Origin: Escherichia coli | GTDB lineage: Bacteria > Pseudomonadota > Gammaproteobacteria > Enterobacterales > Enterobacteriaceae | NCBI RefSeq assembly: GCF_003334305.1 | Contig: NZ_QOWS01000011.1 | Strand: one strand, 5' to 3' | DNA: 64,000 nucleotides | Shown: piece after piece, positions 1-64,000 of the stretch | Layout: the number at the start of each line of letters is the position of its first letter | Position numbering within the stretch: position 1 is the first letter of the stretch | Position numbers and translations under genes: made by a program | The notes under the pieces: model-generated | Told to the model about the DNA's origin: nothing | The model's database searches: none | Seen by the model: the letters and a program-made list of their open reading frames with translations, nothing else

Positions 1-1
1 C

Positions 2-1141
2 GACGGAACGCAGGCGACATTTATTGATGATGCTGGGGAGCAAAAATGGGCGGTGGATTCCATTGCCGACTGCGCGCGTCGTTTTATGGCGCATCCTCAG
101 GTGAAAGGACGTCGGGTATATGGACAGGTTGGGTTCAACTTTGCGGCGCATGCGCGGGGGATTGCCTTTAACGCCGGGGAGTGGCCGCTGCTGACGTTAA
201 CCGTTCCCCGTGAAGAACTTATTTTTGAAAAGGGAAATGTCACCGTTTATGCGGACTCCGCCGACGGGTGCCGACGTTTGTGCGAGTGGGTAAAAGAGGC
301 CGGTACAACGACGCAGAACGCACCACTGGCGGTGGATACCGCCCTCAATGGTGAGGCATATAAACAACAGGTTGCGCGCGCCGTTGCGGAGATCCGCCGT
401 GGCGAGTATGTCAAAGTGATTGTCTCGCGCGCCATTCCCCTGCCATCGCGGATTGATATGCCCGCCACGCTGTTATACGGGCGGCAGGCAAACACGCCTG
501 TGCGCTCGTTTATGTTCCGTCAGGAAGGACGCGAAGCGCTGGGCTTTAGCCCGGAACTGGTGATGTCAGTGACGGGCAATAAAGTGGTCACTGAACCGCT
601 TGCGGGCACCCGAGATCGCATGGGAAACCCGGAGCATAATAAGGCGAAAGAGGCAGAACTGCTGCACGACAGTAAAGAGGTGCTTGAGCATATCCTTTCT
701 GTCAAAGAAGCTATTGCTGAACTGGAGGCTGTTTGCCAGCCGGGCAGCGTGGTGGTTGAAGATTTAATGTCGGTTCGCCAGCGCGGCAGCGTTCAGCATC
801 TGGGGTCTGGCGTGAGCGGTCAGCTTGCGGAAAACAAGGATGCCTGGGATGCGTTTACCGTGCTGTTTCCGTCGATTACCGCCTCAGGTATCCCTAAAAA
901 TGCTGCTCTGAACGCGATTATGCAAATTGAGAAGACGCCGCGAGAGCTTTATTCCGGCGCAATCCTGCTGCTGGACGATACGCGCTTTGATGCGGCGCTA
1001 GTTCTGCGTTCCGTATTTCAGGATAGCCAGCGCTGCTGGATACAGGCGGGGGCGGGAATCATCGCGCAATCTACGCCGGAACGCGAACTGACAGAAACCC
1101 GGGAGAAATTAGCGAGCATTGCGCCCTATTTAATGGTGTAG
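2..1141 (+). CDS. ybtS: Salicylate synthase of the yersiniabactin pathway (Irp9/YbtS-like), 5'-truncated by the window edge
   Basis: Reading frame open from position 2 (no stop upstream of the GTG at 53); chorismate-binding enzyme family C-terminal domain; genomic context. Confidence 0.75.
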   Translation, partial: DGTQATFIDDAGEQKWAVDSIADCARRFMAHPQVKGRRVYGQVGFNFAAHARGIAFNAGEWPLLTLTVPREELIFEKGNVTVYADSADGCRRLCEWVKEAGTTTQNAPLAVDTALNGEAYKQQVARAVAEIRRGEYVKVIVSRAIPLPSRIDMPATLLYGRQANTPVRSFMFRQEGREALGFSPELVMSVTGNKVVTEPLAGTRDRMGNPEHNKAKEAELLHDSKEVLEHILSVKEAIAELEAVCQPGSVVVEDLMSVRQRGSVQHLGSGVSGQLAENKDAWDAFTVLFPSITASGIPKNAALNAIMQIEKTPRELYSGAILLLDDTRFDAALVLRSVFQDSQRCWIQAGAGIIAQSTPERELTETREKLASIAPYLMV

Positions 1142-1334
1142 GAGTAACTGTTTTCTAACCTCACAACCAGACTGTCCAAAGACAATTGAGTCGCTCTTTG
1201 ATTCCTCTGTGACTCTATTGTCTTCTTTTGGGATAAAATAGGTGTTTTTCGTCATGAAGTTGATAAAAGTCTATATAGAACCACCTCCTGTGGAGGTGGT
1301 GGTAATTTGCCAGAGTGTGGGATTCGTTAGTATA

Positions 1335-2597
1335 CTATGGGATAAACTTATTTTTACCAATTGTATAAGGCGGTGCATAAGATTCTCGGCATGCTTCCAG
1401 ATAATCCGACCACCACTGCATCATCGCTTTGCGGGCTTCCAGGTGCTCTGCCTTATGAATATAAGCCATGCGCACGGTATTGCGCTCCTGATGACTCATC
1501 TGGCGTTCTACTGCGTCCTTTGCCCATAAACCCGATTCCATCAGCGCACTGCATGCCATTGCCCGGAAGCCGTGACCGCAGATATCCTTTTTCGTGTCGT
1601 AACCCATCACCCGCAGTGCCTTATTGACCGTGTTTTCACACATTGGCTTATACGGGTTATGGTCGCCGGGGAAGATCAGTTCATTATTACCGGTGATATC
1701 CTTAATCTGTTTCAGAATGGCGATGGACTGTTCTGAGAGGGGGACGATATGCGGCATTCGCATTTTTGCCCCGCGGCCGGAATAATGCACGCCAATAATG
1801 GGTTCTCGCGTCGCGGGTATCGTCCAGACTCGGTTTGTGAAATCAATCTCTGACCAGCGGGCGAAACGCAGTTCACTGGAGCGAATGAACACATGCAGCA
1901 TCAGCAGAACGGCATGCCGGGTCAGTTCACGGCCCTGATGATATGCCCCAATACGTTCAAGCAGTTCAGGCAGCCGCTCCAGCGGCAGGGCAGGATAGTG
2001 CCGTCTGACAGGAGGTGTGGTCACGCCGCCAAGGTTTGCTGCAGGGTTCGTATCGATTAACTCCTGATGGACCGCATGGCGTATTATGTTACTCAGGTGC
2101 TGCCGTGTGCGGGACGCAACCTCCAGCAGACCTTTTTCCTCGATCCCTTTCTGCAGGTCAATGAAATGACGGGGTTTAAGTTCTGATACAGGTAGGTTCC
2201 CGATGACCGGAAAGATGTGATTGTTCAGGCTGGCAAGCAGACGGTCGGCGGTGTTCTGCGACCATTTCCTGTTACTTTTATGCCACGCCAGCGCCACGTT
2301 TTTAAAAACTTTCTCCGGTGTTCGTGAGCCACGTACAGCAGCCCGCTGCTGTACCGGGTTGATATTCAGCGCCAGCATTTTACGGATACCTTCACGTTGC
2401 TGTCGCGCATCAGACAGGGAGATGGCTGGATAGGCACCCAGCGCAATGCGGGATTCTTTACCGCTAATACGGTATTTGAGATACCAGTGGCGGGAGCCAC
2501 CCGGCTTGACCCGCAGATACAGACCGTGAGAATCGGAGACTTTAAAGGGTTTATCAGAAGGCTTGAGGGTGCGGATTTTTGCGTCGGTAAGGGATAT
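1335..2597 (-). CDS. int: P4-family tyrosine integrase (HPI int); 420-codon frame, but the expected initiator position is ATA
   Basis: 347-aa ORF from ATG at 2378 extends in frame upstream through a canonical P4-integrase N-terminus (ISLTDAKIRSLKPSDKPFKVSDSHGLYLRVKPGGSRHWYLKYRISGKE...) to a TAA at 2613-2615. Confidence 0.85.
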   Translation of the reverse strand: MSLTDAKIRTLKPSDKPFKVSDSHGLYLRVKPGGSRHWYLKYRISGKESRIALGAYPAISLSDARQQREGIRKMLALNINPVQQRAAVRGSRTPEKVFKNVALAWHKSNRKWSQNTADRLLASLNNHIFPVIGNLPVSELKPRHFIDLQKGIEEKGLLEVASRTRQHLSNIIRHAVHQELIDTNPAANLGGVTTPPVRRHYPALPLERLPELLERIGAYHQGRELTRHAVLLMLHVFIRSSELRFARWSEIDFTNRVWTIPATREPIIGVHYSGRGAKMRMPHIVPLSEQSIAILKQIKDITGNNELIFPGDHNPYKPMCENTVNKALRVMGYDTKKDICGHGFRAMACSALMESGLWAKDAVERQMSHQERNTVRMAYIHKAEHLEARKAMMQWWSDYLEACRESYAPPYTIGKNKFIP

Positions 2598-2758
2598 ATG
2601 GGGGTCACTCCATTATCGAACTAACCTGACCCCAGATTTGACCACCAATTTTTCCCGATGCGTAGGGTAAAATCAAAATGCACCGAGAAGAGTTTTCACA
2701 CTAACCTGTTGAATCAACATCAGATAAAGATTCGCAAGGATGCAAGAAAACAGAAAAT

Positions 2759-2834
2759 TGGCTCCTCTGACTGGACTCGAACCAGTGACATACGGATTAA
2801 CAGTCCGCCGTTCTACCGACTGAACTACAGAGGA
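2759..2834 (-). tRNA. asnT: tRNA-Asn (GUU)
   Basis: Exact match to remembered E. coli tRNA-Asn, 76 nt with CCA end; identified as asnT by the flanking mtfA. Confidence 0.95.
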
Positions 2835-2934
2835 ATCGTGAGAACGGGGCGCATATTACTTAGCGGTACCTTGTCTGTCAACACTAAATTTCATAAGCCA
2901 TTTCAATTGGTTAATTAATCTGCAAAGTTGTTAA

Positions 2935-3732
2935 TTAATGAACATTCGTCGCCGAAAACGAGTCTGTATCATTAGCGTGATGCAGTCTCTGCAAAGGATC
3001 TTGTTGATAAAATTGGCAGAAACGTTGCCACAATGAAGGGAAACGAGGAGCAAAAAGTTCTGGGGCGCTAAAGAAATATTCAGAAAGTACGGCAAAACAT
3101 TCAGCAGGATCACTGGCAGCATAAGCATCGATGCTCGCCGCATTCTCGCCAACCAATTCGATTTCTTCCTGAATGTTGTTCATTGCAGCATGAAGATCGT
3201 GTTCCCAGCCAGCAACCTCACGCAACGGAATAAAGGGAACTCCGCTGGCGCGATCGCCGTTACGGGTGTCCAGCTTATGAGCGACTTCATGAATAATCAG
3301 GTTAAAACCAGAAGCATCAAAAGAATCTTGTATATCCAACCAGTTCAAAACGATAGGCCCTTGCTGCCAGCTCTGACCTGACTGAACAATACGTTGGTTA
3401 TGCACCAGACCGATATCGTCTTCCCATTCATCATCGACCACAAATGGCGCAGGATAAATTAAGACTTCATGAAAACCATCCAGCCATTCCAGTCCTAACT
3501 CCAGAACGGGCAGGCAAAATAGAAGTGCTATCCGGCAGCTTCTTAATGAATTCAGCTCAAAGCCCTGTAAAGGAACAAGCCGTTTTTGCTGTAAAAAACG
3601 TTCGGCAAGAGTGACTAATTTGCTTTGTTCCTGTTCCGTCAGACACGTTAAAAGGGGGATCGATAGTGCTTCCTGCCAGGGAAGGGCAGTTTGATGTGCT
3701 GATTCTTGTACTTTCCAGGGCCACTTAATCAT
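2935..3732 (-). CDS. mtfA: Mlc titration factor A (zinc-dependent aminopeptidase)
   Basis: 265-aa frame with HEVAHKLD zinc motif; start taken at MIKWPWK, inside the longer track ORF. Confidence 0.9.
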
Positions 3733-3825
3733 CGTTTTGCTCGCAAACTCGTCACTTGAACAAAATTGCACGGACAGGGACTGTTAAAATGCCAAATTTC
3801 CTGGCATCATGGCAACCATCTGAAC

Positions 3826-3915
3826 GGAGAGATGCCGGAGCGGCTGAACGGACCGGTCTCGAAAACCGGAGTAGGGGCAACTCTACCGGGGGTTCAAATC
3901 CCCCTCTCTCCGCCA
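3826..3915 (+). tRNA. serU: tRNA-Ser (CGA)
   Basis: 90-nt match to remembered E. coli tRNA-Ser with long variable arm and CCA end. Confidence 0.95.
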
Positions 3916-4584
3916 CTTTATCAATGACTTATCTCCCGACTTCCCGCCTTGCTTTTCCTAAACAGAACAATCGTAGAATATTCTTGAAGGGTTAGATCGT
4001 CACTGTTTTCTGTTCGATACTGTGACATTCAGCACTTGATTCGCTATGGGTCTGACAGGAAGGTTTCGAGCGAAAATCTACAGTTATTCAGTCGTTTTCT
4101 TATCGGTCACCATTATTCTTTTAGACATTGATCCTATGAAACTGCCGCAAAGTTGCTGGCGGGAACTGAAGTTGCGTAGAGAAGGGGTCAATAATTGAGC
4201 CAAAAAAGGAACGCGGCCGTCAGATTAAAGCCGCGGGACAAAGTCCATAATTTCCAAGAGTTGTTGAATTTCCCAGCTTTTTTGAAAGCCTTTGTATCAT
4301 ACTAACAAGTAAAAAAGGTTTAAATACCAAAATTAACCTATATTTCTGGTTAGCTTTACCATGACAGATGACTTGCTCCTGGAGACATTGGCGCAGCCCG
4401 TCTGTATTGGTGAGTTGTGTATTTATTGTTCGCCGTTTTCTCAGTTTTTTTCTACAGACATAATAAAAAAGACACGTCTCAAGCATGAGCGTGTCTGAGT
4501 TTGTCTTATTTATTTGTCTTGGTAAATTATTGTCGTTACTACCAGGCACTGTTCTGTTAAATAATTGAAGTCAGCGCAAAAAAA

Positions 4585-5235
4585 TCAATGAGACATCATC
4601 TCCTCGACCACTTCTTTGCTACTCAACTGATATGGATAATACGTTGGCCAGTTTTCCATTTCATTCAATAAAGACTGTTGGGTATCATTACCCATAAAAA
4701 TGTGAAAATGAGATGATTTTCGTGGTGCAATTATATGATCGCTAAATTGAATATATTTAGGGGCTTTGCTTTCAGGATCTTTACATTCGAATAAGTAACG
4801 AACGCCTTTCTTGCCTGATTTATAGGTGAGTATTTTGTATCCATCGTAATCATATTTACAGGATGTTGTTTCATTATGTCTATGGAATTCAACAATGCCG
4901 TCCTCAATGCCAATCATCTCGATATCTGTCACATAACCTTTGCGATAATAATCTTTAATTTCAGCAAATGTTTTGGTTTTATCTGCATCCGCTTTCTTCT
5001 GAAAGACGGGGTCAAGTTTGCCACTTTGCAGTAAAGGATAAACGGATTGCCAGACTCCATCCCAGTCACTGAGCGTTCGGTTTTGTACATTGGTATCATC
5101 AAAAACACCATTAGCAGCTTTTTGTTCGACCTCTGTTAAGGGGTTGCCGTGTGAGTGATGACCATGCGAAAAGGCAGGAGCGCTAACAATAAAGACGCCT
5201 AAAGCAACAGCCAGTTTATGAAGACGAATCGCCAA
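4585..5235 (-). CDS. zinT: Periplasmic zinc/cadmium-binding protein ZinT (YodA)
   Basis: 216-aa ORF, signal peptide plus HGHHSHG metal-binding motif. Confidence 0.95.
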
Positions 5236-5267
5236 AACAGTTTCCTCCAGAGTTAATGTACATGATG

Positions 5268-5290
5268 TATAATGTTATATTGTAACATAT
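5268..5290. promoter_or_regulatory. Zur box in the zinT promoter
   Basis: Near-palindrome ATGTTATATTGTAACAT resembling the Zur consensus, just upstream of the zinT start. Confidence 0.6.
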
Positions 5291-5427
5291 GGCGAAATGC
5301 AATAACTCTTAGGAAACGAGAGCATAGTTTTCTCAGGTGTATTTTCCTATCTTATTGAAATAAAATAAATTATTCTGGTGATGAAAGGTTGATGACAAAC
5401 GAAACATAACTTGATGCGATCTGTGTG

Positions 5428-5460
5428 GGCCGGATAGGGCGCTCGCGCCGCATCCGGCCG
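5428..5460. repeat. REP (repetitive extragenic palindrome) element
   Basis: GCCGGATAGGGCGCTCGCGCCGCATCCGGC palindromic REP-type sequence between zinT and msrQ. Confidence 0.7.
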
Positions 5461-5491
5461 GGATAACGCGTACTTTGTTGGCAATATGAAG

Positions 5492-6127
5492 TTATAGAGA
5501 TAATTTGTTGTGAACCTGCTTGCGTAACTGGTTGAAAAGGGAAAGCAACTTCTTATACCGTAAGGCTAAAAGCAGTACCGCCAGCCCAGCGTAGATGAGT
5601 GGCTGCGGTGAAATAATCTTCACTGACCACAAATAATGTATTGGGGCCAGGATCGCGACAAGATAGACGAAGTTATGCAACTGTTGCCAGTGTTTGCCGA
5701 GTTTTCGCTGCATCGCCTGGGTTGAAGTGAACGCTAACGCAAGCAAAATTACCCAGCTGATAATACCTAACGTTAAATAAGGCCGGGTAATTAACTCCTT
5801 ACCTAATAACGCCAGATTATTCACGCCCAGCTCCAGCAATGCGTAACTGGTTAAATGCAGTGTCGCCCAGGCAAAGCACCATAAGCCTAACAGGCGGCGA
5901 GTGCGTATCAATAACGGCTGTTTTGCGTAGCGTGCCAGAGGTGTGATTAACAAGGTCGCCAGCAAAAATTTCAGTGCAGTGCGACCGGTAAAATGCTGAA
6001 TATCTTTCACCGGATCGGCACCCAGTCCACCGTGATTGATCGCCCAGGCCAGCCAGAGAAACGGCAACAATCCGGCAAGATGCAGGCAAACTTTCAGCCA
6101 TGTCACCTGTTTTGCTGTCAGACGCAT
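5492..6127 (-). CDS. msrQ: Methionine sulfoxide reductase haem-binding membrane subunit MsrQ (YedZ)
   Basis: 211-aa hydrophobic ORF, operon partner of msrP. Confidence 0.9.
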
Positions 6128-7138
<1,011 letters not shown>

Positions 7139-7240
7139 TCACACTTTTTTGTCGTTAGCCAGCAAGAGCCGTTTACTGTTTATCTGTCAGGGAGTGTCCT
7201 CCCTAACAGTAGCAGAGATCTGCTTTTACATATTTATGCA

Positions 7241-7654
7241 TTAACTGCCACGATAGGTTGAATACCCATATTGGCTAAGTAATAAAGGCACATGATAATG
7301 CTCGTTCACTTTATTAATATGAAATTCAACGGGGATCTCAGGGAAGAAACTTTCAAGATTTTGTTTCTTGAAATAGTCCCCGGTTTTAAATACGACACGG
7401 TAATCGCCCGTAGTTGCAGTTTGCTCGGGCCACAGTGCCTTAATTCGTCCATCCTTATCTGTTTTGGCGGTATTAAGTTGTAACCAGCCGTTATCCGCCT
7501 TCTTTTCAAGAGTGACTGTCACGTCAGCAGCGGGTTTTCCTGTTTGCTGGTTCAAAATGTGCACGCTAAGAATGTTTTGTTGTGCGGCATTAACCAAAGA
7601 AGGTAATGAAAATGCTGCCGTTGCTACCGAGAGTACTAAATAACGCTTTAACAT
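7241..7654 (-). CDS. hiuH: 5-hydroxyisourate hydrolase (transthyretin-like) HiuH (YedX)
   Basis: 137-aa ORF with signal peptide and C-terminal YRGS motif. Confidence 0.9.
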
Positions 7655-7723
7655 GTTTATATCCTTGTCATGTGAATGAGTTTTGAGGATAGCGAAAAAA
7701 CGTCCAGGGTAACCTTACAGCAG

Positions 7724-7741
7724 CATTACAATTTTGTAATG
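7724..7741. promoter_or_regulatory. HprR/CusR-type response-regulator box in the hiuH-hprR divergent promoter region
   Basis: Perfect palindrome CATTACAATTTTGTAATG. Confidence 0.6.
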
Positions 7742-7786
7742 AACCAGGCTGTTTCTATAACATATGATTTATGGCATATTATTTTC

Positions 7787-8458
7787 ATGAAGATTTTACT
7801 TATTGAAGATAATCAAAGGACCCAGGAGTGGGTAACGCAGGGGCTTTCCGAAGCGGGTTATGTCATCGATGCCGTTTCTGATGGCAGAGATGGGCTTTAT
7901 CTTGCGCTGAAGGATGATTATGCATTGATCATTCTGGATATTATGCTTCCGGGTATGGATGGCTGGCAGATCTTACAAACGTTAAGAACGGCAAAGCAAA
8001 CCCCTGTTATTTGCCTTACTGCAAGGGATTCTGTCGATGACAGAGTCAGAGGGTTGGACAGTGGAGCAAATGATTATCTGGTAAAACCTTTTTCATTTTC
8101 TGAGTTGCTGGCAAGGGTTCGGGCACAATTAAGGCAACATCACGCTTTGAATTCAACATTAGAAATCAGCGGCTTAAGAATGGACTCTGTTAGTCAAAGT
8201 GTGAGCAGGGACAATATCAGTATTACACTGACGCGCAAGGAGTTTCAGTTACTTTGGCTACTGGCCTCCAGAGCAGGCGAAATTATACCCAGAACGGTTA
8301 TTGCGAGTGAAATTTGGGGAATCAACTTTGATAGTGATACCAATACGGTGGACGTCGCCATTCGCAGGCTCCGCGCAAAAGTTGATGATCCTTTTCCTGA
8401 AAAGCTAATCGCCACAATCCGGGGGATGGGCTATTCATTCGTAGCGGTAAAAAAATAA
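7787..8458 (+). CDS. hprR: Two-component response regulator HprR (YedW)
   Basis: OmpR-family receiver and winged-helix domains; start taken at MKILLIEDN (223 aa) inside the longer track ORF. Confidence 0.9.
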   Translation: MKILLIEDNQRTQEWVTQGLSEAGYVIDAVSDGRDGLYLALKDDYALIILDIMLPGMDGWQILQTLRTAKQTPVICLTARDSVDDRVRGLDSGANDYLVKPFSFSELLARVRAQLRQHHALNSTLEISGLRMDSVSQSVSRDNISITLTRKEFQLLWLLASRAGEIIPRTVIASEIWGINFDSDTNTVDVAIRRLRAKVDDPFPEKLIATIRGMGYSFVAVKK

Positions 8459-9816
8459 TGAAAAGATTATCTATAACCGTCCGTTTAACCTTGCTTTTTA
8501 TATTGCTGCTGTCTGTTGCTGGCGCTGGAATTGTCTGGACTCTCTATAATGGCCTGGCAAGTGAGTTGAAATGGCGCGATGATACAACACTCATTAACCG
8601 GACAGCGCAGATCAAGCAGTTGTTAATTGATGGGGTAAATCCAGATACGTTACCTGTATACTTTAACCGGATGATGGATGTTAGCCAGGATATCTTGATC
8701 ATTCATGGTGATGGCATCAATAAAATTGTTAACCGGACAAATGTCAGTGATGACATGTTAAATAACATACCTGCTAGTGAGACAATCAGCGCAGCTGGCA
8801 TTTACAGAAGCATTATTAATGACACTGAGATTGATGCTTTACGAATTAATATTGATGAAGTTTCGCCATCATTAACGGTTACTGTGGCTAAATTGGCTTC
8901 AGCCAGACATAACATGCTTGAACAGTATAAAATCAATAGCATTATAATTTGCATTGTCGCCATTATACTGTGCTCAGTATTAAGTCCGCTGTTAATCCGA
9001 ACGGGGTTACGAGAGATCAAAAAGTTGAGTGGTGTAACGGAAGCGCTGAATTATAACGATAGCCGGGAGCCTGTTGAGGTTAGCGCATTACCGAGAGAAC
9101 TAAAACCTCTTGGGCAGGCGTTGAATAAAATGCATCATGCTTTAGTCAAAGATTTTGAGCGTCTAAGTCAGTTTGCTGACGATCTCGCTCATGAACTTAG
9201 AACGCCAATTAATGCATTACTGGGTCAGAATCAGGTTACGCTCAGTCAAACCAGAAGTATCGCTGAATATCAAAAAACAATTGCCGGTAACATTGAAGAG
9301 CTGGAAAATATTTCGCGGTTAACAGAGAACATACTGTTTCTTGCCAGGGCAGATAAAAACAATGTTTTGGTGAAACTGGACTCGCTTTCTCTCAATAAGG
9401 AAGTCGAAAATTTGTTGGACTATCTTGAATATCTTTCAGACGAGAAAGAGATTTGCTTTAATGTCGAGTGCAATCAGCAAATCTTTGCGGATAAAATTTT
9501 ACTGCAACGAATGTTATCGAATCTTATTGTTAATGCCATTAGATATTCACCAGAAAAATCGCGTATTCATATAACCAGTTTTCTTGATACCAACGGATCT
9601 CTTAATATTGATATCGCCAGCCCTGGAACGAAAATTAATGAGCCTGAAAAACTCTTCCGTAGATTTTGGCGGGGAGATAATTCGCGTCATTCCGTAGGTC
9701 AGGGACTAGGCCTTTCTTTAGTCAAAGCGATTGCCGAATTACATGGGGGAAGTGCTACGTATCACTATCTCAATAAGCATAATGTGTTCCGGATTACGTT
9801 GCCGCAAAGAAATTAA
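8458..9816 (+). CDS. hprS: Two-component sensor histidine kinase HprS (YedV)
   Basis: 452-aa ORF with two transmembrane segments, H-box HELRTPIN and ATPase domain; start overlaps the hprR stop. Confidence 0.9.
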   Translation: MKRLSITVRLTLLFILLLSVAGAGIVWTLYNGLASELKWRDDTTLINRTAQIKQLLIDGVNPDTLPVYFNRMMDVSQDILIIHGDGINKIVNRTNVSDDMLNNIPASETISAAGIYRSIINDTEIDALRINIDEVSPSLTVTVAKLASARHNMLEQYKINSIIICIVAIILCSVLSPLLIRTGLREIKKLSGVTEALNYNDSREPVEVSALPRELKPLGQALNKMHHALVKDFERLSQFADDLAHELRTPINALLGQNQVTLSQTRSIAEYQKTIAGNIEELENISRLTENILFLARADKNNVLVKLDSLSLNKEVENLLDYLEYLSDEKEICFNVECNQQIFADKILLQRMLSNLIVNAIRYSPEKSRIHITSFLDTNGSLNIDIASPGTKINEPEKLFRRFWRGDNSRHSVGQGLGLSLVKAIAELHGGSATYHYLNKHNVFRITLPQRN

Positions 9817-9923
9817 CATAGGGCTTCAGTACGCCATAAATTAACCGTGAAAAAACGCAGCCACGTCGTGAATACTAACGCGGCTGCGATTGATTATGCG
9901 CTTACATTAAAACGTAACAGGGA

Positions 9924-10775
9924 TTAACCCGCGTAAGCTGCCAGCATTTCCTGCGCCGCCAGTTTACCCAACGCATTCGCTGCGAAAGGACTGTCGCCGG
10001 TGAGAACTTTACGGTCCTTATGTACTCGCCCGGTGATGTCGTCATTAATAATGTTCATGCCCATTTTCTTCAGCTCTTCGCCGAAGTACCAGGTGAGATG
10101 ACCCGGCATATAGCCTATCTCTGGCGTTTGTTTGTCTGCGGCGTCTGGGAATGCGCAAATGGAATAACCATTCAGTGGGTTATCGCCGTGGCGAAGCGCC
10201 AGAAAAGCCGCCGGGCCGTGGCAAAGGGAGATAACAAAACGGTCATTTTTGATTGCCCACTGTAAAGCGGCAGCTACGTCCTGGCTTTCAGGTAAACCAA
10301 TAAGTGCGCCATGACCACCAGGAACAAAGATTGCTGCATATTCGCTATCAGCGTTGAGGCTGGCGACAACATCCGCGAGTTTCTTCGGATTGCGGAACAA
10401 CGATTTATGCTGCTCAAAGAATGGCATTACTTTTTCATCTTTGTGCGGCATAGCCCAGTATTCAAACTTGGTCAACAGGCCGGAAATGGTCGCCACTTCG
10501 AATTCGAAACCTGCAGCATGGAGATGATACAACGGCAGCAACGTTTCAATCGGATGGTTACCGGTCGAGAACAGTTTTCCGTTATCGGTCGGCAAATAAC
10601 GTTCGTCCGCGGCGATCACCAGAATTTTATGTTTACCGCGATACGGTTTTGGATAGTCCACGCCATCAAGATCAGAGACAGGACTGGTATATTGGCTAAG
10701 CGAATATTCTGAAGGGAAGAATGCATTATCTTCAGCAATATCGACCTGCGGATTTTTACTTGTTTGAACAGTCAT
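9924..10775 (-). CDS. hchA: Hsp31 chaperone / glyoxalase III
   Basis: 283-aa ORF, DJ-1/PfpI fold, matches remembered HchA. Confidence 0.95.
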   Translation of the reverse strand: MTVQTSKNPQVDIAEDNAFFPSEYSLSQYTSPVSDLDGVDYPKPYRGKHKILVIAADERYLPTDNGKLFSTGNHPIETLLPLYHLHAAGFEFEVATISGLLTKFEYWAMPHKDEKVMPFFEQHKSLFRNPKKLADVVASLNADSEYAAIFVPGGHGALIGLPESQDVAAALQWAIKNDRFVISLCHGPAAFLALRHGDNPLNGYSICAFPDAADKQTPEIGYMPGHLTWYFGEELKKMGMNIINDDITGRVHKDRKVLTGDSPFAANALGKLAAQEMLAAYAG

Positions 10776-11283
10776 AGTGTATTCCTTATTGTTGCTTAGT
10801 TAGGGTAGTCACTATATTTGCGACTGAGCTGGTCGCTATTTTTAACCAGGCTGGAAAATTGAGTCAATATATCGAAAGCGGTAGTCGGCGGGTGTAAGTA
10901 TGTAATGATGATGCTGCACTGGTGTTGAATATTATTCACGCCAAATTTTCCTTATTGAGTAACGTCGTCGCAAGTGGCCTCAATGATTTTAGACCATTAT
11001 CAGAGGTACGGGGTGGCGGGGAGAGATTTAGTGCTGTGGAATATTGTGGTGCTGATGAATATTTATATCGCGGATTGGTAGAGAAAAAGCTTATTTCATG
11101 CACTATTTTTGCAAATATTTCTATATGGGAAGCGTGTTTGTTACGGATTAATTCATAAAGAAATGCATTTGGGTGTTAGCTTGAAGAGTAGCTGGTTGAT
11201 GTTATTGTGCCAGGAGGGGCAGGGTAAGGTGCTGTATCGATATGCTTCGGCAATTGCGTGTGCCGCAGATGGAGATGAAATGC

Positions 11284-11323
11284 CAATAAAAAAGCCTGAG
11301 TTCGATGAGGGACGAACTCAGGC
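11284..11323 (-). terminator. Intrinsic terminator downstream of the porin gene
   Basis: 11-bp stem GCCTGAGTTCG/CGAACTCAGGC followed by a U-run on the minus strand. Confidence 0.7.
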
Positions 11324-11366
11324 TAGTGTTAAGTTTTACAGTAACACGCCGCAGCGAGTTGGCTGA

Positions 11367-12482
11367 TTAGAACTGGTAGACGATACCAACTGCAAACTGG
11401 TCATCAGCTGCTGCGCCAGTAATGGCGGCGTCATCTTTATCCAGCATGTTGAATTTGTATGCAGTATAAACGTTCATGTTCTTATTAAAGTAGTACCAGG
11501 TACCAACTTCAATGTAGTTCACACGGTCAGCGTCAACATATCTATGTCCAGGTACCCCTTTGATATCTTTACCTTTAGAGTACACATAACCTAAGGACGG
11601 ACGCAGACCAAAGTCGAATTGATACTGAACAACCGCTTCAAAGTTCTGGGTTTCATTGATAAGTTGATCACGCATTATTGTATTGCCTTCTCGATCGGCA
11701 ACACCTGTATCAATAGAACCCGGAGTCATATTACGAGTTTCGCCGTACATTACAGCTGCGTAGACATTGTTCGCGTCATACTTTGCAGCCAATGACCACA
11801 GTTCAGCATTTGAACCGTTTCCATCGGCAACTTGATCGTTGGTGCGATCAGATTTGCTATATGCACCAACGATACCAAAACCATTGATGTTATAGTCTAC
11901 AGACAACGCATAGCCGTCACCATTTTGTTTCTTAGTGCTACGGTTGCTGTTTTTGCCTTGGTACTGAATCGCAAAATCAAGACCATCAACCAGGCCAAAG
12001 AAATCATAGTTACGGTAGGTTGCAACACCGTTGGTACGACCATTCATGAAGTTGTCAGCGGAAGCCCAGGAATCGCCACCCCATTCAACTAACATATCGG
12101 TATAAGCTGCGGCATCATAAGCAACACCGTAGTTACGGCCATAGTCAAATGATCCTAACTCGTTATATTTCAAACCGGCGAAGGTTAAACGGGTTTTTTC
12201 CTGGTTTTCACCTTCGGGCTTGCTGGCGTCGAGGTTGTATTCAAACTGACCAAAACCAGTCAGTTCGCTGGTGATTTGGGTTTCACCTTTAACACCGAAA
12301 CGAGCATAGGAGGTATCTTCGTTTTCGCTGTTATTATCATCAGTATTTGACCAGATGCGTTCGCCAACCATCTTGCCGTAGAAATCAACTTTATTGCCAT
12401 CTTTATTATAAATTTCAGCCGCATTTGCTGCGCCAGCAACTAATAACGCCGGGACCAGCATTGCCAGAACTTTTCTTTTCAT
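11367..12482 (-). CDS. yedS: Intact OmpC/OmpF-family outer-membrane porin at the yedS position
   Basis: 371-aa frame from [21 protein letters not shown] (signal peptide) to a C-terminal F; classical porin motifs; sits where K-12 has the yedS pseudogene. Confidence 0.85.
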
Positions 12483-12796
12483 TATGTATTCCCTTGTGAT
12501 TATAATCTTCATGAATATATCAATAAGTGCCGTTATCCAAAAAAAAGCACATTTGGATACTATTCTATGAAGTTCATTTTATTTTAAGGATTACATGTAA
12601 CAAATGTATTTAAAAGATTTCAAAGTGTTTCTAATATATTTAATATAATTCAGGATTATGAATTCTGAATATAAACATTCATGAAGATTATAAATGTATA
12701 TCAATAAGTTATGAGTTGAACTGAAAGATAGGGAGTATCAATGATCGTTGCGCTAAACGGCTGGTGTGATCACGCGCACATTAATGAAGGCATAAA

Positions 12797-12826
12797 AAAA
12801 AGCCGGCATCATGCCGGCCCAAAAAA
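12797..12826 (-). terminator. Strong intrinsic terminator on the minus strand in the porin-yedR spacer
   Basis: GC-rich hairpin GCCGGCATCATGCCGGC followed by eight U on the minus strand. Confidence 0.7.
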
Positions 12827-12886
12827 TATAAACAAGACGATAAAAGGCTAATAACGGAGGCATCATGACACAGAATAATAAAAAGG
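12797..12886 (-). ncRNA. rseX: Candidate small RNA (about 90 nt) ending at the terminator; position consistent with RseX
   Basis: Possible sigma70 promoter (TTCAAT, 18-nt spacer, TACAAT) about 90 nt upstream of the terminator on the minus strand; RseX placed between yedR and yedS from memory; 5' end not established. Confidence 0.4.
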
Positions 12887-13030
12887 TATAATTGTAATCA
12901 GTGCTAATATATTGATTGAATGAATTAATAAAGCCGATATCAAAGATAAATAAAATCGCTCAAAACGATTTTTCTTGTATTCACTGCCGTTGCGCAAAAA
13001 TTATCTATTTGTTCAAAAAATGATTGAGTC

Positions 13031-13414
13031 TTGACTGGCTCATTCAATGTGGAAAAATGTGATTTTTATCACATAATAGTACTAAGTCTGAATTTTCCGG
13101 GTTATCTCAAAATGGAATACGGTTCGACAAAGATGGAAGAGAGACTCTCTCGCAGCCCTGGTGGCAAACTGGCTTTGTGGGCTTTCTATACATGGTGTGG
13201 CTATTTCGTCTGGGCAATGGCGCGTTACATCTGGGTGATGAGCCGGATCCCCGATGCCCCCGTGTCGGGATTTGAAAGCGATTTAGGCTCTACCGCGGGA
13301 AAGTGGTTAGGGGCACTGGTCGGATTTTTATTTATGGCTCTGGTCGGGGCATTGTTAGGCAGCATTGCCTGGTACACCCGACCTCGTCCCGCACGTAGCA
13401 GACGCTATGAATAA
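13031..13414 (+). CDS. yedR: Small inner-membrane protein YedR (start uncertain; alternatives at 13112 or 13133)
   Basis: ORF with two predicted transmembrane helices; the CRP site lies inside the longest ORF, so the true start may be downstream. Confidence 0.6.
   Translation: MTGSFNVEKCDFYHIIVLSLNFPGYLKMEYGSTKMEERLSRSPGGKLALWAFYTWCGYFVWAMARYIWVMSRIPDAPVSGFESDLGSTAGKWLGALVGFLFMALVGALLGSIAWYTRPRPARSRRYE
13058..13073. promoter_or_regulatory. Consensus CRP site (TGTGA-N6-TCACA)
   Basis: TGTGATTTTTATCACA, perfect match to both CRP half-sites. Confidence 0.6.
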
Positions 13415-13453
13415 AAACTGCTAAGGTGGCGACTCTTTGGCAACGGAGCGCGT

Positions 13454-14149
13454 ATGGACTTACAACACTGGCAGGCAGAGTTCGAAAACTGGTTGAAAAA
13501 CCATCATCAGCACCAGGACGCGGCCCATGACGTGTGTCATTTTCGCCGCGTCTGGGCTACGGCACAGAAGCTGGCGGCAGATGATGACGTCGATATGCTG
13601 GTGATTTTAACCGCCTGTTATTTTCACGATATTGTGAGCCTGGCGAAAAATCATCCGCAACGGCAGCGTTCTTCAATCCTGGCGGCAGAAGAGACGCGTC
13701 GCCTGCTCCGTGAAGAGTTCGTGCAATTTCCGGCGGAGAAAATTGAGGCCGTTTGTCATGCCATTGCCGCTCACAGTTTCAGCGCGCAAATCGCCCCCTT
13801 AACAACGGAAGCTAAAATCGTCCAGGATGCGGATCGGCTGGAAGCCCTGGGGGCGATTGGCCTGGCGCGCGTGTTTGCCGTTTCAGGGGCATTGGGCGTG
13901 GCGCTGTTTGATGGCGAAGATCCGTTCGCACAGCATCGCCCGCTTGATGATAAACGCTACGCGCTGGATCATTTCCAGACAAAGTTACTGAAATTACCGC
14001 AAACCATGCAAACCGCAAGAGGCAAGCAGCTGGCGCAGCACAACGCGCAATTTTTAGTCGAGTTTATGGCGAAGCTCAGTGCCGAACTGGCGGGGGAGAA
14101 TGAAGGTGTCGATCACAAGGTGATAGATGCGTTTTCACCCGCGGGCTGA
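13454..14149 (+). CDS. yedJ: HD-domain phosphohydrolase YedJ
   Basis: 231-aa ORF with HD motif (CYFHDIV). Confidence 0.9.
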
Positions 14150-14215
14150 GCGCGTGGCCCTAAATGGCTGTAATTATGTTAACCTGTCGGCCATCTCAGA
14201 TGGCCGGTTAAATCT

Positions 14216-15634
14216 ATGCAGGAAAATATATCAGTAACCGATTCATACAGCACCGGGAATGCCGTTCAGGCAATGCTGGAGAAACTGCTGCAAATTTATG
14301 ATGTTAAAACGCTGGTGGCGCAGCTTAATGGTGTGGGTGAGAATCACTGGAGCGCGGCAATTTTAAAACGTGCACTGGCGAATGACTCGGCATGGCACCG
14401 TTTAAGTGAGAAAGAGTTCGCCCATCTGCAAACGTTGTTACCCAAACCACCGGCACATCATCCGCATTATGCGTTTCGCTTTATCGATCTATTTGCCGGA
14501 ATTGGCGGCATCCGTCGCGGTTTTGAATCGATTGGTGGACAGTGCGTGTTTACCAGCGAATGGAACAAACATGCGGTACGCACTTATAAAGCCAATCATT
14601 ATTGCGACCCGGCGACGCATCATTTTAATGAAGATATCCGCGACATCACCCTCAGCCATCAAGAAGGCGTGAGTGATGAGGCGGCGGCGGAACATATTCG
14701 TCAACACATTCCTGAACACGATGTATTACTGGCCGGTTTTCCTTGTCAGCCATTTTCGCTGGCTGGCGTATCGAAAAAGAACTCGCTCGGGCGGGCGCAC
14801 GGTTTTGCCTGCGATACCCAGGGCACGCTGTTCTTTGATGTGGTGCGCATTATCGACGCGCGTCGTCCGGCGATGTTTGTGCTCGAAAACGTCAAAAACC
14901 TGAAAAGTCACGACCAGGGTAAAACGTTCCGCATCATCATGCAGACGCTGGACGAACTGGGCTATGACGTGGCTGATGCAGAAGATAACGGGCCGGACGA
15001 TCCGAAAATCATCGATGGCAAACATTTCCTGCCGCAGCACCGTGAACGCATCGTGCTGGTGGGTTTTCGTCGCGATCTGAATCTGAAAGCCGATTTTACC
15101 CTGCGTGATATCAGTGAATGTTTCCCTGCGCAGCGAGTGACGCTGGCCCAGCTGCTGGACCCGATGGTCGAGGCGAAATATATCCTGACGCCGGTGCTGT
15201 GGAAGTACCTCTATCGTTATGCGAAAAAACATCAGGCGCGCGGTAATGGCTTCGGTTATGGAATGGTTTATCCGAACAATCCGCAAAGCGTCACGCGTAC
15301 GCTGTCTGCGCGTTATTACAAAGATGGCGCGGAAATTTTAATCGATCGCGGCTGGGATATGGCCACGGGTGAAAAAGACTTTGACGATCCGCTGAATCAG
15401 CAACATCGTCCACGTCGGTTAACGCCTCGGGAATGCGCGCGCTTAATGGGTTTTGAAGCGCCGGGAGAAGCGAAATTCCGCATTCCGGTTTCGGACACTC
15501 AGGCTTATCGCCAGTTCGGTAACTCGGTGGTCGTGCCGGTCTTTGCCGCGGTGGCAAAACTGCTTGAGCCAAAAATCAAACAGGCGGTGGCGTTGCGTCA
15601 GCAAGAGGCACAACATGGTCGACGTTCACGATAA
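14216..15634 (+). CDS. dcm: DNA cytosine-5 methyltransferase Dcm (CCWGG)
   Basis: 472-aa ORF with m5C-MTase motifs (FAGIGG, PCQPFS, ENV). Confidence 0.95.
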
Positions 15635-16085
15635 GGCCACCCGCAGCAAAAATATGCGCGCGATTGCCACGCGTGATACGGCGATTGAGAAGCGCCTCGC
15701 CAGTTTGTTAACTGGGCAGGGCCTTGCGTTTCGCGTTCAGGACGCCAGTCTGCCCGGACGCCCGGATTTTGCCGTTGATGAATATCGCTGCGTGATATTT
15801 ACCCATGGCTGCTTCTGGCATCATCATCACTGCTATCTGTTTAAAGTGCCTGCGACTCGAACCGAGTTCTGGCTGGAGAAGATAGGTAAAAATGTTGAGC
15901 GCGATCGCCGCGATATCAGTCGCTTGCAGGAACTCGGCTGGCGCGTATTGATTGTCTGGGAGTGCGCGTTACGTGGGCGCGAGAAGCTGACGGATGAAGC
16001 GCTTACCGAGCGTCTGGAAGAGTGGATCTGCGGCGAAGGTGCCAGCGCGCAGATCGACACGCAGGGGATACATTTACTCGCTTGA
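15615..16085 (+). CDS. vsr: Very-short-patch repair endonuclease Vsr
   Basis: 156-aa frame starting [17 protein letters not shown]; overlaps the dcm 3' end by 20 nt in another frame. Confidence 0.9.
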
Positions 16086-16994
16086 TGCGTCCTGAATAAC
16101 TGGCGCAACTACGGGTTTTGCCGGAAAGAGATATTTTCCCAACGTGACCAGTACCACCGCGAAGACAATTACGCCGAGCGCCAGCCATTCAATCTTCGAC
16201 AACGTCTCTCCGCCCAGTCCCGTACCCAGCAAGACCGCGACCACCGGGTTAACGTAAGCGTAGCTGGTGGCGAGAGCCGGACTGACATTACGGATTAAAT
16301 ACATATAAGCGTTGATGGCGATAATCGAACCAAACAGCGCCAGATAGCCGACCGCAAGGAAGCCTGAAAGGGAAGGAAGCGCCGTCAGTTTTTCACCCGC
16401 AATCATCGACGCGATCATTAACACCACGCCTGCCGCCAGCATCTCAATCGCACCCGCCATCATCCCTACAGGTAAGGTAATGCGCGAGCCATAAACTGAG
16501 CCAAACGCCCAGCTAATCGAGCCGATTAAAATCAGAATCGCGCCCCATGGATTGCCGCTTAAGTTTCCACCGCTATTGAGCATGATGATTCCGGCAAGCC
16601 CAATGGCGATACCCACCCATTCCAGTTTGCGCGTTTTAATGCCAAACAGGCGGCTGAAGCACAGGGTAAAAAGGGGCACGGTTGCAACCACTACGGCGGC
16701 GATGCCGGAAGGAACATTTTGATGTTCGGCAACCGTCACCATGCCATTACCGACAGCCAGCAATAACAGGCCAATCAGCGCGGCATTGAGCAGCGGACGT
16801 GGCGGGGGAAGTTTGTGTCCGCGCAGTAGCAAAAATGCCAGCAATAAAATACCGGCTGCCAGGAATCGAACGCCCGCCATCATTAACGGAGGCCAGCTTT
16901 CCACGCCAATCCGAATGACAAAATAGGTTGAGCCCCAAATGATATACAACGCAAACAGCGCGCCAAAAAGCGGTAACAACTGGCGGAAACGCAT
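16074..16994 (-). CDS. yedA: EamA/DMT-family transporter YedA
   Basis: 306-aa polytopic membrane ORF; its 3' end overlaps vsr convergently. Confidence 0.9.
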   Translation of the reverse strand: MRFRQLLPLFGALFALYIIWGSTYFVIRIGVESWPPLMMAGVRFLAAGILLLAFLLLRGHKLPPPRPLLNAALIGLLLLAVGNGMVTVAEHQNVPSGIAAVVVATVPLFTLCFSRLFGIKTRKLEWVGIAIGLAGIIMLNSGGNLSGNPWGAILILIGSISWAFGSVYGSRITLPVGMMAGAIEMLAAGVVLMIASMIAGEKLTALPSLSGFLAVGYLALFGSIIAINAYMYLIRNVSPALATSYAYVNPVVAVLLGTGLGGETLSKIEWLALGVIVFAVVLVTLGKYLFPAKPVVAPVIQDASSE

Positions 16995-17166
16995 AATCCC
17001 TCACGGTGGAAATAAAAAGGTGGTTCATAGTAAACGTGAAAATCATTCTGCTGGCGAGAGATATAATTGCACTTGATTGTTAAAAAAATGTTGACCTGTG
17101 AAGCAAGTATCAGAGCTGCCGTTTTTGCTTCATACTTACACCCTTCAACAATAAAAATGAGAGGGA

Positions 17167-18084
17167 ATGCTTTTGGCCGGGAGTAGTTTACTGACGTTGC
17201 TCGATGATATCGCCACACTGCTGGACGATATCTCCGTGATGGGCAAACTGGCGGCGAAGAAAACCGCCGGTGTATTAGGGGATGATTTATCGCTCAATGC
17301 GCAACAAGTTTCAGGCGTGCGGGCCAACCGGGAACTTCCCGTGGTCTGGGGCGTGGCGAAAGGATCGCTGATCAATAAAGTGATTCTGGTGCCGCTGGCG
17401 CTGATCATCAGTGCGTTTATCCCGTGGGCGATTACGCCACTGTTGATGATTGGCGGCGCGTTTCTCTGCTTTGAAGGGGTAGAGAAAGTGCTGCATATGC
17501 TGGAGGCGCGTAAACATAAAGAAGATCCGGCGCAGAGTCAGCAGCGTCTGGAGAAGCTGGCGGCGCAGGATCCGCTGAAGTTTGAAAAAGACAAAATAAA
17601 AGGGGCGATTCGTACCGATTTTATATTGTCTGCGGAAATCGTCGCCATCACGCTGGGGATTGTGGCAGAAGCGCCGTTGCTTAATCAGGTGCTGGTGCTT
17701 TCAGGCATCGCGCTGGTAGTGACCGTGGGCGTCTACGGTCTGGTAGGGGTTATCGTTAAGATTGATGACCTGGGGTATTGGCTGGCGGAAAAATCCAGCG
17801 CGCTGATGCAGGCATTAGGTAAAGGGTTATTGATCATTGCGCCCTGGTTGATGAAAGCGTTATCGATTGTCGGCACGCTGGCGATGTTCCTCGTCGGCGG
17901 CGGGATTGTGGTACATGGTATTGCGCCGTTGCATCACGCCATTGAACATTTCGCCGGGCAGCAAAGTGCAGTGGTGGCGATGATATTACCGACTGTTTTA
18001 AATCTGATTCTTGGATTTATCATCGGCGGCATCGTGGTGCTGGGAGTGAAAGCCGTAGCGAAAATGCGCGGTCAGGCACATTAA
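17167..18084 (+). CDS. yedI: DUF808 inner-membrane protein YedI
   Basis: 305-aa ORF matching remembered YedI. Confidence 0.85.
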
Positions 18085-18162
18085 TACTCGCACAGGCTAT
18101 TATGCAAAATTCGCCATCTTCAACTAAGGTGAACAAGTTTCACTCGAAAAAAGGAGGCGAGT

Positions 18163-18345
18163 ATGAGCTTTATGGTTAGTGAGGAAGTTACGGTTAAAGA
18201 GGGCGGCCCGCGGATGATTGTCACTGGATACTCCAGCGGTATGGTTGAGTGTCGTTGGTATGACGGGTACGGGGTCAAGCGGGAAGCTTTTCATGAAACC
18301 GAGCTTGTTCCGGGGGAGGGGAGTCGTTCTGCGGAAGAAGTTTGA
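18163..18345 (+). CDS. yodC: Small protein YodC
   Basis: 60-aa ORF matching remembered YodC. Confidence 0.8.
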   Translation: MSFMVSEEVTVKEGGPRMIVTGYSSGMVECRWYDGYGVKREAFHETELVPGEGSRSAEEV

Positions 18346-18515
18346 AAGGGTATCATTAACACCAGGCCGGATCACATCCGGCCTGGTGTGCCAATGCCTG
18401 CAATGAATGATAGTCGCGTCTTATCATGCCACCATTATAAAATTATCGCTGTTTTGCGGTACGTTATCGCCGGGTTATGCCAGAATCATAAAAAAGCAGG
18501 TTGGGAGTCGTCAGG

Positions 18516-21040
<2,525 letters not shown>

Positions 21041-21219
21041 TTACCAGGATGATTCTCAAAACAGCACAAATTATCAAAGATGATTTTTTCGGGAGCGATC
21101 CCGTTGACGCCAGAGCCACCAAGGGGTGACGCGCGTCACATTTCTATTCATAAGTAGCGTTAATCATTCATATCACGAATATTTTCTTGTCAGCGAAAAA
21201 AATTGCGGATAAGGTGATG

Positions 21220-21306
21220 AACACATCAGATTTCCTGGTGTAACGAATTTTTTAAGTGCTTCTTGCTTAAGCAAGTTTCATCCCGACCCCCTCAGGGTCG
21301 GGATTT
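21220..21306 (+). ncRNA. dsrA: DsrA small regulatory RNA
   Basis: 87-nt match to remembered DsrA, including the terminal CCCGACCCCCTCAGGGTCGGG hairpin and U-tract. Confidence 0.95.
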
Positions 21307-21319
21307 TTTTATTGTGCAT

Positions 21320-21547
21320 TCAACGATTCACTTCAGAGACGCTGAAGTCATGAATATCCAGTTCGAAGGCATCCGCCAATTCACGCCATGTATGATATTC
21401 ACGTCCATCGACGCTAACGTGTTCAGAATCGTTCTGGCTGCGATGAACTTCGCTCTCGCTAATTTCATTGATCGCCGCCAGCAGGGCATCGACATCGACG
21501 CTGACCTCACGTTTTGCGGTATCGCTGTACTCTTTTGCGGTTTTCAT
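21320..21547 (-). CDS. yodD: Stress-induced small protein YodD
   Basis: 75-aa frame starting MKTAKEYSDTAKRE. Confidence 0.85.
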   Translation of the reverse strand: MKTAKEYSDTAKREVSVDVDALLAAINEISESEVHRSQNDSEHVSVDGREYHTWRELADAFELDIHDFSVSEVNR

Positions 21548-21619
21548 CATCTTTCCTCGCAACCGTTACTCTGTTGTTGCCGCCAGTCGTTAAGTCCGCC
21601 TGGCATCTCTTAAGTATAG

Positions 21620-21898
<279 letters not shown>

Positions 21899-21941
21899 TC
21901 TAATTCAGCCTGACTGGTGGGAAACCACCAGTCAGAATGTG

Positions 21942-22565
21942 TTAGCGCATGTTGACAAAAATACCATTAGTCACATTATCCGTCAGTCGGACGACATGGT
22001 AGATAACCTGTTTATTATGCGTTTTGATCTTACGTTTAATATTACCTTTATGCGATGAAACGGTCTTGGCTTTGATATTCATTTGGTCAGAGATTTGAAT
22101 GGTTCCCTGACCTGCCATCCACATTCGCAACATACTCGATTCGGTTCGGCTCAATGATAACGTCGGCATATTTAAAAACGAGGTTATCGTTGTCTCTTTT
22201 TTCAGAATATCGCCAAGGATATCGTCGAGAGATTCCGGTTTAATCGATTTAGAACTGATCAATAAATTTTTTCTGACCAATAGATATTCATCAAAATGAA
22301 CATTGGCAATTGCCATAAAAACGATAAATAACGTATTGGGATGTTGATTAATGATGAGCTTGATACGCTGACTGTTAGAAGCATCGTGGATGAAACAGTC
22401 CTCATTAATAAACACCACTGAAGGGCGCTGTGAATCACAAGCTATGGCAAGGTCATCAACGGTTTCAATGTCGTTGATTTCTCTTTTTTTAACCCCTCTA
22501 CTCAACAGATACCCGGTTAAACCTAGTCGGGTGTAACTACATAAATCCATAATAATCGTTGACAT
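21942..22565 (-). CDS. rcsA: Capsule-synthesis co-activator RcsA (LuxR family)
   Basis: 207-aa ORF with C-terminal LuxR-type helix-turn-helix. Confidence 0.95.
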
Positions 22566-22854
22566 GGCATACCCTCACTCAATGCGTAACGATAATTCCC
22601 CTTACCTGAATATTTCATCATGACTAAACGGAACAACATGGGTCACCTAATGCGCCACTCTCGCAATTTTTCAGGCGGACTTACTATCCCGTAAAGTGTT
22701 GTATAATTTGCCTGGAATTGTCTTAAAGTAAAGTAAATGTTGCGATATGTGAGTGAGCTTAAAACAAATATTTCGCCGCAGGAGTATCCTGGAAGATGTT
22801 CGTAGGTATTATTTTTCGGATAATCCTTAGGATAACATGATAAACGTTACGGAA

Positions 22855-23640
22855 TTATATTAATGGCAATTCACTAATAATATCAGCCAGCAAATTAAAC
22901 ATCTCACTGAATAAATGTTCGCAAAAAGGCGCAATTAACGGCATTAATGCCGCCATTAAAGAGATGCCGACAGTCAGAGTTAATGGAAATCCAATAACAA
23001 AAATGGATAATTGCGGGGCCATACGATTAAGTAAGCCTAATACCAGATTCAGGGTCAGCAGCAGAGTAATGAGCGGTAATGCCAGCATCAGCCCGTTAAG
23101 GAAAATCAAACTCCCTGCTTTGGTGAGTGCCAGAAACGCATTGCTGTTCAACGGTTCGCCACCAATTGGCAGGGTGTGAAAGGTATCGACCAGCAGTGAA
23201 ATCAACCATAAATGACCGTTAAATGTCAGGAACAGCAGTAACGCCAGCATATCCATGATACGCGCTAAAACGGGCATATTGAGATGGCTGGCCGGATCGA
23301 CAAACGTCGCAAATGACAGCCCCATTTGCAGACCGATAATTTCACCAGCGGTTCGCACAGCGGCAAAGGCAAATTGCATGGTAAAACCAAGCGCAATGCC
23401 GATCAGGATCTGCTGCACGGCCAGCCACAGAGCAAAGAACGAAAAAACAGGAACATCGTTGGCAGGTAATGATGGGGCAATAGCGAACGTGATCATCATT
23501 GCCAGACCCAGTTTTACCCGTTTCGGCACGCTGCGTTCGCTCAGAATTGGTGCGGTAGAAATGAGCGCCAGCACGCGCAGTAACGGCCAGAAGTACAGGC
23601 TTAACCAGGAAAGCCATTGATCGCTTGTTACCTGCATCAT
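22855..23640 (-). CDS. fliR: Flagellar export apparatus protein FliR
   Basis: 261-aa membrane ORF, last gene of fliLMNOPQR. Confidence 0.95.
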
Positions 23641-23648
23641 TGTACGGC

Positions 23649-23918
23649 CTACCCGATGATATACGGCAGGTTAGTGAACAAGGTGCGGACGTAATCCAGC
23701 AACAGATTGAGCATCCACGGTCCGGCAATAATAATGGCGATAAATACGGCGATGATTTTCGGAATAAACGACAGCGTCATTTCGTTGATCTGCGTGGCGG
23801 CCTGCAAAATACTGATGATAAGGCCCGTGACCAGCGCCACCAGCAACAGCGGGGCAGCCAGTGCCAGCGCGACTTTCATCGCTTCAGTCCCCATCATCAT
23901 GACCGATTCAGGTGTCAT
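23649..23918 (-). CDS. fliQ: Flagellar export apparatus protein FliQ
   Basis: 89-aa membrane ORF. Confidence 0.95.
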
Positions 23919-23927
23919 TTTGCCTCT

Positions 23928-24665
23928 CTAGCTGTAAAAGCTCTGCGCCAGCGAACCGACCAGCAATTGCCAGCCATCCACCAGTACAAACAGCATCAGT
24001 TTAAAGGGCAGAGCAATGGTGGCTGGGGGAACCATCATCATCCCCAATGCCATCAACACGCTGGCAATCACCAGGTCGATAATCAAAAAAGGAATGAAAA
24101 TCGTGAAGCCTATCTGAAATGCGGTTTTCAACTCGCTGGTCACGTAGGCCGGGAGCAAAATGCGCATCGGCACAGCTTCAGGTCCCTGCAACGGGCCAGT
24201 ATTCGCCAGTCTGGCAAACAACCCTAAATCCGCCTCACGGGTCTGACGCAGCATAAACTCACGCAGCGGCTGCGCCCCTTTTTCCAGCGCCTCCTGCATT
24301 GATATTTTCTCTTCGCTGAATGGCTGGTACGCATCGACATAAATTTTATCGATCACCGGCGACATAATAAAAAAGGTCAAAAACAGCGCCAGTCCCAGCA
24401 ATACCTGGTTAGGTGGCGCGGAGGGTGTTCCCAACGCGTTACGCAATAAACCAAAAACAATGATGATGCGGGTGAAACTGGTCATCATCAGTAAAATTGC
24501 CGGAATAAACGTCAACGAGGTGATGAACACCAGCGTCTGCACCGGGAGCGACCAGCTTTGTCCACCGCCAGGCAGCGGCTGGCTGGTGATACCCGGTAGT
24601 TGCGCGAAGGCGAGGGGCGTAACCAGCCAGAGAAGGACAGGTGCGACAGACAACAAACGACGCAT
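23928..24665 (-). CDS. fliP: Flagellar export apparatus protein FliP
   Basis: 245-aa ORF with signal peptide and conserved FliP core. Confidence 0.95.
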
Positions 24666-25030
24666 CAGGATCTCCCGCTACGCTTAAGCAAGTTTTTCAT
24701 GACCGACTGAAAATCGGTCTGCGGTATCTCTTCCGTTGGTGCTGAAGGGGGAAGTTTATGCAGCAGATTGATTTGCCCTGCGGTAACGCCGAGCACCAGC
24801 CGTGCATCTTCCACATCGACCACCACAACCCGTTCACGCGCGCCCAGCGAAGCACTGGCGCTAATTTTCAGACCGTTAACGCCAGTGCGTTTCGGGGCAA
24901 ATCCCAGCCGTTTTACCAGCCAGGCAGCAGCGAGGATCAGGGCAATAATGGCGATGAGTGCGCCGCTCACCTGCAGCAGTGGCGCAGCAGAAACCGGCGC
25001 GGAAGATTGCACAGTAGCGTGGTTATTCAT
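24665..25030 (-). CDS. fliO: Flagellar protein FliO
   Basis: 121-aa frame with a single transmembrane helix. Confidence 0.9.
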
Positions 25031-25032
25031 CA

Positions 25033-25446
25033 CTAACGGCTCAGGCGGCGCATCCGCTCAGACGGAGTAATGATATCGGTGATCCGCACGCCATATTTAT
25101 CAGCGACTACGACAACTTCGCCCTGAGCAATTAAATAACCGTTGATCAGAATATCCAGCGGTTCGCCCGCCAGACCGTCCAGCGCCACGACTGATCCTTG
25201 CGTCAGACGCAGTAACTCTTTGATGGTCATTCGTGTGCGGCCCAGCTCGACGGTCAGCTTGACCGGAATATCCATAATCAGGTCGATATCCTGCAACGTT
25301 CCGCTGACATCACCACCGCCAAATTGCTGGAACACCGCGTCGGCAGCGCTTTTGCCACTGGTTGATTTTTGTTCGCTCAACGCTTCAGCCCACAGATCGT
25401 CCATTGCGCCGTTGTTGTCATCGGCCGGATTATTCATGTCACTCAT
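25033..25446 (-). CDS. fliN: Flagellar motor switch protein FliN
   Basis: 137-aa ORF with conserved SpoA-type C-terminal domain. Confidence 0.95.
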   Translation of the reverse strand: MSDMNNPADDNNGAMDDLWAEALSEQKSTSGKSAADAVFQQFGGGDVSGTLQDIDLIMDIPVKLTVELGRTRMTIKELLRLTQGSVVALDGLAGEPLDILINGYLIAQGEVVVVADKYGVRITDIITPSERMRRLSR

Positions 25447-26447
25447 TTGGGCTGTTCCTCGTTCAGAGAATTTAAAATCGGGTTAATCAAATGTTCTATC
25501 CGTAACGCATACTGACCGTTGAGGGTGCCGTACTGACTGGTCAGAACCGGGACGCCGTCAACATGGGCGATGATGCGATCGGGTTTTTCTATCGGCAGGA
25601 CGTCGCCGGGTTTCAGTTTTAAAATCTGCGACAGGCGTAGCGAGATATCGGCAAAGTTGGCCACCAGTTCCAGCTGTGAATGCTGCACCTGGCGCACCAG
25701 GTTATCGCGCCAGTTCTGATCTTCATTACGCGAGTTTTCCAGCGGCGGGTTAACCAACAATTCCCGTAGCGGCTCGATCATGCTGAATGGCAGGCAGATA
25801 TTAAATTCGCCGGTCAGGTTGCCAATCTCCACATGGAACGGCGTGTTAACCACAATGTCGTTCGGCGAGGTGGTGATATTGGTAAATTTCACCTGCATTT
25901 CCGAACGCACGTACTCAACTTCCAGCGGATTAATCGCCTTCCAGGCGTCGCTATAGCCTTCAAGCGCCAGCTTTAACATGCGATTGATGACGCGCTGTTC
26001 TGTATGGGTAAACTCGCGGCCTTCCACTTTGGTCGGGAAGCGTCCATCGCCGCCAAACAGGTTATCCACGGCGATAAACACCAGACTCGGTGAGAACACC
26101 ACCAGCCCTGTGCCGCGCAGCGGTTTCAGATGGATAAGGTTCAGGTTGGTCGGCACCGGCAAGTTGCGGGCAAATTCATGGTACGGCTGAATGCGGATGG
26201 CCCCGACGGTAATATCCGGGCTACGGCGCAGCAGGTTGAACAGCCCCATACGAAAATGGCGGGCAAAGCGCTCATTAATGATTTCCAGCGCCTGCAAACG
26301 TTCGCGCACAACCCGTCGTTGGGTATTCGGATCGTACGGACGAATGTCACTTTCGCCGCTAACACTGGCTGTCGGTTCGTCTTTGACTTCGCTGTCACCA
26401 TTCAACAGCGCATCAATTTCAGCTTGAGAAAGAATACTATCGCCCAT
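25443..26447 (-). CDS. fliM: Flagellar motor switch protein FliM
   Basis: 334-aa frame starting MGDSILSQAEIDALL (CheY-P-binding N-terminus). Confidence 0.95.
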   Translation of the reverse strand: MGDSILSQAEIDALLNGDSEVKDEPTASVSGESDIRPYDPNTQRRVVRERLQALEIINERFARHFRMGLFNLLRRSPDITVGAIRIQPYHEFARNLPVPTNLNLIHLKPLRGTGLVVFSPSLVFIAVDNLFGGDGRFPTKVEGREFTHTEQRVINRMLKLALEGYSDAWKAINPLEVEYVRSEMQVKFTNITTSPNDIVVNTPFHVEIGNLTGEFNICLPFSMIEPLRELLVNPPLENSRNEDQNWRDNLVRQVQHSQLELVANFADISLRLSQILKLKPGDVLPIEKPDRIIAHVDGVPVLTSQYGTLNGQYALRIEHLINPILNSLNEEQPK

Positions 26448-26451
26448 GTCG

Positions 26452-26916
26452 TTATCGCAGAATAAAAGCGGTATACAGCACGTCGGTGACATCCTGTTTC
26501 GGTTGCCCGGCAACAAGCGGGGTGGAAAGTGTGGTTTTAATCTCGGCAATCAGGTTTTTCTTGCCTTCTTCTGTCGCCAGTACGGCAGCATCCTGACGCG
26601 AAAACAGTAACAGCAAACGGCTACGGACTTCCGGCAAATACTCACTCAGCCGCGAGCGGGTAGCTTCATCTTTGAGTCGCAGGGTTATGCCGATATAAAG
26701 CACGCGATCCGCATCGCCCAGATTGACTGTAAAGGTATCCAGCGCATAGAAGACCGGGGAGGGCACGACGCGTTGCTGCGCTTTGTCTTCAGCGGCAACC
26801 TGATGCGAATGCCAGTAGCTGTAACCTGCGCTGGCACAGGCCGCGAGGGTAATGAATACCAGAATCGGGATCCAAAGCGATCGCTTGCTTTTCTTGCTTA
26901 TCGCGTAATCAGTCAT
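26452..26916 (-). CDS. fliL: Flagellar basal-body-associated protein FliL
   Basis: 154-aa ORF with one transmembrane helix. Confidence 0.95.
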
Positions 26917-27020
26917 GTGTTTCGGTCTTCCTGTGTCGCTACTGCTTATCGGCTAATTATCCTGCGTCTTGAGCGCAACAAAGCGGGGAAAAGACGCGGA
27001 TTACGGTGCTACCTCTGACG

Positions 27021-28148
27021 TTAGGCGAAAATATCAACGCCGCTGTTGCCTGTTACACGCCCTTGTAAAGAGACGGGAACCGGAAGCGTATCGTCGTCTT
27101 CCCCCGCCAGAGGTTCATGGTTTGCTGTGCGTTGGCTTTGCTGTTGTTGGGAAGCGGCCTGCTGCTGACCACTAAAGCTTTCGCCACTGATGTTGCTTTG
27201 CCCTAACTGAATGCCACTTTCGGCCAGCTGCGTACGCAGTACCGGCAGCGCTGCTTCCAGGGCGGCGCGTACGTGCTGATGCGGCGAAACCATCTGGATT
27301 TGCGCCTGGTTATCATCCACTTTGAGGGAGATTTGCACTTCACCTAAATCCTGTGGGTGCAGACGCAACTCTGCACTTTGTTGCCCCTGGCGGGTGAACA
27401 GCGAAATATGCTGGCTTAATGATTGTTGCCATTCGTGAGAACCCAGCGGTGCACTCAAGACAGGCGCGGCGACGGTGGGCAGTGGCTGTGTCTGGTGTGG
27501 AGTGATTAGCGGGCTGGCGGCAGCGGTCACCGGTGAAGGTGTGCTGATGACTTCCGCTTTACTCTGGGCTTCTGCTACCAGCGCTGTTAATGGCTGAGCT
27601 GGCGTGCCGGGGCCGTCATCAGGCTGTGCTGTAGTGAGTTGCGCAGAAGTCAGTTTTGTGAAAAGCGTTGGTTTCTCTGTCGGTAACACGGTTGACGGTG
27701 CATCAGTCACTTTGGGCGTATTGTCAAAACCCGGCAACATCGCAAAAAGGGCACTCAGGCTTGCGGTGACGTCTTCATTCAGATCATCCGCTTTTTCGTC
27801 TTTTGCCGTATTGTTGTCAGCCGCCGCAGCCAACGTTATCGTCTGAGCGGTGGTTAACGGTGTTAATGTGGATTGTTCGTCGTTGATGACAGGCGGTGTT
27901 TCATCCACAGGGATCAGTAAATCTGCTTGTTGCGCGTCTGAAAGAATATCGCTGACCAGCGGCTCGCCTTTTGCCGTGGGCTTATCTGTTGCCACCAGCA
28001 ACTGGGGAGTCGCTTTGTCGGTTGTTGCCTCACCTGTTAATGCTTCGCTCAACAACGCGAGAAAATCTTGTGCAGCATCGCTGGCTTTGCCGCCAGGCAA
28101 TGTGGCGTTATCAACGTCAGCGGTAATCAAGGGCGCTATGCGAATCAT
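27021..28148 (-). CDS. fliK: Flagellar hook-length control protein FliK
   Basis: 375-aa Pro/Gln/Thr-rich ORF with conserved C-terminal domain. Confidence 0.95.
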
Positions 28149-28588
28149 TCAGGTTTCCTCATGGCGGCGCGCTGGGCGAACTCATCCATCTTTTTCTGAT
28201 CGAGGCGGTTTTCTGCAAGCAGTGCCGCCGTGGATTGCCGTTCCTGCAGTGTCTGCCAGGCCTGCAAACGTTGTTTCTTTTCTCGCCAGCTGTTCAGGGC
28301 AATGTCAACTTTCTGCGTCCACTGATTAAGTTGCTGGCGATGCTGAGTAATGGCTTTTTCCAGCGTCTGGATAAACTGCTGATAGTTGATCCAGCGGTTG
28401 CTGGTCATCCCGGCACTCATATCGCTATTGAGGTTATTGCGATATTCATTCTGATAATCGATCAGCATTTTGAGCTGTTCTTCCGCCTGCTGACATCCGC
28501 GACGCATTTCACCCAGCAGGCGCGCGGCATCCTCTACCTCTTTTTCTGCCAGATCTTTCAGGGTCGCCAGCGCACCATGTTCTGCCAT
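28145..28588 (-). CDS. fliJ: Flagellar export chaperone FliJ
   Basis: 147-aa coiled-coil ORF. Confidence 0.95.
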
Positions 28589-28606
28589 CTGCCGTTATCT
28601 CCTGGG

Positions 28607-29979
28607 TTATGACACTGTCGGGAAAATACGCTCCAGCCCCTGGAGAGACGCTTCCCAGTCCGCGCGTTCAAAAATGCCTTGTTGCAAATAGCCCTCCAGC
28701 TGCGGCCACAGGGCGATGGCTTTGTCGAGCATCGGATCGCTGCCTTTGGCATACGCGCCGACGCTAACCAGATCGCGGTTACGCTGAAAACTCGACAACA
28801 GCTGTTTGAAGGTGCGCACTCGCGCGTAATGTTGCTCACTGATCAACGCCGTCATTGCGCGGCTGATCGACGCTTCAATATCGATAGCCGGATAGTGCCC
28901 GGCTTCCGCCAGTCGGCGAGACAGCACAATGTGACCGTCGAGGATTGCCCGCGCGGAGTCAGCAATGGGATCCTGCTGGTCATCGCCCTCGGTGAGCACG
29001 GTATAAAACGCGGTAATCGAGCCGCCGCCGCTAATGCCATTTCCGGCACGCTCGACCAGTGCCGGTAATTTGGCAAACACCGACGGGGGATAACCTTTGG
29101 TGGCGGGGGGTTCGCCAATCGCCAGCGCAATTTCACGCTGGGCCATCGCGTAGCGGGTGAGGGAGTCCATAATCAGCAACACATGCTGACCACGATCGCG
29201 AAAATCTTCGGCAATTCGCGTGGCATAGGCGGCACCCTGCATTCGCAGGAGCGGAGAAACATCCGCCGGAGCGGCAATCACCACGGAGCGTGCACGTCCT
29301 TCGGCACCGAGGATATTCTCAATAAAATCTTTTACTTCGCGCCCTCGTTCACCAATCAAACCCACGACAATGACATCGGCGCGGGTGTAACGGGCCATCA
29401 TCCCCAACAGCACACTTTTACCAACGCCCGACCCGGCAAACAGCCCCATACGCTGCCCGCGTCCGACGGTAAGCAGGGCATTGATTGGGCGCACGCCGGT
29501 GTCCAGCACATGTTCAATCGGTGTACGTTGCAATGGGTTAAATGGCGGGGTAATCAGCGCACCGGTTTCCGTCGTATCGGGGGAGGGGAGGCCATCGAGC
29601 GGTTTACCGCTGCCGTCCAGAACGCGACCTAATAACGCCGGACCGAGCGGCAACTGCTTGCCGCTTTGCAGCCCTTCAGCCGAAATGTTTTTGGCATAAA
29701 CACGCGCGCCGGGCAGGACACCTTCCACTTCCTCCAGCGGCATTAAAAACAGCCGTTGACCGTTAAAGCCAACGACTTCGCTTTCTACTTCGTGCGTTTC
29801 GCTGCCGTTCTGGCGTTCAATGACACAGGTTGCGCCGAGCGGCAATTGTAATCCGGTGGCTTCCAGCACCAGCCCGGTAGCGCGAGTTAATCGCCCGTAG
29901 CGACGTACCGCAGGCAACTGCGCCATTTTAGCTTCGAAGTTATCCAGCGTGGTTAGCCAGCGAGTCAGGCGCGTGGTCA

Positions 29980-29980
<1 letters not shown>
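28607..29980 (-). CDS. fliI: Flagellum-specific ATPase FliI
   Basis: 457-aa ORF with Walker A GSGVGKS. Confidence 0.95.
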
Positions 29981-33305
<3,325 letters not shown>

Positions 33306-33519
33306 CGCGCACCTCGTGGCTGATTATGGACGGCGTTATTGGCAAAGTGGAACAAGACTCACTCCCGGGTCAGCAAACTCGAAAAATTGACGCTCCCATT
33401 ATTTGTGCTTTCGTTTTTTTCTATCCGCCAATAAACCCGTTTTTTTGTTGCTATTTAGCGCCTTTGTCTTATTGACTTACTGGTAGGCTTTGCTACCAGA
33501 AATTATCCGGGAGATGAAA
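33306..33519. promoter_or_regulatory. Divergent fliF / fliE class-2 (FlhDC-dependent) promoter region
   Basis: Intergenic region between divergent fliF and fliE starts; individual boxes not mapped. Confidence 0.5.
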
Positions 33520-33834
33520 ATGTCAGCGATACAGGGGATTGAAGGGGTTATCAGCCAGTTACAGACCACGGCGATGAGTGCGCGTGCGCAGGAATCACTG
33601 CCGCAACCGACCATTAGTTTTGCCGGGCAGCTGCACGCCGCGCTCGATCGCATAAGCGATACACAAACAGCCGCCCGCACGCAGGCAGAAAAATTCACTC
33701 TCGGTGAACCCGGCGTGGCGTTAAACGATGTGATGACCGATATGCAAAAAGCCTCAGTTTCTATGCAAATGGGGATTCAGGTGCGTAATAAGCTGGTAGC
33801 GGCGTATCAGGAAGTGATGAGCATGCAGGTGTAG
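33520..33834 (+). CDS. fliE: Flagellar hook-basal body protein FliE
   Basis: 104-aa frame starting [10 protein letters not shown]. Confidence 0.95.
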
Positions 33835-34251
33835 GTTGTGTTACGTGTTGATTGTGCTTGTTTAATGACATCCAAACTCACAGCGTGGGGCATTGATGGG
33901 GCAAACTCACTCAATTTCTGGTTTAAAATGGAAACCTGATTCTGAAAGTTTTCTGCCATCCACGATCCGTATACGTGATAACCCCCCTGAACATCAGAGT
34001 GTCTCCTTTAACACGCATCACCAGGTCGGTTGTTGTTACGACCACAGACGCAACATTAATATTTTGATAATTTCATCTTATTTGATGTTTTTATTCATAT
34101 TCCGGGCTAGGGAAATAATCAGGCATAATTGTGTCACTGGAATAGAGGTTTCTTGTGGCGCATGTGGAAAGAGCGTCTAAGGACAAGACATTTGCGGCTG
34201 ATAATAAATAAAGGCGCAGCTCGTCGAATGCAAGAATGTGCTGCGTCTGGC

Positions 34252-34731
34252 TCATGGCAATTCATTATTTTCGCATAGCGTCAATGACAAAAATCGACTG
34301 TGTGGATCAAGTTGATAATCAGCAAACGGTTCGCAATCAACGAAACCATGCTTCAAATAAAGTTGATGGCAGGCCGTAAATCCAGCCTGTGTACCCGTTT
34401 CTAAGCTCAGGCGATGAAGGCATCTGTCATGGGCGACCTGCAAAATGTGGCGTAAAATCAGACTGGCGACACCACGACGTAAATAATTAGGCGCGGTACG
34501 CATTGATTTCAGCTCGCCATGTTTATCATCCAGCAACTTCAGCGCACCAATTCCTGCGAGTTGTTCGCCTTCCCATACTGACCAGAATGTCACTGTCGGG
34601 TTACGTAATTTTTGCACATCTAAAGCATGACTGCTTTCGGGGGGAGACTGCTGCAGCATGCCGGAAATATGGTAAGCCACTAATGCTTGCACTGCTGGAT
34701 GGGTGAGATCATCTGTTTTAATCGTGAACAT
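34252..34731 (-). CDS. yedL: GNAT-family N-acetyltransferase YedL
   Basis: 159-aa ORF with acetyl-CoA binding motif (RRGVASLI). Confidence 0.85.
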   Translation of the reverse strand: MFTIKTDDLTHPAVQALVAYHISGMLQQSPPESSHALDVQKLRNPTVTFWSVWEGEQLAGIGALKLLDDKHGELKSMRTAPNYLRRGVASLILRHILQVAHDRCLHRLSLETGTQAGFTACHQLYLKHGFVDCEPFADYQLDPHSRFLSLTLCENNELP

Positions 34732-34841
34732 GACGATTCCGTATTGGTATTATTTTTGCAATATGCCAACAGGTACTGAAATCTTTGTCTAATAGAGATT
34801 TCTTATGACGCAGTATTGTTGATCAATAATCTCCAGGCTTA

Positions 34842-35510
34842 TCAAACAGGTTGAATTAACTCCGCGCCCTGGTTTTTGACATTACCTACCGCGCGCGATA
34901 CCGGGTGCCAGGTGAACTGGTTTGCTGGAACACAGCCACTGGCAGCAATTTCAGAGGCTTATTTACCGCTAATCTCTTGCCGCATCCATTCCCGCGCAGC
35001 TTCTGGCGACAGTACCAGCGGGCGGCGGTCATGAATATCTACCAGACCCTGGTCTGCTGCTGCAGTGACAATTAAAAATCCTTCGGCTTCGTCACCACGC
35101 TCAAACGGTGTGCTACCTATCGCGGCTATAAAAACAGGTTGTCCATCAGCGCGATAGATAAAATAAGGCTGTTTTTTGTCGCCTTCTTTTTTCCACTCAA
35201 ACCAGCCATCGGCAAAACAGATTGCCCGACCATGTTGCCAGAGCGGTTTAAACATACGACTGGTTGCGGCAGTTTCTACGCGGGCGTTAATCAGCGGCGG
35301 TTTATCCCACCATCCGGGAGCATATCCCCAGAAAACCGGATCCAGATGAAGGTGTTCATCACGTTCACTGAGCAGAAGGACTTTGGTTCCCGGCGCGACG
35401 TTGTATCTGCCAATGGGTTCGGGATCATAGGGAATATCGCGTTCAATATCTTCCGCGAGAAGCGCAAGGTAATCTTCACGCGTTTGGGATTGGGCAAAGC
35501 GTCCACACAT
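34842..35510 (-). pseudogene. yedK: yedK (SRAP-family abasic-site processing protein) interrupted by an in-frame TAA at 34959-34961; 183 codons before it, 38 intact codons after it
   Basis: N-terminal MCGRF (catalytic Cys2) and SRAP domain; the frame resumes after the TAA as ASEIAASGCVPANQFTWHPVSRAVGNVKNQGAELIQPV, ending at TGA 34842-34844; 183+1+38 = 222, the remembered K-12 length. Confidence 0.7.
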
Positions 35511-35618
35511 AGAAACCTCCTGAGGTCACACTGAAAAGAATAGGAGAGGGGGCGGGTTAAATCTATGTGATAGAGAGGCAACGATATTCCCGCTGTGGGC
35601 CACAGCGGGAATGAGGGA

Positions 35619-35852
35619 TTACTTCTGAATTAAATAACGAATGGTCGGCCCGTCTTGCTGAATATCCAGCACCGTATAGCCGTGATTACGCGCATCCAGT
35701 GGAATATTATTGATCGACTGCGGACAGTCGCTCACCACTTCCAGGATCTCACCTTTTTTTAACTGCGGCATCGCCTCAAGGGTGGCGACTGCCGGATAAG
35801 GGCAGGGTTCACCCACCATATCAAGACGGTAATCAGGAACGATATTTTTCAT
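35619..35852 (-). CDS. yedF: TusA-like sulfurtransferase YedF
   Basis: 77-aa ORF with CPYP motif. Confidence 0.9.
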   Translation of the reverse strand: MKNIVPDYRLDMVGEPCPYPAVATLEAMPQLKKGEILEVVSDCPQSINNIPLDARNHGYTVLDIQQDGPTIRYLIQK

Positions 35853-37054
35853 GCGATCTCCTTAGCAGTCTGCGGTGCCGCACGGCGGAAGAAGCGTTTT
35901 TCCCAGCCGATAATCAACATCAGCGCAGCAAACAGCAGCAAATATGTCACCAGCAGGCCACCCATCGGGCCAAAGGTTTTCAGCAGGTTGATTTTGTCCC
36001 AGTCGGTGGCCAGCGCCGGAGCGAAATCATCCCAGTAATACGCCAGAATCGTTGAGCCGATCACGTTGCCCAGACCGACCCACCAGTAGTGCACCTGGCC
36101 TTCTACCGCGCGGTACATCCAGCCGGTTTCGCAGCCGCCTGCCAGCACGATGCCAAAACCAAACAGTAAACCACCAATTACCGCGTTTGGTCCCGCCCAC
36201 ATGATTTTGGGTTCAACGCCTAACTGTACGTAACTGAAGATCCCGATGGCACTCACCGCCATACCGATAATGATTGCTTTCGCCATATGGGTACGTCCGG
36301 TGATCCACATATCGCGGAACGCCGAAGTAAAGCAGATTTGCGCACGTTCAATCAGTAAACCAAAGCCGACGCCAAACAGCATTGCCAGCCCCAGTTTTGG
36401 TTGGTTCATCGCCGTGAGCAGCGCCCAGCCCAGCATGCCGAAAAAGACCAGCATCCCGAGACGAAAACGACGCCGCGCCTGATCCGGTTTTTGCGTCAGC
36501 GGCGAGGCGGCAGAAACTTTCTGCATTTTCACGGGAATACGGAAGATGGGCAGCAGGGTAAAGCGCGCGCCAAACCATGAACCAATGGCAGTGGCGATGG
36601 CAAAGAACCAGGCATGCAGCGAGAACTGAGGAATACCGGTAAAGAACGCCGCCAGGTTACAGCCCATTGCCAGACGCGCGCCAAAACCAGCGATAATGCC
36701 GCCAATGATGGCCTGCATAATGCGGATACGGCTGCGTGGCATGCGAAGTTTGACATTGTTGGCCCACAGCGCTGCGGCAAAGCAGCCGCCAAACATACCG
36801 AGGATCATCATCCCGTCGATGCGGGTTAATGGCGATCCTTCCAGATGGATAATTTTAAAGTAACCCCACTCTTCAGCATGGACGCCGAACAACTGCAGGA
36901 GCTGACCGCCCCAACGGGTAAATTCACCCGTGACAGCCCAAAAGGTGCCAGTAATGCCAAAATAGTAAGTGGAGAGAATACCCGCCGCGATGACCGCAGG
37001 GATGGGTGCCCAGAATTTAATCAACCAGGCGTGTTTGAATTGCTGCCATGACAT
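35849..37054 (-). CDS. yedE: YeeE/YedE-family membrane transporter (sulfur/selenium-related)
   Basis: 401-aa polytopic membrane ORF, operon with yedF. Confidence 0.9.
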   Translation of the reverse strand: MSWQQFKHAWLIKFWAPIPAVIAAGILSTYYFGITGTFWAVTGEFTRWGGQLLQLFGVHAEEWGYFKIIHLEGSPLTRIDGMMILGMFGGCFAAALWANNVKLRMPRSRIRIMQAIIGGIIAGFGARLAMGCNLAAFFTGIPQFSLHAWFFAIATAIGSWFGARFTLLPIFRIPVKMQKVSAASPLTQKPDQARRRFRLGMLVFFGMLGWALLTAMNQPKLGLAMLFGVGFGLLIERAQICFTSAFRDMWITGRTHMAKAIIIGMAVSAIGIFSYVQLGVEPKIMWAGPNAVIGGLLFGFGIVLAGGCETGWMYRAVEGQVHYWWVGLGNVIGSTILAYYWDDFAPALATDWDKINLLKTFGPMGGLLVTYLLLFAALMLIIGWEKRFFRRAAPQTAKEIA

Positions 37055-37240
37055 GAATGTAGCCTCTGAACTCAGAAGGTTTGAAACAAGAGTCGCGAAT
37101 CATACACCATGCAAATTTATTTTCGGGGTAATAATTCACAAAAATAATGGTTAGATCAAATTTCTCTCTGAACCTGGAAAGGCTGGCGACATCAGGGCTT
37201 TAATGCCACAATCCTCTTTTCTTCTCATGCAGGACGAATG

Positions 37241-37654
37241 ATGAAAAAACTCGCAATTGCAGGCGCGCTCATGTTGCTGGCGGGCTGTGCCGAAGTCGAA
37301 AACTATAACAATGTCGTGAAAACCCCCGCGCCGGACTGGCTGGCGGGCTACTGGCAGACCAAAGGGCCACAACGTGCGCTGGTCAGTCCGGAAGCGATAG
37401 GCAGCCTGATTGTCACTAAAGAGGGCGATACCCTGGATTGCCGTCAGTGGCAGCGGGTGATTGCCGTGCCGGGTAAATTGACATTGATGTCTGATGATCT
37501 CACTAACGTTACCGTAAAACGTGAGCTGTACGAGGTTGAGCGTGACGGTAACACCATTGAGTACGATGGTATGACGATGGAGCGTGTGGATCGCCCGACG
37601 GCAGAGTGTGCCGCCGCGCTGGATAAAGCGCAGTTACCGACGCCACTGCCGTAA
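37241..37654 (+). CDS. yedD: Lipoprotein YedD
   Basis: 137-aa frame with lipobox LLAGC. Confidence 0.85.
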   Translation: MKKLAIAGALMLLAGCAEVENYNNVVKTPAPDWLAGYWQTKGPQRALVSPEAIGSLIVTKEGDTLDCRQWQRVIAVPGKLTLMSDDLTNVTVKRELYEVERDGNTIEYDGMTMERVDRPTAECAAALDKAQLPTPLP

Positions 37655-37655
37655 T

Positions 37656-37690
37656 GAAATCTCCCCGGCTTGCCGCCGGGGATGAATTTA
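37656..37690. terminator. Hairpin between convergent yedD and amyA (likely bidirectional terminator)
   Basis: CTCCCCGGC...GCCGGGGA stem between the two stop codons. Confidence 0.5.
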
Positions 37691-39175
37691 AATCACCTCT
37701 TCGATAACCCACACGCTGACGCTGCCGCCGTTGCAAAAGAAGGTCGCTTCGCCGTTTTCGTCAGTCACTACGCTCTCTTGCCGGTTCCTCAGAAAATCAC
37801 GCCAGGTTTTATTGCCGTAATTCTCTCCCAGATGAATGGTTTTTTCGCCATCATCCCCGTTCGACATGACCACCACGCAGCCGGGATATTCGTCAGTGCC
37901 ACTGCGGCTAAAGGCAATGCAGTTCGGATGGTCGAAAAATAACGTCTGTACACCGTGGGCGAAACGCTGACGGGCGAGAATTAACTCATCAAGCTGTTCG
38001 ATTATTGGCATATCTATCGGATAGGTTTGCCCGTCACCACCGACATCTTCGTAATGCGCACCGTAGAGGTCCGGATAGAACACCGAAGGAACGCCATTTT
38101 CCCGCAACAAAATTAGAGCATACGCCAGCGGTTTAAACCACGGTTCGACCGGCGCTTCGAGGGCTTGCAACGGTTGGGTGTCATGATTGGCAACGAGGGT
38201 TACGGCGTGGAAAGGATCGGCTTCCACTAATGTACCCGTGAAAATCTGCGTCATGTCGTAGTCGCGCCCCATGCGCGATGCTTCATGGAATTTCATCTGC
38301 AGCGGCGCATCAAACAGCATGGTTTTGCCTTCCACCTGATCAATATACGTTTGCAGTTTATCGACTTCATGCGACCAGTATTCAGCCACAATAAATAGCG
38401 GCTTTGGTGCAACTTCCTGTACGTGTTCGATCCACTCTTTATAAAACCACGCCGGAATATGTTTGACCGCATCAAGACGAAAACCGTCGCATTGCGTTTG
38501 TTCCATCACCCAGCGCGCCCAGTATTTAATCTCTTCCGTCACGGCATGATTGCGGAAATCGATATTCTCGCCCATCAGGTAATCGAAATTACCGAGTTCA
38601 TCATCAACCTGATCGTTCCAGCCTTCGCCGGTGTAGTCGTTAACAATTTTAAAAATGCCATCTTCATCAGGGTTTTCGATATGGTCGATACCGCTAAAAC
38701 ATTTAAAATCCCAGATAAACTGCGAGTATTGCCCGGCACGTGCGGGGAAGGTGTAACGCGTCCAGCCTTCGCACTCAATGATTTCTTCGTCAATTTGCGT
38801 ACGATCGTCAGCATTTACACGCTGCACGCGAATAGCTTCTTTTTCATCCGCGCCCATTTTGTGATTGACTACCACGTCCAGCAGCACCGCAATGTCATTA
38901 CGTTTCAGAGCGTCAATGGCGGCCAGCAGTTGTGTTTTATCGCCATATTTAGTAGGGATGCTGCCTTTCTGATCAAACTCGCCTAAATCAAATAAATCAT
39001 AGGAGTCGTAGCCGACCGAATACCCGCCCGATGCGCCTTTATAGGCGGGCGGCAACCAGACCATATTGATACCAATATCATTAAAACCGTCGGCGCGCTC
39101 GGCCAGTTCAGGCCAGAGCTTACCGCCTTCCGGGTAATACCAGTGAAAACATTGTAACAGCGTGGGATTACGCAT
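37688..39175 (-). CDS. amyA: Cytoplasmic alpha-amylase
   Basis: 495-aa ORF, GH13 family motifs. Confidence 0.95.
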
Positions 39176-39252
39176 TCTTCGACTCCATTCAAGGGGAACA
39201 TTAGAAGCGTAGCCGTAATCGGATTATTCGCGAGCCATTAGCTCGTTAAGAT

Positions 39253-39618
39253 TCACGAGAAGTTATCTTGCGGAGCCAGCACAAAGCCGCCCTGATCGCC
39301 ATAGGCACTTAACACCGATTTTTGCACCGATGACTGACCGACCAGTTTCGCCAGTTCATCCATCCGAATCTGTAATAACTGCTTTATCTTGCTTTCGTTG
39401 TCGAGAATCAGGCGCAGCATCGGGCGGAGCTGCTCCTGCATCGTGGTGGATGGGGCAATCTCTTCAGTCAGATGTGCAATCTCCTGCACCGCATTCACAT
39501 ACGCCATTTCGCTGGCGATGAGTTCGTCCCATTGTCCTTCCGTTGCCAGGCGTAACATGAGCTGGCTTTTTTCGACGAGTTGTTGCCAGGCGAAATACAA
39601 ATGCGGTGCGTGGTTCAT
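39253..39618 (-). CDS. fliT: Flagellar chaperone / anti-FlhDC factor FliT
   Basis: 121-aa ORF. Confidence 0.9.
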
Positions 39619-40028
39619 CAGACTGGGTCCTGAATCAAAGAAGGGGAGAGTAAAGACTCTTTCCAGGCATCGGCAATATTGCGCATTAATGCTTCCACTT
39701 CTTCGACTGCGGAGACATCGTTGCGTAAATTGGCTTGCAGCAAACGCCTGACCATATAGCTATAAAGAGCAATCAAGTTTTGGGTTAATTCGTCTTTGCT
39801 CTCTTCATCAAGACTCACCCGCAGCCCGTTCTCAATGATGTTGATCGCTTTTGATAAAGAGACGCCTTTGCCTTGCTGATTGTTGTCCTGCATAAACAGG
39901 CGCGCTCTAACCAGTGCGCTCAGCACTCCATCAAATAGCATGGTGACCAGCTGCTGTTGGCTGGCGCTCATTACGGCGCTTTCGACGCCAATTTGTGCAT
40001 AGGCCTGGGTGCCTTTTGCCGCGTACAT
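39618..40028 (-). CDS. fliS: Flagellin-specific chaperone FliS
   Basis: 136-aa ORF. Confidence 0.95.
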
Positions 40029-40052
40029 GACCTGTCTCCCGATGAATATTGA

Positions 40053-41459
40053 TTACTTGGAATTACTGTTGTTTTCGAACTGCTGCGTTAAGTAGCTGCT
40101 GGTGCTGTTTAACGAGGTCATTAAAACGTCCAGTTGGGTAAATTGTTCTTTGTAGCGAGCGACCTGCGCATCAATGCGATCGCTGGCGGCGTTGTAGTCT
40201 TTAGTTAACTTATTCAGGGTCTTACTAACGCCATCGGTAGCGGCTTTAATAATGCCCGTTGTCGAAAGCCAACTGGTCAGGTTGCTGCCGATGGTGGTTG
40301 TGATGCCGGTTTTTTTACCATCGCCAACAATCAATGCACCTACGCCGCTGGCATCTTTTTTCAGTGCAGCGGTGAGTTTGTCGGCATCCAGTTCCAGTTT
40401 GCCATCGCTGGGATCGGTCGTGATACCAATCTGCGCCAGCGTTTTATAGTTGGAAGAACTGACGGTATTACTCAGCATCGATTTCAACTGCGTCTGAATC
40501 GTCCGCAGCGTGGAGTCGCCGAGCAGTGCGCCATTGCTTGAACTCTGGCTATCAGCTCCCGCATCTACGGCGGTGTATTTGGTCAGGCTGCTGAAGGTAT
40601 CTATTAGCGAGTTATAGGCATTCACCCAGTCTTTAATCGCCGTTTGCGCTTTGGAGGTGTCCTGAGTGATGGTTAGCGTCTGGTTGCCCGTGGTGACATC
40701 GTTCAGGTTCAGGGTGATGTTTTCCAGCGCGTCGCTGATGGTGTTGCTGCTGTTCTCAATGGCGACGTTGTTGACCGTCAGCTGCGCATTCTGGGCGGCG
40801 ACCGAGACCTCCATACCGTTGCTACTGGCACTGGCGTCATAGCCCATAAAACTTTGTAGCGCATCATCACCGCTGACCGAGAGTGTCATCGCATTATCAA
40901 GGCCGGTGTCATTTGATGTGACTGACAGACGATATTCACCGTTACCCACGTTAATGATGCTCGCACTTACGCCCGCTTTTGCGTTGTTGATGGCATCACG
41001 GATCCCGCTTAACGACGAGTTAGCCGCGCTGATATCAATGGTAATCGGATCTTTGTCGCCGCCTTGTTGAATGGTGAGTTTGCTGTCGCTGGTGGCGATC
41101 GCCGTTTTCGTATCGTCTCTGGTGGTGCGCGTGGTCAGGGTTTGCGCCTGCGCCAGATGGGTGACGCTGATGGTGTATTTCCCGGCGATGGCGTTACCCG
41201 CGGTGGTGGCACTGAACGCGGTGGTGCTGCTGGTGGTGCTGGTGGCGGAAAAAAGATCGGCTTTAGACAATGCAGTATTGGCGGTCTGGAAAGTCGTCAG
41301 CGCGCTTTTCAGCGTACCGTAGGCGCTAAGTTTAGCGGTAAACGACGATTGCTGATTTGAAATAGGGGTTAGCGTCGCTTTTTGCGCGGCGGTGAGGCTA
41401 TCAAGGATTGAACTTAAATCCAGGCCTGACCCGACTCCCAGCGATGAAATACTTGCCAT
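40053..41459 (-). CDS. fliD: Flagellar filament cap protein FliD
   Basis: 468-aa ORF. Confidence 0.95.
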   Translation of the reverse strand: MASISSLGVGSGLDLSSILDSLTAAQKATLTPISNQQSSFTAKLSAYGTLKSALTTFQTANTALSKADLFSATSTTSSTTAFSATTAGNAIAGKYTISVTHLAQAQTLTTRTTRDDTKTAIATSDSKLTIQQGGDKDPITIDISAANSSLSGIRDAINNAKAGVSASIINVGNGEYRLSVTSNDTGLDNAMTLSVSGDDALQSFMGYDASASSNGMEVSVAAQNAQLTVNNVAIENSSNTISDALENITLNLNDVTTGNQTLTITQDTSKAQTAIKDWVNAYNSLIDTFSSLTKYTAVDAGADSQSSSNGALLGDSTLRTIQTQLKSMLSNTVSSSNYKTLAQIGITTDPSDGKLELDADKLTAALKKDASGVGALIVGDGKKTGITTTIGSNLTSWLSTTGIIKAATDGVSKTLNKLTKDYNAASDRIDAQVARYKEQFTQLDVLMTSLNSTSSYLTQQFENNSNSK

Positions 41460-41502
41460 GCGATTTCCTTTTATCTTTCGACACGTAAAACGAATACCGG
41501 GG

Positions 41503-41529
41503 TTATCGGCCTGAATTGCGCAAAGTTTA
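41503..41529 (-). promoter_or_regulatory. sigma28 (FliA) class-3 promoter of fliDST
   Basis: Minus strand TAAACTTT, 11-nt spacer, GCCGATAA. Confidence 0.8.
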
Positions 41530-41621
41530 CGTTTAATTGTTTTTTTTAATAGCGGGAATAAGGGGCAGAGAAAAGAGTATTTCGGCGACTAACAAAAAAT
41601 GGCTGTTTGTGAAAAAAATTC

Positions 41622-41648
41622 TAAAGGTTGTTTTACGACAGACGATAA
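41622..41648 (+). promoter_or_regulatory. sigma28 (FliA) class-3 promoter of fliC
   Basis: TAAAGGTT, 11-nt spacer, GACGATAA, about 75 nt upstream of the fliC ATG. Confidence 0.8.
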
Positions 41649-41724
41649 CAGGGTTGACGGCGATTGAGCCGACGGGTGGAAACCCAATACGTAATCAACG
41701 ACTTGCAATATAGGATAACGAATC

Positions 41725-43431
41725 ATGGCACAAGTCATTAATACCAACAGCCTCTCGCTGATCACTCAAAATAATATCAACAAGAACCAGTCTGCGCTGT
41801 CGAGTTCTATCGAGCGTCTGTCTTCTGGCTTGCGTATTAACAGCGCGAAGGATGACGCCGCAGGTCAGGCGATTGCTAACCGTTTTACTTCTAATATTAA
41901 AGGCCTGACTCAGGCTGCACGTAACGCCAACGACGGTATCTCCGTTGCGCAGACCACTGAAGGCGCGCTGTCCGAAATCAACAACAACTTACAGCGTATT
42001 CGTGAACTGACGGTTCAGGCTTCTACCGGGACTAACTCCGATTCAGATCTGGACTCCATTCAGGACGAAATCAAATCCCGTCTCGACGAAATTGACCGCG
42101 TATCCGGTCAGACCCAGTTCAACGGCGTGAACGTACTGGCGAAAGACGGTTCGATGAAAATTCAGGTTGGTGCGAATGACGGCCAGACTATCACTATTGA
42201 TCTGAAGAAAATTGACTCTGATACGCTGGGGCTGAATGGGTTTAACGTTAACGGCAAAGGTACTATTGCGAACAAAGCTGCTACAGTCAGCGATCTGACC
42301 GCTGCTGGTGCAACGGGAACAGGTCCTTATGCTGTGACCACAAACAATACAGCTCTCAGCGCTAGCGATGCACTGTCTCGCCTGAAAACCGGAGATACAG
42401 TTACTACTACTGGCTCGAGTGCTGCGACCTATACTTATGATGCGGCTAAAGGGAACTTCACCACTCAAGCAACAGTTGCAGATGGTGATGTTGTTAACTT
42501 TGCAAATACTCTGAAACCAGCGGCTGGCACTACTGCATCAGGTGTTTATACTCGTAGTACTGGTGATGTGAAGTTTGATGTAGATGCTAATGGCGATGTG
42601 ACCATCGGTGGTAAAGCCGCGTACCTGGACGCCACTGGTAACCTATCTACAAACAACGCCGGCATTGCATCTTCAGCGAAATTGTCCGATCTGTTTGCTA
42701 GCGGTAGTACTTTAGCGACAACTGGTTCTATCCAGCTGTCTGGCACAACTTATAACTTTGGTGCTGCGGCAACTTCTGGCGTAACCTACACCAAAACGGT
42801 AAGTGCTGATACTGTTCTGAGCACAGTACAGAGTGCTGCAACGGCTAACACAGCAGTTACTGGTGCGACAATTAAGTATAATACAGGTATTCAGTCTGCA
42901 ACTGCGTCTTTCGGTGGTGCGAATACTAATGGTGCTGGTAATTCGAATGACACCTATACTGATGCAGACAAAGAGCTCACCACAACCGCATCTTACACTA
43001 TCAACTACAACGTCGATAAGGATACCGGTACAGTAACTGTAGCTTCAAATGGCGCAGGTGCAACTGGTAAATTTGCAGCTACTGTTGGGGCACAGGCTTA
43101 TGTTAACTCTACAGGTAAACTGACCACTGAAACCACCAGTGCAGGCACTGCAACCCAAGATCCTCTGGCTGCCCTGGACGACGCTATCAGCTCCATCGAC
43201 AAATTCCGTTCATCCCTGGGTGCTATCCAGAACCGTCTGGATTCTGCGGTGACTAACCTGAACAACACCACTACCAACCTGTCTGAAGCGCAGTCCCGTA
43301 TTCAGGACGCTGACTATGCGACCGAAGTGTCCAACATGTCGAAAGCGCAGATTATCCAGCAGGCCGGTAACTCCGTGCTGGCAAAAGCCAACCAGGTACC
43401 GCAGCAGGTTCTGTCTCTGCTGCAGGGATAA
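41725..43431 (+). CDS. fliC: Flagellin (H antigen), 568 aa, non-K-12 central domain
   Basis: Conserved N-terminal ([20 protein letters not shown]...) and C-terminal (LSLLQG) flagellin domains flanking a long Thr/Ala/Gly-rich variable region. Confidence 0.95.
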
Positions 43432-43447
43432 TCGCCTGATTACGCGC

Positions 43448-43472
43448 AAACCCCGCTCCGGCGGGGTTTTTT
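43448..43472 (+). terminator. fliC intrinsic terminator
   Basis: AAACCCCGC TCCG GCGGGGTTTTTT hairpin with U-tract. Confidence 0.9.
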
Positions 43473-43560
43473 ACAATCGGCTTTTTGCGTAACCCCCAAA
43501 TAACCCCTCATTTCACCCACTAATCGTCCGATTAAAAACCCTGCAGAAACGGATAATCAT

Positions 43561-43568
43561 GCCGATAA
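43561..43568 (+). promoter_or_regulatory. Candidate sigma28 -10 element upstream of fliA
   Basis: GCCGATAA 25 nt upstream of the fliA GTG; no good -35 located. Confidence 0.4.
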
Positions 43569-43593
43569 CTCATATAACGCAGGGCTGTTTATC

Positions 43594-44313
43594 GTGAATT
43601 CACTCTATACCGCTGAAGGTGTAATGGATAAACACTCGCTGTGGCAGCGTTATGTCCCGCTGGTGCGTCACGAAGCATTGCGCCTGCAGGTTCGACTGCC
43701 CGCGAGCGTGGAACTTGACGATCTGCTACAGGCGGGCGGCATTGGGTTACTTAATGCCGTCGAACGCTATGACGCCCTACAAGGAACGGCATTTACAACT
43801 TACGCAGTGCAGCGTATCCGTGGCGCTATGCTGGATGAACTTCGCAGCCGTGACTGGGTGCCGCGCAGCGTGCGACGCAACGCGCGTGAAGTGGCACAGG
43901 CAATAGGGCAACTGGAGCAGGAACTTGGCCGCAACGCCACGGAAACTGAGGTAGCGGAACGTTTAGGGATCGATATTGCCGATTATCGCCAAATGTTGCT
44001 CGACACCAATAACAGCCAGCTCTTCTCCTACGATGAGTGGCGCGAAGAGCACGGCGATAGCATTGAACTGGTTACTGATGATCATCAGCGAGAAAACCCG
44101 CTACAACAACTGCTGGACAGTAATCTGCGCCAGCGGGTGATGGAAGCTATCGAAACGTTGCCGGAGCGCGAAAAACTGGTATTAACCCTCTATTACCAGG
44201 AAGAGCTGAATCTCAAAGAGATTGGTGCAGTGCTGGAGGTCGGGGAATCGCGGGTCAGTCAGTTACACAGCCAGGCCATTAAACGGTTACGCACTAAACT
44301 GGGTAAGTTATAA
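43594..44313 (+). CDS. fliA: Flagellar sigma factor sigma28
   Basis: 239-aa ORF from a GTG start, sigma70-family regions 2-4. Confidence 0.95.
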   Translation: MNSLYTAEGVMDKHSLWQRYVPLVRHEALRLQVRLPASVELDDLLQAGGIGLLNAVERYDALQGTAFTTYAVQRIRGAMLDELRSRDWVPRSVRRNAREVAQAIGQLEQELGRNATETEVAERLGIDIADYRQMLLDTNNSQLFSYDEWREEHGDSIELVTDDHQRENPLQQLLDSNLRQRVMEAIETLPEREKLVLTLYYQEELNLKEIGAVLEVGESRVSQLHSQAIKRLRTKLGKL

Positions 44314-44358
44314 CGTCAGTAAATGCCGCACTTTAATTTTGACTACCAGGAGTTCTTA

Positions 44359-44910
44359 ATGATGGTGCAGCACCTGAAAAGACGGCCATTAAGCCGCTAT
44401 CTTAAAGACTTTAAACACAGCCAGACCCATTGCGCGCATTGCCGTAAATTACTCGATCGCATTACCCTCGTTCGCGACGGCAAAATAGTGAATAAAATAG
44501 AGATTTCCCGCCTGGACACGCTGCTTGATGAAAATGGCTGGCAAGTGGAACAACAATCATGGGCGGCATTGTGCCGATTTTGCGGTGATTTACATTGCAA
44601 AACGCAGAGTGATTTTTTCGATATTATCGGCTTTAAGCAATTTCTTTTTGAGCAAACTGAAATGAGCCCTGGTACGGTGCGTGAATATGTCGTTCGTCTG
44701 CGCCGTTTGGGGAATCATCTACACGAGCAAAATATTTCCCTCGATCAACTGCAGGACGGTTTTCTTGATGAAATCCTCGCCCCGTGGCTGCCCTCCACCA
44801 GCACCAACAATTACCGCATCGCGTTACGGAAGTATCAACACTATCAGCGTCAAACGTGTACCGGACTTGTGCAGAAATCCTCCAGCCTGCCTGCTTCTGA
44901 TATATATTAA
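44359..44910 (+). CDS. fliZ: Regulator FliZ
   Basis: 183-aa frame starting MMVQHLKRRPLSRYL. Confidence 0.9.
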   Translation: MMVQHLKRRPLSRYLKDFKHSQTHCAHCRKLLDRITLVRDGKIVNKIEISRLDTLLDENGWQVEQQSWAALCRFCGDLHCKTQSDFFDIIGFKQFLFEQTEMSPGTVREYVVRLRRLGNHLHEQNISLDQLQDGFLDEILAPWLPSTSTNNYRIALRKYQHYQRQTCTGLVQKSSSLPASDIY

Positions 44911-44997
44911 ATAAGAATAAGATGTAGCGGAGTTGTTTTTGTGTTTACAAACAATGGCTCTACACTGCAAACAGACATAACAACATTCGGGGTGAAT

Positions 44998-46889
<1,892 letters not shown>

Positions 46890-46903
46890 CTCCGGAAATG
46901 CTC

Positions 46904-47572
46904 ATGCAAGAAAGTATACAACTGGTTATTGATTCCTTGCCGTTCCTGCTGAAAGGGGCTGGGTATACGCTGCAACTCAGTATCGGCGGCATGTTTTTTG
47001 GCTTACTGCTAGGGTTTATTCTCGCGCTGATGCGCCTTTCGCCAATCTGGCCCGTGCGCTGGCTGGCGCGTTTTTATATCTCTATTTTTCGTGGTACGCC
47101 ACTCATCGCACAACTGTTTATGATCTATTACGGCTTGCCGCAGTTTGGCATCGAACTAGATCCCATTCCGTCAGCAATGATTGGTCTGTCGCTAAACACT
47201 GCCGCCTATGCTGCCGAAACGCTGCGTGCCGCCATTTCTTCTATTGATAAAGGTCAGTGGGAAGCTGCTGCCAGTATTGGTATGACGCCGTGGCAGACCA
47301 TGCGTCGCGCGATTTTGCCACAGGCGGCGCGGGTGGCGTTGCCGCCGCTGTCGAACAGCTTTATCAGCCTGGTAAAAGATACGTCGCTGGCCGCGACAAT
47401 CCAGGTACCGGAGCTGTTCCGTCAGGCGCAGTTGATTACCTCGCGTACGCTGGAGGTGTTCACCATGTATCTGGCGGCTTCGCTCATCTACTGGATCATG
47501 GCGACAGTGTTATCGACGTTGCAGAACCATTTTGAGAATCAACTTAATCGCCAGGAGAGAGAACCAAAATGA
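46904..47572 (+). CDS. tcyL: L-cystine ABC transporter permease TcyL (YecS)
   Basis: 222-aa membrane ORF with the ABC permease EAA-type motif. Confidence 0.9.
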   Translation: MQESIQLVIDSLPFLLKGAGYTLQLSIGGMFFGLLLGFILALMRLSPIWPVRWLARFYISIFRGTPLIAQLFMIYYGLPQFGIELDPIPSAMIGLSLNTAAYAAETLRAAISSIDKGQWEAAASIGMTPWQTMRRAILPQAARVALPPLSNSFISLVKDTSLAATIQVPELFRQAQLITSRTLEVFTMYLAASLIYWIMATVLSTLQNHFENQLNRQEREPK

Positions 47573-48321
47573 GTGCCATTGAAGTTAAGAACCTGGTGAA
47601 AAAATTCCACGGTCAGACGGTGCTGCACGGTATCGACCTTGAGGTGAAGCCTGGCGAAGTAGTGGCAATTATCGGTCCGAGTGGTTCCGGCAAAACCACG
47701 TTGCTACGCAGCATAAATCTGCTGGAACAACCGGAAGCGGGAACCATCACCGTTGGCGATATCACTATTGATACTGCACGTTCATTAAGTCAGCAAAAAT
47801 CGCTGATTCGCCAGTTGCGTCAGCACGTCGGGTTTGTCTTCCAGAACTTTAATCTGTTTCCGCATCGTACGGTGCTGGAAAACATTATTGAAGGGCCGGT
47901 GATCGTCAAAGGCGAACCGAAAGAAGAGGCCACGGCGCGCGCTCGCGAGCTGCTGGCGAAAGTTGGGCTGGCCGGTAAAGAAACCAGTTATCCACGTCGT
48001 TTGTCTGGCGGTCAACAGCAGCGCGTTGCGATTGCGCGTGCTCTGGCAATGCGTCCTGAAGTGATTTTGTTTGATGAGCCAACGTCGGCGCTGGATCCAG
48101 AGCTGGTGGGCGAAGTCCTGAACACCATTCGTCAGCTGGCGCAGGAAAAGCGCACGATGGTGATTGTGACGCACGAAATGAGCTTTGCCCGGGATGTTGC
48201 GGACCGGGCGATTTTTATGGACCAGGGGCGGATAGTCGAGCAGGGGGTAGCAAAAGCGTTATTTGCCGATCCTCAGCAGCCTCGCACCCGCCAGTTCCTC
48301 GAGAAGTTTCTGCTGCAATAA
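47569..48321 (+). CDS. tcyN: L-cystine ABC transporter ATPase TcyN (YecC)
   Basis: 250-aa ORF with Walker A GPSGSGKTT and signature LSGGQQQR. Confidence 0.9.
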   Translation: MSAIEVKNLVKKFHGQTVLHGIDLEVKPGEVVAIIGPSGSGKTTLLRSINLLEQPEAGTITVGDITIDTARSLSQQKSLIRQLRQHVGFVFQNFNLFPHRTVLENIIEGPVIVKGEPKEEATARARELLAKVGLAGKETSYPRRLSGGQQQRVAIARALAMRPEVILFDEPTSALDPELVGEVLNTIRQLAQEKRTMVIVTHEMSFARDVADRAIFMDQGRIVEQGVAKALFADPQQPRTRQFLEKFLLQ

Positions 48322-48550
48322 TAAGAAAAAATCAGCCCCGACGATTCACCAGTCGGGGCGGTGCGCCACTTCAAACGTGATAAAACTGCTTAACAAATCA
48401 GCATAACTCATTAATAACATAAGAGAATGCGATGGCTTGCAAAAGTAATTCATTGCCTGAATAATATAAATTATATATAAATCTTATTTATGTGATAGTT
48501 TGAATTATCATTATAAATGATACTCACTCTCAGGGGCGTTGCGGTTTACT

Positions 48551-49273
48551 ATGCAGGATACGGATTTTTTCAGCTGGCTTCGCACGATGCTGTTGCGTTT
48601 TCAGAGGATGGAGGCCGCAGAAGAGGTCTACCATGAAATAGAGCTTCAGGCTCAGCAGCTGGAGTACGATTACTATTCGTTATGTGTTCGCCACCCGGTA
48701 CCATTCACGCGACCTAAAGTGGCTTTCTACACCAATTACCCTGAGTCGTGGGTTAGTTATTATCAGGCAAAAAATTTTCTCGCAATTGATCCTGTGCTGA
48801 ACCCTGAAAACTTTAGTCAGGGCCATTTAATGTGGAATGATGACTTATTCAGCGAAGCACAGCCGTTATGGGAAGCTGCGCGCGCACATGGTTTACGCCG
48901 CGGTGTCACTCAGTATTTAATGCTGCCAAATCGGGCGCTGGGCTTTTTGTCCTTTTCCCGTTGCAGCACGCGCGAAATACCCATTCTTAGTGATGAACTG
49001 CAATTAAAAATGCAGTTACTGGTGCGCGAAAGTCTGATGGCTCTAATGCGTTTAAATGATGAAATAGTGATGACGCCAGAGATGAATTTCAGCAAGCGCG
49101 AAAAAGAAATTTTGAAATGGACGGCGGAAGGGAAGACATCAGCAGAGATAGCGATGATTTTGTCAATCTCTGAGAATACGGTCAATTTCCATCAGAAAAA
49201 CATGCAGAAAAAAATCAATGCACCGAATAAGACCCAGGTGGCCTGTTACGCGGCCGCTACTGGCTTAATTTGA
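48551..49273 (+). CDS. sdiA: LuxR-family quorum-sensing regulator SdiA
   Basis: 240-aa frame starting MQDTDFFSW; autoinducer-binding and HTH domains. Confidence 0.95.
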   Translation: MQDTDFFSWLRTMLLRFQRMEAAEEVYHEIELQAQQLEYDYYSLCVRHPVPFTRPKVAFYTNYPESWVSYYQAKNFLAIDPVLNPENFSQGHLMWNDDLFSEAQPLWEAARAHGLRRGVTQYLMLPNRALGFLSFSRCSTREIPILSDELQLKMQLLVRESLMALMRLNDEIVMTPEMNFSKREKEILKWTAEGKTSAEIAMILSISENTVNFHQKNMQKKINAPNKTQVACYAAATGLI

Positions 49274-49300
49274 TCGCTTTTCTTTCTGCGTGCCAGATGC

Positions 49301-49339
49301 AAAAACCGGCTGAAAGACACGCTCTCAGCCGGTTTTATA
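49301..49339. terminator. Bidirectional intrinsic terminator between sdiA and yecF
   Basis: ACCGGCTGA...TCAGCCGGT hairpin flanked by an A-run and a T-run. Confidence 0.8.
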
Positions 49340-49564
49340 TTACTGACGGTAGGCTTGTTTAATTTGCTTAACCGTTTTGGAAAATACTGCAGCCTGGGTT
49401 TCGTCTTCGATCAGCGCAAGCTGTTTTTCCATCTTTAACATCACGCGGCCCGCGTCAGCTTGTCCCATCGCCTGCAGCATCAGCGTCAGCATCGCTTTCA
49501 GGCAGGAGACTTCATTTGCCAGTTCTTGATTATTCTCGGCAGTAGAAAAATCAGGCGTACTCAT
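49340..49564 (-). CDS. yecF: Small protein YecF
   Basis: 74-aa ORF. Confidence 0.8.
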
Positions 49565-50022
49565 TTATTTTCCTCGTCATGTTGCAATGAAAATTTGCGG
49601 TGAAAAATGTTAAGGCGGCGGAGTATACCATAAGCTTTGCTAAAAATAGCAGTGGTTGTTTTTTGAGCGTGGTATCGGCAGTGCTATAAAATACGTTAAT
49701 ATAATGACCAATAAATATTTTTATCATGAATGTTTTTTGCCCGTATTGTTCGGGTTAATTAATGTTACATATTCAGCGGGATGATTTTCATTTTTGCTGA
49801 ATAAAGTCAATTTTTGTCACATTTCATCGTAGGGCTTACTGTGAAACGATCCGGTAAGCCGTTGGTGACGGGCGTGACCATAACTGTGGACAATCGAATT
49901 TACAAAAACGAGAGAAAAATCGAATACCCACCATTTTTAACGTTTCAAAGTTGCAATAAAAACCGCTAATATACGAATGACTAACTATCAGTAGCGTTAT
50001 CCCTATTTCTGGAGATATTCCT

Positions 50023-50679
50023 TTGATCAACGTTCTACTTGTTGATGACCACGAACTGGTGCGCGCAGGGATACGACGCATTCTGGAAGATATAAAGGGT
50101 ATAAAAGTCGTCGGTGAGGCATCGTGCGGTGAAGACGCCGTTAAGTGGTGCCGGGCAAATGCCGTTGACGTGGTGCTAATGGACATGAGTATGCCGGGCA
50201 TTGGCGGTCTTGAGGCGACGCGTAAAATCGCGCGTTCCACAGCTGATGTCAAAATCATCATGCTTACTGTCCATACAGAAAACCCTTTACCAGCGAAAGT
50301 CATGCAGGCCGGTGCTGCGGGCTACCTCAGCAAAGGCGCGGCTCCGCAGGAAGTCGTGAGTGCGATCCGTTCTGTCTATTCAGGGCAGCGTTACATTGCT
50401 TCTGACATCGCTCAACAAATGGCGTTAAGCCAGATCGAACCAGAAAAAACAGAAAGCCCATTTGCCAGTTTGTCTGAACGTGAATTGCAGATTATGCTGA
50501 TGATCACCAAGGGCCAGAAGGTCAATGAGATCTCAGAACAGCTCAATCTCAGTCCGAAAACGGTGAACAGCTACCGCTATCGTATGTTCAGTAAACTAAA
50601 CATTCATGGCGATGTTGAGCTGACTCACCTGGCAATTCGCCATGGTCTGTGTAATGCGGAGACATTATCAAGTCAGTGA
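50023..50679 (+). CDS. uvrY: BarA-cognate response regulator UvrY
   Basis: 218-aa ORF from a TTG start (M)[15 protein letters not shown]; receiver plus LuxR-type HTH. Confidence 0.95.
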
Positions 50680-52508
50680 GTGATCAGTTTGACGCAAAAG
50701 CGTTTTTAAAAACCGTAACCAGCCAGCCAGGCGTTTATCGCATGTACGATGCTGGTGGTACGGTTATCTATGTCGGCAAAGCGAAAGACCTGAAAAAACG
50801 GCTTTCCAGCTATTTCCGTAGCAACCTCGCTTCGCGCAAAACCGAAGCGCTGGTCGCCCAGATCCAGCAAATTGATGTAACGGTTACTCATACAGAAACC
50901 GAAGCGCTGTTGCTGGAACACAACTACATCAAACTCTATCAGCCGCGTTACAACGTTTTGCTACGCGATGATAAATCTTATCCTTTTATCTTCCTGAGTG
51001 GCGATACCCACCCGCGTCTGGCGATGCATCGTGGTGCGAAGCATGCCAAAGGTGAATATTTCGGCCCGTTCCCGAATGGCTATGCCGTACGTGAAACACT
51101 GGCGTTACTGCAAAAGATATTCCCCATTCGCCAGTGCGAAAATAGTGTTTATCGCAATCGCTCGCGTCCGTGTCTGCAATATCAGATAGGGCGCTGTCTG
51201 GGGCCGTGCGTTGAAGGACTGGTGAGTGAAGAAGAATACGCTCAGCAGGTCGAGTATGTGCGCTTGTTTTTGTCTGGCAAAGATGATCAGGTGCTTACGC
51301 AACTCATTAGTCGTATGGAAACTGCAAGTCAAAATCTGGAGTTTGAAGAAGCGGCGCGGATTCGCGACCAAATTCAGGCGGTGCGACGTGTCACCGAAAA
51401 ACAGTTTGTTTCCAATACCGGCGACGACCTTGACGTTATTGGAGTGGCGTTCGATGCGGGTATGGCTTGTGTCCACGTATTGTTCATTCGTCAGGGCAAA
51501 GTGCTCGGCAGCCGCAGCTATTTCCCGAAAGTGCCTGGCGGTACGGAACTGAGCGAGGTGGTGGAAACCTTCGTAGGTCAGTTCTATTTACAAGGCAGCC
51601 AGATGCGCACCTTACCGGGTGAGATCCTGCTCGATTTTAATCTTAGCGATAAAACGCTGCTCGCTGATTCCCTTTCAGAACTGGCGGGACGCAAGATTAA
51701 TGTTCAAACCAAACCTCGTGGCGATAGAGCGCGTTATCTGAAACTCGCGCGCACCAATGCGGCGACGGCCTTAACCAGCAAACTTTCGCAGCAATCTACC
51801 GTTCACCAGCGGCTGACCGCGCTTGCCAGCGTGTTGAAATTGCCGGAAGTGAAGCGGATGGAGTGCTTTGACATCAGCCATACCATGGGTGAACAAACCG
51901 TCGCTTCCTGTGTGGTGTTTGATGCTAACGGCCCGCTGCGTGCGGAGTATCGGCGCTATAACATTACTGGCATCACGCCGGGCGATGATTATGCGGCGAT
52001 GAATCAGGTGCTGCGTCGGCGTTATGGTAAAGCCATTGACGACAGTAAGATCCCGGATGTGATCCTTATCGACGGCGGCAAAGGCCAGCTTGCGCAGGCG
52101 AAAAATGTCTTCGCCGAACTGGATGTCTCATGGGATAAAAATCATCCGCTGCTACTTGGCGTTGCCAAAGGAGCAGATAGGAAGGCTGGGCTGGAAACGC
52201 TGTTCTTTGAGCCGGAAGGTGAGGGATTCAGTTTGCCGCCAGATTCTCCCGCGCTGCATGTTATCCAGCATATTCGTGATGAATCTCACGATCACGCGAT
52301 TGGTGGGCACCGTAAGAAACGGGCGAAGGTCAAAAATACCAGTTCCCTGGAAACCATTGAAGGCGTCGGGCCAAAACGTCGGCAAATGTTGTTGAAATAT
52401 ATGGGCGGTTTGCAAGGTTTACGTAACGCCAGCGTTGAGGAAATTGCAAAAGTGCCGGGTATTTCGCAAGGTCTGGCAGAAAAGATCTTCTGGTCGTTGA
52501 AACATTGA
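50676..52508 (+). CDS. uvrC: Excinuclease ABC subunit C
   Basis: 610-aa ORF with GIY-YIG N-terminal domain. Confidence 0.95.
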
Positions 52509-52564
52509 TGTCTCTGTAGCAACATAGGGGTAATCTTACTGACAACAGATAGTTACCCGTCATT

Positions 52565-53113
52565 ATGCAATTTAATATCCCTACGTTGCTTACACTGTTC
52601 CGTGTCATCCTTATCCCATTCTTTGTATTGGTCTTTTATCTGCCTGTCACCTGGTCGCCGTTTGCCGCCGCGCTCATTTTCTGCGTCGCGGCGGTGACTG
52701 ACTGGTTCGATGGTTTTCTGGCACGCCGCTGGAACCAGAGTACCCGGTTTGGTGCTTTCCTTGACCCTGTCGCAGATAAAGTTCTCGTGGCTATCGCCAT
52801 GGTGCTGGTAACCGAGCATTATCACAGCTGGTGGGTGACCTTACCGGCGGCAACGATGATCGCCCGTGAAATTATTATTTCTGCGCTACGCGAATGGATG
52901 GCGGAGTTGGGTAAACGCAGTAGCGTGGCTGTCTCCTGGATTGGGAAAGTGAAAACAACTGCCCAGATGGTGGCGTTGGCCTGGCTGCTGTGGCGTCCGA
53001 ACATTTGGGTTGAGTACGCCGGTATTGCACTTTTCTTTGTGGCTGCTGTACTGACGCTGTGGTCAATGTTGCAATATTTGAGCGCTGCGCGTGCAGATTT
53101 GCTTGATCAGTGA
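52565..53113 (+). CDS. pgsA: CDP-diacylglycerol--glycerol-3-phosphate 3-phosphatidyltransferase
   Basis: 182-aa membrane ORF. Confidence 0.95.
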
Positions 53114-53163
53114 TCGTTTCGGCGCAATTTTCAGCAAACGATCAAAAGTGGTGAAAAATATCG

Positions 53164-53191
53164 TTGACTCATCGCGCCAGGTAAGTAGAAT
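53164..53191 (+). promoter_or_regulatory. Candidate sigma70 promoter of the glyW-cysT-leuZ operon
   Basis: TTGACT, 16-nt spacer, TAGAAT followed by a GC-rich discriminator. Confidence 0.5.
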
Positions 53192-53264
53192 GCAACGCAT
53201 CGAACGGCGGCACTGATTGCCAGACGATAATAAAATCAAGTGATTAACTGATTGCTTGATGAAT

Positions 53265-53340
<76 letters not shown>

Positions 53341-53394
53341 GTTTAAAAGACATCGGCGTCAAGCGGATGTCTGGCTGAAAGGCCTGAAGAATTT

Positions 53395-53468
53395 GGCGCG
53401 TTAACAAAGCGGTTATGTAGCGGATTGCAAATCCGTCTAGTCCGGTTCGACTCCGGAACGCGCCTCCA
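53395..53468 (+). tRNA. cysT: tRNA-Cys (GCA)
   Basis: 74-nt match to remembered tRNA-Cys. Confidence 0.95.
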
Positions 53469-53480
53469 CTTTCTTCCCGA

Positions 53481-53567
53481 GCCCGGATGGTGGAATCGGT
53501 AGACACAAGGGATTTAAAATCCCTCGGCGTTCGCGCTGTGCGGGTTCAAGTCCCGCTCCGGGTACCA
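53481..53567 (+). tRNA. leuZ: tRNA-Leu (UAA)
   Basis: 87-nt match to remembered tRNA-Leu with long variable arm. Confidence 0.95.
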
Positions 53568-53610
53568 TGGGAAAGATAAGAATAAAATCAAAGCAATAAG
53601 CAGTGTCGTG

Positions 53611-53636
53611 AAACCACCTTCGGGTGGTTTTTTTGT
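53611..53636 (+). terminator. Intrinsic terminator of the tRNA operon
   Basis: AAACCACC TTCG GGTGGTTTTTTTG hairpin with U-tract. Confidence 0.85.
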
Positions 53637-53762
53637 GCCTGCAACTTGTCGTTACACCCTCCTTAATTATTAATCACCGGCAAAGCCACTCAAAAAGTAT
53701 CTCTGTTACGGACCGACATGTAAGATAGGTGCTGGCGAGTTGAGATCCACAAGGAAAAGCGT

Positions 53763-54428
53763 ATGAAAACGGGACCGTTAAACGAAAGTGAGTTGGAATG
53801 GCTGGACGATATTCTGACCAAATACAACACTGACCACGCCATCCTTGATGTGGCGGAACTGGACGGTTTATTGACGGCGGTGTTGAGTTCTCCGCAAGAG
53901 ATTGAACCGGCACAGTGGCTGGTTGCCGTATGGGGTGGGGCTGACTATGTGCCACGCTGGGCGTCAGAGAAAGAGATGACGCGCTTTATGAACCTGGCTT
54001 TTCAGCATATGGCCGATACCGCAGAGCGTCTGAACGAATTCCCGGAGCAGTTTGAGCCGTTATTCGGCTTGCGAGAAGTCGATGGCAGCGAGCTGACGAT
54101 TGTTGAGGAGTGGTGCTTTGGCTATATGCGGGGCGTGGCACTTTCTGACTGGTCAACGTTGCCCGATTCGTTAAAACCAGCGCTGGAGGCGATTGCGCTG
54201 CACGGTACTGAGGAAAACTTCGAGCGGGTAGAGAAGATGTCGCCAGAAGCGTTTGAAGAGAGCGTAGATGCCATTCGACTGGCGGCGCTTGATCTACATG
54301 CGTACTGGATGGCGCATCCGCAGGAAAAAGCTGTTCAGCAACCGATCAAAGCAGAAGAGAAACCGGGGCGTAATGATCCTTGCCCGTGCGGTAGTGGTAA
54401 GAAATTTAAGCAGTGCTGCCTGCATTAA
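53763..54428 (+). CDS. yecA: UPF0149-family protein YecA with C-terminal SEC-C zinc motif
   Basis: 221-aa ORF ending in [13 protein letters not shown]. Confidence 0.9.
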
Positions 54429-54489
54429 GAGAGCAAATTGGGTGTCAGCGTTAATTCTGGCACCCAATAAGGAATTTGAGGCTATCTGA

Positions 54490-55701
54490 TCACCCCACTT
54501 CTGGTAACAAGCCTGCCGCAATCAAAAATTGCACGCTAATCACAGCAATACCACAGAGAAACACCACCACCAGCGCCGGACGACCACCTTTCACCCGGTA
54601 ACCCGCCTGAGGATTGTGCTTTCTGCTTTGCCAGGTCAACAGCGAAGGGATAATCAATGCCAGTACCGCCAGCGCCACACCGGCGTAACCCAGCGCCATC
54701 ACAAATCCTCGTGGATAAAACAGTGCAAACGCCAACGGAGGCAGAAAGGTAATTGCACCAGTTTGCAATCGTCCACCAACGGTATTTGAACGCTGAAACA
54801 AATCAGCCAGATAATCAAATAAACCTAACGCAACGCCGAGAAATGACGTGGCGAGGGCTAAATCAGCAAATAAATGCACCGCCAGCTCAACATGCGGAGA
54901 GGCCACCATTTCGCGTAACGCCTGTAACAGCCCGTTTAATCCGGCATGATTAGCCAGCAATCCCATAAAGGTTGTTGAATCAATGCTGCCAAGGGTCGCC
55001 AGCTGCCAGAAAATATATGCCACCAGGGGGATCGCACTACCGATTATAAACACCCAGCGTAGTTTACGAATGTTGCCATCCATATAGCTGACAATACTCG
55101 GCACGCTACCGTGAAAACCAAACGACGTAAAAATCACCGGGATTGCAGATAGTGCGAGCCCCTGTTGCAACGGCAGGGTTAAAAGATTCACTTTGTGAAT
55201 ATGCGGCAGCAGTAGTACCAGCATTACCACCAGAAAAATAATCTTGGCGCTGAACAGAAAACGGTTAAACAAATCGACCAGCGATGTCCCGACACAAACC
55301 ACGCCACCGGCAACAAAAGTGAACAACAGCACGCCAGCGGTTGCCGACATTGAAATACCTGTCCAGTCGCTGATGCTGGAGGCCAACAATTCACCGGCAC
55401 CGCTGATGTATGCCGCAGTCAGAGCATACATTAAGAACATCATACTGAAGCCTGTCAGCCACTGACCGTAGCGTCCCAGATAGCGTTTTGCCAGCGTGCC
55501 CAGGCCGGTATCTGCCGGGACATGCTGGTACACCTCCAGCAGTAATAGCGCCGTGTAGCACATCAACGCCCAAAGCCCAATCAACAAGATTAACGTGACG
55601 CTAAAACCGACACCTGCCGCAGCCAGCGGCATTGCCAGCATGCCTGCGCCAATTGTGGTTCCCGCCACGATAAAAACACTTCCCAGAGTTCTGTTTTTCA
55701 C
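54490..55701 (-). CDS. tyrP: Tyrosine-specific transporter
   Basis: 403-aa polytopic membrane ORF. Confidence 0.95.
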
Positions 55702-55792
55702 GCTTTCTTCTGTCCTGACGATCTTTATGAGTGATATCTGCGGCGCAGGTTAAGGCATAACGGCTGGTTCGTCAAACCGGCGTTACATATGG

Positions 55793-55810
55793 TGTAAATA
55801 TAAATGTACA
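55793..55810. promoter_or_regulatory. TyrR box in the tyrP promoter
   Basis: TGTAAATATAAATGTACA, close to the TGTAAA-N6-TTTACA consensus. Confidence 0.65.
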
Positions 55811-55890
55811 ATAAAATGCGTTCAGTCCTGCGCTGGCGCAAAGTCTTGGTAAGCGGCAATCGCTACGCTAGCCTTTTTTGAGGAGGAACG

Positions 55891-56130
55891 ATGGACTCTA
55901 TTCACGGTCATGAAGTGTTAAATATGATGATTGAATCAGGTGAGCAATATACGCATGCCAGTCTGGAAGCTGCGATTAAAGCGCGTTTTGGTGAACAGGC
56001 ACGTTTTCACACTTGCTCGGCAGAAGGGATGACAGCGGGAGAGCTGGTAGCGTTTCTGGCAGCAAAAGGCAAATTTATACCTTCGGAAGAAGGTTTTTCG
56101 ACCGATCAGAGTAAGATTTGCCGTCACTGA
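55891..56130 (+). CDS. yecH: Small protein YecH
   Basis: 79-aa ORF. Confidence 0.85.
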   Translation: MDSIHGHEVLNMMIESGEQYTHASLEAAIKARFGEQARFHTCSAEGMTAGELVAFLAAKGKFIPSEEGFSTDQSKICRH

Positions 56131-56135
56131 TTTGA

Positions 56136-56163
56136 AACGGCGGCAGTAAACCTGCCGCCGGAG
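56136..56163. terminator. Hairpin between convergent yecH and ftnA
   Basis: CGGCGGCAG TAAA CCTGCCGCCG stem-loop. Confidence 0.6.
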
Positions 56164-56167
56164 AACA

Positions 56168-56665
56168 TTAGTTTTGTGTGTCGAGGGTAGAGAGTTCTTT
56201 GTCGATAAAATACAGACCTTCGCCGCTTTTGCCTGCCAGGCTTAATTTATCAATAATCGATTTGAACAGTTTCTCTTCTTCATGCTGCTCAGAAACATAC
56301 CATTGCAGGAAATTAAATGTTGGGTAGTCCTGATTGGTCATTGCAGCATGAGCCAGTTCGTTAATTTTCTGCGTGATTAATTGTTCGTGTTTATAGGTTT
56401 CCTGGAATAATTCATCAAGTGAGGAATATTCAGCAAACGGAGATTCAACGGTATTAATACGCGGTAAGTTGCCGGTATCAGTCAGATAATCAAACAGACG
56501 CTGCATATGCGTCATCTCTTCCTGGGCGTGGCGGCGCAGGAACGCGGCAGCACCTTCGAAGGTATGATAGCTGCACCAGGCGCTCATTTGCTGATAAAGC
56601 AGTGAAGAGTACAGTTCCAGGTTCATCTGCTCATTAAGTTTTTCAATCATTTCTGGTTTCAGCAT
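56168..56665 (-). CDS. ftnA: Ferritin FtnA
   Basis: 165-aa frame starting [15 protein letters not shown]. Confidence 0.95.
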
Positions 56666-56835
56666 GATAGTGCTCCACAAAGGTTATATTTGTTGCTGTG
56701 GCGTCACTATAATTTGTTATTTTATTATTTGCAAAAGGTAAAATATAAACTTCAATTATTAAAAATACGAATGGGAATAAAACGCATTACCGCTATTTAT
56801 TTAATCAGCGAAGATCCCCTCGCTGATTAAAACAT

Positions 56836-57159
56836 TTAGAGAAAGACAGGGAAGGCGGAATGATGGCACTGATATGACAAAGTGAATTCCGTATTCAAAC
56901 ATAAGGAACCCGCAAAAAGGCTACAGTTGCCTACTGGCTGACCAAAGGGGATAGCGTGGGTATAGCCTTCCTGCTGGCATGCGCGATCGGCGATCCCGCG
57001 ACTGACATAACGATCGGTACGGGCATGCTGCAAAAAAGCCTGATCATAAACCAACCGAACAATACCTGTTGCCGTGTCAACTTCGCCCACATGAGCCTGG
57101 CGAGTAACTGTGCACCCCGCCAGCGTTATTAATGAAAGAGTCAGAATCAGAAGTCTCAT
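56836..57159 (-). CDS. yecR: Lipoprotein YecR
   Basis: 107-aa ORF with lipobox LAGC. Confidence 0.85.
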   Translation of the reverse strand: MRLLILTLSLITLAGCTVTRQAHVGEVDTATGIVRLVYDQAFLQHARTDRYVSRGIADRACQQEGYTHAIPFGQPVGNCSLFAGSLCLNTEFTLSYQCHHSAFPVFL

Positions 57160-57324
57160 GGTCCAGCCAGAAGAGTAAAAGAAAGCACTATTTTACGCGT
57201 TACAGCGCTGCGACAATGGCCGGAAAAGACGCCTGGCAGGCGCTATTTCTTGCCATCTGTAGGTGTCAGAAATGGGGGTGCTGCTTTTTGATTATCATTT
57301 TTATAACATTAAAAGGGTATTTAT

Positions 57325-57340
57325 GTGATTTGCATCACAT
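57325..57340. promoter_or_regulatory. Consensus CRP site upstream of azuC
   Basis: TGTGATTTGCATCACA; a second CRP-like site TGTGATGGTTGTCATA lies about 20 nt downstream. Confidence 0.65.
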
Positions 57341-57421
57341 AAAGATTGATTTTTGTGATGGTTGTCATATTATAAGTGCAAAGACAATAACACCTGCATA
57401 ACAAATAGTCGGAGTGCCGCG

Positions 57422-57508
57422 ATGAAACTGCGCAAGATCCTGAAAAGTATGTTCAATAACTATTGCAAGACGTTCAAAGACGTACCACCAGGCAATATGT
57501 TCCGATAA
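57422..57508 (+). CDS. azuC: Small protein AzuC (28 aa); the mRNA also acts as the IsrB/AzuR RNA
   Basis: Translates to MKLRKILKSMFNNYCKTFKDVPPGNMFR; below the size cut-off of the ORF track. Confidence 0.85.
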   Translation: MKLRKILKSMFNNYCKTFKDVPPGNMFR

Positions 57509-57514
57509 CAAAAA

Positions 57515-57537
57515 ACCTGCTCCGGCAGGTTTTTTTG
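57515..57537 (+). terminator. azuC intrinsic terminator
   Basis: ACCTGC TCCG GCAGGTTTTTTTG hairpin with U-tract. Confidence 0.85.
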
Positions 57538-57622
57538 TGTCCTGGTGACGGTGGATGTGACTATCGCTGAAGATGTGAAGCCGCTACTATAACGGCTTTC
57601 AAAATGCTATCAGGAGTTTACG

Positions 57623-57874
57623 ATGTCCCAGCCGCTGAATGCCGATCAGGAACTGGTTTCTGATGTGGTTGCTTGCCAGTTGGTTATCAAACAAATTCTC
57701 GACGTTCTGGATGTAATCGCGCCCGTTGAAGTTCGCGAAAAAATGTCCAGCCAGCTGAAGAATATCGACTTTACTCACCATCCCGCCGCCGCAGACCCGG
57801 TCACCATGCGGGCAATCCAAAAAGCCATCGCGCTGATTGAACTCAAGTTTACCCCACAGGGCGAATCCCATTAA
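57623..57874 (+). CDS. yecJ: Small protein YecJ
   Basis: 83-aa ORF. Confidence 0.85.
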
Positions 57875-57952
57875 AAAACCGCATCTTCAAAAAGATGAGG
57901 CAGCGGTTTCTCAAAAACTTCATCGGCGCAATTGCATTAGCGCCGATGACGA

Positions 57953-58456
57953 TCAATGCAGCTGATGCGACACGACATTCAGAACATGTTGGTCAGTCTG
58001 CACAGGGCACATACCAGCAAGTTTCGCACTGCGCACTTCATCAAGAATGGTTTGCAGCAACAGGCCATCATGCTGCTGTTCTTTTTCCAGATCGCGCAGG
58101 AAATTGACGGTTGAATCATCATTCAGTTCTTTAGCTTCATCGGCTAACTGTGCCAGCGTGCTTGAACGTTGCTCGTATTCTTCCATCGTTTTTTGGAAAA
58201 GTTCTTCCAGTGAGTTCAGTTTTTCACCGGGAACATCAATGGCTTTAACGATGGGAGTAGCGCCGACACTCTTCATAAAGTTAAACATGCGCATCATTTG
58301 GGTCACGTTACTCTGTGCCTGGGCGCGAAGGAAAGTGGCGGTGCCGTTCAGACTCTGTTCAGAACACCAGTTACTCAGGTGAAGGTAGAGATTGGATGCG
58401 TAAAACTCGCGGTTCATTTGAGAGTTGAGTTTGAGAAGCATTCCAGCGGTTGCCAT
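57953..58456 (-). CDS. ftnB: Ferritin-like protein FtnB
   Basis: 167-aa ferritin-fold ORF. Confidence 0.9.
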
Positions 58457-59251
58457 ACCTAATATCCTTATATCCAGAAGTGGAGAGGTGCAAGATAAAT
58501 CAAAACACCATAATTACTGTTTGCAGAATAATTCCTTTCTGCCGGTCCGAAATGTGATCGTGGAGTCAATTCTGACGATGATCTGAAATAAGAATAACGT
58601 CTGAACGGGTATAAGAAAATGCTTAAATCATCAAGTTTATATATTTTTACATTTCATTGATGAAATCAATGTAACTGCAATGAATTTTAATGATAGTGCT
58701 TTTTGTATCTTGTTGATATTAATCGGTGAATTTGAATTCATGATGAAGCAATGATTTTTTAAAACGTTTTTTCATTTTTGCGATATGGCTCTCAGTATAC
58801 GTGTTCTGTTAATTAATGAACACGGTGATAATTAATGGCGAAATGAATGACGCGCTTTTTCCACATCTTTGAGTTGCGGTTATTACACCATTGCAAAAAC
58901 TCAACGCCAGGTAATGTGGCCTATTGACTGGTTAAAAAAAAGACATCCAGCTGGGTACCAAAGACAACAAGGATTTCCAGGCTAATCTTATGGATTAATC
59001 TGCTGTGCACTAGACAATTTGTCAGACAAATTGGCTTTTCCTTATGTCTTTTCCCGCTAAATTTATGCACGTTCTCACTGTAATTCTGCGATGTGATATT
59101 GCTCTCCTATGGAGAATTAATTTCTCGCTAAAACTATGTCAACACAGTCACTTATCTTTTAGTTAAAAGGTAATGCTTTGTTTTCCGATTAATTTAACGA
59201 ATGTCATTCGTTTTTGCCCTACACAAAACGACACTAAAGCTGGAGAGAACC

Positions 59252-60241
59252 ATGCACAAATTTACTAAAGCCCTGGCAGCCATTGGTCTGGCAGCCGTTA
59301 TGTCACAATCCGCTATGGCGGAGAACCTGAAGCTCGGTTTCCTGGTGAAGCAACCGGAAGAGCCGTGGTTCCAGACCGAATGGAAGTTTGCCGATAAAGC
59401 CGGGAAGGATTTAGGGTTTGAGGTTATTAAGATTGCCGTGCCGGATGGCGAAAAAACATTGAACGCGATCGACAGCCTGGCTGCCAGTGGCGCAAAAGGT
59501 TTCGTTATTTGTACTCCGGACCCCAAACTCGGCTCTGCCATCGTCGCGAAAGCGCGTGGCTACGATATGAAAGTCATTGCCGTGGATGACCAGTTTGTTA
59601 ACGCCAAAGGTAAGCCAATGGATACCGTTCCGCTGGTGATGATGGCGGCGACTAAAATTGGCGAACGTCAGGGTCAGGAACTGTATAAAGAGATGCAGAA
59701 ACGTGGCTGGGATGTCAAAGAAAGCGCGGTGATGGCGATTACCGCCAACGAACTGGATACGGCACGTCGCCGTACAACGGGTTCTATGGATGCGCTGAAA
59801 GCGGCCGGATTCCCGGAAAAACAAATTTATCAGGTACCTACCAAATCTAACGACATTCCGGGGGCATTTGACGCTGCCAACTCAATGCTGGTTCAACATC
59901 CGGAAGTTAAACATTGGCTGATCGTCGGTATGAACGACAGCACCGTGCTGGGCGGCGTACGCGCGACGGAAGGTCAGGGCTTTAAAGCTGCCGATATCAT
60001 CGGCATTGGCATTAACGGTGTGGATGCGGTGAGCGAACTGTCTAAAGCACAGGCAACCGGCTTCTACGGTTCCCTGCTGCCAAGCCCGGACGTACATGGC
60101 TATAAATCCAGCGAAATGCTTTACAACTGGGTAGCAAAAGACGTTGAACCGCCAAAATTTACCGAAGTTACCGACGTGGTGCTGATCACGCGTGACAACT
60201 TTAAAGAAGAACTGGAGAAAAAAGGTTTAGGCGGTAAGTAA
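59252..60241 (+). CDS. araF: L-arabinose-binding periplasmic protein
   Basis: 329-aa frame starting MHKFTKALAAIGLAAVMSQSAMA. Confidence 0.95.
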   Translation: MHKFTKALAAIGLAAVMSQSAMAENLKLGFLVKQPEEPWFQTEWKFADKAGKDLGFEVIKIAVPDGEKTLNAIDSLAASGAKGFVICTPDPKLGSAIVAKARGYDMKVIAVDDQFVNAKGKPMDTVPLVMMAATKIGERQGQELYKEMQKRGWDVKESAVMAITANELDTARRRTTGSMDALKAAGFPEKQIYQVPTKSNDIPGAFDAANSMLVQHPEVKHWLIVGMNDSTVLGGVRATEGQGFKAADIIGIGINGVDAVSELSKAQATGFYGSLLPSPDVHGYKSSEMLYNWVAKDVEPPKFTEVTDVVLITRDNFKEELEKKGLGGK

Positions 60242-60310
60242 TTTGCCGGAAAAATTCCCCTCTGCATGATGCAGAGGGGGTGTGAACGACCAGTGATTCA
60301 CGGAGACGTT

Positions 60311-61825
60311 ATGCAACAGTCTACCCCGTATCTCTCATTTCGCGGCATCGGTAAAACGTTTCCCGGCGTTAAGGCGCTGACGGATATTAGTTTTGACTGC
60401 TATGCCGGTCAGGTTCATGCGTTGATGGGTGAAAATGGCGCAGGAAAATCAACTCTCTTAAAAATCCTCAGCGGCAACTATGCGCCAACCACGGGTTCTG
60501 TAGTGATTAATGGGCAGGAAATGTCCTTTTCCGACACGACCGCAGCACTTAACGCGGGTGTGGCGATTATTTACCAGGAACTGCATCTCGTGCCGGAAAT
60601 GACCGTCGCGGAAAACATCTATCTCGGCCAGCTGCCGCATAAAGGCGGCATTGTGAATCGCTCATTGCTGAATTATGAGGCGGGTTTACAACTTAAACAT
60701 CTTGGTATGGATATTGACCCGGACACGCCGCTGAAATATCTCTCCATTGGTCAGTGGCAGATGGTTGAAATCGCCAAGGCGCTGGCGCGTAACGCTAAAA
60801 TTATCGCCTTTGATGAGCCAACCAGCTCCCTTTCTGCCCGCGAAATCGACAATCTTTTCCGCGTTATTCGTGAACTGCGAAAAGAGGGGCGGGTGATCTT
60901 ATACGTTTCTCACCGTATGGAAGAAATATTTGCCCTCAGCGATGCCATCACTGTCTTTAAAGATGGACGTTATGTCAAAACCTTTACCGATATGCAGCAG
61001 GTTGACCACGACGCGCTGGTGCAGGCGATGGTCGGGCGCGACATTGGCGATATCTACGGCTGGCAACCTCGTAGTTATGGCGAGGAGCGCCTGCGTCTTG
61101 ATGCTGTGAAAGCACCAGGCGTGCGTACGCCAATAAGTCTGGCGGTTCGCAGTGGTGAAATTGTTGGGCTGTTTGGTCTGGTAGGGGCGGGGCGTAGCGA
61201 ATTAATGAAAGGCTTGTTTGGCGGGACGCAAATCACCGCCGGTCAGGTTTATATCGACCAACAGCCGATCGATATTCGTAAACCGAGCCACGCCATTGCC
61301 GCAGGCATGATGCTCTGCCCGGAAGATCGCAAAGCGGAAGGCATTATTCCCGTGCACTCCGTTCGCGACAATATCAACATCAGTGCCAGACGTAAACATG
61401 TGCTCGGCGGTTGTGTAATCAACAACGGTTGGGAAGAAAACAATGCCGATCACCACATTCGTTCGCTCAACATCAAAACGCCGGGCGCTGAGCAACTGAT
61501 CATGAATCTCTCAGGCGGAAATCAGCAAAAAGCCATTCTGGGCCGCTGGTTATCGGAAGAGATGAAGGTCATTTTGCTGGATGAACCTACGCGCGGCATT
61601 GATGTTGGTGCTAAGCATGAAATTTACAACGTGATTTATGCGCTGGCGGCGCAGGGTGTGGCGGTGCTGTTTGCCTCCAGCGACTTACCTGAAGTCCTCG
61701 GCGTTGCCGACCGGATTGTGGTGATGCGGGAAGGTGAAATCGCCGGTGAATTGTTACACGAGCAGGCAGATGAGCGTCAGGCACTGAGCCTTGCGATGCC
61801 TAAAGTCAGCCAGGCAGTTGCCTGA
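60311..61825 (+). CDS. araG: L-arabinose ABC transporter ATPase
   Basis: 504-aa frame with duplicated ABC ATPase domains. Confidence 0.95.
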
Positions 61826-61839
61826 GTAAGGAGAGTATG

Positions 61840-64000
<2,161 letters not shown>

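Follow-up and report, generated by a model that had tools for sequence, protein, structure and literature searches.

The first 2,774 positions of the window, by which we mean the whole 64,000-nucleotide stretch of Escherichia coli DNA under analysis, almost certainly form the left end, attL, of a complete Yersinia high-pathogenicity island (HPI, the yersiniabactin island) that is of the 'common E. coli type' and was integrated at the asnT 3' end. An earlier note on this DNA, made from the sequence alone, had read the meeting of ybtS with a P4-type integrase next to a tRNA-Asn gene as the border of the HPI, had placed the siderophore genes to the left of the window, and had called the strain HPI-positive. 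The present analysis agrees with it on all these points, on the last of them as a statement about genotype, with siderophore production being what the gene content would predict. The result is one of sequence identity to annotated records and not a statistical pattern, so that chance is not an issue here.

The window begins within an open reading frame that closes with a stop codon at position 1141 (1..1141, + strand); this frame comprises 1141 of the 1305 nucleotides of ybtS (irp9), i.e. the 3' 87% of the gene (379 codons and the stop). Despite the lack of the N-terminal 55 residues, the profile search confidently identified the fragment as a member of the NCBIfam equivalog family TIGR03494, 'salicylate synthase' (score: 622.8 bits, equivalog cutoff: 325.15 bits), and RefSeq labels the same frame as ybtS/Irp9 (WP_000703040.1). 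The gene is thereby predicted with confidence to be that of the yersiniabactin salicylate synthase, the last gene in the ybtPQXS operon. It converges with the integrase gene on the opposite strand, the two stop codons being separated by 193 bp. A search for repeats in this gap revealed an inverted repeat with 14-nt arms and an 18-nt loop (1179..1224, no strand assigned), which is a candidate terminator hairpin. A simple terminator scan of the ybtS–int gap did not call this repeat, and its sole match was located inside ybtS, on the wrong strand.

The integrase gene, int (or intB), occupies positions 1335..2597 on the minus strand (420 codons), and these limits match those of the PGAP-annotated CDS WP_024165620.1. 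The Pfam analysis revealed three domains in an uninterrupted frame, namely the N-terminal arm-DNA-binding domain (Arm-DNA-bind_3, PF13356, E-value 5.8e-24), the central SAM-like domain (Phage_int_M, PF22022, 1.3e-22) and the C-terminal catalytic domain of tyrosine recombinases (Phage_integrase, PF00589, 1.6e-19). The integrase of satellite phage P4 exhibits the same three-domain architecture and can be aligned end to end with the product of int (48% identity over 419 residues, E = 7e-150), with the motifs RSSELRFARW, HGFR and AYIH common to both sequences. On the basis of its domain layout and of the full-length similarity to P4 Int, the protein is confidently assigned to the P4-type (arm-binding) tyrosine integrases, just as the earlier note had proposed. 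According to the literature, P4 itself uses a different att core and a different tRNA target. Its own excisionase is annotated as ORF88, and no counterpart of this gene is annotated in the island.

The tRNA gene at the border (2759..2834, minus strand) was identified by ARAGORN and by the Rfam model RF00005 (72.6 bits) as an intact tRNA-Asn(GTT), and int, in the same orientation, starts 161 bp downstream of it. Beyond the tRNA lies the chromosomal flank, with mtfA (yeeI; 2935..3732, minus strand; NCBIfam NF011939, 540.9 bits, and the existing annotation), serU, encoding tRNA-Ser(CGA) (3826..3915, plus strand; ARAGORN and annotation) and, after serU, the genes zinT, msrQP, hiuH and hprRS. E. 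coli K-12 exhibits the order zinT, yodB, serU, mtfA, asnT, yeeJ, so that asnT, mtfA and serU follow each other here as b1975-b1977 do in K-12. It is this match of the neighbors mtfA and serU to the K-12 synteny that identifies the border gene as asnT (b1977), in agreement with the earlier suggestion. The four tRNA-Asn genes share the 17-mer at their 3' end and are indistinguishable by their own sequence, hence asnU, asnV or asnW could in principle take its place; such an assignment is extremely improbable, as mtfA and serU flank the gene exactly as they flank asnT in K-12, and the remaining three genes lie beyond the island, beside yeeN/yeeO, cbl and nac/ldtA. The alignment of the locus with K-12 runs to the final base of the tRNA, and the two sequences diverge immediately beyond the 17-bp core CCAGTCAGAGGAGCCAA (2758..2774, minus strand), which consists of the tRNA-Asn gene's 3' end plus one base, constitutes the core of attL and has been named attO in the literature (PMC2801613). 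The serU gene of this strain carries no inserted island. This locus is also found in ON470583.1, deposited as a 'phage' with a 99.8% identical integrase, which we considered and rejected as an example of a phage-borne HPI integrase because a lambdoid prophage at serU was deposited there together with the chromosomal mtfA-asnT-int flank.

The contents of the island to the left of the window could be read from another record, as all 64,000 bases of the window match, without a single mismatch, the reverse complement of positions 2778660-2842659 of NZ_CP028767.1, the sequence of E. coli strain A7, which was isolated from orangutan faeces in the USA. A 25-kb query likewise returned one record at a perfect score. 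To the left of window position 1, NZ_CP028767.1 contains the rest of ybtS, then ybtX, ybtQ, ybtP, ybtA, irp2 and irp1, and further left ybtU, ybtT, ybtE and fyuA, and none of the ybt, irp or fyuA genes is flagged as a pseudogene. The yersiniabactin cargo thus amounts to 11 genes that serve synthesis, regulation, export and uptake; ybtS is the only one that reaches into the window, and it does so in part. The leftward genes that the earlier note had named as the test of its reading are therefore all in place in the identical record, where a left side devoid of yersiniabactin genes would have spoken against it. The same island layout was found in strain 144. From the core to the stop codon of fyuA the island spans 30,446 bp with 58.5% GC, its portion inside the window being 2.8 kb, and the GC profile falls across the tRNA to the 49.5% of the backbone (window positions 2835-64000).

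A window with only ybtS and int on the island side would also be expected if a remnant had survived, i.e. an int-ybtS border from which the biosynthesis genes had been deleted, or behind which they had been disrupted, so that the strain would not be functionally HPI-positive. Degraded borders do exist in E. coli, such as that of ECOR72, where the upstream border has been removed by an IS element (PMC2606025), and some int alleles are frameshifted or contain internal stops. We regard this reading as very unlikely, since every ybt gene is intact in the record that is identical over 64 kb, and since the border and the far end of the island occur with nearly equal frequency. The asnT–int–ybtS junction, counted if at least 80% of window positions 1-2950 were matched, was found in 2,241 of the 5,426 complete E. 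coli genomes, with an identity of ≥99% in 2,206 cases, and fyuA was found in 2,267 of the same genomes. Because these counts are so close, the border can serve as a good proxy for the whole island.

The other end of the island reveals why we assign the complete HPI at asnT to the common E. coli type. In A7, the 3' side of fyuA is followed by ~650 bp of AT-rich DNA and then by a truncated yeeJ. A7 lacks any equivalent of bases 3627-4213 of the K-12 reference locus (L014), a 587-bp stretch that comprises the asnT-downstream sequence with terminator-like hairpins and the first ~220 bp of yeeJ. Searches of the A7 region for the 17-mer beyond fyuA, allowing up to 4 mismatches, identified no copy, and strain 144 likewise showed none there. 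The 17-bp core occurs in the A7 region only within the four tRNA-Asn genes. According to Schubert et al. 2009 (PMC2606025), the common E. coli type is characterized by insertion at asnT and by a unique deletion at the fyuA border that extends into the neighboring backbone; with the loss of the direct repeat the island has become fixed, and its spread is limited to vertical descent and to homologous recombination in the flanking DNA. The copy described here exhibits the asnT site with its core, a P4-like integrase beside the tRNA, the convergent ybtS, the full ybt gene set and the high GC content of that type (PMC2606025, PMC7545054), as well as the same deletion of the fyuA-side border and the same loss of the direct repeat. 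No structural difference was found, and the one feature by which this copy can be set apart is its int allele with an ATA start, one of several int alleles circulating in E. coli. Without the repeat beside fyuA and the backbone next to it, both of which have been deleted, the island cannot excise.

An HPI of this kind may also exist in a mobile form. HPI-ICEEc1 of ECOR31 and ICEKp1 of Klebsiella pneumoniae share with the present island the same kind of integrase, the 17-bp core, the spacing between the tRNA and int and the ybt cargo, and an int in the genome of K. pneumoniae ATCC 13883, which exhibits the same 5' motif, is identical in 408 of 420 positions. The uninterrupted frame of int with all three domains and the ICEKp1-like spacing are thus compatible with an ICE that is still able to excise and conjugate. 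Both ICEs, however, retain the two att repeats and a ~30-kb module for conjugation and DNA processing, and they excise, whereas the record identical to the window lacks the pair of repeats as well as the module, and its int has no ATG. A search for conjugation genes after fyuA in NZ_CP028767.1 identified none, and the combination that characterizes an ICE-type HPI, a pair of att repeats together with, downstream of fyuA, a conjugative module, is absent. In addition, the ICE of ECOR31 resides at asnV with both of its repeats (PMC2606025), in contrast to the asnT site and the common-type deletion observed here. With no second att core, no module and an ATA at the start of int, a mobile ICE appears hardly credible, and the fixed island of the common type remains the preferred interpretation. 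The HPI of Yersinia pestis and Y. pseudotuberculosis, with which we compared the island through the literature, has the same cargo and the same asn-tRNA target, possesses 17-bp repeats on both sides and inserts at any of the asn tRNA genes (PMC2606025, PMC7545054). A scan of a genome collection for the int 5' motif returned 7 species other than E. coli, and no Yersinia.

Between the core and int lies the island-side arm of attL, which is at the same time the 160-nt 5' leader of int (2598..2757, minus strand). This leader contains the repeat CAGGTTAGT twice, at 2613-2628 and 2693-2708, 80 bp apart, and both copies are kept in all aligned int alleles; they are candidate arm-type sites for the binding of Int. 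The 160-nt distance from the core to int is identical in the 7 other species, and for ICEKp1 int has been reported to lie 161 bp downstream of tRNA-asn (PMC13023037). Upstream of asnT, a sigma-70-like promoter (TTGACA, 17-nt spacer, TAATAT; 2853..2881, minus strand) was detected, which probably drives asnT. Published work describes transcription of int from the tRNA-asn promoter by a read-through mechanism (PMC13023037), and by analogy with ICEKp1 and ICEEc1 a similar asn-int read-through from the asnT promoter may be suggested for the present locus. A folding prediction for the 164-nt int leader yielded a stability that does not exceed that of shuffled sequence (z = -0.77), and the attenuator stem-loops that have been published receive no independent support from it.

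In one respect the integrase departs from the canonical form, as its initiation codon (2595-2597) is ATA, at the position where its relatives start with ATG. Upstream the frame is bounded by a TAA stop, and no in-frame ATG, GTG or TTG was found between this stop and codon 74, which is the next in-frame ATG (position 2378); a start at 2378 would leave a protein of 347 aa without the arm-binding domain. This deviation from the canonical start bears on the function of the gene and not on its family membership. An ATG is present at the same position in the E. coli int alleles C8, H22, AR_0104/BAA-2469, FCI55 and 7_12_30A and in that of the divergent strain 61. The scan with a degenerate version of the int 5' motif revealed ATG also in all 7 other species, which are Klebsiella pneumoniae, K. 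spallanzanii, Raoultella planticola, Phytobacter massiliensis, Pantoea gossypiicola, Izhakiella australiensis and Affinibrenneria salicis. With ATG shared by these species and the remaining E. coli alleles that were compared, ATA is confidently identified as the derived and ATG as the ancestral state. Not all ATG alleles encode an intact protein, as that of H22 contains an internal stop and that of 7_12_30A a frameshift or deletion. Initiation at AUA in E. coli has been measured at ~1-2% of that at AUG, with a range of 0.02-3% (10.1101/063800), and translation of int from ATA is probably lowered to a few percent at most, which would imply low expression of Int. Some residual synthesis of Int from the ATA-start gene is possible. 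Users of RefSeq do not see the lesion, since in the PGAP annotation the ATA allele figures as an undamaged CDS for a 420-aa protein; the depositor of ON470583.1 called int from an internal ATG instead.

To estimate how common the ATA start is, int alleles were counted by exact 81-mers across the 5,426 complete E. coli genomes. The allele of the A7 type, with ATA, was found in 801 genomes and that of the MCJCHV-1 type, also with ATA, in 57, while ATG was found in 537 genomes with the H22/AR_0104 type, in 76 with the A7 type in which ATG is restored, and in 1 with the C8 type. This typing reaches 1,472 of the ~2,320 genomes that carry int and leaves ~850 others untyped, hence the presence of ATA in at least 858 of the ~2,320 genomes (≥37%) is a lower bound. 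Among the open-access papers searched, none was found to mention an int gene starting with ATA. The change from ATG to ATA may perhaps represent a second, independent immobilising lesion beyond the loss of attR, marking, within the E. coli HPI, a large sub-lineage, although we put this forward tentatively and lean slightly against it. With regard to the mobility of the present island the ATA codon adds nothing to the outcome, because attR is already missing; the lesion points the same way.

The route by which an HPI with a P4-type integrase enters the chromosome is well established. For the island at asnT, this route would have begun with site-specific recombination catalyzed by Int, in which the attP of the island recombined with the 17-bp core in the 3'-terminal part of an asn tRNA gene. 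Such an insertion would have brought int into its position next to the tRNA, downstream of it and in the same orientation, with ybtPQXS reading towards int. The attR repeat of the core is deleted in this strain, and with it the chromosome beside it, which includes the asnT terminator that the insertion had displaced and the 5' end of yeeJ. With attR lost and no conjugation module present, and with the int start converted from ATG to ATA in addition, the island can no longer move autonomously, and it is inherited vertically, or moved passively, together with its flanks, by homologous recombination. A comparison of the 61-kb flank with K-12 as the single reference did not reveal any visible boundary that could correspond to a recombination breakpoint, such as would point to backbone DNA imported along with the island. 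The divergence from K-12 is uniform across the window (~1.5-2.5% per 2 kb), with the exceptions of the hypervariable zinT, the porin at the yedS locus and fliC.

The element analyzed here is already known and thoroughly described, and no new biology emerges from it. The int allele that starts with ATA, and the fact that it is annotated as intact, add a minor detail, and the finding as a whole is useful as a descriptor of the strain. In practical terms, the complete island can be reliably recognized by its int-ybtS-asnT border, the island is fixed in place, and the loss of the int ATG is invisible to automatic annotation. In extraintestinal pathogenic E. coli the yersiniabactin island has an established role in fitness and virulence, and the strain, which if it is A7 is a faecal isolate from an orangutan, falls within the ~41% of sequenced E. 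coli that possess it.

The chromosomal flank of the high-pathogenicity island (HPI) differs from K-12 between zinT and serU, where K-12 carries yodB, encoding a homologue of cytochrome b561. This gene is missing from the window, and a 222-bp segment (4363-4584) stands where K-12 has about 995 bp. The arrangement without yodB was found in 2,282 of the 5,426 complete E. coli genomes, and its relationship to the presence of the HPI was tabulated in an evenly spaced sample of E. coli genomes. HPI-positive genomes in this sample comprised 14 yodB-less and 5 yodB-type members, while the corresponding numbers for HPI-negative genomes were 2 and 21, i.e. the yodB-less state is associated with the island (odds ratio 29, Fisher p = 2e-5). 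This association could stem from hitch-hiking of the flank or from phylogroup structure, both of which are compatible with the counts.

The HPI integrase itself begins with ATA (2595-2597, minus strand), in contrast to the ATG found at this position in seven other species and in several E. coli alleles. Complete E. coli genomes with the ATA allele number 858 or more, and RefSeq nonetheless annotates the gene as an intact CDS of 420 aa. Beyond the window, in the identical but longer record of strain A7 (NZ_CP028767.1), only fragments remain of yeeJ, the inverse autotransporter adhesin gene beside the HPI, and the pks/colibactin island is absent from asnW, because yeeN, asnW and yeeO are contiguous (positions 33000-35807 and 41718-43617 of the A7 stretch for these observations).

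Further observations concern other loci in the window. An intact porin of 371 aa (11367-12482, minus strand) is encoded where K-12 has the yedS pseudogene, and the 4 kb around it diverge from K-12 by 6.5-8%, compared to about 2% elsewhere. The product of fliC (41725-43431, plus strand) is a flagellin of 568 aa; its central part fails to align with K-12 fliC (unaligned core 42251-43451), and the H antigen is therefore a different one. In yedK (34842-35510, minus strand), which codes for an SOS-response-associated peptidase, codon 184 of 222 is a stop, and RefSeq marks the gene as a pseudogene. About 1.2 kb of K-12 sequence between yedL and fliE, which covers the pseudogene yedN as well as the border of the intG cryptic-prophage remnant, has no counterpart at 34113-34116 (approximate position). 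The small RNAs DsrA (21220-21306, plus strand; 102.5 bits) and RseX (12795-12884, minus strand; 99 bits) occupy their usual loci.

Among 59 E. coli genomes sampled, 17 show a break in the alignment directly 3' of serU (approximately 3916-3931), which indicates islands or prophages inserted at this site; in the window the site is empty. Examples of such insertions are the serU island of UPEC strains and the lambdoid prophage in ON470583.1, a GenBank "phage" entry (vB_EcoS-689R5, partial genome). Positions 1-2578 of this entry are chromosomal DNA with the HPI integrase (called from an internal ATG), asnT, mtfA and serU in this order, and the prophage follows only afterwards. ON470583.1 is an over-extended record, and searches for phage integrases could be misled by it.

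Follow-up and report, generated by a model that had tools for sequence, protein, structure and literature searches.

The closest described relatives of the integrase considered here are those of the Yersinia High Pathogenicity Island (HPI; IntB/IntA) and of ICEKp1 and ICEEc1, P4/CP4-57-type tyrosine integrases of three domains that are encoded 161 bp from tRNA-Asn, with a 17-bp att core and with ybtS adjacent. In ICEKp1, the int start lies 161 bp downstream of tRNA-asn (PMC13023037), and in the homologous ICEKp1 and ICEEc1 elements transcription of the integrated int starts at the tRNA-asn promoter and continues across the leader (PMC13023037; also PMC8209727). In Escherichia coli, the right direct repeat was lost at the base of the asnT-HPI (PMC2606025; PMC8209727), and a right-border deletion is common to all ECOR asnT-HPIs (Schubert et al. 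2009). A preprint on HPI evolution examined the main E. coli clade, reported that 98.6% of its strains have the int-ybtS/asnT layout described below, and left "the highly variable intA" out of its analysis. An inactivating lesion of this gene is already on record for asnT-fixed islands, namely, a truncated intB lacking bp 124-470, which occurs in the HPI of both E. coli and Enterobacter (PMC2801613).

A further relative is the int of the pks island at asnW. It is identical to the HPI int over the ~60 nt compared upstream and the first 13 nt of the coding sequence, with divergence beginning at nt 14 (ACC versus AAC), and it shares the spacing between tRNA-Asn and int (according to annotation), the att core, and read-through from the asn-tRNA promoter (PMC8209727). 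It differs from the int studied here in that it has kept ATG and encodes 423 aa, and its island keeps both direct repeats and appears conserved (PMC8209727). Earlier work already covers the gene and the island, as well as the immobility of the latter and the decay of its integrase; an explicit description of an ATA start in HPI int was not found in the open-access papers searched.

The integrase locus at asnT

The window analyzed here, a 64,000-nt stretch of an E. coli contig (NZ_QOWS01000011.1), carries the left end of a yersiniabactin HPI at asnT. Since the neighboring gene is ybtS, the integrase belongs to the HPI. The int and ybtS genes stand at the left end of the island, which is inserted at asnT beside mtfA and tRNA-Ser; the latter two lie beyond tRNA-Asn, as in every asnT-HPI locus compared. 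The features of the locus are given below in window coordinates.

1..1141, plus strand: 3' part of ybtS, the first yersiniabactin gene, cut by the window edge and adjoining int
1335..2597, minus strand: int reading frame, 420 codons plus TAG, encoding the P4-type tyrosine integrase of the HPI; intact apart from the initiator
1785..2336, minus strand: four further derived missense changes (allele site table), E88V (2335), L149Q (2152), M172I (2082), and R271H (1786)
2337..2591, minus strand: arm-type DNA-binding domain, residues 3 to 87, missing if translation begins at Met74
2376..2378, minus strand: first in-frame ATG (Met74), the start picked by gene callers that disallow ATA; product of 347 aa
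2511..2513, minus strand: derived missense change L29R (CTG to CGG) in the arm-binding domain; Leu in Raoultella, the asnV-ICE copies, and PDB 3JTZ
2595..2597, minus strand: initiator position of HPI int, ATA; ancestral state ATG, with G to A at 2595
2598..2758, minus strand: leader of 161 nt from tRNA-Asn to int, the spacing being read from the sequence
2608..2611, minus strand: GGAG, a putative Shine-Dalgarno motif 10 nt 5' of ATA/ATG, the same in both allele types
2613..2615, minus strand: in-frame TAA, five codons 5' of ATA, which rules out any upstream alternative start
2758..2774, minus strand: 17-bp att core CCAGTCAGAGGAGCCAA on the attL side, at the tRNA 3' end; sole copy in the window, with the core sequence as published in PMC2801613
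2759..2834, minus strand: tRNA-Asn (asnT), the attachment site of the island (ARAGORN)

The preliminary description of this stretch had reported that the minus-strand frame stays open for 73 codons 5' of the ATG at 2378, that it is bounded by the TAA at 2613-2615, and that ATA occupies 2595-2597. All of this was confirmed. Between the TAA and the ATA, the minus strand reads TGG AGT GAC CCC CAT; from the ATA onward it encodes I S L T D A K I R T L K P ..., with 73 codons preceding the first in-frame ATG, and the frame closes at the TAG at 1337-1335. The further claim that the 73 upstream codons contain no ATG, GTG, or TTG also held, with none among the 78 codons from the TAA to Met74, where the only near-cognates are the weak CTG, ATT, and ATC. 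The int gene has no canonical initiation codon that would give the full-length protein, the codon at 2597-2595 being ATA. Its frame is nonetheless not disrupted in the manner of a pseudogene: all 420 codons are open, and PGAP sets no pseudogene flag on an identical locus. A mini-ORF of two codons (ATG-GAG-TGA, 2604-2612, minus strand), out of frame with int, overlaps the GGAG motif in ATG and ATA alleles.

Comparison of the int translation with Pfam returned Arm-DNA-bind_3 at residues 3 to 87 (E = 5.8e-24), Phage_int_M at residues 98 to 191 (E = 1.3e-22), and Phage_integrase at residues 224 to 384 (E = 1.6e-19), which is the three-domain architecture (arm-binding, SAM-like/core-binding, and catalytic) of a P4-type tyrosine integrase. 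Residues 1 to 81 were identical at 80 of 81 positions to the arm-binding domain of PDB 3JTZ/3RMP (E = 2.1e-46 for 3JTZ), which we take to be the Yersinia HPI integrase, and PDB 3JTZ begins with Met at the position homologous to ATA. Because of the Arm-DNA-bind_3 match and the 80/81 identity to this structure, the 5' codons do not represent a chance open frame. The earlier recognition of a P4-integrase N-terminus was thus correct in substance, although the motif that it had cited as IRSLKPS was misread and the sequence encodes IRTLKPS. As regards the catalytic R-K-H-R-H/W-Y residues, a search of the PDB by sequence found no homologue of the catalytic domain; IRSSELR, GHGFRA, and RMAYIH can be picked out as motifs by eye in the translation.

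Relative to the ancestral sequence, the window haplotype carries M1I, L29R, E88V, L149Q, M172I, and R271H and only one synonymous change, at 1440; R271H is not at a recognized catalytic position. It is the ATA in place of ATG and the five derived missense changes that distinguish the window int from the integrases of the Yersinia HPI, ICEKp1, and ICEEc1.

Frequency and polarity of the ATA allele

When a 41-nt query centered on the ATA was compared by megablast with 5,426 complete E. coli genomes, 954 matched, 862 of them exactly. Megablast requires an exact 28-base word, so that any match to a 41-nt query must carry the central base. Indeed, ATA was confirmed in all 13 sampled matches, as well as in the window, and the 1,561-bp region matched two complete E. 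coli genomes at 100%. The ATA is a real, common natural allele, and the base call is beyond doubt. A sequencing or assembly error at position 2595 had been considered earlier, and this candidate was rejected: it has nothing in its favor beyond its a priori possibility, and the exact 41-mer in 862 independent complete genomes, the ATA in ~954, and the two matches across the whole region reduce its probability to practically nil. A mutation private to this strain is likewise contradicted by the ~954 complete genomes that carry ATA.

The allele counts given here are estimates that follow the same 41-mer megablast logic, with class sizes extrapolated proportionally from part of the matches. The count for the ATG version of the 41-mer also took in the int of the pks island (asnW) and of ICE-type HPIs (asnV) and was reinterpreted by mismatch class. 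The asnT alleles fell into the following classes.

ATA start: ~954 genomes (41-mer query)
ST131-like ATG: ~510 genomes (two-mismatch class of the ATG 41-mer)
APEC-E19019-like ATG: ~195 genomes
ATG, with nt 124-470 deleted (347 bp, frameshift) in each of the three loci sampled: ~417 genomes

By this estimate, ~45% of asnT-HPI alleles have ATA, ~20% carry the deletion, and about a third have ATG and are full length.

An ATG with otherwise identical flanks was found in Raoultella planticola, in both sampled ICE-type HPI copies at asnV in E. coli, and in the pks-island int at asnW; ATG is also present in the int copies of ST131, APEC E19019, and 98201. A 40-nt degenerate pattern run over species-representative contigs detected Raoultella planticola only, being too strict to capture Yersinia or Klebsiella, and the outgroup polarity was taken from Raoultella, the ICE-type asnV copies, the pks paralogue, and PDB 3JTZ. 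The ATA of the window sits exactly 161 bp from tRNA-Asn, matching the spacing of the ICEKp1 int. Because the outgroups, the paralogues, and the solved protein all start with ATG or Met and because the 161-bp spacing is the same as that of the ICEKp1 int, the ATA is derived, through a single G-to-A transition in the third position of the initiator. This is the change that the preliminary description had favored, and every outgroup and paralogue examined agrees with it in carrying ATG between identical flanks. The converse, that ATA is the ancestral state in the HPI, was rejected on account of the ATG in Raoultella, the asnV-ICE copies, and the pks int and the Met in PDB 3JTZ. It had been suggested that the occurrence of ATA in reference HPI integrases would count against a start-codon mutation. 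Such integrases do occur within E. coli (~954 genomes), but the outgroups and paralogues have ATG.

The two possible starts are both represented in the databases. PGAP/RefSeq annotates the 100%-identical locus as a 1263-nt coding sequence starting at ATA (WP_024165620.1), and the same DNA allele has been deposited, with ATA read as Met, as a 420-aa integrase (RefSeq/UniRef D1LDH9) in at least 1,000 contigs. The exact 347-aa product of a Met74 start has been deposited as "integrase," also in at least 1,000 contigs (e.g., E. coli VR50 AKA90986.1). Where HPI mobility or the integrity of the integrase is scored solely from annotation, pipelines would disagree for ~1/6 of complete E. coli genomes. 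The practical value of the ATA finding lies mainly in annotation and in the interpretation of island mobility, and it leaves the understanding of HPI function or spread unchanged.

Initiation at ATA, immobility of the island, and selection on int

The window int is probably cotranscribed from the asnT promoter, as its homologues are, and read-through from this tRNA promoter would keep the gene transcribed. The 161-nt leader was predicted to fold into a structure no more stable than that of shuffled sequence (z = -0.59). In E. coli reporters, initiation at ATA reaches ~1 to 2% (sfGFP) or 0.1 to 3% (NanoLuc) of that at ATG (bioRxiv 10.1101/063800), and the int ATA would be expected to yield only ~0.1 to 3% of the normal amount of full-length Int. 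Most likely, then, the ATA acts as a leaky knock-down of full-length Int, ~30- to 1000-fold, in a dispensable relic gene. It would not be an absolute null, low-level synthesis of Int from the ATA being possible. A start at Met74 would, as had been stated before, give 347 aa and remove the N-terminal arm-binding domain at residues 3 to 87. Possibly a little of this truncated Int is made, and it would be incapable of arm-dependent recombination. Fragments of lambda Int provide the analogy for a truncated integrase that fails in arm-dependent recombination.

The right end of the island lies outside the window, and three other genomes were examined instead: FDAARGOS_497, which has the ATA and whose int locus is 100% identical to that of the window over 1,561 bp, and APEC E19019 and ST131, which have ATG. 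Over the 46.8 kb from asnT in FDAARGOS_497, with up to 3 mismatches allowed, att cores were found only inside four tRNA-Asn genes, and none was found after fyuA. The right-hand 17-bp att repeat after fyuA was also missing in APEC E19019 and ST131, so that the loss of attR that characterizes the asnT-fixed HPI of E. coli was seen in the ATA genome and in both ATG genomes. Since attR is missing in ATG and ATA lineages alike, its loss predates the start-codon change, and the ATA is at most redundant for immobility. Compared with the Yersinia HPI, ICEKp1, and ICEEc1, the window int belongs to an island that lacks attR in the genomes with an identical locus, and it probably has no recombination substrate.

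The preliminary description had proposed that the ATA helps to immobilize the island, and this part of it was not borne out, given that the 17-bp core is absent beyond fyuA from all three genomes, whether they have ATA (one) or ATG (two). We considered the wider possibility that the start-codon change was itself an immobilizing or co-immobilizing event. Int is needed for HPI excision in Yersinia and ICEKp1 (PMC13023037), and ATA would be expected to reduce Int output ~30- to 1000-fold. However, attR is absent from ATG-bearing asnT islands and from a genome identical to the window at this locus, and the ATA is later, lying inside one subclade marked by G1440, with a mobility effect that is redundant. 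An immobilizing role for the ATA is accordingly quite improbable.

In FDAARGOS_497, asnW, asnU, and asnV carry an identical 17-bp core 40 to 44 kb from asnT (39981-44297 of the extracted locus), two of them in direct orientation. Even in an island that lacks attR, Int could potentially act on these three extra tRNA-Asn cores and bring about rearrangements.

Selection on int was assessed from an ungapped, coordinate-based site table, which avoided the spurious variable sites that MAFFT produced when alleles with the deletion or IS1 were aligned as well. Among 23 int alleles there were 38 segregating sites, 28 of them nonsynonymous (start codon excluded) and 8 synonymous (stop excluded), which corresponds to a pN/pS of ~1.1. 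In three complete islands, int had 11 nonsynonymous changes and 1 synonymous change (pN/pS 3.5), versus 71 and 126, respectively, in the eleven ybt/irp/fyuA genes of the same islands (pN/pS 0.18; Fisher p = 1.8e-4). The private variants of ATG asnT alleles were nearly all missense (~10 nonsynonymous to 1 synonymous, a hand tally of the site table made independently of any tree-based branch assignment), and those of the presumably mobile ICE-type copies were mostly synonymous (a hand tally of small numbers). The int gene evolves without constraint in E. coli, whatever its start codon. Moreover, because the ATG asnT alleles also gather almost only missense changes, this relaxation predates and is independent of the ATA.

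Ordinary decay of a relic gene after the loss of attR is, in our judgment, the probable explanation for the integrase of an asnT-fixed HPI with a derived ATG-to-ATA start. In such a course of events, the island would have lost its right-hand att repeat, leaving Int without an excision substrate; int would then have been released from selection; and independent lesions would have accumulated, of which the ATA is the most frequent and which also include the 347-bp deletion, IS1, a nonsense codon, and many missense changes. The product of the window allele would be expected to lack activity. The HPI int would offer a clean example of an integrase that decays by several routes after the loss of an att site fixed its island, while the cargo genes are under strong purifying selection. 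Some observations nevertheless sit uneasily with decay. The 420-codon frame is fully open, its integrase motifs are recognizable, and PGAP treats it as a functional coding sequence. In addition, ST131-like ATG alleles nest among ATA alleles, and a restored start, if that is what they have, would be odd for a purely neutral relic.

We also weighed whether the ATA might instead be a genuine, selected low-efficiency start that throttles the integrase, like AUU in infC or GTG in lacI. ATA is permitted as an initiator in translation table 11 and is annotated as the start by RefSeq, the Shine-Dalgarno motif and the frame are kept, and the codon is old enough to sit on several haplotypes. Noncanonical starts can be adaptive in E. 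coli, and infC and lacI likewise place a near-cognate initiator behind a normal Shine-Dalgarno motif, but those starts are conserved and functionally selected (PMC11445065), whereas the HPI int ATA is a derived polymorphism in a neutrally evolving gene. A selected noncanonical start would be expected to show a conserved codon and a frame under purifying selection, and neither was found: ATG occupies this position in the outgroups, in the paralogues, and in one third of the E. coli alleles, and the frame that follows evolves neutrally (pN/pS ~1.1) and gains nonsense mutations and IS insertions. Int is, furthermore, without an excision substrate in these islands. We regard a selected ATA as very improbable.

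A different form of selection was also considered, in which inactivation of int is itself adaptive. After the loss of attR, an active Int in the presence of an unpaired attL and of three more asn-tRNA att sites of identical sequence would be a liability, through harmful deletions or inversions between asn tRNA genes. A knock-down would then be selected, and the ATA, the 347-bp deletion, and the IS1 and nonsense lesions would be convergent knock-outs, which would account for the high frequency of each of several independent inactivating lesions. At least three independent lesion types, together making up about two thirds of asnT-HPI alleles, are in keeping with this reading, as are a pN/pS of ~1.1 or higher (3.5 in the three-genome comparison), the presence of four identical 17-bp cores within ~44 kb, and the inversion of the asnW-asnU-asnV segment in UTI89 (PMC8209727). 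We nevertheless consider adaptive inactivation unlikely. A pN/pS near 1 is the neutral prediction, and 11 nonsynonymous changes to 1 are too few to claim a value above 1; an allele can become frequent by hitchhiking, both with clones that are successful and with ybt genes that are under selection; and about one third of alleles, including that of the very successful ST131, have ATG and an intact frame. If inactivation were adaptive, the apparent regain of ATG in ST131-like alleles would need explaining, whether by back-mutation or by conversion from the pks int.

Other lesions and the history of the ATA allele

A second lesion was present in 4 of 14 ATA alleles, namely, Q394* in one and IS1 in three. 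The nonsense codon is that of APEC E16002 (O1:K1:H7), where the ATA allele carries a C-to-T change equivalent to window position 1418 and is annotated as a pseudogene. In P276M, JSMCR1, and ATCC 43886, the ATA-type int is cut short by IS1 at one shared position, after ~nt 971; ATCC 43886, in addition, lacks one C in the run of Cs that separates the Shine-Dalgarno motif from the start codon.

The 347-bp deletion (nt 124-470, frameshift) was seen on an ATG/S2F haplotype in strain 405, O26 RM10386, and LSN03-016011/A, and its 41-mer class of ~417 complete genomes includes O26 and O111 EHEC. It is the lesion of the published truncated intB, with which the ATA allele shares an inactivating change in the same gene of asnT-fixed islands. 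The two differ in that the deletion in truncated intB shifts the reading frame, sits on an ATG haplotype, and goes with annotation as a pseudogene, whereas the ATA frame is intact and is annotated as a full-length coding sequence or as a 347-aa product. APEC E19019 has an intact int with ATG, but its irp1 (HMWP1) carries a frameshift according to the annotation (17770-27257 of the extracted locus), and the yersiniabactin pathway of this strain may be inactive.

The derived G1440 is common to all ATA alleles and to the ST131-like ATG alleles, and T2335 and G2512 are common to the ST131-like alleles and the group of the window. The ST131-like int (ST131 and Iso00270) has ATG together with D5S (GA to AG at 2585/2584) and A55T, and it nests within the ATA clade. 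GmF052 carries the ST131-like markers with ATA and also has TAA changed to TGA at 2614. The ST131-like and GmF052 alleles conflict in the site table, and a tree with a single origin of ATA was not obtained for the 23 alleles, since sites 2595, 2512, and 2335 do not pass the four-gamete test against one another. If recombination is set aside, one origin of ATA and one restoration to ATG would be the most parsimonious history of these 23 alleles. The ST131-like pattern suggests either a return to ATG by back-mutation or gene conversion or else a recurrent G-to-A change. Clonal descent, together with homologous recombination of the island, would have carried the ATA allele through E. coli. The pks-island int, as found in 536, PA45B, and AF20, has an identical 5' end; it is a possible gene-conversion donor for ATG, and it confounds allele counts made with short probes.

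Follow-up and report, generated by a model that had tools for sequence, protein, structure and literature searches.

The interval between the tRNA gene serU and zinT in the 64,000-nucleotide stretch of Escherichia coli DNA analyzed here (the window) raises the question of why it carries no yodB, the gene that stands between serU and zinT in K-12: whether yodB was lost from it, whether the interval is a scar or an empty form of the attachment site at serU, or whether yodB is the later arrival. The original prediction had given the K-12 order as zinT-yodB-serU, and a K-12-derived RefSeq record indeed gives mtfA, tRNA-Ser, yodB, zinT and msrQ in that order. It had also delimited a yodB-free interval of about 670 bp, which proved exact: the end of serU called by ARAGORN and the zinT open reading frame leave 669 bp between them (Table 1), and tblastn and blastn searches for yodB gave no match there. 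A 1.1-kb probe taken across the spacer is 100% identical to E. coli A7 (NZ_CP028767.1), where mtfA, tRNA-Ser and zinT follow one another with no annotated feature between tRNA-Ser and zinT, and it finds matches in 5,423 of 5,426 complete E. coli genomes. The yodB-free spacer is an ordinary strain polymorphism, already present in public genomes.

Table 1. Features of the serU-zinT region (positions are those of the window).
Feature	Position	Strand	Basis or comment
serU, tRNA-Ser(CGA), complete, 90 nt	3826-3915	+	ARAGORN; Rfam tRNA, 57 bits
serU-zinT spacer, 669 bp, non-coding	3916-4584		between convergent serU (+) and zinT (-)
Possible eroded prophage attachment arm	3916-4025		pairwise alignment to an intact serU prophage arm
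serU-proximal block, common to both alleles, 278 bp	3916-4193		about 97% identity to K-12
Second terminator-like hairpin	4200-4235	-	fold -15.4 kcal/mol, z = -1.4, not better than shuffles
Allele-specific segment, 222 bp	4363-4584		K-12 counterpart of 995 bp with yodB; breakpoints from pairwise alignment
Predicted zinT intrinsic terminator	4464-4496	-	-17.9 kcal/mol, z = -4.5, 0 of 200 shuffles
zinT (yodA), right-hand neighbor of the spacer, convergent with serU	4585-5235	-	ORF list; annotation in A7

Coding content and hairpins of the spacer

The spacer had been described as AT-rich, and its G+C content is indeed lower than that of the window (39.5% versus 49.7%), but the bias is modest, since zinT itself has 39.2%. 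The accompanying claim that it holds no credible open reading frame, the longest being a frame of 109 aa (4220-4549, minus strand), was confirmed as far as reading frames and family searches can tell. This frame is truncated or lost in two of six E. coli strains and absent in E. albertii. The spacer frames had no family match in PHROGs, and in NCBIfam they gave a single chance-level match, of the 109-aa frame (E = 0.039; 11.9 bits against a cutoff of 647 bits). Rfam returned no match in the interval besides the serU tRNA. When the 109-aa frame and two smaller ones, of 50 aa and 45 aa, were examined for coding constraint, all three failed, being broken, truncated or marked mostly by replacement changes.

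Of the hairpins said to be scattered through the interval, two were found, and only the one nearer to zinT folds better than shuffled sequences. In it, an 11-bp stem that has one bulge and ends in a 4-nt loop (4470-4496) is followed by a tract of six U residues (4464-4469); it starts 88 nt past the zinT stop codon, and its sequence is unique in the window. The three versions compared differ in what they retain. In E. albertii both arms of the stem carry changes, yet the hairpin folds (-19.7 kcal/mol, z = -4.2), and compensatory changes preserve the terminator there; the hairpin of the phylogroup-B2-type allele also folds; the K-12 allele keeps the stem and lacks the U tract. A G+C-rich stem, a short loop, a U tract just after a gene and conservation across species are the marks of intrinsic terminators, and all are present at 4464-4496, which we read as the zinT terminator, a function that is predicted from the fold.

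The second hairpin has a 7-bp G+C stem (4212-4235) followed by UUCCUUUUUU. It is identical in all six aligned E. coli strains and in K-12, where the yodB stop codon is about 250 bp upstream of it, and it falls within a segment (4194-4312) that is absent from E. albertii. A consensus scan of the interval for promoters and terminators found nothing, the loops of both hairpins exceeding the limit of that scan. The working parts of the spacer would then be minus-strand transcription stops, the zinT terminator and, about 260 nt further on, the second hairpin with its U run. Over positions 4203-4248, two phage-borne stretches resemble the window at borderline significance: one in phage vB_EcoS-683R6 (87% over 46 nt) and one in SerU-LTIIb, between its tRNA genes and its holin gene (83%).

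We consider it very improbable that the spacer conceals a small gene, whether the 50-aa frame (4046-4198), which has a hydrophobic core, the 45-aa frame (4361-4498), or an RNA from the zinT 3' untranslated region ending at the terminator. The 50-aa frame is open in five of six E. coli strains, but it is cut short in Nissle, is missing from E. albertii and differs from that of strain S1bESBLb at five of 50 residues, only two of the seven base differences being silent in our reading of the alignment. The 45-aa frame has no ATG in E. albertii and has 1-bp indels within it in two of the aligned E. coli strains. As for an RNA, the 115-nt region 3' of zinT ends with a strong hairpin and a U tract, the usual shape of regulatory RNAs derived from 3' ends, but the K-12 allele has a wholly different sequence there. 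The absence of matches in PHROGs and Rfam and the chance level of the NCBIfam match also weigh against a concealed product.

Two alleles of the spacer and their relative age

Pairwise alignment of the window with K-12 is gap-free from 3700 to 4362, at 97.4% identity, and the part of the spacer common to both comprises 447 of the 669 bp, at about 97% identity. Beyond this point K-12 has a cassette of 995 bp, made up of yodB with 122 bp and 342 bp of flank, and homology restarts exactly at the zinT stop codon. The only recognizably common element between the two alleles is a hairpin of about 29 nt; the rest of the 222 bp is no more similar to the K-12 cassette than shuffled sequences are (z = 1.2 and -0.4), and K-12 has nothing corresponding to about 190 of the 222 bp. 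With K-12 YodB as the query, tblastn matched K-12-type loci and had no hit within the window's first 10 kb, and blastn at word size 7 did not find yodB DNA in the interval. The window resembles K-12-type loci in its flanking genes, their orientation, the hairpin at 4200-4235 and the stem of the zinT hairpin, and differs from them in lacking the yodB-bearing segment and in having a U tract after the zinT hairpin. The window spacer is the yodB-free allele of a two-allele E. coli intergenic region.

Both alleles are common. The 222-bp form is present in 2,293 of the 5,426 complete E. coli genomes (42%), at 92.8-100% identity, its carriers including Nissle 1917 and other extraintestinal strains, and the K-12 yodB cassette is present in 3,114 (57%), nearly all at 98.4-100% identity and including K-12 derivatives, ATCC 8739, O157:H7 and O104:H21. 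The two genome lists, counted separately and summed without intersection, come to 5,407 of 5,426, a total in keeping with a locus of two alleles. Beside both junctions the haplotypes are only 93% identical to each other, as expected for old linked alleles. The locus provides a small, clean, two-allele intergenic example within the "bastion of polymorphism" formed by serU and asnT.

Outgroups, YodB relatives and allele diversity together favor a yodB-free ancestor with later gain of yodB, and we regard it as probable that the yodB-free form is ancestral. The direction of change is inferred here from two outgroup lineages, E. albertii and Escherichia sp. MOD1-EC7003, in a sample without E. fergusonii, E. 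marmotae, E. ruysiae and E. whittamii; a ZinT protein search for further Escherichia outgroups gave no usable clusters of intermediate identity. In E. albertii the order is msrQ-zinT-(spacer)-serU-mtfA, without yodB, and the spacer is collinear with that of the window, aligning with it through both K-12 breakpoints. The two parts of the 222 bp are similar to E. albertii at z = 4.3 and 6.7 (0 of 1,000 shuffles), and no similarity was found between the E. albertii spacer and the flanks of the K-12 cassette. The E. albertii spacer differs from that of the window in lacking the 119 bp at 4194-4312, which hold the second hairpin, and in its divergence: identity is 84% over 3916-4045 and 48-59% outside these serU-proximal 130 bp. 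MOD1-EC7003 likewise has no yodB beside zinT; there, 8 bp separate zinT from DNA corresponding to window 4061-3902, beyond which lies an island. Among 77 zinT loci from other genera, none has yodB within 4 kb of zinT. The yodB-free allele is also the more diverse one (92.8-100% identity against mostly 98.4-100% for the cassette), a difference that is partly expected because this allele is entirely non-coding.

As a separate observation, MOD1-EC7003 illustrates how plastic the spacer is across Escherichia: nearly all DNA from the zinT stop codon to window position 4061 is missing in this genome, and an island is present at serU.

The relatives of YodB point in the same direction as the outgroups in the combined argument above. 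Full-length E. coli YodB proteins form one tight cluster at about 99% identity, the next relatives are at most 77% identical, and no full-length relative was found between 99% and 77%. The two nearest relatives outside E. coli that were checked, from Citrobacter and a metagenome, are 76% identical (other matches reach 77%) and are encoded in prophages, between the lysis genes and the terminase genes, where phage cargo genes usually reside. At the DNA level these prophage genes resemble K-12 yodB within the open reading frame only, at 72-73%. To judge from these sequences, yodB has the character of an accessory gene, its closest relatives being carried in prophages. Three shorter YodB matches at 84-92% were considered as divergent orthologues and rejected, since they are copies, frameshifted or incomplete, in E. 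coli DNA of the K-12 type.

The manner of the gain is constrained by the zinT hairpin, which lies at nearly the same distance from the zinT stop codon in the window (about 87 nt), in K-12 (92 nt) and in E. albertii (93 nt). Because this hairpin is common to both alleles at near-equal distance and the DNA around it cannot be aligned between the K-12 allele and the window, a simple insertion does not explain the K-12 allele, which suggests instead that the K-12 segment was imported whole, through recombination with a diverged relative that had the same layout. In K-12-type lineages, the 222 bp beside zinT would have been swapped for the 995-bp cassette with yodB, which encodes a cytochrome b561 homologue, a replacement that would have retained the zinT hairpin and removed its U tract. 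Nothing pointed to insertion of the cassette by a transposon or by site-specific recombination either: repeat searches found no direct or inverted repeats flanking the K-12 cassette or in the corresponding place in the window. No donor was found among the zinT loci of other genera, the phage collection or the prophage yodB-like genes; the cassette flanks had no match in the 77 loci of other genera, and the sole match of the cassette in the phage collection was host flank in a prophage record.

The opposite direction of change, in which the ancestor had zinT-yodB-serU as in K-12 and the lineage of the window lost yodB, is improbable. It would accord with the presence of yodB in the majority of complete genomes, with the zinT hairpin shared by both alleles and with the location of the locus in a known recombination hotspot (PMC5521745). 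However, a simple deletion from a K-12-like ancestor cannot yield the window allele, since about 190 of its 222 bp are missing from K-12, and they are homologous to the spacer of E. albertii, which has no yodB. A deletion should have left a residue of yodB or joined K-12 flanks, and neither was found: blastn and tblastn detected no remnant of the gene, and the 222 bp are not K-12 flank sequence. Nor was yodB present at the locus in the two Escherichia outgroups or the 77 loci of other genera, and no full-length YodB orthologue of intermediate divergence came to light. The suggestion that the interval is a scar of yodB or island loss fails on the same evidence, that is, the match of the 222 bp to E. 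albertii across the breakpoints, together with the lack of a second tRNA 3' end. Moreover, sequence other than K-12-like spacer makes up just 222 of the 669 bp, the 134 bp directly after serU (3916-4049) being identical to those of island-free K-12, and the yodB-free form, probably the older of the two alleles, is itself common. With the yodB-free form as the probable ancestor, the absence of yodB here represents the normal, probably older allele and not a gene loss relative to K-12, a point of practical relevance to annotation and comparative work.

Divergence from K-12 is also seen on the far side of the spacer. The ZinT protein of the window is 96.6% identical to K-12 ZinT, which is unusual for a core gene, as compared with 99.6% for MtfA, and the spacer between zinT and msrQ falls to 87% identity to K-12 at 5285-5384. 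A REP-like element at 5428-5493 has a weak Rfam match to naRNA4 (33 bits, below threshold).

The attachment site at serU

The 3' end of serU is used by several integrating elements. A 27-kb island carrying TcpC is integrated there, near the high-pathogenicity island at asnT (PMC5521745), as is the prophage SerU-LTIIb, in a study whose table names serU-yodB as a prophage site (PMC9729726); that table was the only mention found in a whole-word search of the literature on yodB, zinT and serU. An Stx1d prophage also uses serU as its attachment site (record KU052038). Prophages and islands at serU duplicate either the last 62 nt (3854-3915) or the last 14 nt (3902-3915) of the tRNA gene, and genomes with inserts align to the spacer probe only from window position 3854 or 3902 on. 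For example, in Nissle 1917 and S1bESBLb the tRNA end is repeated over 14 bp or 62 bp, and the flank that follows the repeat is that of the window.

The tRNA gene that serves these elements is present in the window, but, in contrast to their carriers, the window has no insert, integrase or repeat at serU. No second copy of the 22-nt 3' end of serU occurs in the 64 kb with up to three mismatches allowed, the tRNA is complete, the flank continues as in K-12, and nothing is annotated up to zinT in A7. The 3' end of serU is thus an unoccupied prophage and island attachment site in the window, and on this point the original prediction, which had offered an empty variant of the site as one possibility, is borne out. 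The junction of tRNA and flank is contiguous in 3,857 of the 5,426 genomes (71%).

Other observations were made on the occupancy of this region. In the window, asnT (tRNA-Asn, 2759-2834) is occupied by the Yersinia high-pathogenicity island (1-2834) while serU is empty, and a tyrosine recombinase gene and ybtS lie to the left of asnT according to the annotation of the identical A7. In an IMG/VR contig (L178, about 5500-8900), a prophage that carries cdtB and cdtC (cytolethal distending toxin; named from translations only) ends at a 62-nt serU repeat. A second, unrelated element, with an AlpA-like regulator recognized from its translation only, adjoins this repeat, a tandem occupancy of serU.

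Phage copies of the serU flank and a possible prophage arm

Parts of the flank are also found in phage genomes. The lambda-like phages ev099, mEp332 and PhiR70_1 carry the 62-nt end of serU together with window 3916-4193, at 96-97.5% identity, and eight IMG/VR contigs also carry this serU-proximal block, ending at the same base as in the phages. In ev099 (L102, 2939-3278) and mEp332 (L101), the resulting 340-bp piece (window 3854-4193) lies between a tail-fiber assembly gene and an AraC-type gene. We rejected these copies as proof that the flank is of phage origin: ev099 has a lambda-type Int and its own lambda attP core, 75 nt from the Int stop codon, and thus integrates by the lambda system, so its serU piece is captured host DNA. 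The 340-bp piece looks like a captured junction of prophage and host, and the locus shows exchange of short pieces between tRNA-adjacent DNA and phage genomes.

A separate matter is whether the beginning of the flank preserves the end of a far older element. Intact serU prophages share a layout in which the tRNA is followed by CTATTCAAnCACTTAC, three 8-mer repeats and, about 95-115 nt from the tRNA, the stop codon of the integrase. The candidate arm in the window has degenerate repeats of the TAGAATA type at about 3968-3996, and on the minus strand at 4001-4024 it reads SNRKQ-stop where intact phages read LNRKM-stop, which makes this a possible relic, at the level of sequence, of the last integrase codons. 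The first 110 nt or so after serU are collinear with the intact arm of one such prophage (L139), their score of 22 being the best of 1,596 window segments. The serU flank of Salmonella also aligns with the window (score 16.5, with three of 1,584 controls as high) and with E. albertii (score 18.5, with one of 1,584 controls as high), and that of Klebsiella, the negative control, shows no similarity. A profile built from intact arms matches serU flanks that have no integrase, in Salmonella (E = 1.5e-6) and in an Escherichia-like genome (E = 7.7e-12). These flanks look like relic arms. The Salmonella enterica flank (L225, about 2640-2822) has three intact TTAGAATA repeats with no integrase gene after them, and the flank in the Escherichia-like genome GCA_910573545.1 (L224, about 2729-2816) matches the intact prophage arm, again with no integrase gene following.

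From these likenesses it is conceivable, though we hold it only tentatively, that the spacer, in whole or in part, is the residue of an old prophage or island at serU, with an eroded attL arm, an integrase end and possibly more phage debris. In favor of such an origin are the shared layout of the intact prophages, the existence of relic arms at serU in relatives, the ranking of the first 110 nt against the intact arm and their alignment with Salmonella, the negative Klebsiella control, and the resemblance of the hairpin at 4203-4248 to short phage stretches. The candidate agrees with relic attL arms in its position directly 3' of the tRNA and in a weak collinear likeness over 3916-4025. Unlike them, however, it is undetected by profiles: neither the E. 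coli nor the E. albertii flank was matched by two nhmmer arm profiles, at E <= 1 and E <= 10 respectively, and the E. coli flank also went undetected with a mixed-family profile. A tblastn search for an integrase remnant beside the candidate arm, with an intact integrase as the query, reached no better than E = 0.2. Furthermore, the similarity near the tRNA could reflect phage arms that match the host site they bind, and the phages with the exact 278-bp block took it from host DNA and use lambda Int and attP.

We place the prophage-arm reading below even odds: in its fullest form, the first 110 nt or so would descend from a lambdoid prophage, as its eroded arm and the final codons of its integrase, and this prophage would have integrated before the split of E. 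coli and E. albertii, perhaps before that of Salmonella, and the rest of the spacer, including the second hairpin and K-12 yodB as stranded cargo, would be phage debris. If the flank does hold such a fossil arm, the "empty" serU site of Escherichia is not virgin DNA. This is the only sense in which the word scar might apply to the interval, and it would concern all Escherichia and not this strain in particular. The surroundings of serU differ in GCA_910573545.1 (L224, 1-3000), where the 3' side of serU carries an MFS transporter gene and amn in place of zinT, which implies a rearrangement with respect to E. coli.

Follow-up and report, generated by a model that had tools for sequence, protein, structure and literature searches.

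The inverted repeat between hiuH and hprR in Escherichia coli: very probably the known HprR/CusR operator, and possibly part of a conserved tripartite unit

What is the near-palindrome that lies between hiuH and hprR in Escherichia coli, and what might it do for the two divergent genes? The window, which here means the whole stretch of 64,000 nucleotides that was analysed, contains CATTACAATTTTGTAATG at 7724-7741, precisely where the original prediction had put it. There it was described as a perfect 18-bp palindrome, and this has to be amended: the reverse complement, CATTACAAAATTGTAATG, differs at the 2 central bases, and 16 of the 18 positions are self-complementary. What is present is a pair of perfect 8-bp arms, CATTACAA and TTGTAATG, around a 2-bp TT centre, with no outward extension of the arms. 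The sequence had also been assigned to the divergent promoter region of hprRS and hiuH-msrPQ, and it lies indeed inside the 132-bp hiuH/hprR spacer (7655-7786), 70-87 nt upstream of the hiuH ATG (7654) and 46-63 nt upstream of the hprR ATG; the identities proposed for the flanking genes are borne out by NCBIfam equivalog models and by the RefSeq annotation of identical loci. The features of the region are as follows.

4585-5235, minus strand: zinT, from the list of open reading frames
5492-6127, minus strand: msrQ (NCBIfam NF003831, 238 bits)
6128-7132, minus strand: msrP (NCBIfam NF003767, 508 bits)
7241-7654, minus strand: hiuH, 5-hydroxyisourate hydrolase (NCBIfam NF011610, 293.7 bits against a cutoff of 217; RefSeq annotation)
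7686-7691, minus strand: TATCCT, putative -10 element of hiuH, placed by positional equivalence to orthologues, 22 nt downstream of the third half-site
7714-7720, minus strand: CTGTAAG, candidate third half-site, a direct repeat of the hiuH-proximal TTGTAAT with an 11-bp period
7724-7741, no strand: HprR(YedW)/CusR box (very probable), 18 bp, CATTACAA-TT-TTGTAATG on the plus strand and CATTACAAAATTGTAATG on the hiuH strand
7725-7740, no strand: conserved 16-bp core ATTACAA-TT-TTGTAAT, a 7-2-7 inverted repeat (family consensus ATKACAA-NN-TTGTMAT)
7787-8458, plus strand: hprR (yedW), response regulator of the OmpR/PhoB family (NCBIfam equivalog NF008567, 483 bits against a cutoff of 353)
8458-9816, plus strand: hprS (yedV), cognate sensor kinase (NCBIfam TIGR01386, heavy-metal sensor kinase subfamily, 317 bits; hprS in RefSeq)
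9924-10775, minus strand: hchA, from the list of open reading frames

On the left, hiuH is the first gene of the hiuH-msrP-msrQ operon (structure given in bioRxiv 10.1101/2021.09.09.459708), and on the right the true start of hprR is the ATG at 7787. A longer open reading frame of 260 aa (7676-8458, plus strand), which begins at ATG 7676 in frame with hprR and spans the box, is an N-terminal extension artefact of hprR.

Can the symmetry itself tell us anything? Perfect 8+8 inverted repeats with spacers of 0-4 bp occur 24 times in the window, and those with a 2-bp spacer 3 times where roughly one is expected, so the bare inverted repeat at 7724-7741 is not beyond chance. Since inverted repeats of that size are not rare, symmetry alone is no evidence of function. 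What exceeds chance is the match to a regulator motif. The box agrees with ATKACAA-NN-TTGTMAT at 14/14 positions, and 3 Mb of composition-matched simulated sequence contained no 14/14 match to this consensus; CATTACAANNTTGTAATG is matched only once in the 64 kb even when up to 3 mismatches are allowed, the expectation being 0.35. The box also has the 6-4-6 (7-2-7) inverted repeat ATKACA-N4-TGTMAT of CusR/CopR/AgrR-type operators, a consensus taken from PMC7380067.

How close is it, then, to an operator that is already known? The original prediction had gone only so far as to say that the sequence resembles the HprR/CusR box, and the comparison exceeds this, as CATTACAAAATTGTAATG is the published box letter for letter. 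The legend of Fig 1 in PMC9302797 and bioRxiv 10.1101/2021.09.09.459708 both give CATTACAAAATTGTAATG, citing Urano et al. 2015. The position agrees exactly as well: the published box occupies the divergent hiuH/hprR spacer, 87-70 bp upstream of where hiuH starts, and here as there the cognate neighbours, hprRS and hiuH-msrPQ, adjoin the box. With the K-12 YedW/HprR box, as far as the accounts quoted from Urano et al. (2015, 2017) describe it, the window shares the same 18 bases, the same position (-87 to -70) and the same flanking genes. Although the window comes from a non-K-12 E. coli, there is no difference from K-12 inside the box; single-nucleotide differences in the spacer fall outside it (7700 A/G). 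We therefore regard it as very probable that 7724-7741 is the HprR(YedW)/CusR operator of hiuH-msrPQ, with the protected region known to us through secondary citation. The operator is already known and functional, and confirming the box adds nothing new in itself. Genomic SELEX detected HprR in the hprRS/hiuH spacer and, with stronger binding, in that of cusRS/cusCFBA; HprR and CusR, which are 52% identical, use one recognition sequence with different affinities (PMC8249747 for both binding results). In O157:H7 the hiuH promoter is bound by HprR according to ChIP-seq, ChIP-qPCR and EMSA (PMC13064566), and copper induction of msrP requires CusSR (PMC9302797). Through this box the periplasmic methionine-sulfoxide repair system MsrPQ is controlled together with HiuH, both of which contribute to the survival of E. 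coli under hypochlorite and copper stress in the host; HprSR and CusSR are a textbook-style case of paralogous two-component systems acting on one operator.

Within the species the box hardly changes. The whole spacer matches that of strain FDAARGOS_497 at 100% identity and was found in 5413 of the 5426 complete genomes; of 5418 E. coli records, 5336 have exactly the same 33 nt at 7711-7743, a segment that takes in both the third site and the box. Spacer polymorphisms of the sampled strains, at 7700, 7707, 7749 and 7759, all lie outside the box. Beyond the species, a scan with HprR, limited to one genome per species, gave 15 orthologue loci in Enterobacterales (L008-L022). In each of the 15, the expected regulatory spacer contains exactly one motif match that scores 12/14 or better; a second such match anywhere in the locus is found in L019 only, and chance would give 0.13 matches per locus of 8.65 kb. 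Is it still conceivable that the box is an AT-rich inverted repeat that arose by chance and has no function? The two dozen or so 8+8 repeats with short spacers in the window are what such a reading can point to. It is refuted by the conservation and the published binding, as the sequence matches the published box exactly, recurs in the orthologous spacers of all 15 loci and hardly varies over about 5,400 genomes, in contrast to neighbouring bases; the probability left to it is negligible.

The 15 loci show three gene arrangements. In the first, that of Escherichia, msrQP-hiuH is divergent from hprRS and the match lies in the hiuH/hprR spacer; in the second, seen in Pseudescherichia, Enterobacter, Pantoea, Erwinia, Kosakonia, Phytobacter and Shimwellia, hiuH is divergent from hprRS without msrPQ, and the match again lies in the hiuH/hprR spacer. 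The second arrangement fits the report on Salmonella, where CopRS adjoins hiuH and does not control msrP (PMC10083560). In the third (Proteus, Providencia, Morganella and Moellerella), hprRS is followed by msrPQ and hiuH is missing. The box of these Morganellaceae (L017-L022, about 6035-6050) is placed between hprS and msrP with perfect arms, ATGACAA..TTGTCAT, and the motif scan of the same six loci found no comparable box upstream of hprR, which suggests that hprR is not autoregulated through the box in this family. Because the Morganellaceae match precedes msrP and not hprR, the box tracks the target operon. As to the half-sites, ATTACAA/TTGTAAT is confined to E. coli and E. albertii, and most other lineages have the CusR-type ATGACAA/TTGTCAT.

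Some minor points belong to these loci. In Morganella psychrotolerans the hprR frame (L022, 4001-4669) ends early, at 200 aa, with stop codons in the stretch where the rest of the full protein is expected, and a pseudogene or a sequencing frameshift is possible. The recognition helix of HprR (window region 8330-8380) reads ...RRLRAK where the sites have TGTAA, and ...RRLRRK or ...RRLRKK in lineages whose HprR has TGTCA sites only. Co-variation of recognition helix and half-site was considered and no conclusion is drawn from it: SilR (LRAK) and CusR (LRGK) use TGTCA sites, and phylogeny confounds the comparison.

The fact that the two arms change together, with T/A in Escherichia and G/C in other genera, could also be expected if the repeat worked as RNA, for instance as a terminator, an attenuator or a processing site, rather than as DNA bound by a protein. 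A 7-bp stem with flanking pairs can indeed be drawn, with about -11 kcal/mol and a z of about -2 to -2.7. This hairpin is modest, however; it has no U-tract, nothing terminator-like is found at the repeat, and no Rfam family matches at E<=1, and on these grounds the RNA readings were rejected. On either strand the inferred -10 elements are downstream of the repeat, and several orthologues lose the complementarity of the arms with half-sites kept near consensus (ATGACAA..TGGTCAT, ATGACGA..TTGTAAT). A hairpin would also leave the direct-repeat third half-site unexplained, and direct protein binding has been published (PMC13064566, PMC8249747). We thus consider a role as RNA very improbable and return to the box as a protein-binding operator.

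Is the 18-bp box the whole of this operator? When 17 promoters of hiuH, msrP and cusC were aligned without gaps on the strand of the target gene, a third half-site appeared at the same offset in 17 of 17, 5 nt from the end of the 16-bp core. Most of them have TGTCAG, three close relatives have TGACAG, cusC has TGTCAC and E. coli hiuH has TGTAAG. Most of the 17 have a -10-like hexamer 22 nt past it (TATAAC in most orthologues, TATCCT at E. coli hiuH, TAAAGT at cusC). The plasmid sil promoters give the same picture, with TGTCAC, 22 nt and TAAAGT at silC, and TGTCAT, 22 nt and TATAAT at silE. Information content over the 17 promoters is high at core positions 1-7 and 10-16 and lower just outside the core, and G23, C25, A26 and G27 of the third half-site reach 1.5-2.0 bits, comparable to the box; neither the stretch between box and third site nor the opposite flank shows conservation. 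No third half-site faces hprR, either in E. coli or in the orthologues; on the silR side there is TGTAAT at +6. CusR-like inverted repeats of relatives in Vibrio and Burkholderiales (L023-L026) have no third half-site at the same offset, which means that not all of the family has the tripartite layout.

Such a layout is nevertheless a known design in the CusR/CopR/AgrR family. According to mutagenesis of AgrR operators, activation draws on the inverted repeat as well as on a direct repeat that lies in phase on the promoter-proximal side (PMC7380067), and CTGTAAG at 7714-7720, with its 11-bp period, corresponds by sequence to a direct repeat of this type. The box of AgrR in Cupriavidus metallidurans, ATKACANNNNTGTMAT with an in-phase direct repeat, has the same consensus and layout as hiuH, a type II activator position and positive autoregulation; it differs in serving another regulator in another organism, one that was active unphosphorylated in the mutant studied (PMC7380067). 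The direct repeat belongs to only some of the AgrR operators, whereas every enterobacterial target promoter examined here has it. The literature searched contains no mention of a third half-site at hiuH, its descriptions being of the 18-bp box only, and that of cus is mentioned there solely within a PhoB site. A conserved third half-site with a fixed spacing to the -10, common to hiuH, cusC, silC, silE and msrP, is the modest addition made here.

The cus operator offers the closest comparison. In a K-12-like genome the cusR/cusC box is AAAATGACAA-TT-TTGTCATTTT, with the same 7-2-7 design and the same TT centre as the hiuH box; the E. coli cus box, ATGACAATTTTGTCAT, differs from the latter by one base per half-site, and the CusR box of Yamamoto & Ishihama 2005, in the form quoted in PMC11195947, is AAAATGACAAnnTTGTCATTTT. 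Where cus has the half-site ATGACAA, hiuH has ATTACAA, and the third site shows the same change, TGTCAC against TGTAAG. Both boxes lie in a divergent spacer between regulator and target, the distance from the centre to the start codon being 80.5 nt at cusC and 78.5 nt at hiuH, and at cus too the third half-site is at +5 and is followed, after 22 nt, by a -10-like hexamer. AAA/TTT extensions set the cus box apart. Both CusR and HprR bind it, and HprR is reported to bind it more strongly than its own site (PMC8249747). A more distant relative is the palindrome of Pseudomonas CusR/CopR/CzcR, ATTCATnnATGTAAT, which also occupies a divergent spacer, is used by several paralogous OmpR-family regulators with different outputs and shares a GTAAT half-site with the hiuH box; its half-site sequence differs, however, and its targets are pco/cus copper resistance genes, not hiuH-msrPQ (PMC11195947).

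It is to be noted that the second and third sites of hiuH, taken by themselves, look like a Pho box (TGTCAT-N5-TGTCAY), both being TGTMA direct repeats phased by 11 bp, and that the hiuH operator has an extra inverted half-site. The Pho box lies about 10 bp from the -10, as against 22 nt at hiuH. At cusR/cusC, TGTCATTTTTCTGTCACC is bound by PhoB in ChIP-seq and cusC expression is PhoB-dependent (PMC10294691). This sequence (L007, 10523-10540) overlaps the CusR box and consists exactly of the proximal half-site and the third half-site, so that at cus a single composite operator would be contested, or used cooperatively, by CusR, HprR and PhoB. Does PhoB, or another regulator of the OmpR family, then chiefly use the hiuH site as well, with HprR being incidental? 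The resemblance to the Pho box and the binding of PhoB to the analogous cus site, with its effect on cusC (PMC10294691), speak for it. The hiuH site co-occurs with hprR orthologues across Enterobacterales, however, and HprR-dependent regulation has been published (bioRxiv 10.1101/2021.09.09.459708, PMC13064566). A text search of the PhoB ChIP-seq paper (PMC10294691), in which the cus site is listed, found no occurrence of hiuH, hprR or yedW. PhoB was rejected as the main regulator on the absence of the hiuH/hprR spacer from those ChIP-seq sites, and we see hardly any likelihood in this reading.

More serious is the thought that the direct repeat alone (TGTAAT-N5-TGTAAG) activates hiuH, bound head-to-tail as by PhoB, OmpR or KdpE, and that the distal half-site serves the divergent hprR only. 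Tandem direct repeats are what most regulators of the OmpR/PhoB family bind (discussion of PMC7380067), the equivalent direct repeat at cus is a bona fide PhoB site (PMC10294691), and the third site is conserved as much as the box. Against it, the distal half-site is perfectly conserved even at promoters without a divergent gene, such as msrP downstream of hprS in Morganellaceae and silE downstream of silS. Moreover, mutations in the inverted repeat of AgrR nearly abolish activation (PMC7380067), and mutations in the Pseudomonas palindrome abolish activation of both divergent operons. We consider this reading unlikely, though clearly less so than the others. The most far-reaching reading is that enterobacterial HprR/CusR/SilR operators are fixed tripartite units rather than simple palindromes, made of an inverted pair, a direct-repeat site 5 nt off and exactly 22 nt to the -10, and that the half-sites of Escherichia hiuH have jointly moved from TGTCA to TGTAA, which would weaken the operator and tune or insulate it in the cross-talk of HprR, CusR and PhoB; our confidence in this whole proposal is evenly balanced between yes and no. 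If functional, the third site and its spacing would refine how this family of regulators docks on promoters and would explain PhoB at the cus operator.

How might the site work at hiuH? Oxidants (HOCl, N-chlorotaurine or H2O2 according to the literature) activate HprS, and phosphorylated HprR binds the box, activates the leftward hiuH-msrP-msrQ and autoregulates the rightward hprRS; the paralogue CusR reads the same sequence and cross-regulates under copper stress. The oxidant, HprR and CusR steps have been shown by others, and to them we add by inference the tripartite unit for hiuH. Its functional parts would be the inverted half-sites at 7725-7731 and 7734-7740 and the third, direct-repeat site at 7714-7720. 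Judging from the position of the putative -10, the start of hiuH transcription would be near 7679 and the centre of the box near -53.5; a simple sigma-70 promoter scan of 7600-7850 returned no promoter. The third half-site would then lie at about -41 to -35, beside the very poor -35 of an activator-dependent promoter, and a bound regulator would therefore sit immediately upstream of the -35 or overlap it, from where it would recruit RNA polymerase. In E. coli each of the three half-sites contains TGTAA against the family optimum TGTCA, a departure which fits the reported weaker binding of HprR at its own spacer than at cus.

The hprR side has some peculiarities of its own. No Shine-Dalgarno sequence precedes hprR in any lineage with the divergent hiuH/hprR arrangement; hprR of Morganellaceae, cusR and silR have ordinary ones. 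A conserved extended -10-like motif TGnCAnAnT (TGGCATATT in E. coli; window 7772-7789, and about 3985-4003 in L008-L015) ends 6 nt before the hprR ATG in most cases. This position would put the start site at the A of the ATG, so the hprR mRNA may be leaderless. There is also a candidate alternative promoter for hprR, in which TTGTAA at 7734-7739, within the box, resembles a -35 and lies 16 nt from TATAAC (7756-7761); it is found in Escherichia only and not conserved in other genera, and O157:H7 has TATGAC in its place (7759 A>G).

Finally, natural variants have touched the spacer in several ways. EPEC O127:H6 (L089) carries C>A at 7721 and C>T at 7724, the latter being the outermost base of the 18-mer, and the 16-bp core is intact. 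In strain SY033 (L005, 2501-3911) an IS2 element of the IS3 family follows the box directly and has duplicated 5 bp of target, TAATG (window 7737-7741); the box remains with hiuH and hprR is about 1.3 kb away, and PGAP calls the truncated start of the 260-aa reading frame a partial 'hypothetical protein'. A second, independent IS2 is found in NT1W25 (L006, 1165-2500) at about 7700-7704 of the window, between the inferred hiuH -10 and the third half-site, and this insertion would be expected to cut hiuH-msrPQ off from control by HprR. Among the matches to the hiuH/hprR spacer in the E. coli genome collection, six or seven belong to records labelled as plasmids, and two copies occur in a few genomes.

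Follow-up and report, generated by a model that had tools for sequence, protein, structure and literature searches.

The analyzed window, a 64,000-nt stretch of an E. coli genome, carries on its minus strand at 11367-12482 a single uninterrupted porin reading frame of 371 codons plus the stop, as seen in both the ORF list and the sequence. The stop codon occupies 11367-11369 and the annotated start ATG 12480-12482, and the frame was translated without a frameshift or an internal stop. The 371-aa product has an N-terminal signal peptide and terminates in GIVYQF, and a Shine-Dalgarno sequence, AAGGGA, is located at 12490-12495, 7 nt 5' of the start codon. The neighbors are hchA, hprR-hprS, and msrP-hiuH on one side and rseX, drpB (=yedR), yedJ, dcm, and vsr on the other. 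The small RNA gene rseX lies directly upstream of the porin gene in the same direction and is considered here as context, separate from the porin gene itself. The features of the locus are as follows:

11367-12482, minus strand: porin CDS, the class Ia allele of the yedS-locus porin, with an intact frame, RefSeq protein WP_000824355.1, and matches to solved structures
12420-12482, minus strand: predicted signal peptide of 21 aa, cleaved before AEIYNK as judged by alignment to the mature N-termini of OmpF and OmpC (PDB chains)
11382-12413, minus strand: variable mature-protein "cassette", deeply different between allele classes, delimited by the identity per 100-bp window
12036-12131, minus strand: loop L3 and constriction, residues ~118-149 with D129, E133, D137, and R149, mapped via the alignment with K-12 OmpF
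11658-11720, minus strand: extended surface loop, residues ~255-275, at the position of OmpF L6 in the alignment to OmpF
11283-11324, minus strand: intrinsic terminator, located 43 nt past the stop codon and made up of a 12-bp stem and then TTTTTATTGG
12483-12794, minus strand: shared regulatory region and 5' UTR, from the cross-class comparison
12765-12780: CRP-like palindrome TGTGATCACGCGCACA, from a motif scan
12795-12884, minus strand: rseX small RNA gene with its terminator (Rfam RF01401, 99 bits)

An alternative in-frame ATG is present further upstream at 12512 and would extend the product by 10 residues to 381 aa. The conserved canonical porin signal peptide, together with the use of 12482 in RefSeq, supports 12482 rather than 12512 as the probable true start. 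A 1701-bp query covering 11100-12800 of the window was 100% identical to E. coli A7 from orangutan faeces (NZ_CP028767.1), in which RefSeq has the same 1116-nt CDS, annotated as "porin" WP_000824355.1, between hchA and drpB. In MG1655, the same slot, with the same rseX arrangement, holds the pseudogene yedS (b4496). The PGAP label at this slot in another K-12 strain, JM109, is "porin OmpC; frameshifted; internal stop", and the translation of K-12 yedS contains one amber codon and one frameshift. The initial annotation had described an intact full-length porin of 371 aa, situated between hchA and yedR where K-12 has a pseudogene, and these observations bear it out in all three respects.

The protein matched 48 PDB sequences of solved porins, with residues 1-371 covered. 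The best match was OmpK35 (E = 9e-145), followed by porins of the Omp35/PhoE type (1e-130), E. coli OmpF (2e-118), and OmpC (~1e-92). The NCBIfam models for OmpF, OmpC, and PhoE matched with E-values of 1e-124 to 1e-135, and none of the named models was passed: the top-scoring OmpF model (NF007446) gave 450 bits against an equivalog cutoff of 583, and the OmpC subfamily model (NF007841) 417 bits against a cutoff of 484. An identical protein, P0001, carries PF00267 (Porin_1) and heads a cluster of 1321 members. On these matches, the assignment to the general bacterial porin family PF00267 (OmpF/OmpC/PhoE type) is far beyond chance. The assignment agrees with the full-length homology to characterized 16-stranded trimeric porins, and with the N-terminal signal peptide, whose predicted cleavage site follows the mature PDB chains, and the β-signal with its terminal Phe. 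The OmpC/OmpF-family membership, signal peptide, and C-terminal Phe that had been proposed initially were thus all recovered, the last as the end VYQF.

An AlphaFold model built from a 30-sequence alignment is an all-β barrel of moderate confidence (pLDDT 70, pTM 0.69). It superimposes on OmpK35 and OmpF with target-normalized TM scores of 0.79-0.84 (OmpK35, TM 0.77/0.84). L3, the inward-folded loop that would set its acidic residues against a basic cluster, is partly of low confidence in the model, with a pLDDT below 50 for residues 135-140. In the alignment with K-12 OmpF, the constriction residues K16, R42, R82, R132, D113, E117, and D121 are all conserved, and their equivalents, in the same order, are K37, R61, R98, R149, D129, E133, and D137. 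The L3 motif reads LVEWGGDSW, as in OmpK35, whereas OmpF and OmpC have PEFGGD.

To place the gene among the alleles of its locus, we used 5,426 complete E. coli genomes. Classes were defined from loci sampled among these genomes, and the alleles were counted by megablast at a coverage of at least 80% of the mature-coding query. The alleles at the yedS locus fell into at least four deeply divergent classes, which have their flanks in common:

Class I: Ia, 371 aa (the window), and Ib, 357 aa and 90% identical to Ia; 1624 genomes
Class II: 352 aa, 67-68% identical to Ia; 1141 genomes
Class III: 387 aa, 62% identical to Ia; 366 genomes
Class IV (K-12/O157 type): 395-397 aa, 60% identical to Ia; 1662 genomes

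Alleles at least 95% identical to that of the window were present in ~900 of the 5,426 genomes (~17%). The class III matches were all at least 99% identical to each other, and class IV is a pseudogene in K-12 and O157:H7 alike. The other ~630 genomes have other, truncated, or deleted loci, one example being XDL with its IS903B-associated deletion. In CUPS05, a frameshifted class Ia copy was seen beside a transposase remnant. Inactivated class Ia copies such as this one indicate that the gene is dispensable in some backgrounds.

The divergence between the classes is confined by sharp limits. The signal peptide is nucleotide-identical in all E. coli allele classes examined, the first mismatches between classes appear at CDS nt 70-94, and the last 15 nt, GTCTACCAGTTCTAA, are invariant. 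The ~310-bp region from the rseX terminator to the ATG is 98% identical across classes, with its last ~120 bp invariant, and the terminator is near-invariant as well. On both sides of the cassette, the flanks are 97-100% identical between strains. Within class I, Ia and Ib form a mosaic with an N-terminal half of 95-100% identity and a C-terminal half of 61-85%, which points to recombination within the gene. The extended loop at residues ~255-275 is confined to the 371-aa class Ia and missing from the 357-aa class Ib; its assignment to L6 follows the alignment to OmpF and the OmpF topology, the AlphaFold model being of moderate confidence. In class III the eyelet is altered, with R42E, R82K, and E117V in OmpF numbering. 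Insertions and deletions among the alleles fall between strands. We also considered whether the variation is confined to the loops, and this was not supported: by a crude measure over five alleles, conservation was 3.64 of 5 for strand residues and 3.53 of 5 for non-strand residues, with no clear difference. This arrangement suggests that all yedS-locus alleles would use one promoter region, 5' UTR, signal peptide, and terminator, and that homologous recombination within these conserved flanks may swap the mature-protein cassette.

Outside E. coli, the porins most similar to the window protein were those of E. fergusonii (85% identity), Citrobacter (77%), Enterobacter (75-77%), and the K. oxytoca group (73%). 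In each of these, the porin gene adjoins yedJ and dcm/vsr, with drpB intervening between yedJ and the porin gene in E. fergusonii and K. oxytoca. E. marmotae contributes a member to the 90%-identity cluster of the window protein, and class IV is found at the syntenic locus of E. albertii. A neighbor-joining tree (331 columns, 200 bootstraps) was divided by a 100% split into two sides, within each of which the deeper nodes are weak. On one side, classes III and IV are placed with OmpF, OmpC, PhoE, OmpN, and an NmpC-like porin; on the other, classes I and II are found with the syntenic porins of the other genera and the OmpK35 group. With 100% bootstrap support, the E. fergusonii porin was joined to the window protein. 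Both synteny and monophyly therefore place the window allele, as far as the sequences tell, in an unnamed enterobacterial lineage of drpB/yedJ-adjacent porins, together with those of E. fergusonii, E. marmotae, Citrobacter, Enterobacter, and K. oxytoca.

Comparison with two further class Ia alleles revealed 7 synonymous and 1 non-synonymous differences from IHE3034 (dN/dS 0.04) and 9 synonymous and 3 non-synonymous differences from U14A (dN/dS 0.09). Against E. fergusonii the dN/dS was 0.07, and against Citrobacter, Enterobacter, and K. oxytoca 0.08-0.12. The window allele is under strong purifying selection, and the low dN/dS argues that the gene is used. The dS of the window allele was 0.5 to class Ib and 1.3-1.9 to classes II and III. 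Overall, the cassettes of different classes are as distant from each other as OmpF is from OmpC, with a between-class dS above 1.2. These values far exceed the expectation from flanks of 97-100% identity, so the classes would be either much older than the surrounding sequence or imported from diverged sources.

Some cassette classes also occur in E. fergusonii and E. marmotae, others in E. albertii, and the yedS locus may, at somewhat less than even odds, be a long-lived, possibly trans-species balanced polymorphism, in which a fixed expression "socket" is combined with interchangeable mature-porin cassettes. If phages, colicins, or host immunity maintain the polymorphism by frequency-dependent selection, this minor porin would count as a locus of surface variation, like fliC or the O-antigen cluster. 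Under such selection, different lineages of E. coli would harbor extra pores that differ in function, and this would bear on antibiotic entry. Among the searched papers that mention yedS, we found none describing a cassette-like polymorphism of the mature protein, and novelty cannot be claimed for it; no papers were found for the RefSeq accessions of four alleles either. Another origin was considered and rejected, namely that the alleles descend from different members of an ancestral tandem pair, of which one or the other survived; E. fergusonii has two adjacent porins. This was dropped because the signal peptide of the second of these porins is of a different, NmpC-like kind and its identity to the rest of the compared proteins, all E. 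coli allele classes among them, is only 54-65%.

Instead of an old polymorphism within Escherichia, the window allele could reflect a recent horizontal import, in which a foreign enterobacterial porin replaced the resident yedS. This would fit the sharp divergence boundaries, the Ia/Ib mosaic, and the gene GC content of 42-46%, which is lower than that of the flanking genes, as well as the fact that the closest relatives outside Escherichia, in Citrobacter, Enterobacter, and K. oxytoca, are the syntenic porins. However, there are no mobile-element remnants beside the gene and the flanks are core-like; no donor closer than E. fergusonii was found, and the dS to every other genus is saturated (>1.3). 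Moreover, the allele is widespread in E. coli and present also in E. marmotae, and the class IV lineage is likewise common to E. albertii at the same locus. We therefore regard a recent import as unlikely.

The expression of the gene was approached through its upstream region. The 200 bp at 12500-12699 have a GC content of 21.5%. Weak σ70-like hexamers were located at 12669-12642, 12662-12633, and 12603-12576, but in the σ70 scan upstream of the porin gene such matches were no commoner than in shuffled sequences, and no promoter could be assigned. The CRP-like palindrome at 12765-12780 was the only match in the window, and 19 of 100 shuffles gave at least one. The OmpR boxes of ompF (F1/F2) and ompC (C1), used as queries that were confirmed 21/21 in the K-12 loci, matched nothing upstream of yedS beyond the level of chance. 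Warner et al. (2013) reportedly described a functional YedS in a non-K-12 strain that affects carbapenem susceptibility, and reportedly also a MicF- and MarA-dependent control of YedS. In the region from -70 to +30 of the window yedS, the duplex energy of MicF pairing was no better than in shuffles (z = +1.1), while the controls worked as expected (MicF-ompF, z = -3.9; MicC-ompC, z = -3.3). Pairing of RseX and MicC with the same start region likewise gave no signal. The absent MicF signal may leave room for pairing elsewhere or for indirect control.

Published data on K-12 and other strains provide some further indications. The corresponding K-12 CRP-like site is listed for yedS in the table of a Footprint-seq preprint (PMC12871828), and the adjacent rseX is reported to be repressed by H-NS/StpA (PMC8313858). 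The K-12 yedS mRNA, labelled "yedS (ompS1)", is measurable and repressed 2.5-fold by σE induction (PMC2731931). In an STEC strain, a porin resembling YedS has been detected (PMC9731836), which would fit the expression of an allele other than that of K-12. Of 141 human sera, only 1 contained antibodies to K-12 YedS (PMC11242715). Based on the low GC content upstream and the H-NS-repressed rseX, the porin gene may be silent under laboratory conditions, and by analogy a condition-dependent H-NS-type silencing of the gene is likely.

Taken further, the same observations could mean that the gene is cryptic, i.e., permanently silenced and without present function, like the "quiescent" porins, and intact by chance or because it was silenced recently. 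The extreme AT-richness upstream, the repression of the neighboring rseX, and the single positive serum among 141 would be in line with this, as would the repeated decay of the locus to pseudogenes or deletions in K-12, O157:H7, CUPS05, and XDL. On the other hand, dN/dS is 0.04-0.1 within the allele and against the orthologues of E. fergusonii, Citrobacter, Enterobacter, and K. oxytoca, the pore-lining residues are all conserved, and the sampled copies are mostly intact. Together with the measurable, σE-repressed mRNA in K-12, the porin detected in the STEC strain, and the reportedly carbapenem-relevant YedS, this makes a permanently silenced gene improbable, and we consider a functional gene with conditional expression to be the better description.

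The initial annotation had further called the gene a yedS-type porin, implying an intact form of the K-12 gene. The window and K-12 are ~100% identical over CDS nt 1-69, which cover the signal peptide and the next two codons, and ~100% identity resumes in the last 15 nt of the CDS and runs into the downstream flank. In the mature-coding part between them, the nucleotide identity per 100-bp window is 42-81%. At the protein level, the window porin is 60-61% identical to the reconstructed K-12 YedS, the same as to OmpF, and 57-59% identical to OmpC, PhoE, and OmpN. With 537 bits on NF007841, the reconstructed K-12 YedS, in contrast to the window protein, passes the OmpC subfamily cutoff of 484, and this accounts for the two PGAP names, "porin OmpC" for one allele and plain "porin" for the other. 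Intact K-12-type YedS proteins do exist in E. coli, Shigella, and E. albertii (e.g., P0121 and P0143), with 395-397 aa and an identity of 86-97% to the reconstructed K-12 YedS. The idea that the window gene is the ancestral unbroken K-12 yedS, differing mainly by the stop codon and the frameshift of K-12, thus has in its favor the common chromosomal position and orientation and the identical or nearly identical regulatory region and signal peptide, but it is very improbable and, in its strict sense, is already refuted by the protein and nucleotide identities, the NCBIfam scores of 417 and 537 bits, the 100%-bootstrap split that separates the two proteins, and the different length of the real intact K-12-type proteins. 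Consequently, the yedS-type label stands for the locus, with the same neighbors hchA and rseX-drpB-yedJ-dcm-vsr, and falls for the orthology, as the two proteins lie on opposite sides of the tree. The possibility that had been named against the label, an ompC/ompF paralogue unrelated to yedS, came true by half: the locus is the same, and the lineage is different.

Altogether, the sequence features make it very probable that the gene found in the window at the site of K-12 yedS is functional and encodes a general-diffusion porin of the classical trimeric kind, from the OmpF/OmpC/PhoE superfamily. Its most likely role would be that of a minor general-diffusion porin, conditionally expressed from the shared, probably silenced promoter region. 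The precursor would be exported by the Sec system via its 21-aa signal peptide and inserted by BAM through the C-terminal VYQF β-signal, giving a trimer of 16-stranded barrels in which the L3 loop, with its acidic residues, and the conserved basic cluster would narrow the pore. Small hydrophilic solutes, including β-lactams, could then cross the outer membrane through this pore. A relevance of the window allele to antibiotic entry is plausible by analogy, from its family and from what Warner et al. (2013) reportedly observed.

The finding is real but ordinary, in that the allele is common and an identical protein is already in RefSeq as "porin". As an annotated protein present in about one in six complete E. 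coli genomes, the intact porin adds little in itself. The cassette-like polymorphism inside an invariant expression socket is the under-described and more interesting by-product. What is called yedS in E. coli comprises at least four porin lineages on one regulatory socket and not one gene. Results on YedS concerning permeability, MicF control, antibody recognition, or phage and colicin sensitivity are therefore not transferable between strains unless the allele is checked. In addition, automatic annotation enters the alleles under two names, "porin" and "porin OmpC", and in analyses of pan-genomes or resistance genes this obscures that they are allelic.

Among the known systems, E. coli OmpF (NF007446) resembles the window porin in its fold and eyelet residues and gives the highest NCBIfam score. 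It differs in that this score, 450 bits, is below the cutoff of 583, in the identity of 60-61%, and in its locus, K-12 ompF being located between asnS and aspC, away from the gene described here. OmpK35 of Klebsiella pneumoniae and Omp35 of K. aerogenes, both OmpF orthologues, include the top structure match (E = 9e-145, TM 0.84) and have the VEWGGD motif of L3 and the constriction residues in common with the window porin. Unlike the latter, OmpK35 is encoded at the ompF locus between asnS and aspC, and it is therefore not the orthologue of the window gene. It also forms a separate clade; in the fold alignment it is 62% identical to the window porin, and the cluster named OmpK35 (P0115) gives 63%.

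OmpS1 of Salmonella enterica is an H-NS-silenced "quiescent" porin that is activated by OmpR and LeuO. Its gene is presumably located in the equivalent region near dcm-vsr-yedJ, behind a regulatory region that is long and AT-rich. In E. coli, the name OmpS1 goes with class IV, the K-12-type lineage, and not with that of the window, one E. coli class IV protein (P0139) being named "outer membrane protein S1". K-12 YedS itself (b4496; "ompS1" in E. coli annotation) occupies the same slot between hchA and rseX-drpB-yedJ-dcm-vsr and belongs to the same superfamily, and its regulatory region, 5' UTR, signal peptide, and terminator are 98-100% identical to those of the window. In contrast to the window protein, the K-12-type proteins cluster with OmpN/OmpC and pass the OmpC-subfamily cutoff. 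They also differ in loop lengths (396 aa, against 371 aa in the window) and have PEFGGD in L3 instead of VEWGGD.

The closest counterparts are the drpB/yedJ-adjacent porins of E. fergusonii, E. marmotae, Citrobacter, Enterobacter hormaechei, and the K. oxytoca group, among which we found no characterized protein. They are set apart from the window allele by species-level divergence and by its longer loop at the L6 position. They agree with it in several respects: they are syntenic, fall in the same clade with 73-85% identity, have the L3 motif VEWGGDSW and a signal peptide beginning with MKRKVLA, and show a dN/dS of ~0.1 against the window allele.

The regulatory region of the porin gene (window 12483-12794) and the part encoding the signal peptide are 98-100% identical across the allele classes, as compared between the window and the yedS-locus sequences of other genomes (L001, L003, L004, L006, and L007). 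The mature proteins of the same classes are only 60-68% identical. The final approximately 120 bp upstream of the ATG are invariant across the classes. Two elements lie further upstream:

window 12765-12780: palindromic CRP-like sequence TGTGATCACGCGCACA, lying between the terminator of rseX and the porin upstream region
window 12795-12884, minus strand: gene for the small RNA RseX, matching Rfam RF01401 at 99 bits

The palindrome is kept in all allele classes and differs in K-12 by one spacer change; a Footprint-seq preprint (PMC12871828) lists the K-12 counterpart under yedS. With regard to the start codon, an in-frame ATG at window 12512 would extend the porin ORF to 381 aa (extension, window 12483-12512). 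An E. marmotae porin belonging to the same protein cluster as the window porin is annotated as 380 aa in length, which is probably a start-site mis-call.

The porin gene is located directly downstream of rseX in the same direction, and rseX has its own terminator (window 12800-12820). The variable porin is thus adjoined by a regulator of outer-membrane protein genes. No pairing was predicted between RseX and the start region of the porin gene. The other RNA genes noted in the window were the following:

window 2762-2834, minus strand: tRNA gene
window 3826-3912, plus strand: tRNA gene
window 21220-21306, plus strand: gene for the small RNA DsrA (102 bits in Rfam)
window 53265-53564, plus strand: three clustered tRNA genes

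DsrA and the five tRNA genes are ordinary for this chromosomal region.

On the other side of the porin gene, the spacer to hchA (window 10776-11366, 590 bp, GC approximately 40%) displays a strong G-over-C skew, reaching 0.51 at 11000-11199. In some genomes a 136-aa 'hypothetical protein' is annotated in this spacer (L007:1024-1434). In E. fergusonii, two genes are inserted between hchA and the yedS-locus porin:

L015:6001-10688: second porin (369 aa) and TrkH-family gene

The signal peptide of this second porin is NmpC-like (MKKLTVAVSAVAAS...).

The locus has been inactivated independently in strains XDL (L008:3268-5002) and CUPS05 (L025:1-1351). In XDL, a class III porin is truncated by IS903B and the rseX-drpB-yedJ-dcm side is absent. 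The class Ia copy of CUPS05 carries a frameshift, with a transposase remnant at the 3' end of the gene. The neighboring cell-division gene drpB (yedR) is annotated as a pseudogene in B18271 (L005:3174-3455, internal stop) and in O157:H7 F1273 (L006:3309-3589, frameshift).

The class III allele is represented by strain 0H25:

L007:1468-2631: class III allele, 387 aa

This allele occurs in 366 genomes, all at least 99% identical. Its L3 motif is PVFGGD, and its constriction residues are non-canonical (R42E, R82K, and E117V in OmpF numbering), which suggests a pore of different charge or selectivity.

Follow-up and report, generated by a model that had tools for sequence, protein, structure and literature searches.

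A short repeat on either side of the predicted yedS promoter in Escherichia coli joins an invariant leader sequence and a polymorphic upstream element

The control region of the porin gene yedS carries, in the 64,000-nt stretch of E. coli DNA analysed here (the window), a repeat of which one half is inverted and the other half direct. One copy lies in the predicted 5′ leader and the other upstream of the predicted promoter. We lean, on balance, towards the explanation that the two copies are different elements of the control region of a quiescent porin, which share a young, decaying and E. coli-specific similarity, and that they are not a duplicated module. The perfect repeat is a property of this strain's lineage, while the inverted repeat itself is a species-level feature that is perfected here.

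Results

The repeat lies in the spacer between rseX and yedS

In the window, yedS (11367-12482, minus strand) is intact and encodes a 371-aa porin of the OmpC/OmpF family, as judged from the open reading frame, Pfam (PF00267, Porin_1) and annotation; in K-12 it is annotated as a pseudogene. Its start codon is the ATG at 12482-12480 on the minus strand, which is also where the RefSeq CDS of strain A7 starts, and it is preceded by the Shine-Dalgarno sequence AAGGGA at 12490-12495, so that the two together occupy 12480-12495. On the other side lies rseX (12795-12884, minus strand), the gene of an Hfq-binding sRNA, identified by Rfam (RF01401, 99 bits, E = 9e-14) and by the K-12 annotation. The positions of the yedS ATG and of rseX place the repeat in the 312-nt rseX-yedS spacer. 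The first-pass annotation had it upstream of a porin gene, and this part of its interpretation stands, the porin being YedS, which is named OmpS1 (gene ompS1) in the literature (PMC2731931).

The gene order of the neighbourhood, dcm-yedJ-drpB-rseX-yedS-hchA (from the open reading frames and the annotation of K-12 and strain A7), is that of an ompS1-type locus. drpB (yedR), yedJ and dcm are on the opposite strand, beyond rseX. A terminator scan finds a strong intrinsic terminator of rseX at 12800-12820, which forms the upstream bound of the yedS control region. rseX was the one family that Rfam recognized in the region, with weak hits to STnc430 and RyhB remaining below threshold and being driven by the terminator. 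The GC content is 21.5% at 12500-12699, and the 461 nt around the repeat are 100% identical to E. coli strain A7. Several features of this locus have been described before: rseX, which adjoins yedS, is repressed by H-NS; a SELEX hit of the LysR regulator PgrR is listed at ‘yedX/yedS’; and the polymorphic yedS-yedR spacer already serves as a host-source marker.

The repeat is not explained by base composition

A repeat search over 12400-12900 returned a perfect 17-nt inverted repeat, 100% complementary between 12500-12516 (TTATAATCTTCATGAAT) and 12677-12693 (ATTCATGAAGATTATAA) with 160 nt between the arms, and a 13-nt exact direct repeat (TATATCAATAAGT) at 12516-12528 and 12697-12709 with a spacing of 181. 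The module had initially been placed at 12497-12528 and 12680-12709, with its first part inverted and its second part direct; these coordinates are essentially right and the arrangement is as described, as are the TTCATGAA core and the TATAAT-like element within it. All four segments are assigned to the minus strand. Read in the yedS sense, the distal inverted-repeat arm (12677-12693) is TTATAATCTTCATGAAT and contains TATAAT at 12687-12692 and the palindromic core TTCATGAA. It is accompanied by the distal direct repeat at 12697-12709. The proximal arm (12500-12516) is ATTCATGAAGATTATAA and ends 4 nt before the Shine-Dalgarno sequence, and the proximal direct repeat (12516-12528) is ACTTATTGATATA. 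A search of the 64-kb window with 0-1 mismatches allowed gave no further occurrence of either motif. In a separate look for the palindrome, a single coincidental match was seen in a coding region (7781-7799), and the other intergenic regions of the window were without it.

The possibility that the similarity is no better than expected for AT-rich DNA was rejected by shuffling. When the 312-nt spacer (12483-12794, 28% GC) was shuffled 1000 times with its dinucleotides preserved, no exact inverted repeat longer than 13 nt arose, compared with the 17 nt observed (0/1000), and an exact direct repeat of at least 13 nt was seen in 3 of the shuffles. In a spacer of the K-12 type the inverted repeat matches at 18 of 19 positions, a level reached in 0 of 400 shuffles, and in one of the A1_181 type the corresponding figure is 1 of 400. 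Pure chance in AT-rich DNA is a remote explanation given the 0/1000, the 0/400 and a gapped alignment score that 0 of 500 shuffles reach (see below), even if the region has only 21-28% GC and the direct repeat alone is not significant in most strains (50 of 400 shuffles for K-12). The inverted repeat is thus non-random in most E. coli lineages, which indicates that some process or selection has kept it species-wide. This, together with the K-12 and A1_181 shuffles, is a point against the explanation that we lean towards.

A wider gapped similarity points to local copying

The similarity between the two copies extends beyond the exact repeats. In a gapped direct alignment, 12655-12709 can be aligned with 12481-12528 with about 41 identities, an 11-nt insertion and a 5-nt deletion. 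For the window, none of 500 and none of 200 shuffles attain this score, nor does any for K-12; for other genera the score is not significant. In the yedS sense, the distal copy reads ACTTATTGATATA, then an 11-nt insertion (CATTTATAATC), then TTCATGAA, TGTTTATATTCA, a 5-nt gap and GAATTCATAAT, and the proximal copy reads ACTTATTGATATA, an 11-nt gap, TTCATGAA, a 1-nt gap, GATTATAATCA, CAAGG and GAATACATAAT. The extended distal segment (12655-12709, minus strand) is therefore composed of the direct-repeat half, the insertion, the TTCATGAA core, a GTTTATATTCA-like stretch, a 5-nt deletion at the place of the Shine-Dalgarno sequence, and GAATTCATAAT. A gapped direct alignment of about 55 nt argues for copying rather than for two independent sites.

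Within the 11-nt insertion of the distal copy stands TTATAATC; its reverse complement, GATTATAA, comes after the TTCATGAA core in the proximal copy. Such a pair is the signature to be expected when template switching extends a palindrome, and it would account for the combination of an inverted and a direct half in the repeat. In each copy, one half looks ancestral in its place (the dyad described below in the distal copy; ATATTCAT..ATTAT in the proximal copy), and simple one-way copying is therefore insufficient. From the gapped alignment and the insertion we infer that the similarity originated by local copying.

The proximal copy is part of a conserved yedS leader

We aligned the last 250 nt before the ATG of yedS orthologues from Escherichia, Citrobacter, Kosakonia, Phytobacter, Enterobacter, Klebsiella, Raoultella and Leclercia. 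Conservation across genera is confined to about 165 nt upstream of the ATG. Within it, four putative OmpR-like boxes with 10-bp phasing (GAAACACTTT GAAATCTTTT AAATACATTT GTTACATGTA; 12592-12631, minus strand) are conserved across genera and recovered by motif scan. The OmpR ChIP-seq motif TGTWACAW (PMC3586657) is found inside these boxes at 12595-12603, and one pair of boxes resembles site C1 of ompC (TTTACATTTTGAAACATCTA). The alignment and a promoter scan point to TAGAATAGTAT (12557-12567, minus strand) as a candidate −10 region of the main, P1-like yedS promoter, and the TAGTAT within it is invariant in 12 taxa. With this candidate −10 region, transcription of yedS is predicted to start at about 12550-12555. 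An alternative core promoter, TTGTTA-16-TAAAAT (12603-12576), was also noticed.

The proximal copy spans approximately the last 45 nt of the predicted leader, 4-46 nt upstream of the Shine-Dalgarno sequence. The 50-mer 12483-12532 is 100% identical in 4827 of 4872 complete E. coli genomes (99%), and the copy is invariant in eight diverse E. coli genomes. Its ATTCAT..ATTAT is conserved across 10 genera, as part of a leader motif just 5′ of the ATG, ATATTCAT..ATTAT(A/G)AT..AAGGGAATA, that is conserved across genera. The proximal copy is therefore under very strong constraint, and translation initiation and/or control by an sRNA is the probable source. The proximal direct repeat is partly made by an Escherichia-specific leader insertion of 6-9 nt, as the alignment of the other genera is gapped at TTATTGAT and E. 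fergusonii has ACTTTATCTATATA. Further upstream in the leader, sequence reading reveals a small potential hairpin, UCCAAA...UUUGGA (12536-12557, minus strand), which is not significant against shuffles and has a T7/T8 length polymorphism in its loop. The fold of the short leader as a whole is likewise not significant against shuffles. Pairing of MicF and RseX with the leader was also considered and set aside, the duplex predictions being no better than those for shuffled targets and thus uninformative.

The distal copy is polymorphic and specific to E. coli

The distal copy is located further upstream, about 125-157 nt from the predicted OmpR-type promoter and start, in sequence that is not alignable between genera. 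The one exception to this lack of upstream conservation is a dyad, CATAAC-N4-TG(A/T)TAT, which is overlapped by the distal direct repeat and stands at the same distance from the ATG in most aligned taxa. In motif scans the dyad (12698-12712) fits a T-N11-A box of the LysR type, and the IHF consensus WATCAANNNNTTR is matched exactly on the plus strand at 12699-12711 (1 hit compared with 0.03 expected); both are candidate sites. The distal copy as such is absent from the other genera in the alignment, and only ~1% of genomes (54-59 of 5426) carry the 43-mer of the distal copy unchanged.

Among the eight diverse E. coli genomes, the distal copy lies within the most variable stretch. A population sample was obtained by a plain-pattern scan of metagenome contigs, which yielded 106 E. 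coli-like spacers with 89 haplotypes. Polymorphism in these contigs is concentrated at 12640-12740. The mean minor-allele frequency is 0.092 for the distal arm and 0.085 and 0.055 for its flanks, and 0.01-0.03 for the leader, the core promoter and the OmpR boxes. At position 12686, 57% of the 106 contigs have T, 37% have A and 5% have C, the state that makes the window's repeat perfect. A perfect 17-nt arm is found in 5 of the 106, and most strains have inverted-repeat matches of 18/19 or fewer. The direct repeat matches at 13/13 positions in 8 contigs and at 12/13 in 80. The distal site on its own forms a perfect palindrome of 16 nt, AATATTCATGAATATT, in 37% of the contigs. No compensatory (two-sided) changes were seen in the eight genomes or the 106 contigs; the proximal arm never varies, and no compensatory variation is therefore possible.

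Some natural lineages have little or nothing of the distal copy. In one variant (L099), the rseX terminator is joined directly to about 12672, with the whole distal copy lost and the promoter and leader kept. In a cryptic Escherichia lineage (L033), the 10-nt palindromic core is all that remains. E. fergusonii is without the inverted repeat and its proximal sequence differs; it also has a second porin gene, the upstream region of which is unrelated. An invariant proximal copy, as opposed to a distal copy that is polymorphic, Escherichia-specific and deletable, indicates that the two are not a conserved duplicated site.

No support for paired OmpR or CpxR sites or for paired promoters

The first-pass annotation had proposed duplicated regulator-binding sites, with OmpR and CpxR as the regulators to be compared, or alternative promoters for the porin, and this part of its interpretation finds no support. 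Neither copy matches TGTWACAW, the phased GTTACA box or the CpxR consensus GTAAA-N5-GTAAA. CpxR has 0 matches in the spacer, and the exact OmpR motif occurs between the copies only, where the OmpR-like boxes lie. The proximal copy agrees with a phased GTTACA box at 12 of 16 positions, and such matches are fewer here than in shuffled sequence.

With respect to promoters, a sigma-70 scan was empty at either copy. The proximal TATAAT lies within the leader, 17 nt from the ATG, and thus cannot be a yedS promoter that leaves the ribosome-binding site in the transcript; alternative promoters can consequently not explain both copies. For the distal copy alone a regulatory role is possible, since its nATAAT is a possible −10 element and its direct repeat overlaps the IHF and LysR consensus sequences. 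It might be that the distal nATAAT (12687-12692) serves as the −10 element of a weak second, P2-like yedS promoter, perhaps aided by CRP, and that its resemblance to the leader is incidental. The ATAAT at 12687-12691 is indeed invariant in the 106 contigs, and a CRP-like site is present at 12765-12780, about 92 bp ahead of the start predicted for this promoter; its spacer varies between conserved half-sites, in the cryptic lineage as well. Multiple ompS1 promoters were reportedly found in Salmonella by Oropeza et al. in 1999. We nevertheless consider such a promoter improbable, as the scan finds no sigma-70-like −35/−10 pair (the best −35 element matches at 3/6 positions) and strains differ in the first base of the hexamer (T, C or G).

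Paired sites around the promoter as the main rival

The main rival to the explanation that we lean towards takes the two copies for twin operators, i.e. composite sites made up of the direct-repeat half and a palindrome, ATTCATGAAT, at about −125 to −157 and +25 to +53. A single oligomeric protein binding both sites, or H-NS/StpA bridging them, would enclose the OmpR-dependent promoter and so prevent expression of the porin. The sites are indeed found upstream and downstream of the predicted start, 177-181 bp apart, a geometry like that of the gal, ara and deo loops and of H-NS silencers that act from upstream and downstream positions. The high AT content of the region and the silencing of the ompS1 orthologue by H-NS/StpA speak in the same direction. 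It would also fit that the inverted repeat is non-random across the species and that 37% of contigs have the 16-nt palindrome at the distal site. In the distal copy, the distance from the direct-repeat half to the palindrome is 11 nt greater than in the proximal copy. This is approximately one helical turn, a shift that is tolerable for composite protein sites and that speaks for twin operators and against the explanation that we lean towards.

On the other hand, the distal copy varies as much as its flanks do, is missing from E. fergusonii and from genera that have the same promoter, and is deleted in the natural variant L099; the flanking geometry is present in this strain, but the two sites are not both conserved. 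No known regulator consensus fits both copies: IHF fits the distal direct-repeat half only, and the Fur-, marbox- and CRP-like matches are weak and confined to the proximal copy. In addition, the palindrome does not recur in the other intergenic regions of the window. We regard twin operators as unlikely. A more specific version is limited to E. coli proper. Here, the paired composite sites with ATTCATGAAT, one upstream and one in the leader, would be clamped by some regulator or by bridging H-NS/StpA and so lock the porin off, and C, T or A at 12686 together with the other distal polymorphisms would tune the tightness of the clamp and add to strain- or host-specific expression. This version we hold to be rather unlikely.

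RNA pairing and DNA inversion

Two further roles would use the inverted arms directly. In the first, the distal arm would pair with the proximal arm in a 17-bp RNA helix beside the ribosome-binding site of a long leader, arising from an upstream start or from read-through of rseX, and would modulate translation or stability. The predicted energy of the arm duplex is −23.2 kcal/mol in the window and −20.3 kcal/mol in the K-12 type; the common distal variants T at 12686 and G at 12682 give G-U wobbles, and a 19-bp helix is possible in 43 of the 106 contigs. However, the terminator of rseX is strong, and no known transcript covers both arms. For the hypothetical long leader, the minimum-free-energy fold omits the helix and scores no better than shuffled sequence (z = −0.97), the common A at 12686 (37%) breaks the pairing with no compensatory change, the Shine-Dalgarno sequence is not covered, and no Rfam family matches. 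Such a helix is highly improbable.

In the second, the 17-nt arms would be recombination sites or terminal repeats of a 160-nt cassette, i.e. of an invertible promoter switch or a small mobile element. Perfect 17-nt inverted repeats do flank a promoter-bearing segment of 160 nt. Nevertheless, 4877 of 4880 E. coli genomes are collinear in one piece (at least 80% of a 461-nt query spanning both arms), and of the 3 that are not, the one examined has an IS1 insertion. No recombinase gene is found among the neighbours hchA, yedS, rseX, drpB, yedJ and dcm. As for a MITE or IS, the flanks ATACAT and TCACAA are not duplicated, the sequence has a median of one place per genome, and the interior is a native promoter conserved across genera. 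At the resolution that assemblies allow, the probability of a switch or mobile element is close to negligible.

Discussion

According to the explanation that we lean towards, the similarity between the two copies would have been born by local copying in the Escherichia lineage, in the form of a patchy direct copy of the leader end. The TTCATGAA palindrome would then have been extended, for instance by template switching, and the repeats would later have become perfect in a minority lineage through two point changes (C at 12686 and T at 12707). The pair would at most offer silencing proteins similar AT-rich, TpA-rich sites on either side of the start. The real cis-elements would be the OmpR-like boxes between the copies and the IHF/LysR-like dyad under the distal direct repeat.

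In Salmonella enterica, the upstream region of ompS1 has been mapped as mediating silencing by H-NS/StpA and counter-silencing by LeuO. The literature on ompS1 describes silencing by H-NS/StpA, derepression by LeuO and binding of OmpR. The two loci are alike in that both encode a porin of the OmpC/OmpF family, yedS being the ompS1 of the literature, and have an AT-rich upstream region. yedS further has candidate OmpR-type boxes (TGTWACAW) before the core promoter and the distal T-N11-A dyad of the LysR type. This likeness is one of general layout, Salmonella loci being absent from those that the genome scan returned and from the top 120 protein hits. The yedS control region is probably orthologous to that of ompS1 and would work in a similar way, and by analogy we infer that the distal region corresponds to the ompS1 region of H-NS/StpA silencing and LeuO counter-silencing. 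In contrast, the repeated module is E. coli-specific and appears in no description of ompS1 that we found, and the sRNA gene rseX is directly upstream of the gene in E. coli, which sets it apart from Salmonella. Our literature search, with the Salmonella ompS1 mapping papers outside its reach, found no published description of the repeated module.

ompC and ompF have tandem OmpR sites (C1-C3 and F1-F4, respectively), upstream IHF sites and sRNA control of the leader. Similarly, the 10-bp-phased OmpR-like boxes of yedS end about 36-40 bp upstream of the predicted start and an IHF consensus is found further upstream; as at ompC, a gene for a porin-regulating sRNA adjoins (micF at ompC, rseX at yedS). 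The leader and spacer of ompC, however, have no homology to those of yedS, and the ompC-micF spacer shares nothing beyond 8-9-mers. yedS also differs from both genes in being silent or a pseudogene in many strains, and the promoter-flanking repeat is without a counterpart at ompC.

The exact reverse-complement half beside the TTCATGAA core, with TTATAATC in the insertion, resembles quasi-palindrome or template-switch mutations. The arms of the module are 160 nt apart, further than in classical quasi-palindromes, and the likeness concerns a proposed origin. Invertons of the fimS type and those of Bacteroides are alike in that short inverted repeats bracket the promoter segment of a surface-protein gene, but differ in that the yedS segment is in no case inverted in ~4880 genomes, has no recombinase nearby and has imperfect arms in most strains.

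The repeat is an ordinary detail, a short repeat in the AT-rich promoter region of a silenced porin, and involves no new mechanism. What the analysis does provide is a constraint map of the spacer, in which constraint falls on the leader with its proximal copy, on the core promoter and on the OmpR-like boxes, and the distal copy is among the free parts. Such a map aids the reading of natural variation and the design of reporter and deletion work. Intact and expressed YedS is said, after work by Warner et al. in 2013, to let carbapenems into the cell. Carbapenem entry via YedS is cited to the same effect in PMC11267920. If true, a silencing clamp would be a neat case of recently evolved cis-regulation, and it would contribute to the strain- or host-specific expression of a porin that affects carbapenem entry.

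Candidate Regulatory Sites in the rseX-yedS Spacer

Upstream of the porin gene yedS, four OmpR-like boxes with 10-bp phasing occupy window positions 12592-12631 and are kept across genera; a 27-nt unit also recurs at 30-nt spacing, as repeat family D1, in the stretch covered by 12592-12631 and 12626-12652. These boxes are probably the true yedS target of OmpR.

Under the direct-repeat part of the distal module copy, cross-taxon alignment delineates a dyad, CATAAC-N4-TG(A/T)TAT (12698-12712), whose distance from the ATG is unchanged in most of the aligned taxa. Read on the plus strand, the dyad is a perfect IHF consensus, TATCAATAAGTTA; it also fits a T-N11-A box of the LysR type. For the LysR regulator PgrR, a SELEX hit has been given under 'yedX/yedS' (PMC5934670).

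The rseX terminator is followed immediately by a CRP-like site, TGTGATCACGCGCACA (12765-12780), with 1 mismatch to TGTGA-N6-TCACA. In E. coli and the cryptic Escherichia lineage L033, the half-sites are constant and the 6-nt spacer is variable, a pattern that would be expected of a genuine CRP site. The same terminator is crossed in antisense by a plus-strand ORF of 36 codons, MIVALNGWCDHAHINEGIKKSRHHAGPKNINKTIKG (12741-12851), which has a good Shine-Dalgarno sequence (AGGGAG) and is overlapped by a weak, sub-threshold match to the Rfam family STnc430 (24.5 bits). Inspection by eye shows that in L033 its reading frame is broken after 7 codons, so the ORF is probably non-coding.

A small hairpin, UCCAAA...UUUGGA, is found on the minus strand (12536-12557) where the yedS leader is predicted to begin, with a T7/T8 length polymorphism in its loop. 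When the short leader is folded computationally, the U-run pairs with the Shine-Dalgarno region; this short-leader fold is no better than those of shuffled sequences.

Elsewhere in the window, the arm (the 17-nt inverted-repeat half of the module) has a sole near-match, GTAAAATCTTCATGAAA (7781-7799, 3 mismatches), and it looks coincidental. It includes ATGAAGAT, possibly the start codon of hprR/yedW, the response-regulator gene that would be expected immediately ahead of the sensor-kinase ORF at 8458.

Variant Junctions at the Distal Copy

In the metagenome contig L099 (PPYE01233149.1), a natural deletion of ~125 nt fuses the T-run of the rseX terminator to TTATATTTAGAATTC; in window coordinates, ~12795 meets ~12672. 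This contig has thereby lost both the distal copy and the CRP-like site, and it retains the OmpR boxes, promoter and leader. In two other metagenome contigs, L114 and L192, an AT-rich foreign coding sequence substitutes for everything upstream of TATAATTTTCATGAAT; judged by eye, the protein it encodes resembles the C-terminal end of proteins of the FabK/nitronate-monooxygenase type. The junction falls where the distal arm has its 5′ end, at the counterpart of window ~12693, and reflects either chimeric assembly or a real rearrangement that broke exactly at the arm.

Divergence and Inactivation of the Porin Gene

Between Escherichia lineages, the porin coding sequence diverges far more than the 412 nt upstream of it: the window's porin (11367-12482) shares 64% amino-acid identity with that of L033 (1501-2556), whereas the upstream stretch shares 87% nucleotide identity, its proximal ~160 nt being nearly identical. 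This disparity suggests that the porin has undergone allelic replacement or diversifying selection, the breakpoint lying close to the start codon. In E. fergusonii (L090, 2863 onward), a second porin gene with an unrelated upstream region directly follows yedS; the equivalent place in E. coli, the yedS-hchA interval (10776-11366, ~590 nt), is without a convincing gene. The 2.1-kb contig L010 (JAIJJM010000575.1), which bears the label 'MAG: Collinsella sp.', encodes a porin 100% identical to the window's YedS, and is almost certainly a wrongly binned E. coli contig.

Insertion elements were found in two strains. In 2015C-3121 (L009), IS1 interrupts the OmpR-like boxes at the counterpart of window ~12613, and the downstream porin gene is intact. 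In A1_181 (L004), yedS itself is truncated by IS2. Inactivating events often strike the yedS locus.

Follow-up and report, generated by a model that had tools for sequence, protein, structure and literature searches.

RseX and Comparable Small RNAs

MicC and MicF are short, Hfq-dependent small RNAs (sRNAs) that are encoded beside a porin gene, and each represses another porin at the ribosome-binding site. The micC gene lies beside ompN, while the sequence record places micF beside ompC. RseX is similar to both of these sRNAs in that its gene lies beside the porin gene yedS and it represses ompC and ompA, with no notable complementarity to yedS itself. In contrast, RseX has no sequence relationship to MicC and MicF, and these sRNAs belong to different Rfam families. 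Furthermore, micF and micC are transcribed away from their porin neighbors and are well expressed under the control of OmpR and other regulators, whereas rseX runs in the same direction as yedS and is subject to silencing by H-NS. RseX also resembles the sigmaE-dependent sRNAs MicA and RybB, as each of these RNAs lowers abundant OMP mRNAs and relieves envelope stress. The promoter of rseX is sigma70-type, in contrast to the sigmaE promoters of MicA and RybB, and RseX, unlike MicA and RybB, is confined to Escherichia and at least one Citrobacter species. To our knowledge, RseX has no known response to envelope stress, which also sets it apart from MicA and RybB.

The rseX gene was reportedly predicted in 2002 and characterized in 2006, with further studies following in 2021 and 2024. 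According to the account given in PMC8313858, RseX was first predicted computationally and was later isolated as a multicopy suppressor of the essentiality of RseP, and in K-12 its repression of ompA and ompC requires Hfq and involves pairing near their ribosome-binding sites. Overexpression of RseX bypasses the need for RseP and sigmaE activation, and fimB and ihfB are further direct targets of this sRNA (PMC8313858). RseX also represses fepA, for which the 3' 40 nt of the sRNA are enough; this repression depends on the terminator loop and probably involves no direct pairing (PMC11979758). The binding of RseX to Hfq and the Hfq-dependent repression of its targets in K-12 are described in both of these studies, and targets have been validated by compensatory or loop mutations (PMC8313858, PMC11979758). 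The 91-nt RNA adjoins drpB (PMC7648144), and extended protein-occupancy domains have been reported to enclose rseX (PMC11230228). H-NS, with StpA as a back-up, silences the gene, and the native RNA had gone undetected for nearly two decades before this silencing was described (PMC8313858).

Identification of the rseX Gene

The DNA analyzed here (the window) is a 64-kb stretch of Escherichia coli sequence, and its minus strand from 12884 to 12794 is almost certainly the gene for RseX, the known trans-acting, Hfq-dependent small regulatory RNA of Escherichia. The identification draws on three independent lines of sequence evidence, namely the Rfam model, alignment with the K-12 gene b4603, and gene order, and no result speaks against it. 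A scan of the whole window with Rfam 15 returned a match to RF01401 (rseX) at 12884..12795 on the minus strand with a score of 99.0 bits (E = 1.9e-12, model positions 1-94 of 94), compared to a gathering score of 50. In the K-12 MG1655 record, the ncRNA rseX (b4603) occupies 2033649-2033739, with drpB on one side and the yedS pseudogene, which has the same orientation as rseX, on the other. This reference aligns to the minus strand of the window at 12884..12794, rather than to another location or to the opposite strand, with 90 of 91 bases identical. The sole difference inside the gene is at RNA position 26, which is C in the window and U/T in K-12, and the rseX region as a whole is 99% identical between K-12 and the minus strand of the window across 201 columns. 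The K-12 gene shares the locus, strand, 91-nt length, -10 element, and terminator of the window copy; the two loci differ in the base at position 26, in the -35 element (TTTAAT in K-12, TTCAAT in the window), and in the state of yedS, which is intact only in the window. The C26 copy of RseX in the window would be expected to act like the K-12 copy.

The arrangement of genes around rseX is also shared. The order hprS, hchA, porin, rseX, drpB, yedJ, dcm, vsr is common to the window and K-12. E. coli strain A7 and the window likewise have the order hchA, porin, (rseX), drpB, yedJ, dcm, vsr, with rseX divergent from drpB, and a 1.1-kb stretch around rseX, which is 100% identical in A7, occurs in 4911 of the 5426 complete E. 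coli genomes. The nearest gene upstream of rseX is drpB (yedR) on the plus strand, and consequently no minus-strand gene runs into the rseX terminator. Downstream, the porin start at 12482 is 312 nt past the 3' end of the RNA. These results bear out much of a first-pass annotation of the window, which had described an orphan terminator about 300 nt from the porin start with no minus-strand gene feeding into it, had predicted an RNA of ~90 nt, and had proposed RseX or an RseX-like sRNA from the position of the K-12 gene between yedR and yedS on the yedS strand. That annotation had delimited the feature at 12797-12893; the hairpin and the RNA it described are real, but the RNA ends at 12794 rather than 12797 and the promoter reaches 12920. 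The coordinates are collected in Table 1.

The proposal of RseX was right, and the feature is an ordinary one: by sequence comparison, rseX is an already known sRNA gene that is here one base off the K-12 reference, and as a discovery it carries little weight. The terminator seemed to be an orphan because the RefSeq records examined, with the exception of K-12, do not annotate rseX. Among the matches listed, the RefSeq annotation under the rseX match is "none" in all but one, where it is a hypothetical protein, and the A7 record has flanking protein genes only. The practical point is therefore one of annotation, as a well-formed promoter-terminator unit seems orphan to readers of those RefSeq records.

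Candidate coding sequences at the locus were considered and rejected. A small protein within RseX would begin at an AUG at RNA position 19, where no stop codon closes the frame before the RNA ends and no Shine-Dalgarno sequence is present, and this AUG is not kept in Citrobacter (AUU). A 44-amino acid open reading frame on the minus strand (12863..12997) has a TTG start, overlaps the rseX promoter, and is annotated in one RefSeq record among those listed.

Table 1. Features of the rseX locus and its flanking genes in window coordinates.
Feature	Position	Strand	Details
rseX gene, 91-nt RseX RNA	12794..12884	-	+1 = 12884 (T), 3' end = 12794; RF01401 and b4603
PrseX -35, TTCAAT	12915..12920	-	3/6 consensus matches; 18-nt spacer; TTTAAT in K-12
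PrseX -10, TACAAT	12891..12896	-	5/6 matches; 6 nt before +1; identical in K-12
Possible internal extended -10, TGTCATGAT	12862..12870	-	Read from sequence; ends 6 nt before G30 (12855)
Conserved single-stranded or weakly structured RseX core	12835..12873	-	RNA positions 12-50; Escherichia and C. amalonaticus alignments
rseX intrinsic terminator	12794..12820	-	Stem-loop GGGCCGGCA-UGA-UGCCGGCUU (12820..12800), overlapping U8 at 12801..12794
Candidate sigma70-like promoter, ATGACA, 16 nt, TATAAT	12865..12892	+	11/12 matches
Promoter-like TTGACT, 16 nt, AAAAAT (upstream TG)	13031..13058	+	
Promoter-like TGGAAA, 16 nt, CATAAT	13050..13077	+	
drpB	13112..13414	+	Experimentally supported start ATG-22 at 13112; A7 PGAP start 21 nt later, at 13133
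yedS, porin gene	11367..12482	-	Intact, 372 codons, here and in A7; pseudogene in K-12
yedS terminator hairpin	about 11290-11325		

Promoter and 5' End of RseX

The promoter and terminator elements of rseX are present and are correctly spaced for a predicted primary transcript of ~91 nt. The promoter described in the initial reading (TTCAAT, 18 nt, TACAAT) was recovered at 12920..12915 and 12896..12891, 6 nt from +1. It is missing from the list of sites returned by a consensus scan because its -35 element matches the consensus at 3/6 positions only. The -10 element varies in other lineages, where TTCAAT, TAAAAT, TACCAT, and TACGAT are found.

The 5' end of RseX has also been probed experimentally. 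As described in PMC8313858, a sigma70-type promoter and a primary transcript are supported by 5' RACE, and the 91-nt 5' end obtained by this method came from a plasmid. In hns mutants, RseX is detected as bands of about 91 nt and about 75 nt (PMC8313858). A re-analysis of dRNA-seq data lists an rseX start site at K-12 position 2033678, which corresponds to RNA position 30 and window position 12855 (PMC7967276 Table S1). Published reports of the native 5' end of RseX disagree, giving lengths of 91 nt and about 75 nt and a start 29 nt downstream. A possible source of the downstream start is the internal extended -10 motif TGTCATGAT, which would start a shorter RseX at G30. The resulting 62-nt form would drop positions 24-29 and retain the invariant segment 30-50 together with the terminator.

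Taken with the published work, these elements suggest a mechanism for the expression and action of RseX. The weak sigma70 promoter would start minus-strand transcription at 12884, and the GC-rich hairpin and U8 tract would stop it at 12794 to give a 91-nt primary transcript. RseX would then bind Hfq and repress ompA and ompC near their ribosome-binding sites, as well as fimB and ihfB, and would act on fepA via the terminator loop. In normal K-12 cells, H-NS (with StpA as a back-up) coats the AT-rich spacer and silences rseX, so that RseX is hardly detectable in the wild type.

Terminator and RNA Fold

On the minus strand of the window, GGGCCGGCATGATGCCGGC (12820..12802) leads directly into a run of eight T (12801..12794; the plus strand at 12790-12820 is gcataaaaaaaagccggcatcatgccggccc), in agreement with the GC-rich hairpin and eight U that had drawn attention to the locus. 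In the terminator scan, this site has 9 pairs, including 6 G-C pairs, with a 3-nt loop and a T-run, and it is the sole terminator-like site in 12300-13300. The pattern alone is within chance, as 1 site was found compared to a shuffle mean of 0.8 for a 1-kb region, and consequently the significance of the feature rests on homology (Rfam score and K-12 identity). The terminator is the dominant structure in both the MFE and centroid folds, and the fold of the whole 90-nt RNA is no more stable than that of shuffles (z = -1.29). Across 10 homologues compared with RNAalifold, the terminator stem is invariant save for one compensatory change at the stem base in Citrobacter (G-C to A-U), and there is no covariation support for the 5' hairpin of the Rfam rseX model. 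Since the fold is not significant and only one compensatory pair is observed, structure alone would not identify RseX. The RNA in the window also contains a U-rich linker in addition to the U-tailed terminator, and both of these elements are typical of Hfq-class sRNAs.

Conservation and Distribution of rseX

Of 5426 complete E. coli genomes, 4880 have a single copy of rseX, among them 241 with the identical 91-nt allele, and about 10% lack the gene. Two of the roughly 4880 matches fall on plasmids, and a small number of genomes contain the gene twice. In at least one genome, rseX has been lost via an IS1-associated deletion that also removed the porin gene and part of hchA. In published comparative work, rseX is counted as variable, and S. 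dysenteriae, S. flexneri, and E. coli HS are listed as having lost it secondarily (PMC3318445).

A single pattern scan across 100,044 species-representative genomes extended the conserved core beyond typical E. coli to E. albertii, E. whittamii, two further Escherichia species, a divergent E. coli, and Citrobacter amalonaticus. All of these homologues score above the Rfam threshold (71-95 bits), and Citrobacter keeps the order yedJ, drpB, rseX, porin. Within the core, RNA positions 12-23 and 30-50 (CUGUGUCAUGAU ... CGUUAUUAGCCUUUUAUCGUC) are almost invariant. The intervening positions 24-29 (GCCUCC here, window 12861..12856), which resemble an anti-Shine-Dalgarno sequence, are hypervariable among Escherichia and Citrobacter. 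The promoter region and the downstream DNA diverge in the same alignments. As the RNA core is invariant and its flanks diverge, selection appears to act on the primary sequence of RseX and not on its structure, which points to selection for pairing or for Hfq binding.

Target Pairing and Silencing

The pairing potential of RseX was evaluated with 24-nt sliding windows of the sRNA against positions -35..+20 of each target, using the ompA and ompC sequences from K-12. These windows replaced a comparison of full-length RseX with long 5' UTRs, in which the predicted duplexes (80-120 nt) were unrealistic and did not outperform shuffles. The best predicted duplex with ompA has an energy of -19.3 kcal/mol (RNA positions 19-40, target -23..-4), a value equaled by 3% of shuffled sRNAs. 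The duplex predicted with ompC has the same energy (RNA positions 20-43) and is equaled by 5% of shuffled sRNAs. Complementarity to the ompA and ompC initiation regions thus appears to be retained, with marginal statistical support. RseX showed no sign of pairing with the leader of the neighboring yedS gene, where the best energy of -11.4 kcal/mol was equaled by 68% of shuffles. Positions 24-29, which contribute to the best duplexes predicted with both ompA and ompC, are the least conserved part of RseX across the species aligned. This hypervariable segment immediately precedes the start at position 30 listed from dRNA-seq.

The base composition of the locus was also considered with respect to silencing. 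The spacer that contains rseX has a GC content of 27-33%, compared to 44-56% in the flanking genes, and this AT-rich composition fits H-NS binding as well as the published placement of rseX within protein-occupancy domains.

Alternative Explanations

The prospect that the hairpin is a mere insulating terminator, which shields yedS from stray upstream transcription, or that the RNA is a non-functional relic is very slight. A relic would be a short transcript with no regulatory role at native levels, made from a spacer that is AT-rich, horizontally acquired, and silenced by H-NS. Published work lends this idea some plausibility, as wild-type K-12 has no detectable RseX across many conditions and every known effect of this RNA comes from overexpression (PMC8313858). 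In addition, the locus came up in two multicopy screens, but the active suppressor was not RseX in either (PMC7648144; PMC11709261). The loss of the gene in several lineages (PMC3318445), including by the IS1-associated deletion, and its absence from about a tenth of complete E. coli genomes are in keeping with the same idea. A relic would not be expected to show the pattern of conservation described above, however, in which positions 12-23 and 30-50 stay the same across the species from E. coli to C. amalonaticus and the promoter-proximal and downstream DNA diverges. This pattern indicates selection on the RNA sequence that extends beyond the hairpin alone, and the validation of specific targets with compensatory or loop mutations also argues against a relic.

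Less probable still, to the point of being nearly negligible, is that RseX represents an attenuated 5' leader of yedS, such that transcripts from PrseX stop at the hairpin and are read through upon a signal. Such a leader would account for the position of yedS on the same strand 312 nt downstream and for the conserved linkage of rseX and the porin gene in Escherichia and Citrobacter. It would be difficult to reconcile with a strong terminator of 9 pairs and eight U, with the MFE and centroid structures, neither of which contains an alternative anti-terminator fold, or with the separate promoter-like sites between the terminator and yedS (12669..12576). In K-12, rseX is intact though yedS is a pseudogene, and RseX acts in trans when it is expressed alone (PMC8313858, PMC11979758). 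Identification of the locus as the gene for a trans-acting sRNA is consequently preferred over both alternatives.

Plus-Strand Promoter-Like Site and drpB

The initial reading had also placed a plus-strand promoter over rseX and suggested that it may drive yedR. The overlap is confirmed, but in a different register: the best arrangement is ATGACA, 16 nt, TATAAT, as the TGACAC originally named would have a 15-nt spacer. This is the only site with at least 11/12 matches on either strand of the window, and about 5.7% of shuffles of the AT-rich spacer yield a site of this quality. Its -10 element overlaps that of PrseX by 2 bp in a back-to-back arrangement, and its -35 element lies inside rseX, where it corresponds to the invariant TGTCAT of the RNA core. 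The site is conserved in Escherichia and not in Citrobacter.

The proposed role of this site in the transcription of drpB is not supported by published data. The published start sites of yedR/drpB are K-12 positions 2033449 and 2033469, which correspond to window positions 13084 and 13064, and the same table has no start near 12899, the position predicted for the plus-strand promoter (PMC7967276 Table S1). The mapped starts are about 165-185 bp further downstream and coincide with the two weaker scan sites listed in Table 1. Similarly, the drpB promoter has been assigned to the interval from the former GTG-1 codon (13049) to ATG-22, the actual start codon (PMC7648144).

Possible interpretations of the plus-strand site include a promoter under silencing, competition with PrseX, and a chance occurrence in AT-rich DNA, and that it is a real promoter is doubtful. 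If active, it would sterically compete with the weak PrseX for RNA polymerase, and such competition, alongside H-NS, would help to explain the near-absence of RseX expression. Under de-repression, drpB-yedJ-dcm-vsr would then gain a long alternative 5' leader. It is likewise improbable, as a separate proposal, that RseX and intact YedS constitute a porin-swap module, in which RseX would remove OmpC and OmpA while yedS, which is unmatched by RseX, is expressed.

Other Features of the Window

Inspection of the 590-bp spacer between hchA and yedS (10850..11300) revealed no obvious repeat or gene, and the GC skew of its plus strand is strongly positive (up to +0.45). The window contains five tRNA genes, specifically Asn(GTT) at 2759..2834 (-), Ser(CGA) at 3826..3915 (+), and a Gly(GCC)-Cys(GCA)-Leu(TAA) cluster at 53265..53567 (+). 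The gene for the sRNA DsrA is located at 21220..21306 (+), where the full-length match to RF00014 scores 102.5 bits, and its position relative to rseX is collinear with K-12.

Follow-up and report, generated by a model that had tools for sequence, protein, structure and literature searches.

The drpB gene (formerly yedR) of Escherichia coli raises the question of why a perfect binding site for the cAMP receptor protein (CRP) should appear to lie inside a coding sequence. In the window, meaning the whole 64,000-nucleotide stretch of E. coli DNA that was analysed (contig NZ_QOWS01000011.1), the letters at exactly 13058-13073 read TGTGATTTTTATCACA, that is TGTGA-N6-TCACA with 10 of 10 half-site positions matched, and the perfect CRP consensus of the original prediction is confirmed. 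The prediction had also placed this site within a 127-aa ORF, and the ORF list bears this out: a 127-codon frame running from a TTG at 13031 to 13414 exists, encloses the CRP site and has in-frame ATG codons at 13112 and 13133. Two readings had been offered, either that yedR starts further downstream (at 13112 or 13133) and is regulated by CRP, or that the site serves the divergent porin/sRNA region. The evidence assembled here favours the former. The site is probably a high-affinity CRP operator that lies over the core promoter of drpB and represses it by promoter occlusion, and not an intragenic site. It looked intragenic because the old start codon of yedR was wrong.

The drpB locus and its CRP site

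The product of the gene, DrpB, is a small membrane protein associated with the divisome. When it is overproduced, the Rcs and Psp stress responses are switched on, and activation of the Rcs envelope-stress pathway by the overproduced protein is independent of RcsF. The segment carrying the gene has 100% identity with E. coli strain A7, and a match to it is present in 4,911 of 5,426 complete E. coli genomes. Compared with K-12 MG1655, the region 12700-13180 shows 97% identity with no internal indels, and window positions can therefore be converted to K-12 positions (NC_000913.3) as 2046533 minus the window position. Within the CRP site, the sole difference between the two is spacer position 6, which is T in the window and C in K-12. 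The features of the region are listed in Table 1.

Around the site the window reads ...atgtggaaaaaTGTGATTTTTATCACAtaatag..., and the 22-bp context at 13055-13076 (AAATGTGATTTTTATCACATAA) agrees with the extended CRP consensus AAATGTGATCTAGATCACATTT at 17 of 22 positions, counted by eye. The site has the palindromic consensus together with A/T-rich flanks. Across the 64-kb window there are two occurrences of TGTGA-N6-TCACA, where 0.02 would be expected from 100 dinucleotide-preserving shuffles of the window; none of the shuffles reached two matches. The other perfect match (TGTGATTTGCATCACA, 57324-57339) precedes azuC (isrB), the start codon of which, at 57423, is about 90 nt further downstream. 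The azuC promoter likewise has a perfect TGTGA-N6-TCACA upstream of a small-protein gene, and Table 1 of PMC8313858, citing Hemm 2010, names Crp as repressor of IsrB/AzuC. It differs from drpB in that the gene is a different one and in that a second, imperfect site (TGTGATGGTTGTCATA, 57345-57360) is found 5 bp downstream of the perfect one.

Table 1. Features of the drpB region of the window, with the basis on which each was placed.
Feature	Position	Strand	Product	Basis or remark
Porin, OmpC-family, intact (yedS, a pseudogene in K-12)	11367-12482	-		
rseX sRNA	12795-12884	-		Rfam RF01401, 99 bits, E = 1.2e-13
P1 -35 hexamer TTGACT	13031-13036	+		Consensus scan; invariant across Escherichia; probable P1 element
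Start codon TTG	13031	+	127 aa	Mechanical ORF
Start codon GTG (M1, GTG-1)	13049	+	121 aa	Old EcoCyc/UniProt start
P1 extended -10 TGgAAAAAT	13050-13058	+		Consensus scan; invariant in Escherichia; last T is first T of CRP site
P2 -35-like TGGAAA	13050-13055	+		Consensus scan
CRP binding site	13058-13073	.		10/10 half-sites; extended site 13055-13076
P1 transcription start	13064	+		SMRT-Cappable-seq only, ~1 nt uncertainty; CRP site centre at ~+2
P2 -10 hexamer CATAAT	13072-13077	+		Consensus scan; 2-bp overlap with right half-site
P2 transcription start	13084	+		Two independent datasets; CRP site centre at -18.5
Start codon ATG (M22, ATG-22)	13112	+	100 aa	Experiment; curated K-12 record
drpB (formerly yedR) CDS	13112-13414	+	100 aa	Experimentally supported start
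Start codon ATG (M29)	13133	+	93 aa	PGAP
yedJ (HD phosphohydrolase)	13454-14149	+		Co-transcribed with drpB
dcm	from 14216	+		

Start codon and promoters of drpB

The start codon of drpB has been addressed experimentally in K-12 by Yahashiri et al. (2020), who combined Met-to-Ala mutagenesis, stop codons and Western blotting of DrpB-GFP and found translation to begin at ATG-22, which is window position 13112 (PMC7648144). In their work a stop codon at position 10 left function intact while stops at positions 23 and 30 abolished it, and from the chromosomal locus the M22 form of DrpB-GFP was the only form detected (PMC7648144). The curated K-12 record has the same start, with a DrpB of 100 aa at 2033119..2033421, equivalent to 13112-13414 in the window. 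The PGAP records are in disagreement with it, placing the start at 13133 for a protein of 93 aa. Constructs beginning at GTG-1 expressed drpB without inducer, whereas those beginning at ATG-22 or ATG-29 needed inducer (PMC7648144), and this dependence places the drpB promoter between 13049 and 13111.

The N-terminus of DrpB homologues, which the original prediction had named as a check, leads to the same outcome. The NCBIfam profile NF038392 (div_DrpB_YedR) matches the ORF with 150.6 bits against a cut-off of 50, and positions 1-85 of its 86 correspond to ORF residues 36-120. The first 35 codons of the 127-aa ORF, including the CRP site, are hence outside the family. A Pfam-A scan gave no significant match; PF28000, the DrpB family recorded for homologues, was absent from that scan. 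When 16 DrpB homologues are aligned, the first aligned residue is the Met that corresponds to 13133. An in-frame stop interrupts the frame between the CRP site and the conserved start in 43 of 60 loci of other lineages, while in E. albertii there are deletions totalling 5 nt between the CRP site and ATG-22 as well as an in-frame stop upstream of ATG-22. The 127-codon ORF is not the gene and its extension is not coding. That yedR starts downstream, as had been proposed, holds by the ATG-22 mutagenesis, the curated 100-aa record and the mapped transcription starts described below.

It is worth mentioning that the start codon of drpB appears to have turned over between genera. Most genera (50 of 60 loci) show an ATG at the position equivalent to 13133. 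In Citrobacter and Salmonella a TTG preceded by GGAG is found 9 nt upstream of that position (loci L010-L013, L054 and L071), and both Salmonella loci have AGG as the codon equivalent to 13133. Escherichia has TTC in place of the Citrobacter and Salmonella TTG, and its ATG at 13112 sits at the Shine-Dalgarno-like GGAG of the other genera. ATG 13112 itself has no Shine-Dalgarno sequence before it, as was also remarked in PMC7648144. A 5′ leader block (AATTTTCCGGGTTATCTCAAAATGGA, 13090-13116) is invariant in the eight non-albertii Escherichia sequences and has small deletions in E. albertii; just upstream of it, 13074-13089 varies among the aligned Escherichia sequences.

Published 5′-end data place transcription starts at 13084 and 13064. 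SMRT-Cappable-seq reports a start at K-12 position 2033469 on the reverse strand, equal to window 13064, for a transcript covering b1963, b1962, b1961 and b1960 (drpB-yedJ-dcm-vsr), another at 2033449 (window 13084) and a further one at 2033099 (window 13434), in front of yedJ (PMC6131387). The start at 13084 is also found in the TSS-seq data of Kim et al. (2012), given as 2031473(-) in NC_000913.2, where the associated 51-mer (ACTGG...CATAATAGTACTA) ends at window 13084 (PMC3415461). No entry for the drpB locus was found in the Cappable-seq supplements. None of the mapped starts lies upstream of 13031; both of those in front of drpB are downstream of 13031 and of 13049, so that transcription from upstream of 13031, which had been named as grounds for rejecting a downstream start, is not what these data contain.

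A consensus scan independently proposed promoters that fit these starts, namely P1 (TTGACT-16-AAAAAT, preceded by TG, 13031-13058) and P2 (TGGAAA-16-CATAAT, 13050-13077). The CRP site is centred between 13065 and 13066 and overlaps both core promoter and transcription start, as it spans -26 to -11 of the 13084 start and -6 to +10 of the 13064 start. The spacings of class I and class II activators (-41.5; -61.5, -72.5, -82.5, -92.5) are found with neither start.

The best sigma-70 match of the region is a different one, ATGACA-16-TATAAT (11/12) at 12865-12892 on the plus strand. It lies antisense to rseX, over the 5′ end of that gene, and faces drpB; its predicted start is at about 12899, where TSS-seq (Kim 2012) and SMRT-Cappable-seq record no start.

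Conservation of the site across the Enterobacteriaceae

A scan with one genome per species yielded 68 drpB loci from about 20 enterobacterial genera, 67 of which were anchored on the conserved GKLALW codons. The genera include Escherichia, Citrobacter, Klebsiella, Raoultella, Kluyvera, Enterobacter, Lelliottia, Leclercia, Pseudocitrobacter, Trabulsiella, Atlantibacter, Salmonella (arizonae, diarizonae), Kosakonia, Phytobacter, Silvania and Intestinirhabdus. CRP half-sites matching at least 9 of 10 positions were present in 60 of the 67 loci and were perfect in 47, while only 42 of 13,400 shuffled control regions reached 9/10. The site is centred 77-99 nt upstream of the GKLALW codons (115 nt in one locus). 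The six spacer positions carry almost no information across the loci, and the retention of the half-sites in about 20 genera around a free spacer indicates selection on CRP binding beside drpB. The synteny of drpB and yedJ is kept in nearly all 68 loci.

The flanks of the site differ in their conservation, with 1.3-1.5 bits at -4, -2 and -1 on the left against 0.4-0.7 bits at +17 to +20 on the right. Taken together with the first T of the CRP site, the left flank spells TATAAT, perfectly in 21 of 60 loci and with at least five of six letters in 33 of 60. This asymmetric spelling (TATAA followed by the T of the site) points to a -10 hexamer fused to the operator as the conserved architecture, corresponding to P1 of E. 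coli. In nine Escherichia sequences the P1 -35 hexamer, the TGgAAAAAT element and both half-sites are invariant and four of the six spacer positions vary. The -10 hexamer of P2 varies among Escherichia lineages (CATACT, CATAAC, CACAAT, CATAAA). We infer that P1 is the ancestral target of CRP.

On the other side of the site, rseX was detected only in the Escherichia loci of the 68-locus set. A divergent porin is common upstream of drpB, but Lelliottia, Kosakonia and some others lack it and nevertheless keep the CRP site at the same distance from drpB. In Lelliottia the upstream neighbour of drpB is a co-directional 311-aa ORF, and in Kosakonia sacchari the nearest upstream ORFs are co-directional. 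As the site is kept without rseX or porin, it travels with drpB.

Within Leclercia, L. adecarboxylata NCTC13032 (L035) has a degraded site (TGTGATTTATTGCCGG) about 100 nt upstream of drpB, and two further Leclercia loci (L029 and L038) keep TGTGATTTATTTCACG. Together these provide a natural comparison for CRP control of drpB.

CRP binding, repression and competing explanations

For in vitro binding of CRP to the K-12 allele of the site (taTGTGAtaaaagTCACAttt), a Footprint-seq preprint (2026) estimates a Kd of 1.9 nM; its table marks the site as internal to yedR (PMC12871828). This label arose because the old 121-aa annotation of yedR was used; under the current start the gene begins downstream of the site. 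The proposal that yedR is regulated by CRP had also been anticipated in vivo, as Li et al. (2021) classed yedRJ under "Crp repression" and included it in their set of new operons confirmed by gel shift (PMC8085971). The class derives from transcriptomes of wild type and crp deletion on seven carbon sources, with yedRJ departing from its growth-rate trend in the crp deletion, and both this in vivo evidence and the gel shift are at the level of the promoter fragment and the operon (PMC8085971).

In CRP ChIP-seq of ETEC H10407, one peak is reported in the drpB intergenic region ("yedR/ETEC-specific") and none separately at the drpB site. The motif of the peak (CGTGATCTCGCGCACA) maps to a weaker site about 290 bp away, equivalent to window 12767-12782. 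The peak was at first a candidate for occupancy of the drpB site, at an apparent distance of 95 bp. This was dropped, as the published ETEC coordinates and NC_017633.1 differ by about 177-197 bp, a shift checked with a second motif near yedP, and the offset check assigns the peak to the 12767-12782 site. No entry for the drpB CRP site was found in the supplement of the K-12 ChIP-exo study (Latif 2018). H-NS/StpA are reported to silence the neighbouring rseX region (PMC8313858), and such silencing next door could limit the access of CRP to the drpB site.

The original prediction gave no direction of regulation; both the geometry and the published data point to repression. A site centred at -18.5 of one start and about +2 of the other is positioned to repress and not to activate. 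In outline, the two overlapping sigma-70-type promoters would start transcription at about 13064 (P1) and 13084 (P2), and cAMP-CRP bound to the site would occupy DNA needed by RNA polymerase and so exclude it, steric occlusion being the mechanism we infer from the geometry. High cAMP, as on a poor carbon source and in slow growth, would then lower expression of drpB-yedJ and read-through into dcm-vsr, and low cAMP would raise them. A role for the palindrome as an RNA hairpin was also considered and set aside, as P1 transcripts begin inside the palindrome and P2 transcripts downstream of it.

CRP repression by promoter occlusion is known from cyaA P2 and gal P2. The arrangement at drpB would be comparable to these, with a CRP dimer over the -10/+1 region of a sigma-70 promoter competing with RNA polymerase. 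At gal the site also activates a second promoter from -41.5, while neither mapped start of drpB is at an activating distance. Promoters activated by class I or class II mechanisms (the lac, galP1 and melR types) involve the same protein and motif as drpB, but their spacings of -41.5, -61.5, -72.5 and so on are unlike those found here. The drpB site is most likely an ordinary CRP operator on the drpB promoter, with a repressive effect, and it opens no new kind of mechanism.

Activation of drpB by CRP, as a class II or class I activator acting on a start near 13107 (-41.5) or 13127 (-61.5), is quite improbable. Most strong intergenic CRP sites do activate, and the conserved ATG at 13133 is 67.5 nt from the centre of the site, which would leave room for a class II promoter and a leader of about 26 nt. 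Neither TSS-seq (Kim 2012) nor SMRT-Cappable-seq has a start near 13107 or 13127, however, and the published in vivo class is repression. The class II reading in particular was rejected because 13095-13106 holds no acceptable -10 hexamer and there is no mapped start at about 13107. It is very unlikely that the site serves the divergent side, be it rseX, the yedS-like porin or an unannotated minus-strand promoter, and this part of the original prediction is not supported. The intergenic region is indeed divergent, the 12767-12782 site within it is both bound in vitro and under the ChIP-seq peak, and a GATAAT on the minus strand at 13005-13000, found by eye, would put CRP at the class I distance of -72.5. 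Against this, the drpB site is 181 bp from the start of rseX and about 580 bp from the porin start codon, the SMRT-Cappable-seq table has no minus-strand start near it, and it is retained at the same distance from drpB in genera without rseX or the upstream porin.

Tight binding in vitro with little consequence in vivo, either through occlusion by H-NS/StpA or with the site acting as an architectural or decoy site, is unlikely. The H-NS/StpA silencing of the adjacent rseX region and the want of a separate ETEC ChIP-seq peak at the drpB site would agree with it, but it accounts poorly for half-sites conserved in about 20 genera around a freely varying spacer and for yedRJ expression leaving its growth-rate trend in the crp deletion. 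Least plausible of all, to the point of being extremely improbable, is a truly intragenic site, in which CRP would act as a roadblock or internal regulator within a longer YedR of 121 aa (GTG 13049) or 127 aa (TTG 13031). Plasmid-borne GTG-1 can initiate translation once ATG-22 is removed (PMC7648144), and the strong sigma-70-like match at 12865-12892 might in principle drive transcription from further upstream. The chromosomal locus nevertheless yields the M22 form only, both mapped starts are downstream of 13049, and the N-terminal extension is outside the family profile and broken by the E. albertii deletions and stop and by the stops in 43 of 60 loci.

Nearly all elements of the repressor reading of the drpB site have been published, namely the start codon (2020), Crp repression (2021) and the in vitro affinity (2026), for what is the same locus in K-12 as in the window (start and promoter, PMC7648144; repression, PMC8085971; Kd, PMC12871828). 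The DrpB paper makes no mention of CRP (PMC7648144). What is added here is the joining of these three facts, the recognition of the "internal" label as an annotation artefact, and the family-wide conservation of the fused -10/CRP element; the conservation across genera and the -10 fusion are not stated in PMC7648144, PMC8085971 or PMC12871828, and none of them brings the three facts together. The result is of use chiefly for annotation, as PGAP (13133) and the Footprint-seq table conflict with the experimentally supported start at 13112. It also provides a simple, testable link from carbon status to DrpB expression, and the conservation makes this link likely to be functional and not incidental. 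More speculatively, the fused CRP/-10 element might be an ancestral, Enterobacteriaceae-wide switch that ties the level of a divisome accessory protein, and through P1 read-through also part of dcm-vsr expression, to carbon status, although we regard this wider proposal as somewhat doubtful. If it were true, low cAMP would be the condition under which single-copy DrpB rises, a condition stated as unknown in PMC11709261.

The region has a second CRP site, TGTGATCACGCGCACA (9/10), at 12767-12782, just past the 3′ end of rseX on the porin side. For its K-12 allele, which was assigned to yedS, in vitro CRP binding has an estimated Kd of 4.9 nM (PMC12871828). A possible target of this second site is the yedS-like porin, intact in this strain. 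The porin ORF, on the minus strand at 11367-12512 and annotated as "porin", is identical in strain A7 and ETEC H10407 (WP_000824355.1), while yedS of K-12 is a frameshifted pseudogene.
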